A stretch of DNA of 64,000 nt. Source: Myxococcota bacterium (GTDB lineage: Bacteria > Myxococcota_C > UBA6777). The stretch spans positions 1 to 64,000 of the forward strand of contig JAKLKB010000019.1 in the NCBI GenBank assembly GCA_023150835.1, given 5' to 3'. This document shows, one piece after another, positions 1-64,000 of this stretch (the first letter of the stretch is position 1; each line of letters opens with the position of its first letter). A model generated the notes under the pieces. The model searched no databases. It saw only the letters and a list, made by a program, of their open reading frames with translations, and was not told where the DNA came from. The position numbers and the translations under genes are program-made.

Positions 1-1
1 G

Positions 2-964
2 GTGGGATCGAATGAGCGGGTGTGGTCGTTGGGGGGGGAGGCGGGTTGGGTGGGGCAGCTACAACGGGCGGGCTATGATGTGTGGACGTGCAGTTGGCGT
101 GGAGAGGGCCGAGGTCGCCCACGATTTGGGGATGTGCGCTATGCGTGGGGGTGGCCTGTGCAGGCATGGATCGAGGAGGATCTGCCGGCATTATGGGCGG
201 GAGTGTTGCGTGTGGCGGGGAGTTCGAAGGTGCATTGTGTGGGGCATGGTTTAGGTGGACGATTGTTGTTGGAAGCGCTCAAGGTACGGACGAATCCGAC
301 GGTGGTGACGTGTACGTTGTTGGGGGTTGGTAAAGCGCCGAGGATTCCAGCTTCTCGGTGGTTTGGTCGGGTGGAGTGGCTTTTTTTCTGGCCGTATGTT
401 CCGTGGTCGGGGATCGCGGTGGGTTTGCGGGGGTTGTTGTGGGCTGTTTGTCGTTTGCGTGGTTGGAAACTGGGCTTTGTGGAAACGCGCTCTCCGAATC
501 TCGCGTTGATGCGGCGTTGGTTGTTGGCTGGAACGGAGCCGATCTCAGGGCCGTTGTTGCGTCAGTGGCTGTTGTGGCAAGGAAAATCTCGTGGATTCTT
601 GGGGGAGATGGACGAACAAGAAAGCCGAGTCAGCGATCGGGTGGACGGCAAGCCAAACACCGAGGGCGAAGTGATCACCTCGCAGGTTGAATTGCAATCT
701 GCTCCATCTGCGGGAGTTTTGCATTGGTTATTTGTGGTGGGAGATCGCGATCTGATCGCCCCGCTGGAGGCTGTCGAGCGTTTGCTTGGTGAGTTGCGTG
801 GAGGCCAGAAGCAAGTGATCTGTCTTCCGCTCAAAGACTCGATCCATGCGATGCACTACAGCCACTTGGATCTGTTGTTGTCGCCCGCGTTGCAAGACGA
901 TTTTTTTCCGTTGTGGCTGCGGTGGTTAGAAGACCCCGAAGGCGTTTCTTTGAACGAAAAGTGA
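2..964 (+). CDS. Alpha/beta-hydrolase fold protein (5' truncated by window edge)
   Basis: Elbow-like VGHGLGG, acid motif GDRDLIAP, C-terminal YSHLDLL His motif; ORF open from window start. Confidence 0.7.
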   Translation: MGSNERVWSLGGEAGWVGQLQRAGYDVWTCSWRGEGRGRPRFGDVRYAWGWPVQAWIEEDLPALWAGVLRVAGSSKVHCVGHGLGGRLLLEALKVRTNPTVVTCTLLGVGKAPRIPASRWFGRVEWLFFWPYVPWSGIAVGLRGLLWAVCRLRGWKLGFVETRSPNLALMRRWLLAGTEPISGPLLRQWLLWQGKSRGFLGEMDEQESRVSDRVDGKPNTEGEVITSQVELQSAPSAGVLHWLFVVGDRDLIAPLEAVERLLGELRGGQKQVICLPLKDSIHAMHYSHLDLLLSPALQDDFFPLWLRWLEDPEGVSLNEK

Positions 965-979
965 GCGCAGTCCCGCTCG

Positions 980-1205
980 TCTTGTCGCAGGGTGCGGAAG
1001 GAAAAAGCAAGCCCAGAAATCTTGTCGCAGGGTGCGGAAGGAAAAAAGCAAGCCCAGAAATCTTGTCGCAGGGTGCGGAAGGAAAAAAGCAAGCCTAGAA
1101 ATCTTTGCGCAGGGTGCGGAAGGAAAAAAGCAAGCCCAGAAATCTTTGCGCAGGGTGCGGAAGGAAAAAAGCAAGCCCAGATCTCCGTCCGCAGAGTGCG
1201 GAAGG
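980..1205. repeat. Tandem array of ~5.5 copies of a 40-41 bp unit (TCTTGTCGCAGGGTGCGGAAGGAAAAAAGCAAGCCCAGAAA), no spacers
   Basis: Units start near 980, 1020, 1061, 1102, 1143, plus a degenerate sixth. Confidence 0.95.
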
Positions 1206-1371
1206 GCACACATAAGGAGAGCGGTCTGCACGGTTCGAAGATCGGCGATGACAAGTCGGGTCGTTCACACATTCGAGAGTCCCGAAGATCCAAGGGGGCG
1301 GAGGTGGATTTTTTGTGTTTTGGGTGGAGATTTGCGAAGCTTCCTGTTGAGACAGAACAGGGAGAAGTGCG

Positions 1372-2616
1372 ATGCAGAAAAAGCGATGGTTTGGTACGTT
1401 ATGGAGTGATCCTTGGTTGATGTTGGTGAGCATCGTGTTGGCGATGGTGGGTGTGTCGATGATCTACTCGACCACGCATGTTGGGGCGATGGAGAAATTC
1501 AACAGTCCGTATTTGTACTTGCGGCAGCATCTTGTGAGTTTGGCGTTGGGGTTGGTGGGGCTGATGTTTTTTAGCCAGTTGCCGATGAAGACGCTGCGCA
1601 GGTTTGCCCCTTGGATGCTGCTGGCGGTGTTTGGTTTGTTGGTGTTGGTGTTGGTTCCGGGGTTTGGGGCGCGAGTTGGTGGAGCGATCCGTTGGTTAAA
1701 GATCGCGGGGATTCGGGTGGGTCAGCCTGCGGAGTTGGCGAAGTTGGCGCTGGTGATCTTTGTGGCGTACTCGCTGGAGCGCAAGCATGATCGGGTGGAT
1801 CAGTTGTTCGTGGGTTTTTTGCCGAACGTGGTGGTGGCGGGTTTGATGGTGGGATTGTTGATGGTGCAGCCGGACTTTGGGACTTCGATGCTGTTGTTGA
1901 CGGTGTTGATGATCATGATGTTTGTGGGGGGGGTTCCCAAGCGGATTTTGGTGGGGAGTGCGTTGATGGCGTTGCCGATGATTTACTTGATGTTGACGCG
2001 CAAAGCGTATCGTTGGAAGCGCATTACTTCGTTTTTGGACCCATTTGCGCCTGAAAATATCCAAGCTGGGGCTTATCAGCTTGTGCAGTCGTTAAAGACG
2101 ATCGCGATGGGAGGATTGTGGGGGATGGGGATCGGGCAGAGCCGGCAAAAGCTGGGGCATCTGCCCGAAGCGCATACGGATTTTATTTTTGCGATCGTGG
2201 GTGAAGAACTTGGATTGATCGGCGTTTTTTTGGTGATGTTGGCGTTCTTGTTCTTTGTGTATCGGGGATTTCGGATCGCGATGCGGGCGCGGGATCTGTT
2301 TAGCCAGTACGTGGCGTTGGGTTTGGCGTGTACGGTGGGGTTGCAATGCTTGCTCAATGTGGGCGTTGTGATGGGTTCATTGCCGACAAAGGGGATGCCG
2401 CTTCCATTTTTGTCCTTTGCGCGCTCGTCGTTGATCGTGGTGCTGTGTTGTGTGGGGATCTTACAACGGATCGAAGCGGATACGTTAGCGTCGGAGTATC
2501 GGGCCAAACGCAAGCGCGAAGAGAACACCGCCGATCGAGAAAGTGCTGCACGTCAATCGACGGGTGAACACCGAAACATTTCTGCGGGTGCGCGTCCTGT
2601 CCAATCAGCGAGCTAA
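1372..2616 (+). CDS. ftsW: SEDS-family peptidoglycan polymerase FtsW
   Basis: About 10 TM segments; GAIRW, QPAELAK, QPDFGT, GAYQ..QS, LPEAHTDFIF, PTKGMPLPF motifs. Confidence 0.9.
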   Translation: MQKKRWFGTLWSDPWLMLVSIVLAMVGVSMIYSTTHVGAMEKFNSPYLYLRQHLVSLALGLVGLMFFSQLPMKTLRRFAPWMLLAVFGLLVLVLVPGFGARVGGAIRWLKIAGIRVGQPAELAKLALVIFVAYSLERKHDRVDQLFVGFLPNVVVAGLMVGLLMVQPDFGTSMLLLTVLMIMMFVGGVPKRILVGSALMALPMIYLMLTRKAYRWKRITSFLDPFAPENIQAGAYQLVQSLKTIAMGGLWGMGIGQSRQKLGHLPEAHTDFIFAIVGEELGLIGVFLVMLAFLFFVYRGFRIAMRARDLFSQYVALGLACTVGLQCLLNVGVVMGSLPTKGMPLPFLSFARSSLIVVLCCVGILQRIEADTLASEYRAKRKREENTADRESAARQSTGEHRNISAGARPVQSAS

Positions 2617-2739
2617 TACGAGATCCGCCCGTTGTGTGATCGTAAGGACGTAGGGGCAGACCCCTGTGTCTGCCCGATCATAGGGCGGTTCGCGAACCGC
2701 CCCTACATCATGCGATCATACATTACGCGGAGATCGTAT
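2616..2739 (+). repeat. Dispersed REP/MITE-like element, family 1 (copy A)
   Basis: Ends ATACGAGATCCG...CGGAGATCGTAT; internal GTAGGGGCAGAC..GTCTGCCC hairpin; six further copies in window. Confidence 0.85.
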
Positions 2740-2760
2740 AAGTGGAAAACAGCCCATCGT

Positions 2761-2944
2761 CCTCGTGTTTGTGGTGTTTCAAGCGACAGGGTTGTTTGTT
2801 TGAAACACCAGCGCTCTTTTCGCCTCTCACGGGGTCAAGGGGGCGGTGCTCCCTTGCGGGGTGTGGGGTGGAACCCCGCGAAGCCCGTATTGATCAAAGG
2901 AAAGGGGTGTGGGCTTGCAGGGTGTGGGGTTGGAACCCCACAAC
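2761..2944 (+). repeat. Dispersed hairpin element, family 2 (copy a, with duplicated terminal GGGG/CCCC hairpin)
   Basis: TCAAGCGACAG...GGGGTCAAGGGG..CCCTTG.GGGGTGTGGGG..CCCC, matching copies at 31647, 33071 and 63661. Confidence 0.75.
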
Positions 2945-3001
2945 ACCCGATCCGAGCCAATAAACCCCGCCACACCCGAACGAAGCAAAAGGAGCGTAAA
3001 G

Positions 3002-3847
3002 ATGGCGTGGGTGCATACGTTGGAAAGAGCGGCGCGTTGGAGTTTGCGGCGAACAGGGGTGCAGAGTCGTTATGTGGGGACGGCGCATGGCGGGATTCAT
3101 GTGTATGATGCGCAAGGATCGGGGTCTTTGCCGACGCTTGTGTTGTTGCATGGGATCTCGTCGTCAGCAACGTCCTTTGGTCGGTTGTTTGGGCCGTTGC
3201 GCGAAGCACATCGTCGAGTGCTTGCGTTGGATGCGTTGGGTCATGGATTTAGCGACATCCCGAAGGTGTTGCATCCTCAAGTGATCTTTGCAGGTTTGCA
3301 CGAAGCGTTGGGAGAGATGCTCGACGAGCCGTTTGTGTTGTTTGGGAACTCGATGGGCGGGGCGATGGCGCTGCGTTATGGGTTGGAGCATCCTGAGCGA
3401 TTGAGGGGGTTGATCTTGTCGTCACCAGCGGGGGCGTACATGAGCGAGGAAGAGATGCGCTCGTTTTTAACGCAATTTTCGATGGAGAAGAAAGAAGCGG
3501 CCAAGGCATTTGTCGAAAAGCTGTATCACCAAGTGCCGTGGTACGGGCCATTGTTGGTGGCTGCGCTACGCCAACAGTTTTTGCGGCCACAGATCCAACA
3601 ATTTTTTCATGCAGCTTCGCCCGATCAGTTGTTTAAGCCCGAAGAACTGGCCTCTTTGAAACCTCCGACGATGCTGTTGTGGGGGGCTTCGGAGCGTTTG
3701 ATGCGCCCCGAACATCTTGCGTACTTTGAGGCGCATCTGCCCGAGAGTGTGCGGTTTGAGAGACCCGAACGGGTCGGCCACTGCCCCCATCTTGAGCGGC
3801 CCAAGGAGCTTGCTCGGATGATCGCGAGCTTCGTTTCTTCTTTGTGA
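3002..3847 (+). CDS. Alpha/beta hydrolase
   Basis: LLHG, DALGHG, GNSMGG nucleophile, GHCPHLE; AAGGAG RBS before ATG 3002. Confidence 0.9.
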   Translation: MAWVHTLERAARWSLRRTGVQSRYVGTAHGGIHVYDAQGSGSLPTLVLLHGISSSATSFGRLFGPLREAHRRVLALDALGHGFSDIPKVLHPQVIFAGLHEALGEMLDEPFVLFGNSMGGAMALRYGLEHPERLRGLILSSPAGAYMSEEEMRSFLTQFSMEKKEAAKAFVEKLYHQVPWYGPLLVAALRQQFLRPQIQQFFHAASPDQLFKPEELASLKPPTMLLWGASERLMRPEHLAYFEAHLPESVRFERPERVGHCPHLERPKELARMIASFVSSL

Positions 3848-3869
3848 AGGGAATTCTGCGGTTGGAGGG

Positions 3870-3945
3870 TGTTGTGGGGTGCTGTCGCGTATGCCATCCA
3901 AGAACCGCGTCCCCTTGACCTCGTATCGTGCAAGGACAGAAGCTT
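3870..3945 (-). repeat. Degenerate partial family 2 element
   Basis: TGTGGGGTGCT...CAAG...CCCCTTGACC.CGTATCG aligns with the 31647 copy. Confidence 0.55.
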
Positions 3946-4025
3946 GCTTGTGTTTTGGGAGAGATCTCGGGTACGATGCGCGGATAACGAGCATCGCATC
4001 TTGATGGATAGAAAGAGAGGCCCGT

Positions 4026-6272
4026 ATGCAGAGAAGAATTGTGTTGTGTGTGTGGTTTCGGCGAGTATCGGGAGTGTTGGCTTTGGGGATGTGGCTGTTG
4101 TTGTGGGGAGGGGTGACGAGCGGATGCCAAAAGTCCCAAAGCTGCCAAGCAGACGAAGAATGCCCTGTGGGGCAGTTTTGTAAATCGGGTGCTTGCGGCT
4201 CTTCTTGCAAGGACGACGGTGAGTGCGACAAAGCCAAAAAGGAGATCTGCAACTTGACGCGAGGAAAGTGTCAAGAAAAGAGCCAACAAACCTGCACACC
4301 TCAGGCTTCGCGCCAATGTACGGGCGGCCATGTGTATTGGTTTGATAGCTGCGGTTATCAGCAAGAAAAAGCCCAAGATTGTGCGGCAAAAGGATGCGAG
4401 AACGGCCAATGCAAAGAAGGCGATACATGCGGGAACGGCGCTTGTGAGCCGGGCAAAGAAGATTGCACGACTTGCCCCCAAGATTGCGGCTGCAAGAGCG
4501 ATGAAAAGTGCAGCAATGGTGTTTGTGAGAAGTTAAATACTTGTGGAAACGGTGCTTGCGAAAAGGACAAGGGCGAAGACTGTGCGAAATGCCCGGGAGA
4601 TTGTGCTTGTCCGAGCGGTATGTTGTGCGATAGCGGCCAGTGTCAAAAGCAAGAATCTTGCGGCAACGGCAAGTGCGAGAGCGATCAAAAAGAAAACTGT
4701 TTGAGTTGTCCGAGCGATTGCCCTTGTGGTGCGGGTGAGATCTGTGATCCAAGCCTTGCCCGATGCCGTCAGTCTTGTGGGGACAACGTCTGCGATACCA
4801 AGGCGGGTGAAGATTGCACCAATTGTCCGAGTGATTGTGCTTGTGCGACAGGCCAACGTTGCAGTCAAGGCCGTTGTGAGCGGACGTGTGGGAATGGCCG
4901 TTGTGAGACCTCTTATGGGGAGGATTGCACGTCTTGTCCGCAAGATTGTCTGTGCCAAGCGGATCAAGCTTGCAAAGACGGAAAGTGCGGTGGAGACTGT
5001 GGGAACGGCACTTGCCAAGCCGACAAAGGTGAGAACTGTTCGACGTGTGCAGCGGATTGCGCGTGTGGTTCGGACAAATACTGCGAAAGCGGCCAATGCC
5101 TCGATTGGTGCGGAAACCGTGTGTGTGATGCGAGCCGCAGCGAAAACTGTGACAACTGCCCCAAAGACTGTGCTTGTTCGAGTGGATCGGTTTGCAAAAG
5201 TGGCCAATGCACAGCGCTTTGCGGTGATGGAACGTGCGATGCTGCGGCAGGCGAAAATTGTGGGACGTGCCCGAAAGACTGTGCTTGCCAAAACAACGAA
5301 AGCTGCATCAGCGGAAAGTGTACTTGCGTCCCAAACTGCAAAGACAAAGATTGCGGAAGTGACGGATGTGGAGGCTCTTGTGGCTCTTGTCTGGGCACAA
5401 AAAATATCTGTGACAACGGAAAGTGCAAGTGCAACGACACCTGTCAAGTGGACCAAAAACAATGCGTCGGGGCGAACAACTACGAAAGCTGCCAGCAAGA
5501 CGCCAGCGGTTGTTTGCAATGGAAGCGCTTTGAATGTCCGCCCAATCGGGTTTGTCAGAATGGCTCTTGTTGCGAGGCATCCTGCGGAAACCGCAAGTGC
5601 GGTCCCGATGGCTGCGGAGGCGAGTGTGGGCAATGTTCGACGCGCTCGACGTGCAACAACGGAAACTGCGATTGTAAACACGAATGCCCCACCAAAGGCG
5701 TCGGTGCGTGCGATGGGACGGGGGCTTACAAAGAATGCTTGGAAGATTTTAGTGGCTGCCGCTATTGGTCGCCTGTGCGAAACTGCGCGCAAGGACAAGT
5801 GTGTGCAAGCGGCGCGTGTTGCTCACCGAACTGTACCAACAAAGAATGTGGAACAGACGGATGCACCGGCAACTGCGGAAACTGCGGTGGTGGCTGTATT
5901 GGGAACTTGTGTGCGCGAACGCTGCAAGTGACGGTGGTCGATATCAATTCGGACAACTGCAACGACGATTTTTGGCCTGTTTCTGGAAAACCCGATCCCT
6001 ATATCGTGTTGATCTTGGGAAGCGGCAAAGAGTACAAAAGCTCCGAAAAAAGCGACAGCAAGGGAACCGTCACGTTCAATTGGACGGTGACGAACTTGGA
6101 TCCGCTGGAATTAAAGAACGCAAAGCTGGAGGCGTGGGATTCCGATGGTGGTTTGCGTGGGGACGATGATCTGTGCGGTCGTTGGACAGCGGATCTATCG
6201 AGTCCGGGCACACGCACGCTGACGGATTCGGGCAATCGCAATGTCAAGATCACAGTGATCATCACGAAGTAA
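4026..6272 (+). CDS. Cys-rich lipoprotein (CGNGxCxxxxGExCxxCPxDC repeats) with C-terminal C2-like domain
   Basis: Signal ending TSG-C; repeated Cys modules; C-term KPDPYIVL...EAWDSDGG..DDDLCG resembles Ca-binding C2 loops. Confidence 0.75.
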   Translation: MQRRIVLCVWFRRVSGVLALGMWLLLWGGVTSGCQKSQSCQADEECPVGQFCKSGACGSSCKDDGECDKAKKEICNLTRGKCQEKSQQTCTPQASRQCTGGHVYWFDSCGYQQEKAQDCAAKGCENGQCKEGDTCGNGACEPGKEDCTTCPQDCGCKSDEKCSNGVCEKLNTCGNGACEKDKGEDCAKCPGDCACPSGMLCDSGQCQKQESCGNGKCESDQKENCLSCPSDCPCGAGEICDPSLARCRQSCGDNVCDTKAGEDCTNCPSDCACATGQRCSQGRCERTCGNGRCETSYGEDCTSCPQDCLCQADQACKDGKCGGDCGNGTCQADKGENCSTCAADCACGSDKYCESGQCLDWCGNRVCDASRSENCDNCPKDCACSSGSVCKSGQCTALCGDGTCDAAAGENCGTCPKDCACQNNESCISGKCTCVPNCKDKDCGSDGCGGSCGSCLGTKNICDNGKCKCNDTCQVDQKQCVGANNYESCQQDASGCLQWKRFECPPNRVCQNGSCCEASCGNRKCGPDGCGGECGQCSTRSTCNNGNCDCKHECPTKGVGACDGTGAYKECLEDFSGCRYWSPVRNCAQGQVCASGACCSPNCTNKECGTDGCTGNCGNCGGGCIGNLCARTLQVTVVDINSDNCNDDFWPVSGKPDPYIVLILGSGKEYKSSEKSDSKGTVTFNWTVTNLDPLELKNAKLEAWDSDGGLRGDDDLCGRWTADLSSPGTRTLTDSGNRNVKITVIITK

Positions 6273-6285
6273 GAAAGGGCCGAAG

Positions 6286-6939
6286 ATGACGGGTTGGTGG
6301 TGGTTGTTATGGGTGCTTGGTTACGGTGTGGTGATCTTCTTTTTGTGGCACACCCCTGTGCTGTACCCGTTCAAGCTGATTACGATCTACGTTCATGAGG
6401 CTGCGCATGCGTTGGCGGGATGGCTAACGGGCGCAACGGTCGATGGGATCGAGGTGAACGCCGACCAAGGCGGAGTGACGCACCTACGGGGAGGATCGAT
6501 GTGGTTGATCTTGCCTGCGGGTTATTTGGGATCATCGTTTTTTGGTGCGGCGTTGATCTTGATGGGGAGCCAACCTGCGCTGGCCAAGATCACGTCGGTG
6601 TTGTTGGGGGCGACGATGTTGATCTTGTTGTATTGGTCGAGCAATTGGCTGACACGGGGGTTGACGTTGTTGTTTGTGGGCTTGATCGGCGTGCTGTGGT
6701 GGCTGCAAGAGGGAGCTTTTCTACCCCATTTTGTGTTGTTTGTGGGGACGATGAGCGCGTTGTATGCGGTGTATGATATCTTTGACGACACGATCCGCCG
6801 AACCGTCAAGCAGTCGGATGCTTACAAGATGTCGGAGATGACGGGGATTCCATCGATCGTGTGGGGCGTGTTGTGGATGTTGTTTTCGATGGCTCTGTTG
6901 GCGGGCGTTTTGTATCTTGGGATACGGCTGCGCGGTTGA
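6286..6939 (+). CDS. Peptidase M50B-like membrane metalloprotease
   Basis: HEAAH, QGGVT, PAGYLG, SDA motifs; multi-TM. Confidence 0.85.
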   Translation: MTGWWWLLWVLGYGVVIFFLWHTPVLYPFKLITIYVHEAAHALAGWLTGATVDGIEVNADQGGVTHLRGGSMWLILPAGYLGSSFFGAALILMGSQPALAKITSVLLGATMLILLYWSSNWLTRGLTLLFVGLIGVLWWLQEGAFLPHFVLFVGTMSALYAVYDIFDDTIRRTVKQSDAYKMSEMTGIPSIVWGVLWMLFSMALLAGVLYLGIRLRG

Positions 6940-7130
6940 GAAGACGAACACGAACAGAGAGCGACAAGCTGTGAGGGGAGGCGAAATGCTCGGTTGTGCG
7001 GCGGAGAGAACGAAAACGAACAACCGAAGCGAAGGCGAGAGAAGGCTTGCGTGCGGGAAGGATTTCTTTATAATGCGGCGATGTGATGTTGCACCGTGTA
7101 TAGAGCCGATCGGCTTGCGGGAGGAATAGG

Positions 7131-8339
7131 ATGCCAGTTTTTGCATGGGAAGGTCGTGGCCCCTCGGGGGATATCAAACGCGGCGAGATGGAAGCCAAGG
7201 CCCTCAACGATGTCCAAGCGCGTTTGCGCGTCATGGGGATCAGCAGCCCAAAGATCAAGAAGAAAGGCATCAGCATTGAGATCAAGATGCCGGAGATCTT
7301 TTCGAGCGTGTCGATCAAGGAACTGGTGATCTTTACGCGTCAGTTTGCAACGATGATCGATGCGGGTCTTCCGTTGGTTCAGTGCATGGATATCCTCTCC
7401 TCTCAAAATACCAACCCGTTTTTCAAACGGGTGTTGCTGCAAATCAAAGGGGATATCGAGAGCGGCTCGACGTTTGCGGACTCGCTCAAAAAGCACCCGA
7501 AGGTGTTCGATGCGTTGTTTGTAAACCTCGTAGCTGCGGGCGAGATCGGGGGTGTGTTGGATACGATCTTGAACCGATTGGCGGTGTTCATCGAAAAGAA
7601 CATGAAGGTGATCAAGAAAGTCAAAGGAGCGATGGTGTATCCTTTGGCGATCATCGGGGTCATGATCTTGTCTGTGACGGTCATGATGATCTGGGTTATT
7701 CCGACGTTCAAAAGTATGTTCGCGAGTATGGGCGGGCAGCTACCGTGGATGACCCAACAAGTGATCTATTTGAGTGAATTTTTTCAAAAATACATCATTC
7801 ATATCATCGCGGTGTTTGCGGGGTTGGTGTGGTTGTTTCGGTGGTTTTACAACTCTGATTGGGGCCGCAACCTATGGGACCGAAGTTTGCTGTGGATGCC
7901 GTTGATCGGGCCGGTGGTGCGAAAGTCTGCCGTTGCGCGTTTTACGCGAACCTTGAGCACCATGATATCTTCGGGGGTTCCGCTGTTGGATGCGTTGGAT
8001 ATCGTCGCGAAAGCCTCGGGGAACCGCAAGATCGAGTCGTCGATTTATTACGTTCGCGACAAGATCTCCGAAGGTCAAAACATGGTCGGTCCTCTGGATG
8101 ACACCAAAGTCTTTCCGTCGATGGTGGTACAAATGATCGGCGTTGGCGAAGCAACGGGGGCTTTGGACGTCATGCTTGCCAAGATCGCGGACTTTTACGA
8201 AGAAGAAGTGGACGATGCTGTCGGTGCGATGACGCAGATGATGGAACCGTTGATGTTGGTGTTTGTTGCGGTGATCTTGGGGGGGATGTTGATCGCGATG
8301 TATATGCCGATCTTTTCGCTTGCTGGCAACATCAAGTGA
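7131..8339 (+). CDS. pilC: Type IV pilus platform protein PilC
   Basis: FTRQFATMIDAGLPL, AGEIGGVLD, AMVYP, VGEATGALD, MYMPIF. Confidence 0.95.
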   Translation: MPVFAWEGRGPSGDIKRGEMEAKALNDVQARLRVMGISSPKIKKKGISIEIKMPEIFSSVSIKELVIFTRQFATMIDAGLPLVQCMDILSSQNTNPFFKRVLLQIKGDIESGSTFADSLKKHPKVFDALFVNLVAAGEIGGVLDTILNRLAVFIEKNMKVIKKVKGAMVYPLAIIGVMILSVTVMMIWVIPTFKSMFASMGGQLPWMTQQVIYLSEFFQKYIIHIIAVFAGLVWLFRWFYNSDWGRNLWDRSLLWMPLIGPVVRKSAVARFTRTLSTMISSGVPLLDALDIVAKASGNRKIESSIYYVRDKISEGQNMVGPLDDTKVFPSMVVQMIGVGEATGALDVMLAKIADFYEEEVDDAVGAMTQMMEPLMLVFVAVILGGMLIAMYMPIFSLAGNIK

Positions 8340-8371
8340 ACCGTTGGCCGACGCAGAAAGGTGGCTGAGCG

Positions 8372-10198
8372 TTGCGTTCTCCGTCTTCTCCGAGCATACC
8401 TTTTCTTCCTGCTGTGGTCCAACGGACTTCTTCTTCGCAGATCCTTGGTTTTGAAAAACGTCTTTTGTGGGCGATGGGGACACGGTTGGCGATGGGGACC
8501 CTTTTGATGGGCGCGACCGTAGCGTACCAACTCCGCCGCAATGTGCATGAAGCCTATCCTGCGGAAAACGCCGTTTTTTGGTTGGTGGGTGCCATCTATG
8601 TGCTGACGTTGCTGTATAGTTTTTTGTTGCCGCGTTTATCGGAGTTTCGACATCTGCATGGGTTTGCGTGGATTCAAAGCGCGGTGGATGTGCTGCTGGT
8701 TACGTTGTTGGTGTTGGCAACGGGATACCAAGAGTCGCTGTTTTTGTTTGCGTATTTGTTGATCATCATCGAAGCAGCGGCGCTGTTGTCTCGGCGGTAT
8801 GCTTTTTTGTTTGCTGCGATCTGCCAAGTCACGTTATTGGGTTTGTTGAGCGCGAGTTTACTTGGGTGGACGCGGTGGTTGGGTTTTTTACGGCAACCAG
8901 CATCTCTGGAACTTTATGATTTTTTGTATGTTTTTTTGGTTTATGGCTCTGCTTTTTTTTTGGTTGCGTTGTTATCGAGCCATTTGGCGGAGCTTTTGCG
9001 ATCGAGCGGCGAGCTGATTCAAGAAAAGCAAAGCCATATCGAGGCATTGTTGACGCAGCATGACGATCTACGGACGTTGCATCGTGATATCGTGATGAGC
9101 CTGAGTTCGGGGTTGGTGACGACGGATGATTTGGGCCGAGTGCAGTTTTTAAACCCTGTGGCATGGGATATCTTGGGTTTGCAGGCCGAACGGACGGGTC
9201 CGATCCAGATCGAAGAGTTGTTGTCGGGTTTGCCTTGGCGCGCCATTCAGTCCAACGAACACCAAGGTTCGCGTTTGGAGATATTGTACGATCGAGAAGA
9301 CGGCCAACAACGCGTGTTGGGGGTATCATGTTCTCCGTTGCGTGATCGCGAAGAGCGTCGCGTAGGTTGGCTGATCTTGTTTCAGGATTTGACGCCGATT
9401 AAAAAGATGGAAGAAAGCGCTCGGCGCAACGAGAGGTTGGCGGCGATCGGTGAATTAGCAGCGGGTTTGGCCCACGAGATCCGCAACCCGCTCGCATCGC
9501 TTTCGGGGGCGGTTCAAATGCTGCAAGAGGCTGTCGATACCCAGCCCGAAGATCGGTTGCTTATGGAGATTGCTGTGCGTGAAACCGAACGACTCAACCA
9601 TCTATTAAGTGACTTTTTGTCGTACGCACGCCCAAAAGAAGCGCAGATCGGCCAACACGAGCTTGGCGGGTTGTTGCAAGGGATGGTGTACTTATTCAAG
9701 CAAGACGAGCGGTTCCAAGATGTGCGTGTTGTCCTTGACTGCCCCGAGAACTGTTCGATCGCGTTCGATCCACAGCTTTTTGAACAAGCGATGTGGAATC
9801 TTTTGATCAACGCGGCTCAAGCAACTCTCCACAAAAAAGGTGTCGTGTCGATCCATGTTTCCCCTGATCCCACAGGCGTGCAGATCGACGTTGTGGACAA
9901 TGGGGTGGGGATCGCTCCTGAGATCCAAAAACGCTTGTTCGATCCGTTTTTTTCGACAAAAGCGGGCGGGACAGGTTTGGGCTTGGCGGTTGTTCAGCGC
10001 ATCGTTGCTGCGCATCATGGGCGCATTGAGGTGTTTTGCCCCAACGAAGGAGGAGCGTGTTTTCGGCTGTTTTTTCCGTTTCATCAGCCCCGCAACGTTG
10101 CCAACGAACGGACTCGCCTTGCCTCGCCTCAGGCAGAAAACGACAGCCGACACAAGGAGACACTTCCGTACCGAACACCTCGGGAGGGATCCGCATGA
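8372..10198 (+). CDS. pilS: Sensor histidine kinase PilS (start uncertain)
   Basis: N-terminal TMs, PAS, LAHEIRNPL H-box, DNGVG and GTGLGL; lies between pilC and an NtrC-type regulator. Confidence 0.9.
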   Translation: MRSPSSPSIPFLPAVVQRTSSSQILGFEKRLLWAMGTRLAMGTLLMGATVAYQLRRNVHEAYPAENAVFWLVGAIYVLTLLYSFLLPRLSEFRHLHGFAWIQSAVDVLLVTLLVLATGYQESLFLFAYLLIIIEAAALLSRRYAFLFAAICQVTLLGLLSASLLGWTRWLGFLRQPASLELYDFLYVFLVYGSAFFLVALLSSHLAELLRSSGELIQEKQSHIEALLTQHDDLRTLHRDIVMSLSSGLVTTDDLGRVQFLNPVAWDILGLQAERTGPIQIEELLSGLPWRAIQSNEHQGSRLEILYDREDGQQRVLGVSCSPLRDREERRVGWLILFQDLTPIKKMEESARRNERLAAIGELAAGLAHEIRNPLASLSGAVQMLQEAVDTQPEDRLLMEIAVRETERLNHLLSDFLSYARPKEAQIGQHELGGLLQGMVYLFKQDERFQDVRVVLDCPENCSIAFDPQLFEQAMWNLLINAAQATLHKKGVVSIHVSPDPTGVQIDVVDNGVGIAPEIQKRLFDPFFSTKAGGTGLGLAVVQRIVAAHHGRIEVFCPNEGGACFRLFFPFHQPRNVANERTRLASPQAENDSRHKETLPYRTPREGSA

Positions 10199-11595
10199 AG
10201 CGTGTATTGGTGGTCGATGATGAACCCTCGATGCGAGAGGTTCTCTCGTTGTTGATGCGTCGAGCGGGATGTTCTGTTGAGGCGGCTTCGGATGGAGCCG
10301 AAGCCATCGCGTGGTTGGAACGAGAAGAATTTGATGTGGTGTTTACTGATCTGAAAATGCCCGGACAAATCGATGGCATCGGTGTTTTGCGGCATGTTCG
10401 TTCGGTTTCTACGTCCACCCAAGTGATCGTCTTGACGGCCTTTGCTACCGCCGAAACGGCCATCGAAGCCATGCGCCTCGGAGCGTACGACTACGTTCAA
10501 AAACCTTTTAAAAATAAAGAGATCGAAGCCGTCTTAGAAAAGTCCTTGGAGAAGCGAGCGTTGCTCCAAGAGAATCGCCTTTTGCGCTACGAACTGCACG
10601 AGCGCTATCAGTTTGGAAACCTTGTCGGCAAAAGTTTGCCCATGCAGTCGGTCTTTGAGATGATGCGCAAGGTGATCGACACCAAAGTTAACGTCTTGAT
10701 CTTGGGGGAGTCTGGGACAGGAAAAGAGCTTGTGGCGCGTGCGCTTCACTACAACAGCCAACGCAAAGAACGCCCTTTTGTTGCGATCAACTGCGGTGCG
10801 ATCCCTGAAAATTTGCTTGAAAGCGAGTTGTTTGGCCATGCCAAAGGAGCTTTTACGGGCGCAGATCGCGACAAGATCGGTCTTTTTCAGTTGGCCGATG
10901 GTGGTACGTTGTTTCTTGATGAGATCGGCGAGATGCCGCTGTCCCTCCAAGTTAAACTGCTGCGGGTTCTCCAAGATCGTTGTTTGCGCCCGCTTGGAGG
11001 CCAAAAAGATATCTCCTTGGATGTGCGCTTGATCGCCGCCACCAACCGTCCGCTCAAAGAAGAAGTTCGTCAAGGACGTTTTCGTGAGGACTTGTTTTTC
11101 CGACTCAATGTGGTGTCTATTCAGATGCCCGCATTGCGCGATCGTACGGACGATATCCCTTTGCTTGCGACTGCTTTCTTGAATCGAGCGGCGCAAGAGT
11201 TGCAGCGGCCTGTTCGCTCCATTTCTCGTGAGGCGATGGAGATCCTGCTTCGTTATGCGTATCCCGGCAACGTGCGCGAGCTTCAGAACATCATCGAACG
11301 TGCGGTCTTGCTTGCCAACGCGACAGAGGTCTTGCCCGAAGACTTGATCCATTTGTCCGAACATCCTAAACCCCAACACAAGGCAACACCCCTTATCGTC
11401 TCAAAGTTGCCAACAGAGGGATTGGAGGTGTACCTTGCTTCGGTTGAGCGAGATATCTTGCTCGAAGCGTTGCGCCAAGCGGGTGGTGTGCGAACAGATG
11501 CCGCGAAATTGTTACAGATTTCCTTTCGCTCCTTGCGTTATCGCCTGAGCAAGTTGGACATTGAAGGCGACGCAGAAGAAAACAAGACGGTCTGA
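10195..11595 (+). CDS. pilR: Sigma54-dependent response regulator PilR
   Basis: REC (VVDDE, DLKMP), GESGTGKE, GAFTGA, Fis HTH (ISFRSLRYRL); ATG overlaps pilS stop. Confidence 0.93.
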   Translation: MKRVLVVDDEPSMREVLSLLMRRAGCSVEAASDGAEAIAWLEREEFDVVFTDLKMPGQIDGIGVLRHVRSVSTSTQVIVLTAFATAETAIEAMRLGAYDYVQKPFKNKEIEAVLEKSLEKRALLQENRLLRYELHERYQFGNLVGKSLPMQSVFEMMRKVIDTKVNVLILGESGTGKELVARALHYNSQRKERPFVAINCGAIPENLLESELFGHAKGAFTGADRDKIGLFQLADGGTLFLDEIGEMPLSLQVKLLRVLQDRCLRPLGGQKDISLDVRLIAATNRPLKEEVRQGRFREDLFFRLNVVSIQMPALRDRTDDIPLLATAFLNRAAQELQRPVRSISREAMEILLRYAYPGNVRELQNIIERAVLLANATEVLPEDLIHLSEHPKPQHKATPLIVSKLPTEGLEVYLASVERDILLEALRQAGGVRTDAAKLLQISFRSLRYRLSKLDIEGDAEENKTV

Positions 11596-11623
11596 GAGAC
11601 CACACGAAAAAGGAGAGTTCGTC

Positions 11624-12253
11624 GTGAAAAAACAACCCCACCCCCGATCTGGCGGGTTTACGCTGGTCGAAGTGATGATAGTCGTGGTGATCGTTGGTAT
11701 TTTGGCGGCAGTCGCCGTTCCGTCTTATCGAAAATATGTCTTGTGGTCCCGCGCCCAAGAGCCCATCACTTTGCTCCCCCAGATCCGCTTGAAAGAAGAG
11801 ATGTACTTCCAAGACAACAACCGATTCTTGTCGGCAGCAGCTTATCCTCGCGGGACAGGCGTTGTCTTCCAAGGCGACCCACAGCCGTGGGTTGATCCAA
11901 GCACACACACAAGCCAAGGCGTTCGCAACTGGTCTGTTCTTCAGTTTCAACCCGCCACGCGTTCCGTCTATTTTCGTTATTGGGTCAAGCGTGTGCGTGT
12001 CGCTCCCGGAGGCCCTATCACCGCAGAGGTCGAACCCAGCGGAACCACGATCCAGCCAACGGGGGGCGATGGAAGCACATGCGGGGGGATGATCCGCGAA
12101 ACTTTTTTTGATGTGACTGCCGAAACCTTCGTTGCCTGCGCGGATGGTTCGCTCAAAACAGGCGTTTGTACCCCCACAGGGGCGTCTTGCAAGATGCGTT
12201 TTGGGATATCGGGCGTTATCGGCCAAGGAAAGGTCCACTATTCTTTGGATTGA
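11624..12253 (+). CDS. Type IV pilin / pilin-like protein
   Basis: GTG start after AGGAG; G|FTLVEVMIVVVIVGILAAVAVPSY prepilin motif; C-terminal Cys residues. Confidence 0.85.
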   Translation: MKKQPHPRSGGFTLVEVMIVVVIVGILAAVAVPSYRKYVLWSRAQEPITLLPQIRLKEEMYFQDNNRFLSAAAYPRGTGVVFQGDPQPWVDPSTHTSQGVRNWSVLQFQPATRSVYFRYWVKRVRVAPGGPITAEVEPSGTTIQPTGGDGSTCGGMIRETFFDVTAETFVACADGSLKTGVCTPTGASCKMRFGISGVIGQGKVHYSLD

Positions 12254-12326
12254 GGGGGGCTTGGTCTTTGTTTCTGCCGACGAGATGGATCGCGTACAAA
12301 CGCCGTCATGCGAGGTTGCGGAATGC

Positions 12327-13322
12327 TTAGCGTGGGGGGGATATGCAGGAGTCGGGGGAGGGTTGTGTGAGTAAAAACGGTTGTTTTTCTCGTAGCGACG
12401 GGTCAAGGGAGACGTGCCCAAACAATGCCCTCGGCATATAGGGCGCTTGTGTTTGCCACCGCTTTGTAAAGCGTTGTTCTTGGCAAAGGGCGATTTGGGT
12501 TCGTTGACTGGCGCAATATCGGTGTAATCGTTCGCGGATATGTTGGAGGCTTTCAGGGTTGTTGGAGCGCCACAAGATATCCGTCAGATAATTGCAGATC
12601 AGGCGGGGGTCTCCTTGGTTTTGGCGCAGTAGTCCTGCGGCTTGGCTTCCGATGTAGGGCGGAGCGTTGGGCTTTGCTGCCGCTTCCATCAAATAGCGCG
12701 CTCCAATGCGTTTCATGCAGACACGCGTTTTTCGGACGAGCGTATCGCGTGGCCATCTCTCAGGCGCAGCGCGTTGACAATGGTCGAGGTGATCTTGATG
12801 CAGTTGTGCTTTGCTTTGGCGTCCCAAGTCGATCTCAAAGATGTAGGCCATCGCGATGGCGTTGGGAAAATAGTAATCGTCAGGAAATTGCTCGCGCCCT
12901 TTTTGGAGGATATACAAACTTTCCATCATCTCTCGACGGGTGTGTTGGTGGCGGTTATAAACGTTGAGCGTAGCCGCCCATTCGTAGGCGAAACGATACT
13001 TGGGGTCAAGGGCATAGATGGCCTCGAAATATTGTGTAACCCAACGGATGCTGCTTCTTTTGTCGCTAAAGTGTTCCCCTGCGTAAAGCAACGCACGTAT
13101 CCATACAAGATCACTCAAGAAAGCGCGATACCCTACGGAAAGTCGCTTGAGGGTTGGGGGCGATGGAAGGTAATACAGATCGCTGCTTTTTTGCCCCAAC
13201 ATCGCGTGCTGGAGGCGCATTTCTTGTCGAAAAGCCAACACGCCACCCAACGCCGCCAAAAAGACGAACCCTGTAACGGATCTCCTCAAAAAACAGCGAT
13301 TCCAGATCGAGAAACGAGGCAT
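12327..13322 (-). CDS. Pilin accessory protein, myxobacterial PilG-like (TPR-like)
   Basis: N-terminal TM; SDLVWIRAL, LDPKYRFAY, G..QFPDD, PNAPPY motifs; directly downstream of pilins. Confidence 0.6.
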   Translation of the reverse strand: MPRFSIWNRCFLRRSVTGFVFLAALGGVLAFRQEMRLQHAMLGQKSSDLYYLPSPPTLKRLSVGYRAFLSDLVWIRALLYAGEHFSDKRSSIRWVTQYFEAIYALDPKYRFAYEWAATLNVYNRHQHTRREMMESLYILQKGREQFPDDYYFPNAIAMAYIFEIDLGRQSKAQLHQDHLDHCQRAAPERWPRDTLVRKTRVCMKRIGARYLMEAAAKPNAPPYIGSQAAGLLRQNQGDPRLICNYLTDILWRSNNPESLQHIRERLHRYCASQRTQIALCQEQRFTKRWQTQAPYMPRALFGHVSLDPSLREKQPFLLTQPSPDSCISPPR

Positions 13323-13367
13323 CGTTCTTCCCAAAAGCCGTTCGGCTTTTTGTGTGTTGAGGCGCGA

Positions 13368-14000
13368 CTACTCAAGTGGATCGCGCTTGACGATATTGGA
13401 CTGCTCGATCTCTCCGTTGAGCGGGCTGATGTTCCCTCGAAATCGGTAATCCGAGAAGCTTTGATCGCAATCGAGGTCGGCTCGTGCGGCAACCATGAAG
13501 CTCGACACAGTACCCATCCCTGACGATGCGTACGCGTACTGGAAATAATGCGCTTTGTCAATGTTGTACTGGAGGCGCACCCAAAGCGGGCCCAGCCACC
13601 TTGATGTATCACGGATGTAGAGCGACATTCCGTTCGTACAAGGAGGATCCGTGGGCTGTGATGCGTGAAAGTTGCCTGCTTGCCCCCACTTTACGACGGC
13701 GTTGAGCTGTGTGTCCTCGCCTGTGCTATTGGTCAAGATGTCGCCTACGTTCGCAAGGTTGTTTGGAAAATGGTGGGGGATGGGGTTTCCATCGATCGTG
13801 TTGGTGTGTTCTTCGTTGTACCAGATCGTCGAACCTCGGCTGATGACACTAAAGCCAATGCCCACTTCGGACGTTTTGGACTGTCGAGTAAATCGTAGGT
13901 AGCTTGGAATGGCTACCACCGCAAGAATTCCAATGATCGCAACAACGATCATCAATTCGACCAGTGTAAACCCTTGTTGTTTTTTTGACAGGCGTCGCAT
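13368..14000 (-). CDS. Type IVa pilin paralog
   Basis: G|FTLVELMIVVAIIGILAVVAIPSY; C-terminus closely similar to the neighbouring pilin. Confidence 0.9.
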   Translation of the reverse strand: MRRLSKKQQGFTLVELMIVVAIIGILAVVAIPSYLRFTRQSKTSEVGIGFSVISRGSTIWYNEEHTNTIDGNPIPHHFPNNLANVGDILTNSTGEDTQLNAVVKWGQAGNFHASQPTDPPCTNGMSLYIRDTSRWLGPLWVRLQYNIDKAHYFQYAYASSGMGTVSSFMVAARADLDCDQSFSDYRFRGNISPLNGEIEQSNIVKRDPLE

Positions 14001-14296
14001 CGTACGCTCCTTCGTCTCTCGTAAAATAGGCCAAAAAACATGACTAAGTATATTCGTCTCTTCTTTATGATCGGGGTTGTATTCGTCTTTTCCTTGGACG
14101 GGCCGACGTTCGAGGCTGATCTTGCTCTTGTTCTATTTGACTCGAAAGTCTTTTGCTCTCCCCATGCTAGAACGGCTCACCGAACATGACACGCTTCTTT
14201 TGATGTTTCAAGATTTGTACTCGATGTCTGTTTTCGTGTAAGAAGGACTGCACGCGGGCAAGGGAGGGCGGGAGGGGGAGGCAATGAAACAGGCAG

Positions 14297-14335
14297 AAAA
14301 ACAAAACCCCCTCATGTTTTCACATAGGGGGTTTT
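14297..14335 (-). terminator. Rho-independent terminator after major pilin
   Basis: Minus strand AAAACCCCCT-ATGTGAAAACATG-AGGGGGTTTT then GTTTTT. Confidence 0.75.
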
Positions 14336-14358
14336 AAGAAACCTTGGGATTGGCTTGG

Positions 14359-15015
14359 TTATTCGAGGGGGTCACGCTTGACGATGTTGGAGCGTTCCAC
14401 TTCGCCTGTCACGGTGTTGACGTTTCCTCGGAGGCGATAGTCCGAGTAGGTAGCGTCGCAGTCGATGTCTGCACGTGCAACAACCATGTAAAGAGCTCCG
14501 GTTCCGACGCCGCTGGTGCCGTAGTAGTATTGGAAGTAGTGTGCTTTGTCGATACCAAACTGAACGCGTTTCCAGATCAAACCTTCCCAGTTGTTGGTGT
14601 TTTTCGTATAAAGAGATTGACCAACGTTGGGTGCCGTGCAAGGGGCGTTTGCGGGACTCGAAGCGCTACCTGCGTTGTCAGGTGTGGTACCCCACGTGCT
14701 GACGGTATCTCCAAGCTCGACGGAACCGGGGGCCGGAATACCGCTGCTCATGTCGTTTTGGGCGCTGCTGGTGGGGAAGTGGCGGACGACAGGGTTACCG
14801 CTTGCGGTGTCCGTGTGTTCGTCGTTGTACCAACCCGTTGCACCTTTGCTGACGGCTGCCAAGTTGACGGTGACTTCAGAGGTTTTGGCTTGGCGGGTAA
14901 AGCGGAGATAGGTGGGGATGGCGACGACAGCGAGGATACCGATGATCGCGACAACGATCATCAATTCCACGAGGGTGAAACCTTGTTGGGACTTTTTGCG
15001 GAATTTGCTCAGCAT
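14359..15015 (-). CDS. pilA: Probable major type IVa pilin
   Basis: MLSKFRKKSQQG|FTLVELMIVVAIIG; AAGGAG RBS; own sigma54 promoter and terminator. Confidence 0.85.
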   Translation of the reverse strand: MLSKFRKKSQQGFTLVELMIVVAIIGILAVVAIPTYLRFTRQAKTSEVTVNLAAVSKGATGWYNDEHTDTASGNPVVRHFPTSSAQNDMSSGIPAPGSVELGDTVSTWGTTPDNAGSASSPANAPCTAPNVGQSLYTKNTNNWEGLIWKRVQFGIDKAHYFQYYYGTSGVGTGALYMVVARADIDCDATYSDYRLRGNVNTVTGEVERSNIVKRDPLE

Positions 15016-15116
15016 GGGAAGCTCCTTGCTTGGTGGATGGTGCGCAGGGGTTTTGCGCGGGGTGTGGTTCTGCTCAATCAAGAACAACCACAAACGGTTG
15101 ATGTTTTTTTTCTCTA

Positions 15117-15132
15117 AGCATAACGTGTGCCT
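15117..15132 (-). promoter_or_regulatory. Sigma54 -24/-12 promoter for pilA
   Basis: Minus strand AGGCACACGTTATGCT has GG and GC at exact consensus spacing. Confidence 0.8.
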
Positions 15133-15229
15133 TCTCCTTGATGTGGTGTAAACAACAAACAATAGCCCGATGTTGTGCTTTTTGGTGGGAGAAGGGCTAC
15201 AGGCCAATCGGGGCGGCAGAGCTCGCCAG

Positions 15230-15276
15230 TGACAAATCCCGTCAGTGACAAATCCCGTCAGTGACAAAATTGGTCA
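15230..15276. promoter_or_regulatory. Three tandem TGAC-N7-GTCA palindromes (16-bp period); candidate PilR enhancer
   Basis: TGACAAATCCCGTCA twice plus TGACAAAATTGGTCA, ~100-145 bp upstream of the sigma54 site. Confidence 0.65.
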
Positions 15277-16500
15277 CTTGGGAGGGCTTTCTTTGTTGCT
15301 GGGGGGAGCTTGTTGGGATGGAAAGTCGTCTTTGTTGTTGTGAAGCGCTTCCAAAGCGCGACGAAGTTCTGGATAGGAAAGCGAAGCGTTGGAGGGAGGA
15401 AGTGCCGAGAGGAGATCGCTCGGTGGATCTTCTGGGGAGGGATCGTCGTGCATCTGGGCGATCTGTTGCTTTCGCAGGGCTTTTTGGCGGAGGTAGAAGA
15501 AGGGGAGAAGGAGGCTAAAAAGCGTGAGCCACAGCGTTTCGTGGGCCAACAGAGCGATCCAATGGTAATGGCTGCGCAGGTGTTGTTGCCAAGCAGGGAG
15601 CAGCCGAGCGTGAGGTTGTCCAAGGACGTTTGTGAGAGCGTGATCAAAGGACTGACCTGCGCGCAGAAGTTCGAGGACGCGGGGCAGAAGATCTGGGGCG
15701 TGGCTGCGCAAAAATTGGAGGTGCGCAAAGCTGGTAGCGTAGGCGAGCGTGGCGGAGGAGCCATCTGTGGGAAAGCGCCGTGAGAGCGAGGGGATCGGAG
15801 GAATACGACCGCTGATCTGGGCGGTTGCGAGGGTAAGGAAGCGGTCAAATGCGGTGTTGTCGTTGGATTGTTGCATCGCGACGGCTTCGACAAACCAAAG
15901 AGGCATCGGTTCAAATCGGGCTGCGCGGAAAAGTATCAAGTGGCTGAGTTCGTGAACGAAGGTTTGATAGATCTGAGGGAAGCCTTGGCCGGGTTGTTGG
16001 CGCAATGTCATCAGCCCTTGGCGTGGGTATGCGAGGCCGGCGATCCATGCGTGCGGTGTCCATGCGTGCGGCTGGATCGCGGCATAGTCGCGATCCACGC
16101 GGGCCATACGGATCTCGAAGTGGGCGTGTTCTTTGTAGCCGAGTTCTTCGGCGATACGCAGATAATCTTGTTCCATCCGTTCGGCGATGCGCCGGGCAAG
16201 CCAAGCCAGATCGGTCGGATAGCGCAGCGTAAAGTGCTTGGTGCGCAGCGTGTGTGGGAGTTGCTTGGGAACGGTGGGGGCTGCTTGGTTCGACGGATTT
16301 TGCGATGGTTGCGTCTTGTGTTGCGAGGCTTGTTGTTTGGGGGCCGCATACGGAGGCTTGTTTGCGGGGCGAAGTGGCCTTGTAAGAGGTGAAGGCTGCG
16401 GATCGAAAGGCGGTTGCGTCTCTCCCTTTTGGGGAGAACCTACCCAAAGCAGACCCACAAAAACCAGCCAACGAAAGCGATTGAAAAGATGGTCACGCAT
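15274..16500 (-). CDS. Peptidase MA-like zinc metalloprotease, exported with C-terminal TM
   Basis: AGLAYP, HELSH, PLWFVEAVA, LAYA motifs. Confidence 0.75.
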   Translation of the reverse strand: MRDHLFNRFRWLVFVGLLWVGSPQKGETQPPFDPQPSPLTRPLRPANKPPYAAPKQQASQHKTQPSQNPSNQAAPTVPKQLPHTLRTKHFTLRYPTDLAWLARRIAERMEQDYLRIAEELGYKEHAHFEIRMARVDRDYAAIQPHAWTPHAWIAGLAYPRQGLMTLRQQPGQGFPQIYQTFVHELSHLILFRAARFEPMPLWFVEAVAMQQSNDNTAFDRFLTLATAQISGRIPPIPSLSRRFPTDGSSATLAYATSFAHLQFLRSHAPDLLPRVLELLRAGQSFDHALTNVLGQPHARLLPAWQQHLRSHYHWIALLAHETLWLTLFSLLLPFFYLRQKALRKQQIAQMHDDPSPEDPPSDLLSALPPSNASLSYPELRRALEALHNNKDDFPSQQAPPSNKESPPK

Positions 16501-17278
16501 GGGAGTCTTCGGAGGGATGGGAGTCTTCGGAGGGATGGGAGTCTTCGGAGGGATGGGAGTCTTCGGAGGGATGGGAGTCTTCGGGGGAGGGGCGCTCGCC
16601 AAACAGGGCTGTACCGACGCGGATAAAGGTTGCGCCTTCTTGGATGGCGACGGCAAAGTCGTGGCTCATACCCATTGAGAGGTGCGGGAGAGGGTGGCCT
16701 GTTTGTTCTTGGAGTTGGTCCCGCCAACGCCGTAACGCTTGGAAGAACGGGCGTGTGGCTTCTGGATCTTCGTAGAGCGGAGGGATCACCATCAGGCCTT
16801 GGATGACGATGTGGGCGGGGGCTTGTTGGAGGATCTCGCGGGCCTCTTCGAGGCGATTGATCCCTGATTTTTGAGATTCGTGGGCGACATTGCATTGAAG
16901 GAGCGCATGGAGCGGGAGATCGGGTGGTTGGCGTTTGGCGAGTTCTTGGAGAAGCGCGACGCTATCGAGGGTGTGGAGCCATGCTGTGCGTCCCACGATA
17001 TACTTGCATTTGTTGCGTTGCAGCGGTCCGATCAGATGCCAGCGCAGCGCAGGGCAAGTTGCGGTGAGGTCGTCGGCTTTTTGACGCCATTCTTGGATGT
17101 AATTTTCGCCAAAGTCGCGCAGCCCCGCATCGTAGGCTTCTTGGAGGGCGGTGCTGGGGTGCATTTTGGACACGCCCACCAATGTCACTTCGTTGCGAGC
17201 GCGGCCTGCTTGGTCACAAGCGGCTTGGATCGCTTGTTCGATGGCGTTGAGGCGTTGTGAAAAGGATGTGGCGTTCAA
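16493..17278 (-). CDS. yggS: PLP homeostasis protein YggS with (SEDSHP)n tail
   Basis: VGVSK, FGENY, WHLIGPLQRNK, LSMGMSHD, GAT.IRVGTALFG; TTG start after GGAG. Confidence 0.9.
   Translation of the reverse strand: MNATSFSQRLNAIEQAIQAACDQAGRARNEVTLVGVSKMHPSTALQEAYDAGLRDFGENYIQEWRQKADDLTATCPALRWHLIGPLQRNKCKYIVGRTAWLHTLDSVALLQELAKRQPPDLPLHALLQCNVAHESQKSGINRLEEAREILQQAPAHIVIQGLMVIPPLYEDPEATRPFFQALRRWRDQLQEQTGHPLPHLSMGMSHDFAVAIQEGATFIRVGTALFGERPSPEDSHPSEDSHPSEDSHPSEDSHPSEDSHA
16499..16588. repeat. Five 18-bp tandem repeats (ATGGGAGTCTTCGGAGGG)
   Basis: Directly visible; encodes the YggS C-terminal repeat. Confidence 0.9.
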
Positions 17279-17327
17279 AAGTAAGCTCCTGCTTGAAGCG
17301 ATCCGAGGCGTGAAAAGGGTGCGGCGT

Positions 17328-17921
17328 TCAAAAGTAAGCTCCTGCTTGAAGCGATTCGAGGCGTGAAAAGAGGTGGTGCAACGGCAGTCCCACGACGTTG
17401 AAGTAGCAACCTTCGATGCGTTGAACAAACCAAGCGCCTTTCCCTTGGATGCCATAAGCCCCTGCTTTGTCCATCGGTTCGAGGGTTTGGACGTAGTGCT
17501 GTATCTGTTCTTCGGAGGCTTGGCGAAATTGGACGCGGGTGGAGACTTGGCTTCGGTCGCGGATGCCTTGGTTTCCGTGAAAGATCGCGATCCCTGTGAT
17601 CACTTGGTGTTCGTGTCCCACCAGCTTTTTGAGCATCCGCAGCGCGTCTTCTTTGTGGGCAGGTTTTCCGAGGATGTGTTTGTCTTGCACGACCACCGTA
17701 TCGGCTGCGATGATCCACGCTTCGGGGTCTTGGAGTGCTTCTAACACGCAGGCGGCTTTGTGTTCTGCTGCGCGCATCGCGTATTCAGCGGGGTCTTCGT
17801 TGGATTTGGGCGATGGTTCGGGATGATTCGCGGGATACACCTCGAAGGTCAGCCCCATCTGCTTGAGAAGCTCGATGCGTCGGGGAGAAGAAGACGCCAA
17901 GATCAAACGACCGAGAGCCAT
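17328..17921 (-). CDS. maf: Maf-family nucleoside triphosphate pyrophosphatase
   Basis: LILASSSPRR, AADTVV, LGKP, DKAGAYGIQG, NVVGLP. Confidence 0.95.
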   Translation of the reverse strand: MALGRLILASSSPRRIELLKQMGLTFEVYPANHPEPSPKSNEDPAEYAMRAAEHKAACVLEALQDPEAWIIAADTVVVQDKHILGKPAHKEDALRMLKKLVGHEHQVITGIAIFHGNQGIRDRSQVSTRVQFRQASEEQIQHYVQTLEPMDKAGAYGIQGKGAWFVQRIEGCYFNVVGLPLHHLFSRLESLQAGAYF

Positions 17922-18199
17922 GATGTCGATGCCTTTCGCGAAAAAGAAGCGGCGCAAAAGCGGAAATCGCCGCAGGATACCGATGCAAAAGCAAAATACG
18001 CCCTAGAAAGTTGGCGCACAAGTTAATGCGGATCGCTGGGTTGTCAAACGTCTGGTTTTTGTGGCGGGAGGCTCATTTTTTTGATGGGGTGGACGACGGA
18101 AGATGCTTTGGGGATCTTGTTTTGGTCAGAGGGGGCGGGTATCTTGCGGGCGTTGTTTTTTGGAACAACAACGTCCAACACCCAAAGCAAGGAGAAAAA

Positions 18200-18985
18200 A
18201 TGAGCGAATCCCGCAACGTCTCGCAAGAAACAGGTCAATACACTCGCCACAGCATCCTGCGCTACGAAAAGATCTTCGGCCAAGACTTTGTGAGTACGGG
18301 CGGCCTTGCCGTTGTCAAAGAGCTTTGCGCCATGCTCGATCTGCGCAAGGGGATGCGGGTTTTGGATATCGGTAGCGGCTTGGGAGGCGCAGCCTTTTAT
18401 ATGGCCAAGACTTATGGCGTCGAAGTGTTGGGCGTCGATCTCTCCCAAGTGATGGTCGATATCGCTTTGGAACGTGTTCAACAGCGCGAAGCAGCGGGTG
18501 TGCGCTTTGTGCTGGATGATGTGTGTACGATGCCCCTTGAGGAAGCTTCTTTTGATGTGATCTGGAGCCGCGATTGTTTTCTGCATATCCCCGACAAAGC
18601 AGCGTTGTTGAAAAAGCTGTATCGCCTGACGCGACCCGGTGGACAGATCTTGGTGACAGATTATGCACGTCGCGCAGGCCACGTCTCGGAAGCTTTTGAA
18701 AAGTACTTTACCAAGTCAGGCTACCATCTGTTGGATCCCGAGGCTTACGGCGCGCACTTCACCAACGCAGGCTATCTCAACGTCGAATCCAGCAATCAAA
18801 CTTCCCGATTTGTCGAGCTGCTGCACCAAGAGATGGAGATGTTGCAAGTCGACCGAGACAAGTTTTTGGCCGATTTTACAAGCGAAGATCTCGATTACCT
18901 CTTGCGTCGGTGGGCTGACAAACTGGGCTATTGTGCCGAAGGGAGCATGGTCTTTGCTCGCCTCCACGGACGGCGGGCGGCCTAG
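18200..18985 (+). CDS. SAM methyltransferase, phosphoethanolamine N-methyltransferase-like
   Basis: QYT.HSILRYEKIFG..FVSTGG, LDIGSGLGG, WSRDCFLHIPDK, ILVTDY. Confidence 0.75.
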   Translation: MSESRNVSQETGQYTRHSILRYEKIFGQDFVSTGGLAVVKELCAMLDLRKGMRVLDIGSGLGGAAFYMAKTYGVEVLGVDLSQVMVDIALERVQQREAAGVRFVLDDVCTMPLEEASFDVIWSRDCFLHIPDKAALLKKLYRLTRPGGQILVTDYARRAGHVSEAFEKYFTKSGYHLLDPEAYGAHFTNAGYLNVESSNQTSRFVELLHQEMEMLQVDRDKFLADFTSEDLDYLLRRWADKLGYCAEGSMVFARLHGRRAA

Positions 18986-19007
18986 TTCTTTTTGGAAAGA
19001 GCAAGAG

Positions 19008-20603
19008 ATGTGGCATCGGTTTTTGTGGGGTTGGTTGGCGTGTTGGGGGTTGCTGGCATGGCCTTTTGTGAGCGTGATCTTTGCGCCGATCGTCGATCTC
19101 CCGCAGCAAGTCGCGCAACTACGATTGTGGTGGGGGCTGTCTGATTCTGCCCAACAGTCCTTGTATGTCAGCCACGCATGGTTCCCAAATCATCTTGCGT
19201 ATGTGTTTTTGGGCGCGGGATGGGGCATCGGGGGAGCCTTGGGCGCGGGACGCTGGGGGATGTGGCTGATCGGCGGCGTTTGGTTGGGGGGGCTGTTTGC
19301 TCTGGCTTGGCGTTTGAAACGTCCGATCTGGATGGCGGCGTTGTTGGGGATGTCTTTCTTTCATTTTGCGATGTATTGGGGGTTTTATAGTTTTTTGTTG
19401 GGGCAAGCTGTGTTTTTTGGAGGGCTTGCGTGGTGGCTACGCGAGCCTGAGACCCGAACCATGCACGCGGAGATCGTGGGAAGCGGCTGTTTGGGGATCT
19501 TGTTGTATGGAGGGCATGTGCTGTGGTGGGGCGTGGCGTTGGCCTTGGTGGGATTGGGTGGGCTACGTCATGGGTGGCGCTGGCGTTGGCGGCTAATTGG
19601 GCTGCTCCCTTCGTGCGTGTTGGTAGGGAGCTGGTGGGCCCAATGGAGCCATCTCGAACAAACTCGCCGCATCTTGTGGGGATGGCCTTGGACAGCGCGG
19701 TTGTCGCCCTCGTACATGGCGCACTTTTCGATGGGATCGGTGCAAGGATGGCTAGAACCGCTGTACCTCTGGAGCGTGGTGGCCCTTGTGGTCTTCGGGA
19801 TCGTGCAGTCGTGGCTACACAAAAACGAACCCCGCAAACCCAACGAGATCAGCAAGCCCAGCAAACCCAGCGGATCTATCGAAGCGATCGGAGCCAGCGG
19901 AGCCAGCGGAGCCAGCGAACCCAGCGGATCTTCGGAGGAGTCTTGGTTCAACGGGCGCTTGTTGCTGTGTGCTGCGGCCTTGTGGTGTCTGGTTCTTACC
20001 TTGCCTTCCACTTACCAACGGACCGCTTTTTTGGGCGAACGGTGGATGCCTTCGGTGTTTGTTCTGTTTGCCCTCTCTTGGCGTAGTCCACGCCTGACCG
20101 CCTCCCTGCGATGGGCTTTGCCAAGCCTTGCGTGGCTTGTGTGCGTTGGCTTTGTCGGATGGACCGCATGGATCTGGCAACACGTCGAACGCTCCGAGTA
20201 TGACGGAATGCACTCCGTCTTGCGCACGATCCCCCCACAACCTACCGTCCTCGGGATCGACCTTGGCCGACGCAGCGTATGGCTCAAGATCCATCGACCC
20301 TTTCTTCAAGGCTTCGCCTACACCCAAGTCGTCCACGGCGGGCGACTCAATGACTCCTTCGCTGGAATCCCCTCCAGCCTTGTGTTGTTTCGCCCCTCCG
20401 TCAAAAAGCCTTGGACCGAAGGACTCGGCTGGTATCCCCAACGCCTCCAATCCCACGACCTCGATCACTTCTCCCACATCGTTGTTTTTGGCTCACAAAC
20501 CCAACAACACCAATTCGCCCTGCGCTGGCAACTCCTCCCCCTCACTCACCAAGGGCGTTGGCGCTTGTACCTCCCGCCTCGTTCTCACCTTCGTTCCCCC
20601 TAA
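19008..20603 (+). CDS. Polytopic membrane protein, possibly GT-C-like transferase
   Basis: Many hydrophobic segments, N-terminal DLPQQ loop, soluble C-terminal domain. Confidence 0.55.
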   Translation: MWHRFLWGWLACWGLLAWPFVSVIFAPIVDLPQQVAQLRLWWGLSDSAQQSLYVSHAWFPNHLAYVFLGAGWGIGGALGAGRWGMWLIGGVWLGGLFALAWRLKRPIWMAALLGMSFFHFAMYWGFYSFLLGQAVFFGGLAWWLREPETRTMHAEIVGSGCLGILLYGGHVLWWGVALALVGLGGLRHGWRWRWRLIGLLPSCVLVGSWWAQWSHLEQTRRILWGWPWTARLSPSYMAHFSMGSVQGWLEPLYLWSVVALVVFGIVQSWLHKNEPRKPNEISKPSKPSGSIEAIGASGASGASEPSGSSEESWFNGRLLLCAAALWCLVLTLPSTYQRTAFLGERWMPSVFVLFALSWRSPRLTASLRWALPSLAWLVCVGFVGWTAWIWQHVERSEYDGMHSVLRTIPPQPTVLGIDLGRRSVWLKIHRPFLQGFAYTQVVHGGRLNDSFAGIPSSLVLFRPSVKKPWTEGLGWYPQRLQSHDLDHFSHIVVFGSQTQQHQFALRWQLLPLTHQGRWRLYLPPRSHLRSP

Positions 20604-20659
20604 ACCAACCACCACCACGACTCACGCAGTGGTTTTGGTCTTGACAGCCCGAGTGCCTG

Positions 20660-20970
20660 TTCGAAACCAGAATAAGCTCTTTGGTTTTCCAGACAGCTCA
20701 TCCGAAACCAGAATAAGCTGTTTGATTTTCCAGACAGCTCATCCGAAACCAGAATAAGCTGTTTGACTTTCCAGACAGCTCGTCCGAAACCAGAATAAGC
20801 TGTTTGACTTTCCAGACAGCTCATCCGAAACCAGAATAAGCTGTTTGACTTTCCAGACAGCTCATCCGAAACCAGAATAAGCTGTTTGACTTTCCAGACA
20901 GCTCATCCGAAACCAGAATAAGCTGTTTGACTTTCCAGATAGCTCATCCGAAACCAGAATAAGCTGTTTG
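20660..20970. repeat. Tandem array of ~7.5 copies of a 41-bp unit (TCCGAAACCAGAATAAGCTGTTTGACTTTCCAGACAGCTCA), no spacers
   Basis: Units start at 20660, 20701, 20742, 20783, 20824, 20865, 20906, 20947. Confidence 0.95.
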
Positions 20971-20979
20971 GACTGCGCA

Positions 20980-21094
20980 ATACGGTATCCGAGAGATCTG
21001 TGATCGAAGAAGAGCGCCCAGACGCCCTGTGCTTGGGCAGCCACAGGGGGCTGCCCCTACTTTTTTACGATCACACAATGGGCGGATTTCGTGG
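20980..21094 (-). repeat. Family 1 element (copy B)
   Basis: ATACGGTATCCG...GGGCAGCCACAGGGGGCTGCCCCTAC...GGCGGATTTCGT. Confidence 0.85.
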
Positions 21095-21137
21095 AACTCC
21101 TAACCAGAATGAGATCTTTGCCCAAAAAGCAAAGATC

Positions 21138-22034
21138 TCAAGATTTTTGGAGAGCGGCGAGGAAGATGGGTCCGTGTGGAGAGCGATCGGGGAGGATGTG
21201 GTAGCCGTGTTGGGTGGTTTCGGCGTAGGGTGGGAGATCGAGAGGGAGGAAGACGAAGGCGGAGGGTTTTTTGTGGAGCAAGCGGGCGAGGACGAGATCG
21301 TTTTCAAGGGGAGAGATGGAGCAAGTGCTGTAGAGGAGGCGTCCTTGGGGTTGGAGGACTTGGAGGGCGGAGGCGAGCATGGTGTATTGGCGTTGTGCGA
21401 GTTGTTTGGAGCGAGCGGGGGTCCAATCAAGAAGGAGAGAGGGTTGATGGAGGAGGTGGCGTTCGGAAGAGCAAGGGGCATCGAGAAGGATGTGGGTATA
21501 GGCGTTGGTTTGGTGGAGGCACCAGCGTTCGGCGTCGTGTCCCGTGATAGAGAACTGGCTGTGGAGGCTGGTTGGGAAGTAAGAATGGAGGACTTGGCGA
21601 AGGCGTTGTCGGCGTTGTGCGGAGCGGTCGTTGGCGGTGAGGTGGCCGTGAGGTCCGAGCATGGAGGCGAGGATGGCGGACTTTCCGCCGGGCGCAGCGC
21701 AGAGGTCGAGGATCTTGGCGTGGGGGGGAGGGTTTAAGGCCAAGGCCACCCAGACAGAGGCCGCATCGAGCAGATAAGCGCAGGGGATCCCTTGTGGATC
21801 GAGGGCGGGTGGAGGGAAGGTTGCGGCGGAATAGCAGCCGTTGGGGGCGTCGTGCGTGGTGGCGTCGGGTGGGAGCCAAGCAAGCGGGTCAAGAGAGGTG
21901 TGTGGATTCCACCAAGCGACGTGGTGCGAAGGAGCACACAAGGCTTCGCGCAAGAGCGGCCAGCGTTCGCCCCATTGTTGTTGATACCACGCATCAAACG
22001 CGGAAGGGCCTTTGGTGGTGTGTTGTTTTGGCAT
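21138..22034 (-). CDS. RsmB/NOP2/NSUN-family RNA m5C methyltransferase
   Basis: DLCAAPGGKS, DAPCS, YSTCS, END. Confidence 0.9.
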   Translation of the reverse strand: MPKQHTTKGPSAFDAWYQQQWGERWPLLREALCAPSHHVAWWNPHTSLDPLAWLPPDATTHDAPNGCYSAATFPPPALDPQGIPCAYLLDAASVWVALALNPPPHAKILDLCAAPGGKSAILASMLGPHGHLTANDRSAQRRQRLRQVLHSYFPTSLHSQFSITGHDAERWCLHQTNAYTHILLDAPCSSERHLLHQPSLLLDWTPARSKQLAQRQYTMLASALQVLQPQGRLLYSTCSISPLENDLVLARLLHKKPSAFVFLPLDLPPYAETTQHGYHILPDRSPHGPIFLAALQKS

Positions 22035-22042
22035 GGTGGAGA

Positions 22043-22948
22043 TCAGGGGGTGCTGGGGTGGAGACTGAGATGGGTTCGGACTTCCCAAAGGAGAGGGAAG
22101 CATTGCTTGTGGGTGGTGCGTTCGAGGTAGTCGACGCCGCTGGAGCCGCCCGTTCCGGGTTTGAGTCCGATAATGCGGGAGACGACACGGACGTGATGTT
22201 CGCGCCAGAGGGCGATTTGGGTATCGAGGTCGATCATGGATTCGGTGAGGAGATAGAGCGGCATTTGATCGAGGGGGTTGCGGTAGATTTGCAAGAGAAC
22301 GCGGAGGACACGTTCTTTGTTGTCGGGATGTTCGGCGAGGTGCTTGAGGTCGGTGTGTGGGGGGATATCCATTCCAAGGTCTCGGAGCATGGTGTAATAG
22401 ATCTCGCGCAGATCGGGTTCTTGGAGACGCTGTTCGAGACGGGACTTGAGATCGGGGCGGTCGTCAAAGAAGCGGAGATAGGCGGGGTTTTTGAGTCCCG
22501 CAAAGAATTCAAGTTCGCGGAACTGGATGGATTGAAAGCCGCTTGCGGGTTTGAGATGATCGCGGAAGCGCAAGAAGTCGACAGGGCGCATGGTTTCGAG
22601 GATATGGATCTGCTGGACAAGGACGCGCATGATCTGAACGCAGCGATCGAGGAAATGACGGGCTTGAAGGATATGCAGTTGGCGCATTTTTTCGGCGCAA
22701 TTGGTGAGTTCTTGGAGGATTAGCTTGAACCAAAGCTCGTAGGTTTGGTGGATGATGATGAACAACATCTCGTCATGTTCGGGCGGATCGGATTGGGGAA
22801 ATTGAAGTTGCAAAAGTTCTGGGACTTTTAGGTAGTCGTTGTAGGTCATCTCTGCGCGAGTGTAGCTGCGTAGCTGTTGGAGTTCGCTTTCTTCGGTGCG
22901 CGTGGTAGGATGGGTGGGCGGTGTCAGCGAATCGTGCGATCCAGTCAT
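22043..22948 (-). CDS. kynA: Tryptophan 2,3-dioxygenase
   Basis: HDEMLFIIIHQTYELWFK, ASGFQSIQFR, GTGGSSG. Confidence 0.95.
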   Translation of the reverse strand: MTGSHDSLTPPTHPTTRTEESELQQLRSYTRAEMTYNDYLKVPELLQLQFPQSDPPEHDEMLFIIIHQTYELWFKLILQELTNCAEKMRQLHILQARHFLDRCVQIMRVLVQQIHILETMRPVDFLRFRDHLKPASGFQSIQFRELEFFAGLKNPAYLRFFDDRPDLKSRLEQRLQEPDLREIYYTMLRDLGMDIPPHTDLKHLAEHPDNKERVLRVLLQIYRNPLDQMPLYLLTESMIDLDTQIALWREHHVRVVSRIIGLKPGTGGSSGVDYLERTTHKQCFPLLWEVRTHLSLHPSTP

Positions 22949-23073
22949 GTTCGTTCGGCTCCCTTGGACGTGGGTGGGTTTCGAGGCCGCCCATACCTAG
23001 CATGGATTGGATTTGAGTGGCAACGTGGATGGTTGGGAGATTGGAGCGCACGGAGCGCGCAAGGAGTGGATGG

Positions 23074-25698
23074 ATGTGTCGACGTGGTTTGGGTGGTTGG
23101 GTGGTTTTGTTGTGCTTGGGTTGTCTGGGCTGGTTAGGGGGGGTGGCTTGTGAGCCGCCCGCGTGTCCGCAGCCTTGCGTGTCAGGCCAGACCTGTGTCG
23201 CAGGGAAGTGTGTGGGAGGCGAGACGGCGGTCGAAGAAACAGGCGATGGCTCGACCAAGGAAGACACGCCGAAGGAAGATACGGAAGGGATCCCCGAAAC
23301 CAACGCGGATGGTGTGCCGCCGACGCTGTATCGCTGGAAAAAGGCAGAAAGCGGCGTGACGGTGGATCTGTGGGGGGCGTCGATGGTGGACAAAGATCAC
23401 GCATGGGTGGTGGGTGATCAAGGGACGATCTTGCATACGAAAAACGGCGGAGCGACGTGGGAGCGCCAAGGCTCGGGCGTTCAATCAGGGCTGCGCAGCG
23501 TGGCGTTTCTCAACACGAAACAGGGTTGGATCGTGGGGATGGCGGGGGTGATCTTGGCGACACAAGACGGCGGAGTGACGTGGAAAGCGATGGCATCGCC
23601 GGTCAAAGACAACTTGTATCGGCTCTTTTTTCCCAAAGGGGATCAAGATTACGGTTTTGCGGTGGGAGCGAAGTTTGCGATCTTGCAGACGACGGATGGT
23701 GGGAAGAGTTGGCAGTCAGCGGCCAAGACGCTGGATACAGATATGAACGGGGTGTTCTTTTTTGATCGGCAGATCGGGATCTTTGGTGGGGACAATGGTT
23801 TGATCTTGACGACGATCGACGGTGCAAAGAACTTCACGACGGCGTCGACGAGTACCAACGAGTATATCAACAGCATCTTTTTTCCGAGTACAGCGAAAGG
23901 TTGGGCGGTGGGGACAGGAGGGTTGTTTTTGGAAGGAGCGGAGCGTGGTTCGGGTTGGAGCAAGCGCGATCTGAAGACGACCAAAGAACTGTTTGACCTG
24001 TGCTTTTTGAGTCCGACACGAGGATGGATGGTGGGTGCGGATGGTTTGTTGTGGGGGACACGCGACGGGGCGCAAACATGGCTGCCCGAGACGACCGAGT
24101 CTGTACCGACCTTGCACTCGATTAGTGCGATCTCCGAGCAAGCAGGGGTGATCGTTGGGAAGCGTGGAACGATTATCGCGTTTTTGCCTGTTCAAGCGGA
24201 ATGTACGCCGGGGGGGGAGCGCGATTGTTATTCAGGCCCCGAAGGGACGAAAGGTGTGGGGATCTGTAAGAGTGGCAAACAAACGTGCGAGAGCAACGGA
24301 CAGTGGTCGGCTTGTAAAGGTGAGGTGACTCCCGCAGGAAAAGAAGTTTGTTTTAACAACGTAGACGACAACTGCAACGGAAAGCCCGATGAACAGGACG
24401 GATGCCCCGTTTGTCAGGACAACAGCAAACAGGTTTGCTATACCGATGAAAACAACAAGCCCGGCCCAGAGAACACGCAAAACATCGGTCTTTGCTTGAC
24501 GGGAGAACAAGTTTGCATCAACGGAAAATGGGGAGAGTGCGTGGGAGCGGTATTTCCAGCGCAAGAAGAGTGCAACGGAGAAGATGACGATTGCGACGGG
24601 CAAGTGGATGAAGCCAGCGATCTGACGTCACCGCCTGCTTGCGAAAAGAGTTTGGGCGTGTGCGCTGGGGCCAAACGGATCTGTGAAAAAGGCCAATGGA
24701 AAGCGTGCGAAGCGGCGCAGTATGGGGCGGAGTATCAAGAGAAAGAAGACAAGTGCGACGGCAAAGACAACGATTGTGACGGGATTATTGATGCGGGTTG
24801 CCCGTGTACAACGGAAGGCGAAAAGCGAGCGTGTTATGGAGGGGACACAGCCACCAAAGGGGTTGGAGAGTGCAAAGACGGCGCGCAAACGTGTACGGGT
24901 GGGAAATGGAGTAGCTGTGCAGGCCAAGTGTTGCCGAAGATGGAGCAGTGCGAGACGCAAAAAGACGAAAACTGCAACGGTCAAGTCGACGAGCGCAGCC
25001 AAGCAGCGTTGGTGTGCGGAAGCCAGCGTTATGTGCAAGTGGCGGCATCGGCAGATTTTGCGATGGAAAAGGCGTTGACGATCGAGGGCTGGTTTTTGTT
25101 TTCTTCGCTCGGGCGGCGCGATCCAACGCAGACGTTGATCTCGCGTTCGGAACAAGGGGGATATTCGCTGTCGATCGCTTCGATGACGCGGCAGATCACA
25201 TTTCGGATCTATCCGAAGGGAGGGACGGATTATATCACGCTGCCAGTGTCGTATTCGGGGCGGATCAGCTTGAACCGCTGGCACCATCTCGCCGCAACCT
25301 ACGAGGGAACGGTGATGCGGCTGTGGATCGATGGCAAGAAAGCAGGGGAGAAAGCGGTGACGACGGATATCGGTTATGGGCCATCGGTGCCGTTGTTGAT
25401 CTGCGCGGAATCAGGGCCGAACGGTCCAGAGATGCGTGCGCCATCGTATCTGGTCGGCCAAGTTGCGCAGGTGCGGATCTCGAACCAAGCCGCGTACAGC
25501 GCGAACTTTACGCCGCCTTGCAATATGACCAAAGAGGCTTCGACGGTGGCGCTGTGGTTGTTTGATGAGGGGACAGGCGACGTGTGCAAGGATGAAGTGG
25601 GAAAGAACAATGCGACACGACGGGCCGCGTATTGGCGAGAGGCGGTGCGTTGTTCGGGGTTTGTGGCGGGTGGGTGTTTTCCGTCGGTGGCTCCGTAG
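23074..25698 (+). CDS. Lipoprotein: YCF48/BNR-type beta-propeller, Cys-rich (ExCxxxDxDCDGxxDE) stalk, LamG-like domain
   Basis: VA-C lipobox; T.DGG.TW repeats; WHHLAATY and VALWLFDEG.G; AAGGAG RBS. Confidence 0.8.
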   Translation: MCRRGLGGWVVLLCLGCLGWLGGVACEPPACPQPCVSGQTCVAGKCVGGETAVEETGDGSTKEDTPKEDTEGIPETNADGVPPTLYRWKKAESGVTVDLWGASMVDKDHAWVVGDQGTILHTKNGGATWERQGSGVQSGLRSVAFLNTKQGWIVGMAGVILATQDGGVTWKAMASPVKDNLYRLFFPKGDQDYGFAVGAKFAILQTTDGGKSWQSAAKTLDTDMNGVFFFDRQIGIFGGDNGLILTTIDGAKNFTTASTSTNEYINSIFFPSTAKGWAVGTGGLFLEGAERGSGWSKRDLKTTKELFDLCFLSPTRGWMVGADGLLWGTRDGAQTWLPETTESVPTLHSISAISEQAGVIVGKRGTIIAFLPVQAECTPGGERDCYSGPEGTKGVGICKSGKQTCESNGQWSACKGEVTPAGKEVCFNNVDDNCNGKPDEQDGCPVCQDNSKQVCYTDENNKPGPENTQNIGLCLTGEQVCINGKWGECVGAVFPAQEECNGEDDDCDGQVDEASDLTSPPACEKSLGVCAGAKRICEKGQWKACEAAQYGAEYQEKEDKCDGKDNDCDGIIDAGCPCTTEGEKRACYGGDTATKGVGECKDGAQTCTGGKWSSCAGQVLPKMEQCETQKDENCNGQVDERSQAALVCGSQRYVQVAASADFAMEKALTIEGWFLFSSLGRRDPTQTLISRSEQGGYSLSIASMTRQITFRIYPKGGTDYITLPVSYSGRISLNRWHHLAATYEGTVMRLWIDGKKAGEKAVTTDIGYGPSVPLLICAESGPNGPEMRAPSYLVGQVAQVRISNQAAYSANFTPPCNMTKEASTVALWLFDEGTGDVCKDEVGKNNATRRAAYWREAVRCSGFVAGGCFPSVAP

Positions 25699-25798
25699 GG
25701 GTGTCGTGGGTGGGAGAAGATTTTGTGAGATCGTACTTGCGAAACGCATTTGGATGTGGTAGATAACCCGCCCAATGTTGAGGAGGCTCTCAACAAAA

Positions 25799-25885
25799 AC
25801 ACACACGTTCTTGCTGACTTGGAGGGGTGTTTGAGTGGCGATGCTCAGATTTCCAAGAAGCATGAGAGGACGTGGAGGCATAACC
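25799..25885 (+). promoter_or_regulatory. rpsB (S2) autoregulatory 5' leader
   Basis: ACACACGT...GGGGTG...ACGTGGAGGCATAACC resembles the conserved rpsB leader. Confidence 0.65.
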
Positions 25886-25923
25886 CGAAGATCCGAAGAG
25901 ATCGATTGAAGGAGAAAGATCGC

Positions 25924-26733
25924 ATGGCGATTACGATTCGCGAATTGTTGGAAGCAGGCGTCCACTTTGGTCACAAGACAAGTCGTTGGAACCCAAAGAT
26001 GCGTCCGTATATTTTTGGTGCGCGCAACGGCGTTCACATCGTGGACTTGCAGAAATCGGTTCGCATGTTCCGCCAAGCTTACGCGGTGGTGCGAGACGTT
26101 GTGGCGAATGGTCATGACGTGTTGTTTGTGGGGACGAAGAAGCAAGCACAAGACGTGGTGCGCGAAGAGGCCGAGCGTTCGGGCCAATACTTTGTGCAAA
26201 ACCGTTGGTTGGGTGGTACGTTGACCAACTTTGTGACGTTGAAGACGCGAGTGGAACATTTGAATAAGCTGGAGCAGATGTTCGAAGACGGGTCGGTGGT
26301 GAACTTGCCGAAGAAAGAGCAGCTGCTGCGCGACAAAGAGTCGGTGAAATTGAAGCGGAACTTGGGTGGGATTCAGCAGATGAAGAAACTGCCGGGCGCG
26401 ATCTTTTTGGTGGATCCCGGCAAAGATCGGCTTGCGGTGACGGAAGCGAACAAACTGGGGATTCCCGTGATCGCGATCGTGGATACCAACGCGGATCCGA
26501 CGATGATCGATTATCCGATCCCGGGCAACGATGATGCGATCCGTTCGATCCGATTGATCACGTCGACGATCGCCGAAGCGTGCATCGAAGGCCGTTCGTT
26601 GCGCAAAGAGCGTCCAGCCCAACCCGAGAAAGAAAAGAAAGCACGTCCCGCCCGTGCAGAACAAACCGAAGATGGACCGTCCGTGGACGTGCGTCCGATG
26701 CACCGCTACGGCGAAGAATATGAAGATGCCTAA
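25924..26733 (+). CDS. rpsB: 30S ribosomal protein S2
   Basis: [34 protein letters not shown]. Confidence 0.98.
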
Positions 26734-26748
26734 GAAAGGATAACGCAG

Positions 26749-27408
26749 ATGGCCGCTGTAACAGCAGGAATGGTGAAGGAACTGCGCGAGCGAACAGGCG
26801 CAGGGATGATGGATTGCAAGAAAGCCCTTGATGAGACGGCTGGTGATGTGGAAAAGGCCGTCGATTATCTTCGCAAAAAGGGCCTTGCTTCGGCACAAAA
26901 GAAGGCAGGGCGTATTGCGAGCGAAGGTGCGGTGGGTTCGTATGTGCATATGGGCGGAAAGATCGGCGTGTTGGTCGAAGTGAACTCGGAGACCGACTTT
27001 GTGGCGCGTTCGGAAGCATTTCAAGAGTTGGTGAAAGATCTGGCGATGCACATCGCGGCCTCTGCACCCGAGTATGTGCGCCCCGAAGATGTGCCGGCAG
27101 ACGTGGTGGCACGTGAGCGCGATGTGTTGATGGGGCAACCCGACTTGCAAAGCAAGCCACAAAACATCCGCGAAAAGATGGTCGAAGGTCGGATGGAGAA
27201 GTTTTATAGCCAGATCTGCTTGATGAACCAGATCTTTGTCAAAGACGACAAGAAAAAAGTCAGCGACGTGGTGACGGAAGCGGTGGCCAAGCTTGGGGAA
27301 AACATCCAAGTGCGGCGTTTTGCGCGGTTTGTGTTGGGTGAAGGGCTTGAGAAACGCGAAGACAACTTTGCGGAAGAAGTGGCGCGTCAAGCCGCATCAC
27401 AACAGTAA
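26749..27408 (+). CDS. tsf: Elongation factor Ts (short form)
   Basis: VKELRERTGAGMMDCKKAL, EVNSETDFVA. Confidence 0.98.
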   Translation: MAAVTAGMVKELRERTGAGMMDCKKALDETAGDVEKAVDYLRKKGLASAQKKAGRIASEGAVGSYVHMGGKIGVLVEVNSETDFVARSEAFQELVKDLAMHIAASAPEYVRPEDVPADVVARERDVLMGQPDLQSKPQNIREKMVEGRMEKFYSQICLMNQIFVKDDKKKVSDVVTEAVAKLGENIQVRRFARFVLGEGLEKREDNFAEEVARQAASQQ

Positions 27409-27498
27409 TCGAGCATCGAGTTTTTCATGGACGTATGCTGCGCCGAACCCACCCGCTACGAAGTGGGCAGGTTGTCGACGAAAGCATCGAAGAGATGG

Positions 27499-27538
27499 AA
27501 AAGGGCAGAGTTTGCAGAGGCAGACCTGCCCTTTTTTT
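27499..27538 (+). terminator. Rho-independent terminator after tsf
   Basis: AAAAGGGCAG...CTGCCC then T7. Confidence 0.75.
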
Positions 27539-27602
27539 GTGTGTGGTGCGAACCTGCGGTGATTGTGGGTTTGAGGAAGGCACAGAGGAAAAGGAGCGGC
27601 TC

Positions 27603-28343
27603 GTGAGCGCGTTGCGGTATCCGGTGGTCCTGTTGAAGTTGAGCGGAGAAGCCTTGAAGGGCCAAGAAGAGGGGGCCTTTTCGTCGGGAGTGATGGAGTT
27701 TTTGGCCGAACAGATCCGTGAAGTACATGAGATGGGAGTGCGGTTGGGGATCGTGGTGGGGGGAGGGAACTTTTTTCGAGGAGGGAAGGGTCAGAGAGCG
27801 TGGTTGGTGCGTGAGGTGGCGGACTCGATCGGGATGATGGCAACGATGATGAATGGTCTTGCATTGCAAGCGTTGTTGCGCCATCATCGTGTGCCTTGTG
27901 CGCTGTTTTCGGCGTTGTCGATGCCGGGGGTGATCCCGGGGTTTGATGGGTTGGCGATGCGAGACGCGCTCGACGAAGGGAAGGTGATCGTGTTTGCGGG
28001 AGGAACAGGGCATCCGTATGTATCGACGGATACAGCGGCGGCGTTTCGAGCGCAACAGATCGGAGCTTCGTTGTTGCTGAAAGCGACGCAAGTGGATGGT
28101 GTGTACAGCGCAGATCCGAAGGTGGATCCAAGCGCGAAACGGATGGCGCGGATCTCGTATTTGGATGTGTTGTCGCGTGATCTTCGCGTGATGGACGCGA
28201 CAAGCATCTCTTTTTGTCGGGAGTATCACTTGCCCGTCCTTGTGTGTGATGTATCACAGCGCGGCGTATTGGCGCGTGCAGTGCGCGGCGAGGACGTGGG
28301 AACATTGATTGAAGGCTCTGTTGGATTGGAGAACGAACGATGA
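27603..28343 (+). CDS. pyrH: UMP kinase
   Basis: LLKLSGE, VVGGGN, GTGHPYVSTD, VDGVYSADP, VMD. Confidence 0.95.
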   Translation: MSALRYPVVLLKLSGEALKGQEEGAFSSGVMEFLAEQIREVHEMGVRLGIVVGGGNFFRGGKGQRAWLVREVADSIGMMATMMNGLALQALLRHHRVPCALFSALSMPGVIPGFDGLAMRDALDEGKVIVFAGGTGHPYVSTDTAAAFRAQQIGASLLLKATQVDGVYSADPKVDPSAKRMARISYLDVLSRDLRVMDATSISFCREYHLPVLVCDVSQRGVLARAVRGEDVGTLIEGSVGLENER

Positions 28344-28897
28344 TCAACGATGTTGTGAACGAACTGAAAAACAAATGCAAAAGCTCGCTGGATGTGTTTA
28401 GCAAAGAACTCAGCCGGATTCGAACAGGTCGTGCGACGCCGACGCTGCTGGATGGGATCCGCGTGAGCTATTACGGGACGCTGACACCGCTCAACCAAGT
28501 GGCAAACATCGCGGTGGCGGAAGCGCGTTTGATCACGGTGTCTCCGTGGGAAAAAAGCCTGCTTGGAGATATCGAGAAGGCGATCCAAGCGTCGGATCTG
28601 GGCCTGACGCCAAGCAACGACGGGAAGATTATTCGGGTGCCGATCCCAGCGTTGACAGGAGAGCGGCGAAAAGATCTGGTGAAGCAGGTGAAGAAACTGG
28701 CCGAAGAATACAAAGTGACCGTGCGCGGCCATCGGCGGGACTGCAACGACGAGTTGAAGCTGTACAAAGACGAGAAGACGATCTCGGAAGATGAGTACCA
28801 TCGGGGCCTCAAGCGTGTGCAAGATGAAACAGATGTGTTCATCAAAAAAGTGGACGATGTGGGCGCTGAAAAAGAAAAAGAGATCATGGATTTCTGA
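28340..28897 (+). CDS. frr: Ribosome recycling factor
   Basis: IRTGRA, LGLTP.NDG, LTGERRK. Confidence 0.97.
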   Translation: MINDVVNELKNKCKSSLDVFSKELSRIRTGRATPTLLDGIRVSYYGTLTPLNQVANIAVAEARLITVSPWEKSLLGDIEKAIQASDLGLTPSNDGKIIRVPIPALTGERRKDLVKQVKKLAEEYKVTVRGHRRDCNDELKLYKDEKTISEDEYHRGLKRVQDETDVFIKKVDDVGAEKEKEIMDF

Positions 28898-29045
28898 ACG
28901 GTGAGAGGGTGCGCGGAGGGTGCAGACAGGGGAGGGTGGGTACGGTGAGGGGGACGCAGCAAGGTTGTGTTGAGCGGGCTGTTTCGGTTATGATCGTGCG
29001 CGGCATGTCTGTGGAGGACGCTGATCTGGAGATGGAGGCGTGGCG

Positions 29046-29915
29046 ATGTCATCTGGCCTTGGAGCGCGAGTGTTGACCGCGTTGGTGTTGGTGCCGTTTG
29101 TGATAGCTTTGTTGGGATGGGGACCGTGGTGGGGATTTCCTGCGCTGGTGGTGGTGGGGGTTGCGTTGTCGACGCAAGAACTCTTGAACATCCTGTTGGT
29201 GGAGGAAACGCGGAAACTACGATGGTTTGGGGTGTTTTGTGCGGTTGGGGTGGTGGTGGGATGCTTGGGTTTATGGTCGCCGCCTGCGCGTTATGGGTTT
29301 CCGTGGATGCCGGCGGGGCTGGTGGTGGTGGTGTTGTTGATCCAGTTGGCGACCGCGTGGTTTTTGTTTTCGAGGGGTGGTGCAGCAAATCAAGCGGTGG
29401 TTCCGAGCTATTTGGCGTTGTTTTGTTTTGGAGTGTTGTACACAAGCCTTTTGGGTTCGCATATCGCGCTGCTGTCTTATTTGCCTGAGGGGAGGGCGAT
29501 CTCGACCAACGCGTGGGTGTTTTTGTTGATGACGACGACGTTTTTGGGGGACACGATGGCGTATTTTTTTGGTCGAAGCATCGGGGGTCCAAAGGTGTTT
29601 GTGGCGGTGTCACCGAATAAGACGTGGGCGGGAGTGTTTGGATGTGCGGTGGGCGGGGTGGTGGGGGCATTTGCGATCTCGTGGGTGTTGTTGCCGCAGT
29701 TGCGGTGGTGGGATTGTGTGGTGATCGGTGTGTGTACATCGATACTCGGGCAGATCGGAGATTTTAGTGAGTCGCTGATGAAGCGTGCGCACAAGGTCAA
29801 GGACTCAGGTTCTCTGTTGCCGGGTCATGGGGGATTGTTGGATCGAATCGATGCGTTGCTGTTTAATGGGCCATTCATCTTTTACTACGCAACGTGGGTG
29901 ATCTTGGCGCGCTGA
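29046..29915 (+). CDS. cdsA: Phosphatidate cytidylyltransferase
   Basis: SPNKTW, GD..ES..KR...VKDSG.LLPGHGGLLDRID. Confidence 0.95.
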   Translation: MSSGLGARVLTALVLVPFVIALLGWGPWWGFPALVVVGVALSTQELLNILLVEETRKLRWFGVFCAVGVVVGCLGLWSPPARYGFPWMPAGLVVVVLLIQLATAWFLFSRGGAANQAVVPSYLALFCFGVLYTSLLGSHIALLSYLPEGRAISTNAWVFLLMTTTFLGDTMAYFFGRSIGGPKVFVAVSPNKTWAGVFGCAVGGVVGAFAISWVLLPQLRWWDCVVIGVCTSILGQIGDFSESLMKRAHKVKDSGSLLPGHGGLLDRIDALLFNGPFIFYYATWVILAR

Positions 29916-29967
29916 GACGGAAGAAGTCAGTCGTCCACCCCGCAAGGTCTTGGCGTTAGAGGCGGAT

Positions 29968-31626
29968 ATGTCGGTACTGTTGAGTCTTTTTGGTTTTGTG
30001 TTGATGCTGGGTGTGCTGATCTTTGTTCACGAGTTGGGGCATTTTTTGGCGGCCAAGTGGTTTGGCGTGCGGGTGGAAGTGTTTTCGTTGGGGTTTGGGG
30101 CGCATCTGTTGCGGTTTCGTTGGGGCGAAACGCTGTACCAAGTGTGTTGGTTGCCGCTTGGGGGTTATGTGCGGATGTTTGGGGAACATGAGCCGATGAA
30201 AGGCCCGAAAGAGATCATCGCCCGTTCGTTTTCAAACAAGCCGTTGTATCAGCGGGCTTTGATCGTGTTGGCGGGTCCGTTTGCGAACCTTGTGGTGTTG
30301 CCGTTGGCGGCGTTTGGTGTGCTGTACGGGGTTCAAAAGAACGAGATGGCGACGGTGATCGGTACGGTGGTTCCGGGGAGTCCAGCAGAGAGAGCAGGTC
30401 TGCGTGCGGGGGATCGGATCGTGGGTGTGGATGGACAGACGACGCGGTATTTTCGGCATCTGTTGAGTACGATCGGCCAATCTCCCGAACGCAAGGTGCG
30501 TTTGGAGATCGAACGGGAAGGAAAAAAGGTGGGGGTGGCCTTGACCCCGCAAAGGCACGTATACCGCGACGCGTTGGGGATCGAAAAAGTACGCGGACTG
30601 ATCGGGATCACGGCGGATTATCGGTTGCCAGAGGTGGGGATCGCAGATCCAGAATCCTCGGCATATCGGGCAGGGCTGCGCACAGGCGATTTGATCGTCG
30701 AGGTGAACGGAGTGTCCGTCAAACGCTGGGATGATCTGGTGCGCGAAGTGCGAAAGACCCCGTTGGGGCCGCATCGCTACGCTTACAAGCGACCCCTTCG
30801 CTACGAAGGGATCGAGGTGCGCTTTCAAGGTTATCTGCCGATCCGCGAAGTGGTGGTGTTGCCGAGGGTTCGGAAGCTGCAAGGAAAGAGTGTGGTTGAA
30901 GACGGCATCCACTCGTCCGAACTGTTTTTGCGGGATGTGTTGGCGGGTTCTCCGTTGGCGGCTGCGGGATTAAAAGCGGGAGATCGGTTGATCGCGATCG
31001 CAGGCAAGACGCTGAAAGTGCAGTCGGATCTTGCGATGCTGCCGCGCCCCAAAGAATCGGGGCAAGACGAAGTGGTGTTTGAACGCGCAGGACAGATCGT
31101 GCGGCGAAAGTTTACGCTGTTTGCGATGACATGGACCGATCCGCTCAAACAAAAGCACAAACGGATGATCCTTGGGCATCTGCTCCATCAGCCGTATGCA
31201 GCGGGCGAAGAGATCGCGATCGATTCTCGTTGGCGCTACGCAGTAAGTCGTGCGTGGGAGGACACATGGGAAGTTGCAGGTTTGTTGGTGGGGGTGTTAC
31301 AAAAGATGTTTGCCCGCGAGATATCGACCGATACGATCGGTGGCCCGATCTTGATCTTTCAAATCGCCCAAGATGCCGTCAAAAGCGGATGGGAAGTGTT
31401 TTTGCGGCACATGGCGCTGATCAGCATCAATCTCGGTGTGTTGAATCTTTTGCCGATCCCGATCTTGGATGGCGGTCACTTGTTCTTTTTCGGTATCGAA
31501 GCCATCATCCGTCGTCCTATCCCCGCACGGATCAGAGAGTTTGCGCTGCTTGTCGGGTTGGTTCTGTTGATGCTCTTGATGTTTTTGGGCTTTCGCAACG
31601 ATATCTTGCGCACGTTTTTTTCATGA
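29968..31626 (+). CDS. rseP: Site-2 protease RseP with multiple PDZ domains
   Basis: HELGH, PLGGYV, AGP.AN, NLLPIPILDGG. Confidence 0.95.
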   Translation: MSVLLSLFGFVLMLGVLIFVHELGHFLAAKWFGVRVEVFSLGFGAHLLRFRWGETLYQVCWLPLGGYVRMFGEHEPMKGPKEIIARSFSNKPLYQRALIVLAGPFANLVVLPLAAFGVLYGVQKNEMATVIGTVVPGSPAERAGLRAGDRIVGVDGQTTRYFRHLLSTIGQSPERKVRLEIEREGKKVGVALTPQRHVYRDALGIEKVRGLIGITADYRLPEVGIADPESSAYRAGLRTGDLIVEVNGVSVKRWDDLVREVRKTPLGPHRYAYKRPLRYEGIEVRFQGYLPIREVVVLPRVRKLQGKSVVEDGIHSSELFLRDVLAGSPLAAAGLKAGDRLIAIAGKTLKVQSDLAMLPRPKESGQDEVVFERAGQIVRRKFTLFAMTWTDPLKQKHKRMILGHLLHQPYAAGEEIAIDSRWRYAVSRAWEDTWEVAGLLVGVLQKMFAREISTDTIGGPILIFQIAQDAVKSGWEVFLRHMALISINLGVLNLLPIPILDGGHLFFFGIEAIIRRPIPARIREFALLVGLVLLMLLMFLGFRNDILRTFFS

Positions 31627-31646
31627 TAGGAAAAACGCGGTTGGGT

Positions 31647-31766
31647 TTGTGGGGTGCTACCCCATACGCGCAAGGGACCGGTGGCCCCTTGACCCCGTAT
31701 CGGCGAGACGAACAGGGCTTTTCAGACCAACGGCTCTGTCGCTTGAAGTGGCGCGAACACGGGGGG
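31647..31766 (-). repeat. Family 2 element (copy c)
   Basis: TGTGGGGTGCTACCCCA...CAAGGG..CCCCTTGACCCCGT...CTGTCGCTTGA..GCGAACACGG. Confidence 0.75.
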
Positions 31767-31958
31767 AGGAAAGCCGCGTAGATGCGGAGAGAGTTTCTCA
31801 AACGGTTGAGACTGTCCAACCAAGACTCCAGTTGCATATCTATCCCCCGCTCGGACGGAGCATCAACGGAGAGCGAATTACCCCTCGTCGATCAGAAATG
31901 ATCAACGTGAAAGGAACAGTGGGAAGATGTAGATAGGGTGGTTTTGAAGACCGCGTAG

Positions 31959-32945
31959 GTGCGGTGGGAGAAGGAAGATGCGGGCAGAGCAGACAAGGAG
32001 CGGAGATTGTTGGAGAACAGCACACCGTTAGCGCGAGAGGGGCTTGCGGAGAAAAGCCTGAAACGACCGAAGCGTTGGTTGGCGTTGGATACCTCGACGC
32101 CGGATGTGGTCATGGCTTTGGTCGAAAACGAACAAGTGATGTTCGAGCAGGTGTTTTGGTCGGGTACGGGGCATAGCGAGCAGATATTGGGACAGATCGA
32201 TGCGGCTTTGTCGTTGGTGTCGTGGCGTGTCGAGGATCTCGAAGCGATGGTGGTGGGGCAAGGCCCGGGTTCTTTTACAGGGTTGCGCGTTGGTGTGGCG
32301 ACGGCGCAAGGACTGTCGTGGGCGTTAGGGATTCCGTTGTTTGGGGTGTCTTCGTTGGATGCGTGGGCGTGGAGCGCTCCGATGGCGGCGACGTCGTGGG
32401 TTGTTGCGTGTGTGGATGCGCGAAAAGATCAGGTGTACGCAGGCTTTTATCGGATCGAGGAAGGCGAGATCGAGATCGGGCATTCTGAGCCTTCGGAGGG
32501 ACGGGGGATGGTGAACAGCCCAGAAGCCACAGATCCCAAGCGGTGCGTTGCGGTGAGTGCGCGGTGCGTTGCGGTGTCTTCGCCGCTGTTGGTCTCGCCG
32601 TGGCGTCTGCACGAAGCGATCAAGCAGATGCCATCGGCTTTGTTGGTGGGTACGGGTGTGTCTGTGATGAGTCGAGTGTGGCGAGAACAAGGCGCGGTGA
32701 GTGCGCGTTGTTCTGCTGTGCCGGTCAAGTTGCGCGGGAGTGCTTTGGTGGCTTTGGCGCAGCAAGACCAAGCAAAAGGCCGATTATCCGAGGCTTCGTG
32801 GTCTGTTTTGCCCGTGTATGTGCGCGCCGCCGATGCAGAGCTTCAAGTCACAAGGCAAGAGGATGAAGTGTGGTTTGCTGAAGAGGTTGGTTTTTTGCGC
32901 GAGGTGTTGTTTCCCTCGGTATCTTCGGCATCTTCGGCAAGATGA
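31959..32945 (+). CDS. tsaB: t6A biosynthesis protein TsaB (start uncertain)
   Basis: LALDTS, HSE, GPGSFTGLRVG, DARK..VY, P.YVR. Confidence 0.9.
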   Translation: MRWEKEDAGRADKERRLLENSTPLAREGLAEKSLKRPKRWLALDTSTPDVVMALVENEQVMFEQVFWSGTGHSEQILGQIDAALSLVSWRVEDLEAMVVGQGPGSFTGLRVGVATAQGLSWALGIPLFGVSSLDAWAWSAPMAATSWVVACVDARKDQVYAGFYRIEEGEIEIGHSEPSEGRGMVNSPEATDPKRCVAVSARCVAVSSPLLVSPWRLHEAIKQMPSALLVGTGVSVMSRVWREQGAVSARCSAVPVKLRGSALVALAQQDQAKGRLSEASWSVLPVYVRAADAELQVTRQEDEVWFAEEVGFLREVLFPSVSSASSAR

Positions 32946-33070
32946 GGGCATCATCGGGTGAAAAAAATCGAGAGGAAAGCGAATCGTTTTGGTCTAGGCA
33001 GTCATCCAAAGCGCGACTTTCCGTGTGTGCGAAATAGGTGTTTTGAGAGGACGGCTGGGGTGGGCAAAAA

Positions 33071-33188
33071 CCCCCGTGTTCGCGGCATTTCAAACAACAC
33101 GGCTGGTTGCTTGAAAAACAACGGAACTCCCCGTCAATGTGGGGCCAAGGGGACAATGTTCCCTTGAGGGGTGTGGGGCAAAGCCCCA
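33071..33188 (+). repeat. Family 2 element (copy d)
   Basis: CCGTGTTCGCG..TTTCAA...GGGGCCAAGGGG..CCCTTGAGGGGTGTGGGGCAAAGCCCCA. Confidence 0.7.
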
Positions 33189-33240
33189 AAAAACACAGCC
33201 CACAGTGAAATTTCTATCGTCGAAAAGAAAGGATGCGTCG

Positions 33241-33717
33241 ATGGCAAATCATCCGCGTAACCCCTATCTGGCGGTCGATGTGATCGTCGAGATCGGTTCC
33301 CAGATCGTGTTGATTGAGCGAAAGAACCCGCCGCATGGTTGGGCGATCCCGGGTGGATTTGTTGATTATGGCGAGCCTGTCGAAGCCGCAGCAGTGCGTG
33401 AGATCAAAGAAGAGACCGGTTTGGAAGTGGTCTTGGATACGATGCTGTATGTGTATTCGGACCCCCAACGCGATCCGCGCCAACATGTCACTTCTGTGGT
33501 GTTTATCGGCCAAGCACAAGGTGTCCCCAAAGCTGCGGATGATGCGAAGAATGCTCGGTTGTTTTCTCCCGTCACACCGCCTTCTCCGCTCAGTTTCGAT
33601 CATGCGCAGATCTTGCGCGACTATATGGCCTATCGTCAAAGCGGCAAGCCGCCCTCTCCCCGCCGTCGGTTGGCCGATTATGTCGAACGCATCGAAGAAA
33701 CCAAAAAAAGTGAGTGA
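33241..33717 (+). CDS. Nudix hydrolase (ADP-ribose pyrophosphatase-like)
   Basis: PGGFVDYGE...[21 protein letters not shown]. Confidence 0.9.
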
Positions 33718-33727
33718 ACGAGGGGGA

Positions 33728-34504
33728 TTAAAAGAGTAGGGGTGGCATAAAGCGGGAGCGTTGGATGCGCAGCGCGATGATGCGCAAGATGCTGTATTCG
33801 ATGGTGCGGTTGGAGGGGACGGGTTGAGAGGGGGTTTTGGGGTCGAGCGTGTAGAAAGGGCGTTGAAGTTTGTGAGCGCGGATCGTGGCGTCGATGTGGA
33901 GGAGGGTGCGCTGTGTGGATTGGCGCAGGCGGCAGCCTTGCCATGTCTTGGCGAGTGCGACGCCTTGCTGCATCGTGGTGGTGAGGGTATCGAGGTGCTG
34001 AAAGTAGTGTTGTTGGGCGGTCGCAAAGGCTTGTTCGTTGGGGTAATTGTTGCGCTCTGGGGGAGGTGGCGGTTTGGGCGGGGAGCCATCCAAGGCCCAC
34101 GCAGGGAGTCCCTTGAGGTCGATCGGTCCCGTGCTATGGCGTATTTGAAAGCGAAGCGTCACCAGATGCCCGTACTCTTGCCAGCGAGCCCCGTATCGTT
34201 CGAAGGCGACAGGCTTGGTGTGGTAGGTGTGTTGTTGGGCATCTTGTTGTTGGAGAGGGAAGTTTTGCTGTTTGAGAAAGCCCTCAAGTGCAGCGATGAC
34301 CGCTTGTTTTGGGACTTCAAAGCAGTAGTGCGCGCTGTAGTAAGAGGCAGGGCGGGGGCTGCGATAAAAGGCGCTCGGAGTGCTGCACCCGCAAATCGCG
34401 CACAATCCGAAGGCAAAAAACAGGCGGTGGAAGGCCGCGCAGGAAGGGCGTTTACGAGGAAAGATGCAGCCAAAACAGCGGTAGAACGGGCAAGTGGTAC
34501 GCAT
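33728..34504 (-). CDS. Hypothetical, probable lipoprotein (start uncertain)
   Basis: Hydrophobic stretch ending ICG-C; fills intergenic gap. Confidence 0.5.
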   Translation of the reverse strand: MRTTCPFYRCFGCIFPRKRPSCAAFHRLFFAFGLCAICGCSTPSAFYRSPRPASYYSAHYCFEVPKQAVIAALEGFLKQQNFPLQQQDAQQHTYHTKPVAFERYGARWQEYGHLVTLRFQIRHSTGPIDLKGLPAWALDGSPPKPPPPPERNNYPNEQAFATAQQHYFQHLDTLTTTMQQGVALAKTWQGCRLRQSTQRTLLHIDATIRAHKLQRPFYTLDPKTPSQPVPSNRTIEYSILRIIALRIQRSRFMPPLLF

Positions 34505-34598
34505 GGTTTTTGTTGTGCCGATGGGGCTGGGGTTTGGGGTCGAAGATCGGGTTTGGGAATCGGAGACTGGGATGCAAGATCGGGGGAGTTTGGGGTTG

Positions 34599-34713
34599 AT
34601 ACGAGATCCGAGAGATGTGTACGCAAAAGATCGTGCGTAGACGCCCTGTGCTTGGGCAGCCACACCTGTCTGCCCCTACATTTTTACGATCACGCAACGG
34701 GCGGATATCGTAT
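34599..34713 (-). repeat. Family 1 element (copy C)
   Basis: ATACGAGATCCG...CTGCCCCTAC...GCGGATATCGTAT. Confidence 0.9.
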
Positions 34714-35339
34714 TAGGGTTTGAGATGGGTGATGGGGTTTTTGGTGAATTCGACACTCACGTCGACACGATTTTCAACGGTGTCACCGCCTTTGTCGATA
34801 GGTCCGACGGCGACGAGGGAGGCTTGGCCTTTTTCGGTCGTGACGATGATGGGCTTTTGAGCGCGGATGTTCTTGTACTTTTTCATGTAAGTGAAGACGC
34901 CACAGCCGTATCCTTCGATGACAAAAGAGGCCATTACGCGGTGTCGTCCGGCGGGAACTTCTTGGTCAAAGACGATCTGGCGGCCTGAGATGGCGGGTTG
35001 TTTCTTGATATCGTGGGAGAAGATCGACTTGCCGTTGAGGGATATCTGGACGGTGTTGACGCGGAAAGTGCAGCCGATTCGATCTTCGTAGACGATGCGC
35101 AAGCGAGGGGCACCAAAGGAAAAATTCTTTTTGAAGATCTTTTCGCTGAGGCGTTCGGAGCGATTGGAGAGGGCGCGTAGCCGTGCTTCGATGGCGGTGA
35201 TGCGCGTACTTAGGCTGCTCAGGCGACGCTGTTGGCTACCGCTGAGGCCGTCGTTGTCTTGTGCGGTTGCAGGAAACGCCGCAAAAAGCAGCAGCAGAGC
35301 GCTAAAAAAAGCCAAGCATCGGTGGTTTGGTGTGCGCAT
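34713..35339 (-). CDS. Exported hypothetical protein (coiled coil plus beta domain), resembling a myxobacteria-conserved family
   Basis: Signal peptide ATA|Q; GRH...GYGCGVFTY motif. Confidence 0.6.
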   Translation of the reverse strand: MRTPNHRCLAFFSALLLLFAAFPATAQDNDGLSGSQQRRLSSLSTRITAIEARLRALSNRSERLSEKIFKKNFSFGAPRLRIVYEDRIGCTFRVNTVQISLNGKSIFSHDIKKQPAISGRQIVFDQEVPAGRHRVMASFVIEGYGCGVFTYMKKYKNIRAQKPIIVTTEKGQASLVAVGPIDKGGDTVENRVDVSVEFTKNPITHLKP

Positions 35340-35631
35340 CGGTTCTCCTTGTGTTGTTCGATCCGCGTCTGTGATCTTGACATCAGGGCGTTTTGTGCTT
35401 TATACGCTCGAATCTGCATTTTTTGCACGGTCCCAAAGCTTAGCAAGAACAAAGAGGCGCAAGATGTCGTGCCGTTTATACACGAGAGACAGCCTAGGAT
35501 TCAAGCGACGTGACACTTCTTTTTTTGGATCGTGCTTTGTTGTGTCGGTTTGGGTGCAACGAACCGCGAGGCCGTTTTCGCCTTGGTGGGTATCAAGGCA
35601 GAGTATCTTTTCTTTTTTGGAGGCTTTTTCG

Positions 35632-36012
35632 ATGATGCGATGGTTCAAGTTCTCTGTGTTGCTCCTGTCTGTGTTGTGTGTGGGAGCGCTCCCCGCTGGA
35701 TGCTCGGTCAACCCGCAAGATTGTGTACCCGTGACGATGTTACCCACCGTTGTTCGGGCCAAAGTCAACCAGATCGTGACGGTCACCACGACATTCAGCA
35801 AGTCCTGTGGCGTGGAGACGACTGCGACCTTTAGTTTTGGGGACAGCAATTCCATTCGTCCTGCAAGCCAAAAACCCGAGAAGATCGTGGTTCCCGCTGG
35901 TCAAGACACCATCAAATTTGATATCCAAGGAGTCGCTGTAGGCGAGACGTTTTTGTTCATCACCATGAACAACATCACCCAAAAAGTCCCAGTGTCCGTC
36001 ACAGCGCAGTAA
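35632..36012 (+). CDS. Small lipoprotein, Ig-like
   Basis: GGAGG RBS; signal ending PAG-C; beta-rich. Confidence 0.65.
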   Translation: MMRWFKFSVLLLSVLCVGALPAGCSVNPQDCVPVTMLPTVVRAKVNQIVTVTTTFSKSCGVETTATFSFGDSNSIRPASQKPEKIVVPAGQDTIKFDIQGVAVGETFLFITMNNITQKVPVSVTAQ

Positions 36013-36047
36013 ACGCAAGGGGAATGGGGGGAACATCGCGATACACT

Positions 36048-36131
36048 ACGACAAAACACCGAGATAAGGCGACTTACGCTTTGGGCAAGACGACAAAACA
36101 CCGAGATAAGGCGACTTACGCTTTGGGCAAG
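36048..36131. repeat. Perfect 42-bp tandem duplication
   Basis: ACGACAAAACACCGAGATAAGGCGACTTACGCTTTGGGCAAG twice. Confidence 0.9.
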
Positions 36132-36187
36132 ACACGCATTGGACGCGTACGGTCAAGGACAATCATTGCGGCGGGGCCTCCGCCTTT

Positions 36188-37930
36188 TTGCAGGATGGAA
36201 CGGCTGTGCAAGACGGAAGAAAGCTGATCGCTTGGCTAGAACAGCAAGGCTATTTTGAAGACGCGCTCAAGGAGTGCGATATCTTGATTGCAAAAGATCC
36301 TGATGACACGGATCTTCGGGCTTTTCGAGCATCCTTGCTTGTGCGCTGTGGTCGCCCCGAGGAAGCGATCGCGTTGTACGGCGAGGTCGCGATGGAGTGG
36401 TCTGAAAAAGGACAGTATTTGCGGGCGATTAGCTGCTCGAAAGCGGTGGCGTTGTTGGACTTTTCGGCTTATGAAAAACTGTCGCGTCGGTTGGCGACTT
36501 TTTACAACAAGCGCTACGCAACCCCCGGGGCAACCAATCAACCCTTGCCCTTCAGCGAGATTACAGCCTCGATCCCTGTCTCTGTTCTCGGCTCCGAAGC
36601 ACTGCTTGGCGATCAAGACAGCAGCGGTGAGATGCCGATTACATGGGTCGAACCGCCGCGTCCGTCCACATCGCAAGTGGATATGGACGCCCCCTCAAGC
36701 GACGCGCTCACCGCCCCTCCAAGCAGCGGTGAGGAACCGACCTTGTATTCGACCGTTCCAGAGCATTCCTCAGGGCCTCCAATCTCCTCGCCCTTTGAAC
36801 CGATGAATAAACCTCCAAGCGCAGCCGCTGCTTCTTCGCATCCAACCCAAAAGAAGCGGCGAACAGGCGAGAACGAAAAGCAGCGAACAGGCGAGAACGA
36901 AAAACAGCGAACAGGCGAGAACGAAAAACAGCGAACAGGTGAGAACGAAAAACAGCGAACAGGCGAGAACGAAAAACAGCGAACGGGTGGCTTTGAGAAA
37001 CAGCGAACGGGTGGCTTTGAGAAACAGCGAACGGGTGGCTTTGAGAAACAGCAAACAGGCGAAGCGGATTCTTGGACAACGGACGCGGTGCGTCAAAAAG
37101 AAGCCTCGCGCAAAGAATCGCAAAAACTGCCCAGTCTGTTTAGCCGCCTTGATGCCGATAGTACGGCGGCTTTGATGGATTATTTGTTTCCGGTCGAGGC
37201 CCCCAAAGGAAAAGTGCTGATGCAGCAAGGAGAATACGGAAACGAATTCTTCTTGATCAGCGAAGGGCGGGTGGTGCTGACGCGGCGTGTGGATGGCGAA
37301 GAAGAAGTCCTTGTGGAACTCGGACCCGGCCAATTCTTCGGTGAGATCGCGCTGCTTACACCGTTGCGACGTACCGCGACAGTCACTTGTCTCGAAGACT
37401 GCCAACTGTTGCGCTTGACCCGTGAAGATCTGCGCAATGTGGTTCAGTCCCATCCCAATGTCGACACCGAACTACGGCGCTTTGTGTACCAACGGCTGAT
37501 TCAAAACCTGTTGTTGACATCGCTACTGTTTTTTGCTCTTTCGACCGAGGATAGGGTGTCTTTTGTCGAATTCTTTTCTGTTCTCGAAGGCAAAGCAGGC
37601 GTTGTTTTGGTGCGCGAAGAGCAACCTTCTGATGCGCTGTATTTGATTGCGGGCGGAACAGCGGAGCTTTTGAAACGCAAAGGATCGGAAGGAGAGGTCA
37701 GCGTTCAACACCTCGGGGTGGGGGACTTTTTTGGAGAGAGCGCGATCTTGGGCCGAGACAGCGCGCTGTACAGCGCCCGTCTTGCTGAAGATTGCATCTT
37801 GCTCAAGCTGCGAGCAGACGGTGCAGCAAAGGTCCGTCCACGCTTCCCCAAAGCGATCGAGATCGTGCGCAATATCTCCGAACAACGGCGTCGAGAGATC
37901 CACGCCTTGTCTTCGATGTGGGCCATCTAG
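36188..37930 (+). CDS. TPR plus two cyclic-nucleotide-binding domains; 8-aa (RTGENEKQ/RTGGFEKQ) repeat linker
   Basis: FFGEIALL..RTATV and FFGESAIL; 24-bp repeats near 36858-37060. Confidence 0.85.
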   Translation: MQDGTAVQDGRKLIAWLEQQGYFEDALKECDILIAKDPDDTDLRAFRASLLVRCGRPEEAIALYGEVAMEWSEKGQYLRAISCSKAVALLDFSAYEKLSRRLATFYNKRYATPGATNQPLPFSEITASIPVSVLGSEALLGDQDSSGEMPITWVEPPRPSTSQVDMDAPSSDALTAPPSSGEEPTLYSTVPEHSSGPPISSPFEPMNKPPSAAAASSHPTQKKRRTGENEKQRTGENEKQRTGENEKQRTGENEKQRTGENEKQRTGGFEKQRTGGFEKQRTGGFEKQQTGEADSWTTDAVRQKEASRKESQKLPSLFSRLDADSTAALMDYLFPVEAPKGKVLMQQGEYGNEFFLISEGRVVLTRRVDGEEEVLVELGPGQFFGEIALLTPLRRTATVTCLEDCQLLRLTREDLRNVVQSHPNVDTELRRFVYQRLIQNLLLTSLLFFALSTEDRVSFVEFFSVLEGKAGVVLVREEQPSDALYLIAGGTAELLKRKGSEGEVSVQHLGVGDFFGESAILGRDSALYSARLAEDCILLKLRADGAAKVRPRFPKAIEIVRNISEQRRREIHALSSMWAI

Positions 37931-37987
37931 GCCGAGCACTTCGTTGCGAGGTGCGGTGCGTTGTGGTGCGGTTTTGTAGGAGCAAGG

Positions 37988-39295
37988 ATGAAGCGGCGTA
38001 TGGTGTTTTGGTCTTGGTGGCTGGGATGGCTGGTCGGTCTCGTGGTGATGAGTTGCAACGCCCCGGCACCCGTGAGCGTAGCAGCCATCCGCCCTGCAAG
38101 TGCCTCGAACCAACAAGACGCGACGTTGACGATCTTGGGTGAAGGTTTTGACAGCAGCGCGAAAGCGTGGTTGATCGGCAAAGATGGGCAGAAGATCGCG
38201 TTGGTGGCGTTGCGGATCTTGACGCCACAAAAAGCCGAAGTCTTGCTTGCAAAAGGCGGACAGGCGGGGATATACGATCTGCTGTGGGAGCAAGGCGGTA
38301 TAGAGAAGCGGTTGGGGGGAGCGTTTGAGATCTTGGCGGGGGCGCTGACGATCGATGTGGTCGATGTGGGACAAGGCGATGCGTTGTTGATCCGCGTATC
38401 GAGCGGAAAGAGCGTCTTGATTGATGCAGGGCGCGAAGAAGATGTCGACGCGTTGATCAGCTTTTTGCGTGCCGAAGGCGTGACGCGCTTTGATTATGTG
38501 ATCGCTACACATTACGACACCGATCATGTCGGTGGATTCGCCAAGTTGGTGTATGGTCCAGATGGTCGCCCCAATACCGAAGACGATCGTCGAGCCACCG
38601 AAGGTTGGTGGGATCGTGGTGGTTTTAGCAAAAGCACCTCGTACGCTTCTGTGCGCGATCTATTTCCCTCTATCCGAAAGATTCTTGACGGTAGCGATGC
38701 ATCTTCTTTTCCGAGCATCGATCTCGGCGCAGGAGTCAAGCTCCAAGTCGTCACCGCCAACGGAGCCGTCCTTCAAAAAGATGGCAGCATCCAACGCATC
38801 AACTGCCTTGATGATGAAAACTGCCGTAGCATCGGAACCATGATCTCTCTTGGGAAGTTCCGGTTTTGGACGGCAGGCGATCTCACAGGAGGAGGCATCG
38901 AAACCCCCGATGTCGAATCCACCCTAGCTCGGATCATCGATCCTGTCGACGTTTACCGCGCTCACCATCACGGCAGCCGCACCAGTTCAACGCAAACATT
39001 GCTGGATGCTTTAAAGCCCCAAGCCATCGTGATCAGTGCAGGCCGTCAGAATAGCTATTGTCATCCAAGCGATGAAGTCCTCAAACGCTTGATCCCCATT
39101 CCCGCGATCGCTCTTTTTGTCACCACCTCCGGCATGATCGACGCCGAAAAGTGTGGCTTTGCCACCAACGAACTGGTCTTTGGCATGGGAGACCGCGCCC
39201 TCTTAAATGCCGGGAATATCCGCATTCAGGCTGGTGAAGATCGCTATACCATCCGTTCTGCCGCTGGTGAGGTCCGCAGCTACACGACCCGTTAG
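37988..39295 (+). CDS. Lipoprotein with Ig-like N-domain and ComEC/Rec2-type metallo-beta-lactamase hydrolase
   Basis: DVGQGD, THYDTDHVGG, AGD, HHHGS, ISAG..N.YCHP. Confidence 0.8.
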   Translation: MKRRMVFWSWWLGWLVGLVVMSCNAPAPVSVAAIRPASASNQQDATLTILGEGFDSSAKAWLIGKDGQKIALVALRILTPQKAEVLLAKGGQAGIYDLLWEQGGIEKRLGGAFEILAGALTIDVVDVGQGDALLIRVSSGKSVLIDAGREEDVDALISFLRAEGVTRFDYVIATHYDTDHVGGFAKLVYGPDGRPNTEDDRRATEGWWDRGGFSKSTSYASVRDLFPSIRKILDGSDASSFPSIDLGAGVKLQVVTANGAVLQKDGSIQRINCLDDENCRSIGTMISLGKFRFWTAGDLTGGGIETPDVESTLARIIDPVDVYRAHHHGSRTSSTQTLLDALKPQAIVISAGRQNSYCHPSDEVLKRLIPIPAIALFVTTSGMIDAEKCGFATNELVFGMGDRALLNAGNIRIQAGEDRYTIRSAAGEVRSYTTR

Positions 39296-39394
39296 TCGGA
39301 CCAAGAAGAGTCCACAGAAGGCACGGAAAACACGGGAGGAAGACGACCAAAGGGAGTCTCGCGCATTGGAGAGAAAGTATGGAAGGGGGTTTTC

Positions 39395-40201
39395 GTGAGT
39401 GGGTTGGTTGAATTTGGGATTCGCTGTCCGAGTTGCCGACAAGGTTTGTTGGAGCGATCAGAGCAGGGCGATGCGAGATGTGGTGCGTGTGGTGCGGGTT
39501 ATTCGATCGAATCGGGTGTGGTTTGTTTGCTTGCGCCGGGTCGGGAGCCTCGGACACTTGCTCAAGCCGCGATGGAGTGGCCGCCGTTGATTCGTATCTA
39601 CGAAAGCCGATTGTGGCGACGCAATCCTCTTTTTGCGATGGTGACGGGGATCTCGTTCGAGCAAGAGTATGCGTTGATCAACGAGGCGTTGGGGCTTCGA
39701 GAGGGAGATCGTCTGCTCGATCTTGCTTGTGGTCCGGGTATTTATGCGCGGCGTTTTGCGCGTGTGGTTTCGCAAGGCGTTGTTGTGGGGTTGGATCTGT
39801 CCGTTCCGATGTTACGGTATGCTCAACAAAAAGCCACGGCACAGGGACTGCGGAATCTGTTGTTTGTTCGGGGCGATGCGATGGCGCTTCCGTTTGGAGA
39901 AGGGTATTTCGATGCGGTGAATTGTTGTGGGGCGCTGCATCTTTTTCCCTCCGTCACACAAGCATTGAGCGAGATCGCTCGTGTGTTGCGCCCAAAGGGG
40001 CGATTTTCTGCCGCAGTGTTTCGTCGATCGGAGGGCGAACGTGCAGCCCAAGGCACTGCTCGACAACGCGCCGTATCGGGTGTCGACGCCTATTCTCTCA
40101 CGCAGATAGGTGCGTTGTTTGAAGAGGCAGGGCTGTGTGACGTCACGTTTTTGCACAAAGGTTCGCGTTGGCTTGTTGTGAGCGCTCAGAAAGCAGGATA
40201 A
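39395..40201 (+). CDS. Class I SAM methyltransferase with N-terminal CxxC zinc ribbon
   Basis: CPSC..CGAC; LDLACGPG; DAMALPF. Confidence 0.85.
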   Translation: MSGLVEFGIRCPSCRQGLLERSEQGDARCGACGAGYSIESGVVCLLAPGREPRTLAQAAMEWPPLIRIYESRLWRRNPLFAMVTGISFEQEYALINEALGLREGDRLLDLACGPGIYARRFARVVSQGVVVGLDLSVPMLRYAQQKATAQGLRNLLFVRGDAMALPFGEGYFDAVNCCGALHLFPSVTQALSEIARVLRPKGRFSAAVFRRSEGERAAQGTARQRAVSGVDAYSLTQIGALFEEAGLCDVTFLHKGSRWLVVSAQKAG

Positions 40202-40275
40202 GGGGGAGATACGACGGCGGCGAGGGCGGACACGCCAGAGATCGTCAAGCCGTCCAAGCAGAAAACAGGAGGATG

Positions 40276-43200
40276 TCAGATACGACGGCGGCGAGGGCGG
40301 ACGAGGAAGAAGAGCAAAGCAAAGAAGAAGAACAAGGCTGGTTCTGTGGGTGAGAGAGAAGTGCAGCTACACCCGGGGGATTGGTAGCGGGATTCTGCGG
40401 TGGGATCGTCGTTTTGGTTGCCTGTTTGTTTGTTGTCGTCTTCTTTGGCGACGGTGTCGGATGCTTGGGGGGTGTCTTGGGTGGGGTTGTCTTGGGCGGT
40501 GGGATCGTCGTTGTGGGAAGGGCCGTCTTGTTGGGGGTCGTTGTCTTGGGGCGAGGCGTCTGCGTTTGTTTCGGTGGAGATCTCGGTGGTTGCGCCATCT
40601 TGTGTGGACTCGTTGTTGTTTTCGTCCGAAGGCTCGGCGCTGGGTTCTTGTCCGTTGGGGAGGCAGACGGTTTTGTCGCCTTGGAGGATACAATGGCTGC
40701 CATCGGGGCAGGTGACAAGGAAACAAGCATCGACGCAAGTTCCGGCGACACAGCGTTTTCCTGTTGCGCAATTCGTGTTTTTGCAAGCGTCACCGATACA
40801 GACGCCATTTTCGCAGGTGAGTCCGGCGGGACATTCACCGCCGCTGCACTTGCGGCGGCACTCTCCCGCGTTGCACACCAAACTCGGCGGGCAGAGGGGG
40901 TTTCCGTTGGTTTCGTTGTCGATCTGGCCGTCGCAGTTGTTGTCTTTGCCGTCGCAGATCTCGTTGTTGGGTTTGGGGGCGTCGCAGTTTGTCCATTGGC
41001 CGTTGGTACAGGTCTCTTTGCCTTCGCCGCAGGCCGAGCTACAGGTGCGAGCGAGTCCGTTGTCGATCACGCCGTCGCAGTCGTCGTCTTTGCCGTTGCA
41101 GGTCTCGGATTCGGGAGAAGGGCCAGAGCAACCGCCCCATTTTCCGCCTTGACAGGTGGCGGTGCCTTGACCACAAGGGCCTTGGCAAGGGCGTGGTGTG
41201 AGTCCGTTGTCGATCTGGCCGTCGCAATCGTCGTCTTTGCCGTTGCAGTCTTCGGCTTGTGGTTTGGGGGCATCACAAAAGGCCCATTGACCGGCGATAC
41301 AGCGTTCTTTTCCACTTCCGCAAGTGGTGGAACAAGCGCGTTCAGGGACGTTGTTGTCGACGAGGCCGTCGCAATCGTCATCGGTGTTGTTGCATTGTTC
41401 GGGGGCGGGCTGACGGGCGCTACAGCTTTCCCACTTGCCAGCTTTGCAGATCTCAAAGCCCGTCCCACAAGCGTTGCTGCAAGATTGGGTGAGGTTTTCG
41501 TCGATCAATCCGTTGCAATCGTTGTCGATCCCATCGCAGATCTCGGGTGTAGGGGCTTTTCCAGCGACGGAACATTCAACGCCCGTTCCGTCGGACTTGC
41601 ATACAAACGTCCCTGTTTCTTTGCAAGCGCCCATGCCCACAGAACAGGGCTGGCCCTTGGTTGGGAAGTCTTCGTCGACTTTGCCGTCGCAATCGTCGTC
41701 TTGTCCGTTGCAGATATCTTTGTCGCGGGGTGGGATATTGGCGGTGTGAAAGTTGTTGGTTTTGTCGCATTCGTTGCGGGTTTGTTTGCCGGAGCCGTCG
41801 TCGTCGGCGGCGGCGTAAGCGCGGTTGGGGAGTGTGGGGAGAGGGGTCACGGAGACGGTGAGGAAGATGCCTTGGCCGGGTTCGATGTCGCGGGTGGTGA
41901 GGACGGTGGCGAGTTTTTGTTTAAGGCCCGTGGGATCGCCTTGATAGATCGTGACGGGGAGTTGGGCGGGGATCTTTTTTGCACCTTGATTGAAGATCCA
42001 GACGCCCGCAAGGAGTTTGTTGGGAGCGCTATCGCAAGCGAACCGTAGATCTTTGAGGATGAGATCTGCGGCTTGGAAAAGTCCCGATCCTTGGACGTTT
42101 TGGCGAAAGTTGTTCAGGCTCGGTAGCTTCCAGTTTTCAATTGGTTTTTTAGGAGGCTGTCCAAAACGGTGGCCGGGCGGGCAAAACGGATCGGTCGGGC
42201 CTGTGCAGATGTTGGTGACGTTGTAAGCGTGTTGGTTCCAGACGTTGCGGGTGTCGACCCAGTTGTCGAGGGTGTCACGAAAGACCCGCAGCCGTCGCAT
42301 GGAGCCGTTGTTCGAACTAAAGACGATCTCGGCGCGACCATCGTTGTTGACGTCTACGATCACGGGATATTCGAGCGTGGTGGCCGAGCTATTGGCGGTG
42401 GAATAAAGAACACTGCCTGTCGTGCCGTTGAAAACGCGCATATAGACTTCGTCGTTGTAGACGACTTCGGCCTTGCCATCGCCTTCAAAGTCAAAGACAG
42501 AAGAGCCTGTTTGGGCGGAAGAGTGGTCTTGGGTTTTGAAGGACCACAACAGCGTGAGTTTTTTGTTGGGGATATCGACGGAATAAACGACGTAGTAGTC
42601 ACGCCCAGCCGAAGCGATATCGGGGTTTTTATCACCGTTAAAGTCGGCGACTGTCGGCGGACCACCGCCACCGCCCGGGATGGCGATACTGGCGATCAAT
42701 GCGCCTGTTTGGCCATGATGAACGCGGATGGCTCCTCCGCTAACGACCACGACTTCGGGCTTTCCGTCTTTGTCAAAGTCTGCGACCGCAGGATATCCGT
42801 CCGAAGCACCGTTGCTCCACATCGTGCTGCAATCTTTACGAAAAGCCCGTGAACCCGTCACGATCTCTTGGATGCCATCCCCATCAAGATCGGCGATCAC
42901 CGAAACAGGCCGAACATCGGGAGAGCCGTTGCCCCCCGTTCCTTGGCAAAGAACCAAGCCATCGCTTCCGCGTACGACGGCGCTTCCGACGATCACTTCG
43001 ACGTTTCCGTCCCCATCGAGATCGGCGATTGCAGGCCCCCCCCAACTCACCGTAAGAGGGACGACTTGGCCGTTGGCGTCATGGCTTACCCACTTGAATT
43101 TGCCCGTGTTGTCGAAGGCCAAGAGGCCACTATTCCACACACTTTTTCCAGCGTAGCGGGGGGCGACGATATCAGGTTTGCCGTCGTTGTCGATATCGCC

Positions 43201-43845
43201 GACCGCGATCGCGCCCAAACCGTTGACGCGGTAGGCTGGATCGCTGACGGTAAAGATCTCTTGGCCGTTGTCACCGCGCAGCGCACGAACCACGCCTTCT
43301 TCAGCGTAAGAACCGCCGCTGACGTAGCTGGTAAAGATCACAGAGGGCATATCTTTTTCGTCGATCTTTCCGTCGTTGTTGGAGTCTTGGAGCGCCATGA
43401 CGACAGGCGTCATCATCACGTTTGCAAAGGTCGGAAGGATCGAGCTTCCCGCCCACTCCCAAAGCGGAGAGGGGGAAAATTGGCCGATGGGTGGGCGATA
43501 GGTGCATTGTGCGTTGGTGGGGATCTGGGGAAAGCATCGTTTGAGTTCGAGGTTGCAGTAATTTCCCGCTGCGCAGTCGGCCTGTTGTTGGCAAGCAGGG
43601 CCTTGGTTGGTGCAAGCCCCTTGGTAGCAGAACTGTTGGTTTGCACAACAAGAAGTCCCGCATTGTTGGGCGATGAGGCATTGTGCGGTGGCAGAGCTTG
43701 GGAGAAGCCACAAGCCCCACACCACACAGACCGCGAAGCCAAGGGAGGCGGCGTGGGAGCGGTGGAATAGAGCGGAAAGAAGCGGCTTGAAGAGGCCGTC
43801 CCTCAGCAAAGGAGAAGCACAAGAGCAAGAGTGTTTTTGAGCCAT
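40276..43845 (-). CDS. Surface protein: FG-GAP propeller, Ig-like domain, Cys-rich stalk, MYXO-CTERM-like anchor
   Basis: Signal ATA|Q; DxDGDGxxEIV repeats; C-term GCSC-TM-RRRR. Confidence 0.85.
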   Translation of the reverse strand: MAQKHSCSCASPLLRDGLFKPLLSALFHRSHAASLGFAVCVVWGLWLLPSSATAQCLIAQQCGTSCCANQQFCYQGACTNQGPACQQQADCAAGNYCNLELKRCFPQIPTNAQCTYRPPIGQFSPSPLWEWAGSSILPTFANVMMTPVVMALQDSNNDGKIDEKDMPSVIFTSYVSGGSYAEEGVVRALRGDNGQEIFTVSDPAYRVNGLGAIAVGDIDNDGKPDIVAPRYAGKSVWNSGLLAFDNTGKFKWVSHDANGQVVPLTVSWGGPAIADLDGDGNVEVIVGSAVVRGSDGLVLCQGTGGNGSPDVRPVSVIADLDGDGIQEIVTGSRAFRKDCSTMWSNGASDGYPAVADFDKDGKPEVVVVSGGAIRVHHGQTGALIASIAIPGGGGGPPTVADFNGDKNPDIASAGRDYYVVYSVDIPNKKLTLLWSFKTQDHSSAQTGSSVFDFEGDGKAEVVYNDEVYMRVFNGTTGSVLYSTANSSATTLEYPVIVDVNNDGRAEIVFSSNNGSMRRLRVFRDTLDNWVDTRNVWNQHAYNVTNICTGPTDPFCPPGHRFGQPPKKPIENWKLPSLNNFRQNVQGSGLFQAADLILKDLRFACDSAPNKLLAGVWIFNQGAKKIPAQLPVTIYQGDPTGLKQKLATVLTTRDIEPGQGIFLTVSVTPLPTLPNRAYAAADDDGSGKQTRNECDKTNNFHTANIPPRDKDICNGQDDDCDGKVDEDFPTKGQPCSVGMGACKETGTFVCKSDGTGVECSVAGKAPTPEICDGIDNDCNGLIDENLTQSCSNACGTGFEICKAGKWESCSARQPAPEQCNNTDDDCDGLVDNNVPERACSTTCGSGKERCIAGQWAFCDAPKPQAEDCNGKDDDCDGQIDNGLTPRPCQGPCGQGTATCQGGKWGGCSGPSPESETCNGKDDDCDGVIDNGLARTCSSACGEGKETCTNGQWTNCDAPKPNNEICDGKDNNCDGQIDNETNGNPLCPPSLVCNAGECRRKCSGGECPAGLTCENGVCIGDACKNTNCATGKRCVAGTCVDACFLVTCPDGSHCILQGDKTVCLPNGQEPSAEPSDENNNESTQDGATTEISTETNADASPQDNDPQQDGPSHNDDPTAQDNPTQDTPQASDTVAKEDDNKQTGNQNDDPTAESRYQSPGCSCTSLSPTEPALFFFFALLFFLVRPRRRRI

Positions 43846-43873
43846 GATGCCACCTAAAAGCAATTAAGGGGGA

Positions 43874-43994
43874 GTGGTACGATACCCAAGTGATGTACAC
43901 ATAAAGAAGAGTGCGTATGCGCCCGACTATAGGGCAGCCACAGGGATCTGCCCCTACCTCTTTATGATCACACAACGGGCGGATTTCGTACCAC
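43874..43994 (-). repeat. Family 1 element (copy D)
   Basis: GTGGTACGA...CTGCCCCTAC...GGCGGATTTCGTACCAC. Confidence 0.8.
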
Positions 43995-44126
43995 ACCAAA
44001 CAACAGGAAGATCTGCGCACTTCGCACATCAAGTATCGAGAGGATCGAGCGTTTGGTTGTGAGCGGGGGAAACGTCGAACAAGCAGAGATGGTGGAGAGA
44101 TGGAGAGGTTTGGAGAAGACGGGGGG

Positions 44127-47100
44127 TTAGGCGACGGGGCGACGGCGGCGTGCAAAAGCGATGAGCAAGAGGAAAAGACCGAAGAGAAGGGCTGCTTCGC
44201 TGGATGCGACGCTTGTACAAGCACAGCCCGGGCTTTGGTACCGCCCACCTGTGTTGTCTTGGTCTTTTGTATTTCCTGTTTGGGTGCCGCCTGTTTCTTT
44301 TTGTCCGCCGTCTGTGGTGTTGTCCTGCTCGGTGTTGGTGTTGTTCTCGGTGTTGGTCGGAAATTCGGTGTTGTTTTCGGCGTTTGTGTTTTCGGCGTTT
44401 GTGTTTTCGGTGTTTGTGTTTTCGGTGTTTGTGTTTTCTGTGCTGGGATTTTCGGGTGTGGTGGCTTTGTGGCACTGTGCGTTTCCATCAAGGACGACGC
44501 AGGAAGCGCCTGAGGGGCATTGGATGCCGTGACAAGGGTCGTGGTCACAGACGCCCCCGTAGCAAGTGCGTCCTGTGGGGCATTGGACACCCACACAGGG
44601 ATCACCGACACATTTTCCAGCGATACATGTTTGGCCTTGGCTGCATTGGACGCCATCGCAGGGGCCTGTTTGTTTGGGATCGTCTTCGCACTTGCCGTCA
44701 ACGCAGCGTTGTTTGGCGGAGCATTGGACATCCGTGCAACTGTCGACGCACTTTCCTTCGCGACAGAATTGGCTTGTGCTGCATTTGACGCCGCTGCATG
44801 GGTCGGAGACGCATTGCTTGTTGACGCAGCGCTGTCCGTTTGGACAGCCTTGGGTATAACAGCTTTGTTCTTCGCACTTTCCGGCTTTACAGAGGGAGCC
44901 GTCGGGGCAGGTGACAAAGAAGCAAGCATCGATACATTTTCCAGCGACGCAGCGTTTGTCGGGATCACAGGTCATGCTTTTGCAGGGATCGCCGATGCAG
45001 ATACCATTTTCGCAGGTAAGTCCGGCGGGGCATTCGCCCTTGTTGCACTTTTGGCGGCATTGTCCGTCGCTACAGACCAACCCAGAGGGGCAGAGGGGGT
45101 TTCCGCTGGTTTCGTTGTCGATCTGACCATCGCAGTTGTTGTCCTTGCCGTCGCAGATCTCGTTGCTGGGTTTGGGGGCGCTGCAATTTTCCCATTGGCC
45201 GTTTTTGCAGATCTCTTTGCCTTCGCCGCAGGCCGAGCTACAGGTGCGGGTGATGCCGTTGTCGATCACACCGTCGCAATCGTCGTCTTTGCCGTTGCAG
45301 ATCTCGGTTTCGGGAGAAGGGCCAGAGCAACCGCCCCATTTTCCGCCTTGACAGGTAGCGGTGCCTTTTCCACAAGGGCCTTGGCAGGGGCGTGGTGTGA
45401 GTCCGTTGTCGATCTGGCCGTCGCAGTCGTCGTCTTTGCCGTTGCAGTCTTCGGCTTGTGGTTTGGGGGCATCACAAAAGGCCCATTGACCGGCAACACA
45501 GCGTTCTTTTCCACTGCCGCAAGCGGTGGAACAAGCGCGTTCGGGGACGTTGTTGTCGACTTGACCATCGCAGTTGTCGTCGATGTTGTTGCATTGTTCG
45601 GGAGAAGGTTGGCGGGCGCTACAGCTTTCCCACTTGCCATTTTTGCAAACTTCAAAGCCTGCGCCACAAGCGCTACTACAAGCTTGGGTGAGGTTTTCGT
45701 CGATCAATCCGTTGCAATCGTTGTCGATCCCGTCGCAGATCTCGGGTGTTGGGGGCTTGGCGGCTGCGGCACATTGGGTTCCGTTACCATCGGCCTGACA
45801 GACCCACGTTCCTGTGTTTTTACAAGCGCCAGCACCGACTTCGCACGATTGTCCGAGGGTAAGGAAGAAGTCTGCGTAGCTGAGTGTTGCTGTTTGAAGG
45901 ACTGGACTATCGCGACTGTCCGAAGTTTCGAGTAAGAATTCGATCTCGACAAAGCGGTTGGGAGTGATGCCGAGGGGCTGTCCTTTTCCGGTGTAAAGCC
46001 CCCATGCAGCGGTCGCAAGAGCAGCTTGGGTCAGCGCACTACGCGCACGCACTTTGATGGTTTTTTGGGGGCTGGTATTTGAATCGGTCCACGTCACGGA
46101 GTTGAAGTGAGACTTGCATTGCGAGTCAAAGACTTGGCGGATGGTACCCGAAGAAGGAGCCACGATCGCAAACAGCGTAAAGCCCGTCATATCCGAGTAA
46201 GTGTAGGGGTTGGATTGTACTGGAGAAGAGCAAGCACAAGCACACGCACCCGGGACGAAACAAAAGCAAGGCTTGGTTCCACCAACGTCGCAGATCGGAT
46301 AGGCCCCGACTTTGGCACCGTTTGAGGTGTTGAGTTTGTAGGCGAGACCTTCGCTGTAAGAGTTGGCCCATGTAAAACCTTTGGAGTCGACGGCGATCCC
46401 GATGGTATGGAGTCCAACGTCTGTGTAGTTGGTGGTCGTGCCAGCAGCGGCGTTGATAAACGAGACGAGGCGGGTATTGGCACCGGCAGCATCGTTTGAA
46501 CAAGCTACCCACACGTTGCCGTTTCCGTCGATGGCGACGCCACGTCCCATTCCGCCGATCGGGTAATCTTGGCGAGCGCCTGTTTGTGCGTTGAATTTGT
46601 ACAAGACGCGATTGCCGTAAGAAGCGGCCCAGACGTTGCCGTTTCTGTCGGCGGCGATGCCATAAACACTCGGAGCGGAGTATTCGCCCGTCACGGTGCC
46701 GGTCGTCGAGTCGATCCGAACCACAGTTCCACGGCATCGCGCAGACACCCAGATATTGTTGAAGGAGTCTGTGGCGAGTCCGTAGGTACAGATGCGTGGG
46801 TCAAGGACGCGTCGTTTGATCTGATAGCTGGTTCCATCGATCTGTACGACAGAATAGTTGCTTCCGCTGTAGGCTCCCCAACCCCCCGCCCAGATATCGC
46901 CGTTCTTGTCGACGGTCACACCCCGAGGACCGGGAGCGACGTTGTGCGAGACGATAAACTTTCCTTCGGCGGTGACCGCTGCTACATAGTTGGACGATCG
47001 CAAGCCGACCCACACATTTCCGCGTGAGTCGACCGTTGTCCGCGAAGGGCTTCCACCGATGTTGTTTTGTTTGAAGTCATAAGTCCAAAGGATGGCACCT

Positions 47101-47381
47101 GTGCGCGTGTCCATCTTGACGATGGTGTTGAGTCCTGAGTTGGGCAGGTAGATAAAAGGGGTTTCGTTGTACTGTTGTTTGGCTGGATCGTAAAAGATCT
47201 GCGCAGCCCCGGGGGTTTTGTTGGTGTCGACGTTGGTTGCAGAACCGGCCTTCCAATCGGCTTGTGTGTTCCATGTCTTGGTTTTGGGGTTGGTTTGTTG
47301 CGCGAACGCTTCAGACCATGACCAAAGCGCACACGCGATCATCCCTAACAATAGGGATCGATGGATGCTTTGGATGTTCAT
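44127..47381 (-). CDS. Surface protein: Vgb-lyase-like propeller, Cys-rich stalk, MYXO-CTERM-like anchor
   Basis: Signal AFA|Q; D..GNVWV repeats, PYTYSDMTG; C-term GCAC-TM-RRRR. Confidence 0.85.
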   Translation of the reverse strand: MNIQSIHRSLLLGMIACALWSWSEAFAQQTNPKTKTWNTQADWKAGSATNVDTNKTPGAAQIFYDPAKQQYNETPFIYLPNSGLNTIVKMDTRTGAILWTYDFKQNNIGGSPSRTTVDSRGNVWVGLRSSNYVAAVTAEGKFIVSHNVAPGPRGVTVDKNGDIWAGGWGAYSGSNYSVVQIDGTSYQIKRRVLDPRICTYGLATDSFNNIWVSARCRGTVVRIDSTTGTVTGEYSAPSVYGIAADRNGNVWAASYGNRVLYKFNAQTGARQDYPIGGMGRGVAIDGNGNVWVACSNDAAGANTRLVSFINAAAGTTTNYTDVGLHTIGIAVDSKGFTWANSYSEGLAYKLNTSNGAKVGAYPICDVGGTKPCFCFVPGACACACSSPVQSNPYTYSDMTGFTLFAIVAPSSGTIRQVFDSQCKSHFNSVTWTDSNTSPQKTIKVRARSALTQAALATAAWGLYTGKGQPLGITPNRFVEIEFLLETSDSRDSPVLQTATLSYADFFLTLGQSCEVGAGACKNTGTWVCQADGNGTQCAAAAKPPTPEICDGIDNDCNGLIDENLTQACSSACGAGFEVCKNGKWESCSARQPSPEQCNNIDDNCDGQVDNNVPERACSTACGSGKERCVAGQWAFCDAPKPQAEDCNGKDDDCDGQIDNGLTPRPCQGPCGKGTATCQGGKWGGCSGPSPETEICNGKDDDCDGVIDNGITRTCSSACGEGKEICKNGQWENCSAPKPSNEICDGKDNNCDGQIDNETSGNPLCPSGLVCSDGQCRQKCNKGECPAGLTCENGICIGDPCKSMTCDPDKRCVAGKCIDACFFVTCPDGSLCKAGKCEEQSCYTQGCPNGQRCVNKQCVSDPCSGVKCSTSQFCREGKCVDSCTDVQCSAKQRCVDGKCEDDPKQTGPCDGVQCSQGQTCIAGKCVGDPCVGVQCPTGRTCYGGVCDHDPCHGIQCPSGASCVVLDGNAQCHKATTPENPSTENTNTENTNTENTNAENTNAENNTEFPTNTENNTNTEQDNTTDGGQKETGGTQTGNTKDQDNTGGRYQSPGCACTSVASSEAALLFGLFLLLIAFARRRRPVA

Positions 47382-47733
47382 TTTTTATCCTCCTGCGCTG
47401 TGTTGACCATGTGCCGAGTAAGATAGCGAAGATCGTTTGGATTCTATCGTGGATCGTCTCAGTTTGCCAAGATTTGATATCTTTCTGAGGAGTCGTTGTT
47501 TGCGAACAATGCGGCCTTTGCGTGAGCCTTTTGTGGGCTGACCCCGATGTTTCGGGGATGTTGGTTCTGCTTGCATCCTGCCTGCTCTGGCTTGTTGCTT
47601 TGGAAGTGTTCGCAGCTCAACAAGGCTTGAGCCGATCCATCGTTTTCGGGTATGGCGCGCCATTTGTTGCGTTGGCGCTGTCGCGTTGGTTGCGTGGCGA
47701 TTTGCAGTGTCCGCTGCTCTGCCGTATGCGCTC

Positions 47734-47852
47734 ATACGAGAGCCGAGAGATGCGTGATCGAAGGGTCGATGCGAGCCGCTGTCGACGCCCTGTTGTTGGG
47801 CAGCACAGGGGGTCCCTACGTTTTTCGATCACGCCCCCTGCGGATTTCGCAC
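47734..47852 (-). repeat. Family 1 element (copy E, degenerate)
   Basis: ATACGAGAGCCG...GACGCCCTGTTGTTGGGCAG...CCCTAC...GCGGATTTCG. Confidence 0.75.
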
Positions 47853-48028
47853 TCATCAGCACAGACCCAAGAGGGGCTTGCTTTGGCTCATCTGTTTTTT
47901 TTTGAACCTTTGTTCTTGACTTTTTTTGAACTTTTGTTAAACCAAAAAGCCTTGTTGGGTTAAGCCGCGTGTAGAGATGGGTATTTTGGTTGATTTTGCG
48001 CGGGAGTAGGTGACGTGAGGGGTTTGAG

Positions 48029-49345
48029 ATGAAAAAGATACGAGGATGGTTGTGTGGTGTGAGTTTGTTGTTGGGTGTGGTCGTGGTGTTGGTGGCGTGT
48101 GATGGGAAAGCGCCGACAGGTGAGCAAACGACCGAGAACAGCGGTGTAGAGTCGGATCAAGAAAAAGCGGTGGTGGAGTTGGGGAGCGAAAACACGCCGG
48201 ATGGATCTGTCGAAGCGGGTATTGAGTCGCAGCCCGAGGCGCAAGTCGAGCCGACGACTGAGCCGACGACTGAGCCGACGACTGAGCCGATGCAGCCCGA
48301 AGCAACGACCGAACAGGTCTCGCCCGAGCCGACGACCGAGTCCGTACAGCCCGAAGCAACGGCTGAACAGATCTTGCCTGAACCAACCCCCGAGTCCGTG
48401 TTGCCCGAACCGCAGCCAGACGGTGTGCTGGGAGCAGATTACAGCAAAGACGGTCCGATGAATGTGTCGAGTGTCCCTCGGCGTGATATCACGTTGCCGA
48501 CGAGTACGGGCTGTGGGAAGTTTTGCAAGGTGTTTGTGGAAGTCAGTTATCCCGATGGCAGCGCGATCGCGGGGCCGTATCCGCTGGTGCTCTTCTCGAA
48601 CGGATTTTTGCTCAAGTCATCGTATTATGCGAGCTATGCCAAACGCTTTGCTTCGTGGGGATATGTGGTGGTGCGTTGGGATACCGATGGCGAAGATCCA
48701 ACACCGATCATCGGTAAGGGAGCGGTAGATCACGATGCGTTGGGCAAGATGATCGTCGAGCTGATCTCTTGGGCGGATGCCCAATCCAAAGATCCCGCTT
48801 CTGCGCTGCGTGGGAAGTTGGACGCATCCAAAACGTATGCGGTGGGCCATTCACGCGGTGGGAAGGCGAGTGCGCTTGCAGCAGGGCTTGATCCACGCAT
48901 CAAGCTGTATTTTGGCATCGACCCTGTGAACTCCAATCCACCGCTGAGTTCAAAGCGCGTGGATGCGCTGCCTGAGTTGGCAAAAAGCGCAGCACCCGTT
49001 GGGGTCGTGGGTTCCGACAACAACACGGGAGGTTTCCAACCCTGCACGCCTGTCAACGACAACTACACCAAGTTCTACGACGCAGTTTCGCGCAGCGCGT
49101 GGGAGATGCACGTTGTCAACAGCGGCCATATGCAATTTCTCGACAATACGACAAGTTGCGGCTTTACATGCTCGGCTTGTTCCGACGGTTCGACACCGAG
49201 TATGCGTGTGCGCGACCTCACGCAAACGATGATGATCGCGTGGGGAGAAAAGCACTTCCGAAGTGCCGATATCACGGTCTATTTGACGGGTGCGTGGTCA
49301 CAACAAGCGACGCAGGCAGGACACGCGAAGTTTCGTCGTAAGTGA
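48029..49345 (+). CDS. Lipoprotein with acidic EPTT linker and chlorophyllase/cutinase-like hydrolase domain
   Basis: LVA-C lipobox; GHSRGGK, GIDPV, GHMQFLD. Confidence 0.75.
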   Translation: MKKIRGWLCGVSLLLGVVVVLVACDGKAPTGEQTTENSGVESDQEKAVVELGSENTPDGSVEAGIESQPEAQVEPTTEPTTEPTTEPMQPEATTEQVSPEPTTESVQPEATAEQILPEPTPESVLPEPQPDGVLGADYSKDGPMNVSSVPRRDITLPTSTGCGKFCKVFVEVSYPDGSAIAGPYPLVLFSNGFLLKSSYYASYAKRFASWGYVVVRWDTDGEDPTPIIGKGAVDHDALGKMIVELISWADAQSKDPASALRGKLDASKTYAVGHSRGGKASALAAGLDPRIKLYFGIDPVNSNPPLSSKRVDALPELAKSAAPVGVVGSDNNTGGFQPCTPVNDNYTKFYDAVSRSAWEMHVVNSGHMQFLDNTTSCGFTCSACSDGSTPSMRVRDLTQTMMIAWGEKHFRSADITVYLTGAWSQQATQAGHAKFRRK

Positions 49346-49603
49346 GCTTTTGTGTGTGCGCCGTAAGTGAGTTTTTTGGGGCGGGTGGTACAGGCTTTTT
49401 AGTGATAGAAAGGAACGGGCGAGGGGCAAGTCGCCATTTGTGAGTTTTTGTGGGGGGGTGTTGCAGGGAGGGGAGCGTGTGTTAGTGTTTTGGCCTTTCG
49501 TGTGCTGAAAAGCTGCGCGTGTTGTGGGTGAGGCTCTGGATCTTCGATCTGTTTTGGGGCGCGTTCAACAAGGCGCGCTGTCATCGGAAAGGTCGAGGGT
49601 GGA

Positions 49604-51430
49604 GTGATGTTGTGGTGTCGGGCAGTCGTGCGTGGGATCGGGATCGGATGGTGTGGTTGGTTGATGATGCTGTGGTCGTGCCAAGCGCCACAAGAACCGG
49701 GCTGTGGGGATGGAAAGACGCTGTGTTCAGCGCGATGCGTGGATCTTGCGAGTGATGTGGGCCATTGTGGGGCGTGTGGGAAAGCGTGCGGCGCAACCGA
49801 GCGTTGTGTAAAAAGCCGATGTGTCGGGCTTTGCGATGGAAAACAAGTGCGTTGTGGCGAGGCTTGTGTGGATGTGCAAGCGACACGTGCGCATTGTGGG
49901 GCGTGTGGGAAAGCGTGCGGTGCAACAGAAGCTTGTGTGGAAGGGCGTTGTGTGTCTTCGTGCGGGTCGTTGGGGAAAGTCGCGTGCAGTGAGACGTGTG
50001 CGGATCTACAGACGGATGTTGCGCATTGTGGTGTGTGTGGGAAGGCTTGTGATGTGACGGAACGATGCGTGTCTGGGGTGTGTTCGTGTGCTTCAGGAGA
50101 AGGCCGATGTGCGGGGCGTTGTGTCGATCTGCGAGCCTCACGAGAACATTGTGGGGCGTGCGGTGTGGCTTGTGCGGATGGTCAGTCCTGTGCGAGCGGA
50201 GTGTGCGTTGCAGTATGCCCTGAAGCGACGCCGTTGTTGTGTTTGGGCGGATGTATCGATGTCACGCGAGATTCCCGTCATTGCGGGGGATGTGGGAAGG
50301 CGTGTGCGCTGGATCAAGAATGTGTCGGGGGTCAGTGCCTTTGTGCAGAGGGGCTGATGCGTTGTGGGGATCGTTGTGTGGATGTGATGGCGAATGGTGC
50401 GCATTGTGGGGCGTGTGGTTTGGCCTGCGAAGGGGGGCAGGTTTGTTCGGCGGGGGCGTGTGTGGCTTCGTGTCCTGCGGCGACAGCGACGGTTTGTTTG
50501 GGAGGTTGTGCGGATACGCAAAACAACTCATTGCATTGCGGTGCGTGTGGGAAAGGGTGTACGTGGGGGCAGTATTGTGAAAAGGGAGCGTGTCGTTGTC
50601 CCGAAGGACAGGGCTTTTGCGATGGGGCGTGTGTGGATCTGAAGGTGGATCGGCTGCATTGTGGGGCGTGCGGGAAGGCTTGCGCGGGGGGGCAGCTTTG
50701 CGATGAGGGCGCGTGCGTTGCGAACTGTGCGGCCTCCAAAAAGGCGTGTTATGGGGGTTGTGTGGACGTATCAAACAATCCGCGTCATTGCGGGGGATGT
50801 GGTGTGGTTTGTCGCGCAGGGACGGGCTGTGTCAAAGGGCAGTGTCAGTGCGCGGCAGGTCAAGTGCGTTGTGGTCGGTCATGTGTGGAAGTGGCGGCAG
50901 ATCCGTTGAATTGTGGGCGTTGTGGTCTGGCTTGTGGGATGGGCGAGCGTTGCGTGGAGGGGCGTTGTGAAGTGGGTTGCAGTCCTTCGTATCCAGATCG
51001 CTGCGGAGATCGTTGTGTGGATCGCAAGCGCGATAACGCGCATTGTGGGGCGTGTGGCGTGGCCTGCCCGCAAGGGCAGCTTTGCGTGGAAGGCAAGTGC
51101 GCGTTGAACTGCCCTGCTGGACAGAGTCCGTGTGATGGGATCTGTGCGGATCTGCAAACAGACACGCTGCATTGTGGTGTGTGTGGGAAGGCTTGTGCCT
51201 CGTACGAGCGTTGTGTCGCGGGAGTGTGTGCTTGCGAAGAAGGCGTGGGACGGGCGTGTTATACGGGTCCAGCGGGGACGGAAGGAAGAGGCGTCTGCAA
51301 GGGCGGCGTCTCGCATTGCAAACAAGGCCAGTGGTCGGCGTGTGTGGGCGAAGTGTTGCCCTCTGCGGAGATCCCGCAAGATCGGTTGGACAATAACTGC
51401 GATGGCCAAGTCGACGAAGTCGTGCCGTAA
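49604..51430 (+). CDS. Cys-rich lipoprotein of DxxHCGxCGxAC repeats (MXAN_6577/STIG1-like)
   Basis: About 12 repeats; LWS-C signal. Confidence 0.8.
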   Translation: MMLWCRAVVRGIGIGWCGWLMMLWSCQAPQEPGCGDGKTLCSARCVDLASDVGHCGACGKACGATERCVKSRCVGLCDGKQVRCGEACVDVQATRAHCGACGKACGATEACVEGRCVSSCGSLGKVACSETCADLQTDVAHCGVCGKACDVTERCVSGVCSCASGEGRCAGRCVDLRASREHCGACGVACADGQSCASGVCVAVCPEATPLLCLGGCIDVTRDSRHCGGCGKACALDQECVGGQCLCAEGLMRCGDRCVDVMANGAHCGACGLACEGGQVCSAGACVASCPAATATVCLGGCADTQNNSLHCGACGKGCTWGQYCEKGACRCPEGQGFCDGACVDLKVDRLHCGACGKACAGGQLCDEGACVANCAASKKACYGGCVDVSNNPRHCGGCGVVCRAGTGCVKGQCQCAAGQVRCGRSCVEVAADPLNCGRCGLACGMGERCVEGRCEVGCSPSYPDRCGDRCVDRKRDNAHCGACGVACPQGQLCVEGKCALNCPAGQSPCDGICADLQTDTLHCGVCGKACASYERCVAGVCACEEGVGRACYTGPAGTEGRGVCKGGVSHCKQGQWSACVGEVLPSAEIPQDRLDNNCDGQVDEVVP

Positions 51431-51468
51431 GAAGGGGGAGTCGTGATGAGTCGGATATTTGGAAAGAA

Positions 51469-51695
51469 GCGAGTGTTTGGGATATTCGGAGATAGGCGAG
51501 CGTTTGGGATATTCGGAGATAGGCGAGCGTCTGGGATGGTGGGGATGCGACATCGCAACTCCATCTTGTCCGATGGACGGGTGCGGGTCGATACGCGAGG
51601 CCATGAGAGCGTCGATCAGGTATTTGTGAAAGAGCGGGCAAGGCAACCGGTCGATACGCGAGGCCATGAGAGCGTCGATACGCGAGGCCATGAGA
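51469..51695. repeat. Short direct repeats: 27-bp (GTTTGGGATATTCGGAGATAGGCGAGC) and 24-bp (GTCGATACGCGAGGCCATGAGAGC, three copies)
   Basis: Directly visible between the two Cys-rich genes. Confidence 0.8.
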
Positions 51696-51787
51696 TGTTT
51701 GGGATGCGAGCCGATGGGGGCGAAAGCGTTTGGAATGAGCTTTCGTGTCGAGCCATCGCCAAAAGACAGCAGGCAAAGGGTCAAAAG

Positions 51788-54700
51788 ATGCAGCAGCGAA
51801 TCGGTGTATGGGGCTTTTGGCGTGGCGTGATGGTGTTGTTGTGGGGGATGTGGGGAGTGGCCTGTCAGCCTCCCCAGCCCTCTTTGTTGTGTGAAACGGG
51901 AAAAGCCCGTTGTGGCGAGGCTTGTGTAGACGTCACGCAAGATCCGAAGCATTGTGGGGTGTGTGGGGCGGTGTGCCGTTCGGAGGAGCGCTGTGACAAG
52001 GGCTTGTGTGTGTTGCGTTGCGCGGCTGGGACGCAAGATTGCGCAGGGAATTGTGTGGATATCTTGGCAAGCGAAAAGCATTGTGGCGCGTGCGCAAAAG
52101 CCTGTGCAACGGGCGAGCGTTGTTTTTTGGGTCGATGTGTTTCAGCTTGTCCGCCCAATCTCCCCGATCTTTGCGAGGGGACGTGCGTGGACAAACGATC
52201 GGACCGCAAGCATTGTGGGGCGTGTGGTGAGATCTGTGCGGTGGGCCGAGTCTGCCAAGAAGGCGGATGCCGCTGTCCTATCGGGCAGTTCTTGTGTGGG
52301 AGTACTTGTGTCGATCCGATGACCAGTACGCAACACTGCGGAGATTGCAAGCGCCCTTGTGCAGAGGGCCAGATCTGTGCAAGCGGAACGTGCGTTCCTT
52401 CGTGTCCATCGGCAACACCGACGACGTGCTTTGGGGGATGTGTTGATACGCAAAGCCACCGCTTGCATTGTGGGGGATGCGGTCGGGTTTGTTTGGCTGG
52501 ACAAAGCTGCTCTGCGGGGAAGTGTTTGTGCGCCGAAGATATCACGGAGTGCGGAGATCGTTGTGTCGATCTGACCTCGGATTATGCGCACTGTGGGGCG
52601 TGTGGGGCGGCTTGTGCGGGAGGTCAGTTGTGTGCTTTCGGCGGTTGTGTGACGTCATGTCCTGCGGCAACACCCACCGCTTGTTTCGGCGGATGCGTCG
52701 ACACACAAAGCAATCGATTGCATTGCGGAGCCTGCGGTACAGCCTGCGGAGCAGGGCAATCTTGTATCCAAGGCAAGTGTGTGTGCCCTCCCAATCAAAA
52801 GCTTTGTGATGGTGTTTGCGTCGATCCTCGCGCCAACTTCCAACATTGCGGGACGTGTATGCAGATCTGCGCGATGGGTGAGGTGTGTGGTGACGCGAAG
52901 TGCCAGATCCAATGCCCTGCGGCGACGGCGACGATCTGCTTTGGTGGTTGTGTCGATCTGCAAAGTGATACGTTGCATTGTGGCGGATGTGGCAAGCGTT
53001 GCGGCTTTGGAACGGCGTGTGAAAAAGGCCAGTGCGTTTGTGCTGTGGGGTTTGCGCTGTGTGGAGGGCGTTGTCAAGACCTTCAAAACGCACGTGCGCA
53101 CTGTGGGGCGTGTGGCAAGGCGTGTGGGCCAACCGAGTCTTGCGTCAAAGGGGCGTGTGAGCCTGTGTGTTTGCGTGAAGCCCCGACGCGCTGTGGTGCG
53201 TTGTGCGTCGACACAAAGCAAGATGCCCGTCATTGCGGAAGCTGCGACAAAGCCTGTGCGCAAGGCGAGCGTTGCCGAGATGGTCAGTGCGTTCCCGAAT
53301 GCCCTGTGGGGCAGACTCTTTGCGCGGGACAATGCTTCGATCTGCAACGTTCTTTGCAGCACTGCGGGACGTGCGGAAATGCTTGCGCGGCAGGGTCGGT
53401 GTGTAAAGCGGGGCGGTGCGATTGTGTGGATGGCGCTGTGCGCTCTTGCTATGAGGCTCCCGCCGCCACCAAGGGCGTGGGGCCTTGTGTCGCAGGTGAA
53501 CAACGCTGTACAGCGGGTGTTTGGGGCCCTTGCACAGGGCAGGTATTGCCGAGTATCGAGATCAAGGACGGTGTGGACAATGATTGCGATGGGATGGTCG
53601 ATGAGTCCGTACAAGTTCAACTTTTTGCGGGAAATTCGCTGCTGAAAAATGGTGGATTGCTGGAGGCGCGCTTTCATCAACCCGCACAGATCGTCTCGGA
53701 TAGTGCGGGAAATCTGTATCTTGCAGATACCGCCAACCACATGATCCGAAAGATCGATCCACAAGGCAACGTGACAACCTTCGCAGGGACGGGTGTTCCA
53801 GCATTCAAAGACGGGACCGCTCTCCAAGCCACCTTCCAGCACCCCGAAGATCTCGCCTTTGACAGCAAAGGAAACTTGTACATCGCAGACACAGGCAACC
53901 ACGCCATCCGCATGATCGATCTACAAGGCAACGTCAAGACGATCGCAGGTGCCGGAAAGTCGGGATTTCAAGATGGATCTGGTGGACAAGCGCTGTTCTT
54001 TTCTCCGCGTGGGATCGCGTTCGATAAAAATGGGACGCTTTTTGTTGCAGATACGGGCAACCACGCGATCCGCAAAGTCGATCCACAAGGCCAAGTTAGC
54101 CTGATCGCAGGAAATGGCGTCGCTGGATTTAGTGATGGTACGGGCAAGATGGCTCAATTCGACGAACCCACCGATCTGGTCATCGACTCCGCAAACAACC
54201 TGTACGTCGCCGATTCGCAGAACCATCGCATCCGAAAGGTCGATGACAAGGGCGTCGTCACCACCTTTGCAGGGGCGGGCCTTGCAGACTTTCTTGATGG
54301 AAAAGCTCAACAAGCGCGCTTTAAGGCTCCGCGTGGTCTGCTCTTGGACGGGGCTGGAAACCTGTACGTCGCCGATGCCTTTAACCATCGTATCCGCAAG
54401 ATCGACGCTCAAGGCAACGTCTCCACTCTTGCAGGGACGGGAAATGCAGGGTTTAAGGACGACACAGGCTTGAATGCGCAGCTCTATCGGCCTTCTGGAC
54501 TGGCGCTCGATAACAAAGGCGACTTGATGATCGTCGACACAGAAAACAAGCGTGTTCGCAAACTGTCGCTGAATACGGGGATTGTCACCACGTTGACGGG
54601 CGATGATCCGCGTGGTTTTGTCGATGGTTCGGTCGGGCAAGCCAAGTTCAATCGCGTTTCCGCTGTCACCACCGATCTCACCAACGGAGATGTGTTTGTG

Positions 54701-55549
54701 GCCGACAGCGAGAATCATCGCATCCGAAATGTCGATCCCAAGGGCCTGACCACCACGCTGTCTGGAACGGGCCAAGCGGGTTATTTGGACGGTGATGCGG
54801 CGACGGCTCGTTTTCAATCGCCGCGTGGCTTGGTGTTTTCGCACTCTTCTCGGATGCTTTACGTTGCCGACACGCGAAACCATCGCATCCGCATCGTCGA
54901 TCTCCAAGGAAAGGTGACGACCCTCGCAGGAGACGGAACAGCGGGCTTGCGTGATGGTGCGGCGATGCAAGCCAACTTTCGTGAGCCTCAAGGTCTTGCC
55001 CTCGATGAAGCCGCCAACCTCTTGTACGTAGCAGACACAGGCAACCACGTGATCCGCTTGATTGATCTCGCGGCAGGGCAAGTCAAAACCTACGCAGGAG
55101 ACGGCACGTTGGGCTTTGTCGATGCAGACGCAACCAAGGCGCGTTTTGCCGCTCCTCAAGGTATCGCGTGGCAACAAGGGGTGGGGTTGCTTGTGGCGGA
55201 TACGCAGAATGTGCGGATTCGGCTGGTGGATACCAAGCAGCAAGTTCGAACTGTCGCAGGAGCCGGCAAAGTCGCACGCACAGACGGCGAGGCGTTACGA
55301 GCCAACTTTCTCGAACCGATCGGCTTGTTGGTGGGGCGCGACAAACGCCTGTATATCACCGATCAAACAAGCATCCGATGGTTGGAAAAGGGGCGCGTTC
55401 AAACCTTTGTGGGGGCGAGCTATGCAAGCTATCTCGACGGCGATATCTCTGTGGCTTCGTTTGGACAGATCTGGGGTCTGGTGCAACGCTACGACGGTGC
55501 CTTGGTTGCGGCAGATCAGGGATACCACCATCTGCGCTTGATCCAGTGA
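51788..55549 (+). CDS. Cys-rich lipoprotein with C-terminal NHL-repeat propellers
   Basis: GVA-C lipobox; HCGxCG repeats; LYVADT.NH.IRK repeats. Confidence 0.85.
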   Translation: MQQRIGVWGFWRGVMVLLWGMWGVACQPPQPSLLCETGKARCGEACVDVTQDPKHCGVCGAVCRSEERCDKGLCVLRCAAGTQDCAGNCVDILASEKHCGACAKACATGERCFLGRCVSACPPNLPDLCEGTCVDKRSDRKHCGACGEICAVGRVCQEGGCRCPIGQFLCGSTCVDPMTSTQHCGDCKRPCAEGQICASGTCVPSCPSATPTTCFGGCVDTQSHRLHCGGCGRVCLAGQSCSAGKCLCAEDITECGDRCVDLTSDYAHCGACGAACAGGQLCAFGGCVTSCPAATPTACFGGCVDTQSNRLHCGACGTACGAGQSCIQGKCVCPPNQKLCDGVCVDPRANFQHCGTCMQICAMGEVCGDAKCQIQCPAATATICFGGCVDLQSDTLHCGGCGKRCGFGTACEKGQCVCAVGFALCGGRCQDLQNARAHCGACGKACGPTESCVKGACEPVCLREAPTRCGALCVDTKQDARHCGSCDKACAQGERCRDGQCVPECPVGQTLCAGQCFDLQRSLQHCGTCGNACAAGSVCKAGRCDCVDGAVRSCYEAPAATKGVGPCVAGEQRCTAGVWGPCTGQVLPSIEIKDGVDNDCDGMVDESVQVQLFAGNSLLKNGGLLEARFHQPAQIVSDSAGNLYLADTANHMIRKIDPQGNVTTFAGTGVPAFKDGTALQATFQHPEDLAFDSKGNLYIADTGNHAIRMIDLQGNVKTIAGAGKSGFQDGSGGQALFFSPRGIAFDKNGTLFVADTGNHAIRKVDPQGQVSLIAGNGVAGFSDGTGKMAQFDEPTDLVIDSANNLYVADSQNHRIRKVDDKGVVTTFAGAGLADFLDGKAQQARFKAPRGLLLDGAGNLYVADAFNHRIRKIDAQGNVSTLAGTGNAGFKDDTGLNAQLYRPSGLALDNKGDLMIVDTENKRVRKLSLNTGIVTTLTGDDPRGFVDGSVGQAKFNRVSAVTTDLTNGDVFVADSENHRIRNVDPKGLTTTLSGTGQAGYLDGDAATARFQSPRGLVFSHSSRMLYVADTRNHRIRIVDLQGKVTTLAGDGTAGLRDGAAMQANFREPQGLALDEAANLLYVADTGNHVIRLIDLAAGQVKTYAGDGTLGFVDADATKARFAAPQGIAWQQGVGLLVADTQNVRIRLVDTKQQVRTVAGAGKVARTDGEALRANFLEPIGLLVGRDKRLYITDQTSIRWLEKGRVQTFVGASYASYLDGDISVASFGQIWGLVQRYDGALVAADQGYHHLRLIQ

Positions 55550-55603
55550 AGACAAAGAAAGGCACACAGTAGCCTTTCGCCGAAAAGAAATGGAGGTTGG
55601 TTC

Positions 55604-56377
55604 GTGGATATCTTGGTGATCTCTGTGGTTGCTTTTTTGGCGTCGGGGCTGACTCTTTTTTCTGGGTTTGGTTTGGGTACGCTCTTGATGCCGGTTGTTG
55701 CGCTTTTTTTCTCGGTTGACGTGGCGATCGCGATGACTGCGATGGTTCACTTGGCGAACAACCTTTTTAAGGTTGTTTTGCTTGGCAAAGATGCGAACCG
55801 AGCGGTTCTTTGGAGGTTTGGGACGTCGGCTGTTCTGTTTGCTTTTCTTGGGGCGTTGGTGTTGGGGTGGCTGTCGGGGGCTGCTCCTGTTTTTGCGTAT
55901 ACGGTGTTTGGTCGATTGTTTCAGGTTTTTCCGATCAAGCTTGTTGTGGGTGTGTTGGTGCTGATGTTTGTTCTTTTGGAGTTATCGTCGTGGTTTGCAT
56001 CTTTGGAGCTTGACAGAAAGTATCTTCCTCTTGGAGGGATGGTGAGCGGATTTTTTGGCGGGCTTTCAGGACATCAGGGGGCATTTCGCAGTATGTTTTT
56101 GTTGAAGGCGGGTTTGAGCAAAGAAGAATTTGTTGCGACAGGCGTGGTGTTGGCTGTTTTGGTCGACACGTCGAGGATGTTCGTTTACGGGTGGGGGATG
56201 ATCGGCCAACAGCACGGCATCCGATGGACATTGATCATCGTGGCGTCTCTTTCGGCTTTTCTTGGGGCTTATTTGGGCGCGAAGTGGCTTCAAAAGGTGA
56301 CGATCCGTTCGATTCAACTCGCTGTTTCGGCGCTTCTTATCTTGCTTGCTTTGGGGATGATCGCGGGTGTGTTGTGA
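55604..56377 (+). CDS. TauE/SafE (TSUP) family transporter
   Basis: SGFGLGT, GFFGGLSG.QG; about 8 TMs; GGAGG RBS with GTG start. Confidence 0.85.
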   Translation: MDILVISVVAFLASGLTLFSGFGLGTLLMPVVALFFSVDVAIAMTAMVHLANNLFKVVLLGKDANRAVLWRFGTSAVLFAFLGALVLGWLSGAAPVFAYTVFGRLFQVFPIKLVVGVLVLMFVLLELSSWFASLELDRKYLPLGGMVSGFFGGLSGHQGAFRSMFLLKAGLSKEEFVATGVVLAVLVDTSRMFVYGWGMIGQQHGIRWTLIIVASLSAFLGAYLGAKWLQKVTIRSIQLAVSALLILLALGMIAGVL

Positions 56378-56403
56378 TCGTGGGAGGCGGATGGAGGGCT
56401 GTG

Positions 56404-57483
56404 TTAGGGGGTGGCTTGGCGGAGGGTGCCGTTTTCGAGGTCGCGGATGGGGGTTCCGTCGGCGGTATTGCTGAATTGGATGCCACCGCCGCGTTCAGCG
56501 GCAGTGGTTAGGCTTGGGGACATCTCAAAGCCCCATGCCTTGAGCAAGGCGATCGGGTCGATGAATTGTTGTTCGCCTTGGGCAGCGAGGCGACTCAGGC
56601 GGCCCGACATCTCGACATTTTGGACGACACCGCCGCGAACATCGAGGTGGCCCATGTAGAGGACGCGCTTTCCGCGTGCGAGAGCAGGGTTGGTGAGGAT
56701 CACACGGCCTTCTTCGTCTCGGCGCGCCGCAGGGAGGGCGTGGATCGAACCATCCGAAAGGATGGCGAAGTTGTTGGCCCACTTTTGTCCTGAGCTACCG
56801 CGTGCGTAGATATCTTCGTGCATTCCTTCGTCGTAGTGTGCTGCGATATCACCTGTACCCCCCGCACGACGGTCATAATCGATGCGCGTCATGCGTTGTC
56901 CACCCGGGCCCAGTTCGCTGCGCGGTGTGATCACGTTGTATTCGCTTGGATCGTTTTTATCGTCTTGGAGGGCTTTGGGCGTGATCTCGGTGTAGTCAAA
57001 GCGCATATTGCCGGAGGGTTTGGACATGGAGGGATAATCGCTGTAGACGCCTTTGACTTCGCCGCTGCTGCTGCGTTTGGTGTCGTTGACATCAAAGGGT
57101 TCGAGTCCACTTGCGTAGGCTTTGGAGAGGAGTTCTTTGACGGCTGCGGGGATCGGGGTTCCACCGAAACTGGTGTCGCGGATGGTCTTGGCTTCTTCGA
57201 GAGATTCGGGTCGGATCAACTCACCTGCAAGCATGGGGAAGCGGACGCCTGCTTGTTGGGCTTCGTTGAAGGCTTCGAGGGTGGTGCGGTAGCCTGAGCG
57301 GTCAAAGCTGTTGCCTTGGACGTTGATGTTTTTGGCTTGCAAGACGGCATCGCGGATCGCGTTCATCTCGCCGGCATCGACGGACTTTCCAGCCGAGGCC
57401 ACAGCTTTTTGGATATCTTGGGCGTCGAGCATCCCATCGCGGGTAAGCTGGCGCAGGGTGTCTTTGACTTGGCGAACAGACAT
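56404..57483 (-). CDS. Hypothetical protein without signal peptide; possible effector
   Basis: AGGAG RBS; N-terminus similar to the 60536-61534 product. Confidence 0.7.
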   Translation of the reverse strand: MSVRQVKDTLRQLTRDGMLDAQDIQKAVASAGKSVDAGEMNAIRDAVLQAKNINVQGNSFDRSGYRTTLEAFNEAQQAGVRFPMLAGELIRPESLEEAKTIRDTSFGGTPIPAAVKELLSKAYASGLEPFDVNDTKRSSSGEVKGVYSDYPSMSKPSGNMRFDYTEITPKALQDDKNDPSEYNVITPRSELGPGGQRMTRIDYDRRAGGTGDIAAHYDEGMHEDIYARGSSGQKWANNFAILSDGSIHALPAARRDEEGRVILTNPALARGKRVLYMGHLDVRGGVVQNVEMSGRLSRLAAQGEQQFIDPIALLKAWGFEMSPSLTTAAERGGGIQFSNTADGTPIRDLENGTLRQATP

Positions 57484-57503
57484 CTTTGGCTCCTGTAGGT
57501 GTC

Positions 57504-57694
57504 ATACGAGATCCGAGAGAAGTGTGTTTGAAGGGTAGGTGCGATCCGCTGTAGACGCCCTGTTGTTGGGCAGCCACATACGCTTGGTGGGGGGATCGGT
57601 ACCGCGCCAACGAGCGATCCGCTATAGACGCCCTGTTGTTGGGCAGGGGGCTGCCCCTACGTGTTTTAATCGCACACCTTGGTGGATTTCGTGT
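57504..57694 (-). repeat. Family 1 element (copy F) with internal duplication
   Basis: ATACGAGATCCG start; GCGATCCGCT.TAGACGCCCTGTTGTTGGGCAG twice; CTGCCCCTAC. Confidence 0.8.
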
Positions 57695-57712
57695 CACTTG
57701 TTGGTTTGGTGG

Positions 57713-60376
57713 TTAGGGGCGTCCGTCGCGCAACAGCGTCAGCGCGAGATCACCTTTGCTCATCTCGGAGTTGACCCATTTGGTGGAGAAGCCTGCACGG
57801 TCGGCTTCACGGGTCACGCGATTGCCGCGTAGGTCGGCGATAAACTCTTGGGCGCGGCGGAATTCACCCCACACAAACTCGGTCATACGCTGATCTTCGA
57901 GCAGTTGTGTGTGCTTGCCACCGTCTTGGTTGAGGTTGGAAGCAGAGAAGGCCGTCTCACCGAGGGGTTGGCTGGTGTTTGCATCAAAGGTCAGCGCGGA
58001 GCCTCGGGCTTTGGCAAAGTCGTTGAGGGCCGAGAAGAAAGCGTCTTGTTCGGACTTTGGTTTGGCCAAGGTCTCGCGCAGAAGGTTGTGGAATGTTGCG
58101 GGTGCATCGGTGTTTTTGGCGAGGCCGCGTTCGACGGCGTAATCCATAAACAGGCCGCCGCGTGCGTTTTGTACGGCTGCTTGGGCTTTTTCGATGGCTT
58201 CCACGAAAGGCTTTTCATAACCGAGTTCGATCTGCACTTCGTTGACGACGGTGGCATGGAACATCTTGTCGGGTGATACGGGCTTGGCACCCGAACGCTC
58301 TTCGGGGGTGAGGTTTTTCCACGTTTCGGGGGTGTAGTATTCGCTGACATCAAAGGTGTCGATCAAGAAGTTCCAGTTGGTGCGGTCGTTTCCAGCGTAG
58401 GCTTTGCGCATATTGTCGAAGGAGAGCGTACAGGCCGAAGTGCCAGAGGCTTCGATTTGGCGGTGGAGGATATCGAGGTGTTCGTTGACGAGGTGGGTGC
58501 GCAGACCGCGCATGGCGGCGTCTTTGTCGGTGGCGTTTTGGAGGGCGTTTTTGCCGTTGTCGTTGGCGTATTTGGAGAGATCTTGGATGAAGGCGTCTTT
58601 GTCGGGGCCTGCGAGGATCTGATCGAATTTTTGCAAGAAGGGTCCGACGGTTTGGATCTTTTTGAGTTCGGGATAACGCTCGCGCATAAAGGACAAGGTT
58701 TCTGCAGGGAAATTCATCCCACGAGATTCGGGGCCACGAGCGCCTGCGATATCGCGGCGGCTGTTGTCCATCAGGGCGGAGAATTCGTCGTAGGCGCTTT
58801 GGATCTCGTTTGCGACGACATCGCGCTTGGCGGCTTCGAGTTTGTTGGCAGTGACGGCGTTATCGGGCCAAAGTTGTTTGAGGGTGTCGAGGGTGACGCC
58901 GCTTTGAGCGAGCGAGGGATCGAGGGCGATCAGTTTGTCTTTGCAACGTTCGACAAAAGCGCTGCGATCAAGCAGGCTGGTTCCAAGTTGACGGATCTTG
59001 TCGGCCTCGGGGCCGGAGAATCCGCCTTTTTGCAAGAGGTCAAGGGTTTCGCGGATCTTGGGTTCGCCTGTGTTGCGAAAGAGGTCGACGGTCGAACTGC
59101 GCGAGGTTTCGTTGAGGTGGAAGCGGCTACGGGTTGAACGTACATGGGCTTTGTCTTCGAGCAAGAGCACATCTTTGTGCTCGCCGATATCGGGAAGTGC
59201 GCCTTTTTCGTTGAGAGCGTTGTAGACGATGCCCATCGCTTCGATGGGTTTGGGGGTTCCGCCCCATTCCCATGTGGACATCCCGCTGCGGATGGTTTCG
59301 TCAAGGCCGTTGACATCGGCTTCGGAAGGGTTGTCTTTGCGGACGTCGGCTTTGTCGGCGGCTTTCATCCCGCTTTCATCGACGTTGGAGCCGACTTTGG
59401 ATTGGATCAGCACGCGCCGAACACCGCTTGGTTCGGGGGTTGGTTCATCGCGGCGGATGCGTGCGCGAACGGACATATCGTTGTTGAGCAGAGAAAAATC
59501 TTTGGTGTCGTAATAAGTGTCTTCGTTGTAGTCGGTCCCAAGGGAGACTTCGTGCTGTCCGCTGCGTTCGTCGAGTTCCATTCGGCCTGATTCGACGGTG
59601 AGCGAGATGTGAGGATTGGCTTCGCGGACGCGGTGTGCATCGCTGTCCCAACGCATCTCATCGAGGCTCATTCCGTTGTAGCCGATGGTAAAGGCTTCGG
59701 CATCTTTGGCTTTTTGCATACGATCAAGGGCGCTTCTGCCGCTGCGGTCGGTGCGCAAAAGCTCGACAAGCTGGTCTTTGTTGAGACCATCAAGGCGGCG
59801 GACGGATTCGAACTCTTGACCATTTCGACCGACTTGTGGGCGCATCCCTGCGAAGGTGGTGGCGCTCATAAACGGCACACCTTCGAGCGGATCAGCTTGT
59901 ACGGGATCACGAGACAGCAAAAGGCCGAGTACACTGGTGGAACCTTCGGTGCGTGTGGCTTTTCCGAAGGGTGTGTAACCAGAGGCATAGCGATGTTCGG
60001 TTCGATCGAGTCCAAGGGCTTTTCCGAGCTCGCTCGAAGCGCGCAGATCGACGGCGGTTCCAGCTTTGACTTTGGAGGTATCTTTGACGATATCATCGAG
60101 GGCTTGCATCAGGTCGCTGAAATAGGAGCGGATATCTTTTCCGGCGGGGAGTCCGACTTCTTGGGCGACTTGTGCGGGGTTGGAACGGTATCGATCAAAG
60201 AAAGCGTTGAGTTGATCGCTGTTTTTGATCTCTTGGGCGTGGGAGCCTTCGCCGACTTTGATGGAAACGCCCTTTTTTTCGAGTTCTTGGCCGACGGCTT
60301 TGAGCCATGCGTCGCGGTTTTGTCCGATCAGGTCTTTGCGGAACTCGTAGCCGTATTTGGTGTGGATCGTGGACAT
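57713..60376 (-). CDS. Large protein with a split CYTH-like (triphosphate tunnel) domain
   Basis: EDTYYDTKDFSLL....VRARIR...IQSK and distal EVQIEL; no signal peptide. Confidence 0.6.
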   Translation of the reverse strand: MSTIHTKYGYEFRKDLIGQNRDAWLKAVGQELEKKGVSIKVGEGSHAQEIKNSDQLNAFFDRYRSNPAQVAQEVGLPAGKDIRSYFSDLMQALDDIVKDTSKVKAGTAVDLRASSELGKALGLDRTEHRYASGYTPFGKATRTEGSTSVLGLLLSRDPVQADPLEGVPFMSATTFAGMRPQVGRNGQEFESVRRLDGLNKDQLVELLRTDRSGRSALDRMQKAKDAEAFTIGYNGMSLDEMRWDSDAHRVREANPHISLTVESGRMELDERSGQHEVSLGTDYNEDTYYDTKDFSLLNNDMSVRARIRRDEPTPEPSGVRRVLIQSKVGSNVDESGMKAADKADVRKDNPSEADVNGLDETIRSGMSTWEWGGTPKPIEAMGIVYNALNEKGALPDIGEHKDVLLLEDKAHVRSTRSRFHLNETSRSSTVDLFRNTGEPKIRETLDLLQKGGFSGPEADKIRQLGTSLLDRSAFVERCKDKLIALDPSLAQSGVTLDTLKQLWPDNAVTANKLEAAKRDVVANEIQSAYDEFSALMDNSRRDIAGARGPESRGMNFPAETLSFMRERYPELKKIQTVGPFLQKFDQILAGPDKDAFIQDLSKYANDNGKNALQNATDKDAAMRGLRTHLVNEHLDILHRQIEASGTSACTLSFDNMRKAYAGNDRTNWNFLIDTFDVSEYYTPETWKNLTPEERSGAKPVSPDKMFHATVVNEVQIELGYEKPFVEAIEKAQAAVQNARGGLFMDYAVERGLAKNTDAPATFHNLLRETLAKPKSEQDAFFSALNDFAKARGSALTFDANTSQPLGETAFSASNLNQDGGKHTQLLEDQRMTEFVWGEFRRAQEFIADLRGNRVTREADRAGFSTKWVNSEMSKGDLALTLLRDGRP

Positions 60377-60501
60377 CGTGGGCCTTTCTTTTTGAAACAA
60401 GCGCCAACGCGCCCTTCCTTCGGGGAGAATGGGGCGGTATGGTGGTGGGTCGTGTGGGCGCTTTGTTTGGAGGTGTGTCGCGTTTGGGAAACTGTCTTGC
60501 G

Positions 60502-60528
60502 TTATCGGATCGAATTGGAAAAAGTTTC
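60502..60528 (-). promoter_or_regulatory. Sigma28 (FliA/WhiG)-like promoter
   Basis: GAAACTTT-N11-TCCGATAA versus consensus TAAAGTTT-N11-GCCGATAA. Confidence 0.6.
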
Positions 60529-60535
60529 GGCGCTC

Positions 60536-61534
60536 TTAGCGTTGGACGTCGATCTTCCACATCCGCTGATCTCCGTCAGAGACCATCCAAAGGGTGTTTT
60601 CTCCGTCAAAGGACAGCCCTTCTGGCTTGGCGTGTTTGGGCAGATCGAGCGTTGTATGCCCGAGGTATTCGAGTTCGACCTGTTCGAGCAGCGCGCCCGG
60701 GGCTGAGCGATGGCGAGATTGGATCGCCAACTCGGCGATGGTGCGGGACTCATCGCTGAGAAGGAAGAGGTGGCCGGTTTTGGGGCAGATGGCGATATCG
60801 CTGAGATCGGCGAGGTGTTCTTTGACTTCGTTGGGCAGTTTGAGCAGGTGGGCGGTGGTCAGGTCAGGGAGTGCAAAGATACCGATCTGGCGGGGTTCTC
60901 CTTCGTGGATGGCGACAATGTGTTGTTTGCCATCGGCGGAAAAGCGCGCAGGAAGGATATCAAGACCTTCCCATCCTTTGTTGTGGGTGTCGCCGAGGGT
61001 CGGCAGGCGACCGAGCCGTTCGGCCTCTCCGAGCTTGGGGTGGCCTTTTTTGTCGAAGGAGAGGGGGACGGCGTACACAGCCCGCGAGTCTTCGGAGAGT
61101 GTGTAGGCGGTTTTGCCATCTTCGGACAAGCAAAGCCCTTCGATACCTTGGGCGGCTTTGTGTTTGGAGCCGATCTGTTTGGTGGTTTCGCCTTGGTGGG
61201 TTTGATAGAACAGGCCCTTGTCGTCGTCTGCGATCAGCCAACCTTTTTTGGTGCGGATGACGCCGCTGGCTTCTTTGGAGCCGAGGGCGTGTTCTTCGGT
61301 GATGCGGAGTTGGGCGTGGGTTGGGAGGGGTCGCGAAAGGCTTTTGTAAAGTTGTCGGATGTCTGTTTCTTCGAGTGCATCGCGATGTTGGCGTACAAAG
61401 TCATCGACGAGAGCGCGTTCTTTGGGGGATACGGTGGTTCCTGCGGCTTGGCGGAGCGCGCTAATCTCTTTTTGAGACAAGTGAGGCTTGGAACCCAAGG
61501 CGAGAAGCTGTTGTTGGAGGCGTTGAACAGACAT
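60536..61534 (-). CDS. YjiK/SdiA-regulated-like beta-propeller with extra N-terminal helical domain
   Basis: EASG, EGL, NKGWEGL, DLSD..ICP.TGHLFLLSDES, KPEGLSFD. Confidence 0.75.
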   Translation of the reverse strand: MSVQRLQQQLLALGSKPHLSQKEISALRQAAGTTVSPKERALVDDFVRQHRDALEETDIRQLYKSLSRPLPTHAQLRITEEHALGSKEASGVIRTKKGWLIADDDKGLFYQTHQGETTKQIGSKHKAAQGIEGLCLSEDGKTAYTLSEDSRAVYAVPLSFDKKGHPKLGEAERLGRLPTLGDTHNKGWEGLDILPARFSADGKQHIVAIHEGEPRQIGIFALPDLTTAHLLKLPNEVKEHLADLSDIAICPKTGHLFLLSDESRTIAELAIQSRHRSAPGALLEQVELEYLGHTTLDLPKHAKPEGLSFDGENTLWMVSDGDQRMWKIDVQR

Positions 61535-61749
61535 GTTGGATGCCCTTGTCGTGCAAAGTGGGGAGAGTGTTCGGTGGATTGGACGACAAGTCGATGTTTC
61601 ATGTCAAGGATTTTTTGTCACGCGATTGTCACATGATTGCAGGCGAGATGTTTCACAAGCGGGGCGGGAAGAAGAGGGCGATGATCTCGATAGGAGTGAC
61701 GCAGTATAATTCGCGGAAGGGTTGTTTTTGGGGTGGGTTGTCTCGGTGC

Positions 61750-62424
61750 TCAGGTGGCTTTTTGTGCGACGAGGCGGTATTCAAAGCGCAAAGCCCCGTT
61801 GAGAAGGACTTGTTTGAGTTGGCAGCCGCTGGACCATTGGATCTGGATGCGGCCTTCAAAGCGGTTGTTGAACTTGTTGCCTTGGAGTTGGCCGGTGCCG
61901 CTGATGTAGCTTTCTTCGACGCGGACACATTCGATGTTGGGGATGCCTTTGAGGCGCATGGGTTCGCGGATACCGAGGGTGAATTGAAGGCGCGTGCCAT
62001 CAATAAACCCTTCGAGTTTCACAGATTCACCGGCGGCGGAGGCTTCGACATCAAAGCGATTGTTGGCGGTTTGGTTGAGTTGGGGCATGGTGATCGAGGC
62101 GGTGCCTGAGGTGGCTCTGAGAGGGCAGATCCTGTAATCGGTGCATAGGCAAAGTCGTTTGTTGGAAGCGGTGCATCCGTCGTTTCGGATGTCAACGGTG
62201 AGGGCGCCATCTTGGCTTTCAAAGACGCCTGTTTCTTTTTGGGGCAGTTCTGCGCCGCCAAGCAACAAACGAAGCTCGGAAAACTGGAGGTTGTAATTGC
62301 CGGGGATGGCTTTGGCGACTTCGGGATCGATGGGAGTGGGGATCGGGTTGAGGCCCACACACCCGATGTATAGGGGAAGATAGAGAACGACAAAAAGCAA
62401 AGACACAAAGCGAAAGGTGTGCAT
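61750..62424 (-). CDS. Hypothetical lipoprotein
   Basis: AAGGAGG RBS; signal ending YIG-C. Confidence 0.65.
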   Translation of the reverse strand: MHTFRFVSLLFVVLYLPLYIGCVGLNPIPTPIDPEVAKAIPGNYNLQFSELRLLLGGAELPQKETGVFESQDGALTVDIRNDGCTASNKRLCLCTDYRICPLRATSGTASITMPQLNQTANNRFDVEASAAGESVKLEGFIDGTRLQFTLGIREPMRLKGIPNIECVRVEESYISGTGQLQGNKFNNRFEGRIQIQWSSGCQLKQVLLNGALRFEYRLVAQKAT

Positions 62425-62509
62425 GAAGACCTCCTTGATCGGTTGGACAGCCACACAACAACATAGGCGATCTTTTGTTGTGTGCCAAATCTTTGTGGAC
62501 GCCTTCTGT

Positions 62510-62989
62510 TTGGGAAAAAGTTTCTTGTTGGATCTTGCGTGGTGGGCATTGACGCGGCGCTGGTTGAGGGAGGTCAACACCAAGATGCTTTCAGGATACC
62601 CTGTAAAGCCGCGAAATACAAAAGAGAAAGCAACTTTAGAATTCAGCCTTTCAGCCAAAACCAAATCTGCGGTTCGCTACGAAAGCACATACAACCCAAG
62701 GGACGAGGCGTGGGCAGGAAAAGCAGGGCGGCCTTGGAATCCCGGTCTGGTGATCTATGCCCATTCGGACGGCGGATTTTCTGTTTGGGATCCAGCGCGT
62801 AATTATTGGAAAAAGAAAGGGAACGTAGACGTCCAAGAGCGCCTTCCTGCATACGTTTTTACTGCATCGGAGGTGTGGGATGGTTTGTGGGTGGATGAAG
62901 ACGGCCAACGGCGCACACCGATCTGTAACGGTTTGTTGTACGATTGGGCGAGTTGGATACGAGAAAAAGGAAAAGAAGCGGACGCGATG
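62510..62989 (+). pseudogene. Internal fragment of an ABC/AAA-type ATPase gene
   Basis: Begins at LGKSFLLD (second half of a Walker A) with no start; no Walker B. Confidence 0.6.
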
Positions 62990-62990
62990 C

Positions 62991-63530
62991 CAACAATGGC
63001 TGCAAGCGCACCCCGACGCGGCGAGGCCTCGCGATTATTGGTCTCCGTTTCGCTCGGCGTTGGCGGAGGGATTTCGAAATCTTTGCGCTTACGGTGCCAT
63101 GTACGAACCTTCGGGCCAAGTCGATCATTTTGTGAGTTGGGACGAAGATCCGAGCCTTGCTTTTCGGTGGGAGAATTATCGCTACGCATCGGGTTGGTTG
63201 AATGCAAGCAAAAAAAACCTTCGATCTTCGGATCTGTTGGATCCTTTTATCGTGCAGGATGGTTGGTTTGAGATATCTCTGCCTTCTCTTCAGTTGTTGG
63301 TTTCTGCCTCGATTCCTCCAACCATCAGGGCCAAAGCAGAGAATTTGTTGACACGCCTTCATTTGCGCGATGATGAGCGCGTGATTCGTCAACGTCGTGT
63401 GTGGCTTGATCTGTATGAAAAAGGAGATCTGAGTTTGTCAGGCTTGCGTGTGATGGCTCCGCTGGTTGCGGATGCGGTGGAAAAGCAGGCCAAAAATTGC
63501 GTCTCGAATAAGAGTGACGCAGTTCGATAG
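62991..63530 (+). pseudogene. 5'-truncated HNH-like nuclease gene
   Basis: LCAY...VDHF...LAFRWENYRY...LN..K, LLDPF; joined out of frame to the ATPase fragment. Confidence 0.6.
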
Positions 63531-63545
63531 CTTTTGTGGGGTGTC

Positions 63546-63660
63546 ATACGAAATCCGCAGGGCGCGTGATCGTAAAAACGTAGGGGCGTCCCCTCGTGGC
63601 TGCCCAATAATCGGGCGTTTACGTACGACCCTTCGTGTACACATCACTCGGATATCGTAT
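63546..63660 (+). repeat. Family 1 element (copy G), inserted in the hairpin loop of a family 2 element
   Basis: ATACGAAATCCG...GTAGGGGCG...CGGATATCGTAT flanked by TGTGGGGTG and CACCCCACA. Confidence 0.85.
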
Positions 63661-63766
63661 CACCCCACACCCCACAAGGGAGCGCCGCCCCCTTGACCCC
63701 GTACGGGCGAAAAGATCACTGTTTTTCACACAGGCGACTCTGTCGCTTGAGGAAGCGCGAACGCGG
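63661..63766 (-). repeat. Family 2 element (copy e; terminal arm displaced to 63535-63543)
   Basis: CACCCCACACCCCACAAGGG..CCCCTTGACCCCGT...CTGTCGCTTGA..GCGAACGCGG. Confidence 0.8.
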
Positions 63767-63835
63767 CTTTTTTGGCAACTGCGTAAGTCCTATCGAATTC
63801 CGCTGAGTGAACGAAGCATCATCCCGAATCGTGTT

Positions 63836-64000
63836 TTAGCGGAGTTGTGCGGCCATGATCTCGTCGTTGAGCGGGGAGAGGAGTTGGACGTCGAGGATCT
63901 GGTTGTAGAGATCGCGGGGGACGCGGGTTTGGACGCGGATGTAGTGGTCGGTGAGACCTTGCCAAAGTGTGCCGGAGTCATCTTGATCGAGAGATTGTTC
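63836..64000 (-). CDS. 3' end (TRAM-like domain) of a tRNA methylthiotransferase, probably MtaB; missing from ORF track
   Basis: Manual translation EQSLDQDDSGTLWQGLTDHYIRVQ...LYNQILDVQL...AQLR* resembles the MtaB GxTxNYIRV motif. Confidence 0.6.
   Translation of the reverse strand, partial: EQSLDQDDSGTLWQGLTDHYIRVQTRVPRDLYNQILDVQLLSPLNDEIMAAQLR

Follow-up and report, generated by a model that had tools for sequence, protein, structure and literature searches.

The window, a 64,000-nucleotide stretch of a contig from a Myxococcota bacterium (source genome 93% complete), carries the three genes P1, P2, and P3, together with the promoter and repeat features collected in Table 1. A first-pass annotation had announced three co-oriented, signal-less genes here, and this is what we found: three minus-strand ORFs, none with a hydrophobic N-terminal stretch (maximum 9-residue hydropathy of 0.68, 0.39, and 0.88 for P1, P2, and P3, respectively), with absence of a Sec, Tat, or lipoprotein signal judged by this hydropathy rule.

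Table 1. Features of the P1–P3 locus, in coordinates of the window
Feature	Position	Strand	Length	Description
P1	61534-60536	-	332 aa	YjiK/SdiA-regulated, phytase-like beta-propeller with an EF-hand-like leader (aa ~1-51)
P2	60376-57713	-	887 aa from ATG	Predicted CYTH/TTM enzyme, barrel split by large helical inserts
P3	57483-56404	-	359 aa	EF-hand-like leader and a conserved domain without a named family
P2 sigma28-type motif	60528-60501	-		GAAACTTTT-N10-TCCGATAAC, 124 nt upstream of the P2 start
Candidate P1 control region	61602..61633	-		Putative; TTGACA at 61607-61602 and TGTGAC repeat at 61633-61628
Repeat pieces in the P2-P3 gap	57491..57700			Two segments of a repeat found genome-wide

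Relatives were collected by an order-level search, which gave six genomes, and a phylum-level search, which gave five. The cluster is real and syntenic within a small Myxococcota-like lineage: the P2-P3 order is preserved in G001, G002, and G005, and P1 is co-oriented in G001 and divergent in G005 and in G003, the last of which retains just remnants of P2 and P3. The P2-P3 gap, which is shorter in relatives than here, shows ~80 to 180 genomic matches per position in both repeat pieces and 6 to 8 between them. Overlapping RNA contigs cover this gap, and P3 is likely cotranscribed with P2. In the P1 control region, where no full sigma70 match was called, CTTGACATGAA is preserved in G001 and G003, and TGTGAC in G001 and G005. 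RNA-labelled data sets with the locus come from activated sludge, wastewater, and bioreactors. The tauE stretch at 55600-56080 is almost without RNA contig cover.

Families of P1, P2, and P3

P1 resembles the YjiK/SdiA-regulated propellers, matching PF06977 above the Pfam cut-off (E = 4.8e-13) and also PF13449 (E = 2.1e-7), but differs from them in having an EF-hand-like leader in place of a signal or anchor and in its linkage to a triphosphate-tunnel (TTM) gene. That P1 and P3 share this leader had been proposed in the first-pass annotation, which took it for a targeting domain. Pairwise similarity does not bear this out (14 of 52 residues identical, E = 4.5, not significant), and neither pairwise BLAST nor single-sequence phmmer found anything with the leaders, but homology emerges from profile–profile alignment of eight P1 and 119 P3 leaders with hhalign (95%, E = 3e-8), and restricting the P3 side to 107 distant homologues, most of them lipoproteins, still gives 94%. 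All 32 matches of the P3 profile in the PDB are troponin C or myosin light chains and fall at the leader, with a best E of 0.048; the leader has no Pfam EF-hand match, and its loop in P1 is short and degenerate. Judged by these profiles, the two leaders are homologous and EF-hand-like. They are not an export tag, because the leader follows the lipoprotein signal in most P3 homologues and is missing from P2; we read it as a domain of the mature protein, which might bind calcium. Further fusions had been anticipated, and the leader profile, run over the genome's called genes, finds one: C204:29059, with two leader copies and a promoter motif site of its own (20.1 bits).

According to its structure model (pLDDT 88.6), P2 is a TTM with a split tunnel barrel and the fold of YgiF. 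The barrel, distributed over residues 184 to 886, aligns with YgiF at Z 16.1 (rmsd 3.1, 201 aligned); the best Foldseek matches are TTMs, though at E > 0.001, and the CYTH Pfam match is sub-threshold (17.3 vs. a cut-off of 23.2 bits). Residues invariant in 20 rows (E188, E190, Y288, R304/R306/R308, K327, R416/R418, E717, and K874) comprise an ExE metal motif and basic tunnel residues, whose roles we take to be those of the corresponding TTM motifs. P2 is thus predicted to share with CYTH/TTM enzymes (E. coli YgiF, AtTTM3, Vtc4, and class IV adenylate cyclase) both the barrel fold and the conserved acidic and basic tunnel residues. It differs from them in its size of 887 aa, with helical inserts splitting the barrel and an additional N-terminal domain, and in belonging to a family with lipoprotein or signal-less forms, which points to work outside the cytoplasm; to our knowledge, the characterized TTMs, YgiF-type included, are cytoplasmic.

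Fifteen P2 loci comprise 7 lipoprotein-type, 5 signal-less, and 3 truncated forms, so that the lipoprotein type makes up 7 of the 12 loci whose start is intact. P2 has a P1-type propeller or P3 as a neighbor in lipoprotein and in signal-less loci alike (for example, L024, L028, and L032). Polyphosphate-type neighbors of lipoprotein P2 homologues, recognized by eye, occur at 3 of the 10 loci examined, namely 1) ppk1 and ppx, 2) ppk2 and a PhoH-like gene, and 3) an H+-pyrophosphatase. For P3 we found 133 homologues, yet no Pfam family and no named Atlas cluster; three methods gave no clear PDB match for its model (pLDDT 93.6), which is not proof of a new fold.

A bipartite promoter motif and its genes

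In flagellated bacteria, the late regulon of FliA (sigma28) has a CCGATAA-type -10 box and includes signal-less substrates of type III export. A sigma28-type promoter had been proposed upstream of P2 and a weaker one upstream of P1. We called genes with our own model (4,642 genes, 78.5% of bases) and scored 3,999 upstream regions, in which repeats were masked after an excess of GAAA-N15-CCGA had proved to come largely from a repeat family; unsupervised dyad counting of upstream regions gave no clean signal. A first matrix was seeded with seven sites chosen by eye before genes with low-complexity N-termini and was iterated without the window. It finds 14 matches at ≥20 bits vs. 0 in each of eight nulls, and 34 at ≥16 bits vs. 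2 to 8, the observed counts being inflated because of training. The second matrix, built from 20 sites in other genera and not fully independent, since 17 of these were collected via a pattern derived from the first, finds 17 matches at ≥18 bits vs. 0. A bipartite motif with a CCGA(T/A) -10 box at fixed spacing is enriched upstream of genes; it reads G(C/A)AACTTT-N11/12-CCGA(T/A) genome-wide, or G(C/A)AAC(T)TT(T)-N10/11-xCCGA(T/A) in matrix form. Like the flagellar FliA regulon, this system has a sigma28-family factor, a CCGATAA-type -10 box at 15- to 16-nt spacing, and signal-less proteins; unlike it, the -35 box is G(C/A)AAC(T/C)TT rather than TAAAG, no flagellum is present, and the members are apparatus parts and enzymes.

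The P2 promoter held up well: its site ranks second of the 3,999 upstream regions with the matrix trained without the window and second again with the matrix from other-genus sites, and in G001 both boxes are identical in the midst of a changed spacer and flanks. The site is restricted to the genus. P2 orthologues in G005 and L021-L023 have no motif (best 3.4 bits), which counts against the explanation that we favor below, and G005 carries TTGACG-N18-TATACT instead. The weaker P1 site (61594-61568, minus strand) was rejected, with 3 to 6 bits, ranks of 395 and 522 among the 3,999 regions, and ACCGAACA changed to GCTGAATG in the 98%-identical G001. P3 itself lacks a site.

Sigma28 transcripts start ~7 nt past the -10 box, which puts the expected P2 start at ~60494. 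RNA contigs from two studies end or step down 22 to 42 nt downstream of it, a weak hint, as contig ends cannot show transcription starts. In X3, a contig of depth 34.5 ends at 60460 and adjoins one of depth 6.7; the X13 and X14 contigs end at 60472 and 60373, and an X5 contig crosses the site, which again counts against our favored explanation. Equally weak hints come from two other motif genes, one with ends at 2588 and 2593 vs. an expected ~2602 (X7 overshoots to 2687), the other with an end at 11620 vs. ~11612 (three runs read through). The contigs at P1 extend to 61574 and 61577, which lies upstream of the start that the weak site would imply.

Which genes lie behind the motif? There are 33 others with a site of at least 16 bits, and we scanned 27 of them. 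Three encode type III parts (SctI, an SctF-like protein, and a TPR/SycD-like chaperone, the SctI and SctF-like assignments both being below cut-off), five encode signal-less wall-targeting proteins (one SH3+C39, two peptidoglycan [PG]-binding, one GH46, and one weak SLT), and 13 have no Pfam family. The set also includes the probably cytoplasmic TPR chaperone, a HEAT-repeat protein, and a kinase-like protein. A PG-binding profile made from three motif genes matched seven ORFs, all of which look signal-less. Excluding seeds, an M-x(1-3)-[IV] start without a hydrophobic stretch is found in 11 of 28 motif matches vs. 335 of 3,964 others (p = 1e-5).

The type III locus and its sigma factors

Both a FliA-like sigma and a type III system, which the first-pass annotation had suggested looking for, are present. 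SctV scores above its cut-off (803 vs. 692 bits) and FlhA below, and there is one SctR. The gene for the FliA-like sigma, C132:131, is followed immediately by sctI-like, sctJ, L, N, O, and P-like genes, and sctQ-U lie on C113, the type III genes being spread over several contigs and, SctV, SctR, and SctI apart, named by eye. Three secretins were found, all outside these loci. Flagellin and rod/hook genes gave no matches for PF00669 and PF06429 in the 93% complete genome. The Tad/Kil system that had also been considered did not materialize: no TadB/TadC platform was found in this incomplete genome, PF00482 matching GspF and PilC genes only, and the ATPase matches besides GspE/PilB look PilT-like by eye. 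As a divider between signal-less and lipoprotein genomes, presence of a type III system failed, an SctV/FlhA-like match occurring in all 11 genomes.

By gene content, the type III genes match the needleless T3SS* of M. xanthus (mxan_2434-2464). According to the parts consulted of PMC12075869, PMC10433427, and PMC3459982, the two have in common SctV, SctR-U, J, L, and N, I-like and LcrH-like genes, and the absence of a linked secretin and of flagellin; they differ in that the genes here lie on scattered contigs, that two genes are weakly SctF-like, and that no Tad/Kil platform was found. Prey lysis by M. xanthus depends on T3SS*, as the consulted parts of four sources have it (PMC12075869, PMC10433427, PMC3459982, and PMC10849154), in agreement with the presence of signal-less wall-targeting proteins among the regulon members. 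Its effectors are called unknown in what we consulted of a 2023 review (PMC10433427), none is named in the corresponding parts of a 2025 paper (PMC12075869), and those of PMC12075869, PMC10433427, and PMC3459982 name neither an effector nor a regulating sigma. Coupling of type III substrates to sigma28 is familiar from flagella, and in the open-access literature searched we found no description of a T3SS*-linked sigma regulon.

The strongest motif site of the genome stands before sctI, directly behind the type III-locus sigma. The motif is found upstream of sctI in five of five genomes of the family (12.1 to 23.3 bits), where a strict pattern gives 33 matches vs. 14 controls.

Proposed export of putative phosphate-releasing enzymes and its alternatives

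Our best explanation, to which we assign a probability of about 0.5, is that P2, likely with P3, belongs to a sigma28-type, T3SS*-linked regulon and that P1-P3 are exported by T3SS* to release prey phosphate. The type III-locus sigma would read the motif and transcribe P2-P3 with apparatus and lytic genes; the signal-less P1-P3 would cross the inner membrane via T3SS*; P2 would free phosphate from prey-derived triphosphates or polyphosphate as its putative substrate; and P1 and P3 may work as its partners. Since the P2 motif is common to type III genes and signal-less wall-attacking proteins, the cluster is likely T3SS* cargo, and the lipoprotein versions that these families have elsewhere speak for an extracytoplasmic function. 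Of the FliA-like regulon tied to type III export that had been postulated at the outset, the regulon itself and the membership of P2 stand; the P1 promoter does not, and P3 would join only through P2.

The main weaknesses of this explanation are that the P2 site is limited to the genus, that P1 lies outside the regulon, and that T3SS-like loci are also present in genomes with lipoprotein forms; two of these genomes, G049 and G051, show a locus of sigma and small gene with 9-bit sites. Several other observations count against it. P1-P3 lack the long low-complexity N-terminus typical of regulon members, 3 of the 27 scanned motif genes encode a signal peptide (in two cases on a VWA protein), and a strong site precedes just 2 of the 6 scored PG-binding genes. 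Motif matches show no enrichment for the mere absence of a hydrophobic N-terminus (15 of 28 vs. 2,162 of 3,964). The outer-membrane step is not accounted for, because no Tad/Kil platform was found.

An alternative that we regard as unlikely, if the strongest of its kind, is a cytoplasmic triphosphate or polyphosphate module, whose proteins would have shed their signals owing to a role within the predator itself, and of which P2-P3 would be merely co-induced with the T3SS regulon in this genus. The cytoplasmic location of YgiF-type TTMs, the genus-restricted P2 motif, and the probably cytoplasmic regulon members agree with it, as does the protein search, in which 30 of 33 P2 matches are signal-less by a crude rule. 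P3 speaks otherwise. Its homologues are mostly lipoproteins or secreted, with a hydrophobic signal in 103 of 120 and a lipobox in 86 (crude rule), and the signal-less homologues P0012 and P0141 have PG-binding domains. On a quick, unrooted tree of 66 chosen rows, with five labels set by hand, the signal label needs eight changes, at least four of them forced by strong branches, a pattern more in keeping with an exchange of export routes than with repeated relocation to the cytoplasm.

Rather more doubtful is the idea, raised in the first-pass annotation, that the cluster encodes toxic effectors; P2 would then deplete prey NTPs or make cAMP, and P3 would act as a toxin. The TTM fold does include class IV adenylate cyclases (Z 11.5 to the P2 model), H, R, W, and D residues of the kind seen in active sites are invariant in P3, and lytic proteins are found among regulon members. 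P3 may resemble an RhsP2-type ADP-ribosyltransferase; fold and profile searches with P3 as a whole gave no ADP-ribosyltransferase match. No toxin family or fold was found for P3, however, and none of 76 representatives is of long Rhs size (longest 489 aa); the cluster shows no evident dedicated immunity gene, homologues anchored as lipoproteins would not get into the prey cytoplasm, and the polyphosphate genes around P2 homologues point to phosphate metabolism. P1-P3 are likely phosphate-releasing enzymes, probably exported, rather than toxins.

Least probable of all, we think, is that another sigma or the orphan FliA on C206 reads the motif and the signal-less proteins exit otherwise, e.g., by vesicles or lysis: C206 is the sole sigma above the FliA cut-off (222 vs. 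189.6 bits; the type III-locus sigma, with best matches FliA/WhiG, scores 157) and has orthologues in four of five relatives, but the genome's best site lies directly behind the type III-locus sigma, and the sigma-sctI order is preserved across relatives and Myxococcaceae-family genomes.

If T3SS* export of P1-P3 is true, P2 would be a triphosphate-tunnel enzyme acting outside the cell, relevant to the predators' phosphorus release in activated sludge, and a flagellum-derived sigma would have been retained alongside an evolutionary intermediate of the injectisome. The motif would also offer a route to T3SS* cargo, since promoter motif and signal-less N-terminus together rank candidates that can be tested in culturable Myxococcaceae.

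A wider proposal, on which we would place an even bet, is that a FliA-derived sigma in the T3SS* locus reads GCAAC(T/C)-N14/15-CCGATAA across Myxococcota-like bacteria and that its regulon is the missing T3SS* cargo. This cargo would comprise signal-less wall hydrolases for lysis and nutrient-releasing enzymes such as the split TTM P2, and the same enzyme families would alternate repeatedly between lipoprotein and type III export. Orthologues of the type III-locus sigma occur in 25 of 31 genomes in the family of an Archangium MAG. In Myxococcaceae-family loci, the motif ahead of sctI is often weak, reaching at least 8 bits in 8 of 25, and the five strongest of these sites overlap the coding end of the sigma gene. 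With a looser pattern, five Myxococcaceae-family genomes gave 13 matches (in four of the five) vs. 0 controls. All 13 start with GCAAC though other letters were allowed, and eight stand before genes for low-complexity proteins without a signal (PG-binding in three cases); the other five do not.

Other genes preceded by the sigma28-type motif

Outside the P1–P3 cluster, the motif also precedes a signal-less protein (L044), for which we found a weak transglutaminase-elicitor match, and two VWA proteins, whose homologues in the relatives G003 and G004 carry strong motif sites too. The VWA proteins are possibly surface partners of the regulon. Two abundant repeat families lie in the window (63690-63760 and 57491-57700), and since one of them contains GAAA-N15-CCGA, naive sigma28 scans are inflated.

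Features in the window, its genome (G000) and one further locus (L012)
Feature	Location	Strand	Remarks
Signal-less 756-aa protein (L044)	G000:C204:29059-31329		two copies of the EF-hand-like leader; 20.1-bit site
VWA + MopE-repeat proteins	G000:C79:23124-25754; C203:42125-44866		signal peptide; strong motif sites
SctF-like, Gly-rich small protein (L057)	G000:C76:1348-1887		weak SctF needle match; 12.0-bit site
SctF-like, Gly-rich small protein (L056)	G000:C76:2341-2859		weak SctF needle match; 16.9-bit site
TGTGAC repeats upstream of P1	window 61613-61633; L012:11530-11570		kept in G001 and G005
ATPase gene, then HNH-like gene	window 62417-63530	+	compared with G001
Two large Cys-rich repeat lipoprotein-like genes	window 49604-55549	+	second with NHL-like repeats

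SctF-like genes and the needleless T3SS

The needle matches of the SctF-like pair (Pfam, E=2-4e-4; TIGR02105, E=3-7e-4) both fall below cut-off; SctF is reported absent from the myxobacterial system. Genes of the needleless T3SS are dispersed across contigs C113, C115, C131 and C132 of G000, and no Tad/Kil platform was found in the lineage carrying them. The co-occurrence of both systems is confined to Cystobacterineae, according to one review. Polyangiales-type MAGs also have sigma-small gene loci, with weak sites.

The P1–P3 cluster and its surroundings

RNA contigs covering P3 continue ~300 nt beyond the P3 stop codon and enter tauE, which is convergent with it (window 56080-56404). The TGTGAC repeats before P1 may be a regulator site. 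In G003 (L015:6095-6792), a large deletion left P2 and P3 as adjoining remnants only, with P1 intact. The ATPase gene of the window lacks a start relative to the 437-aa G001 version and appears broken. The Cys-rich gene pair adjoins the cluster in G000, G001 and G002.
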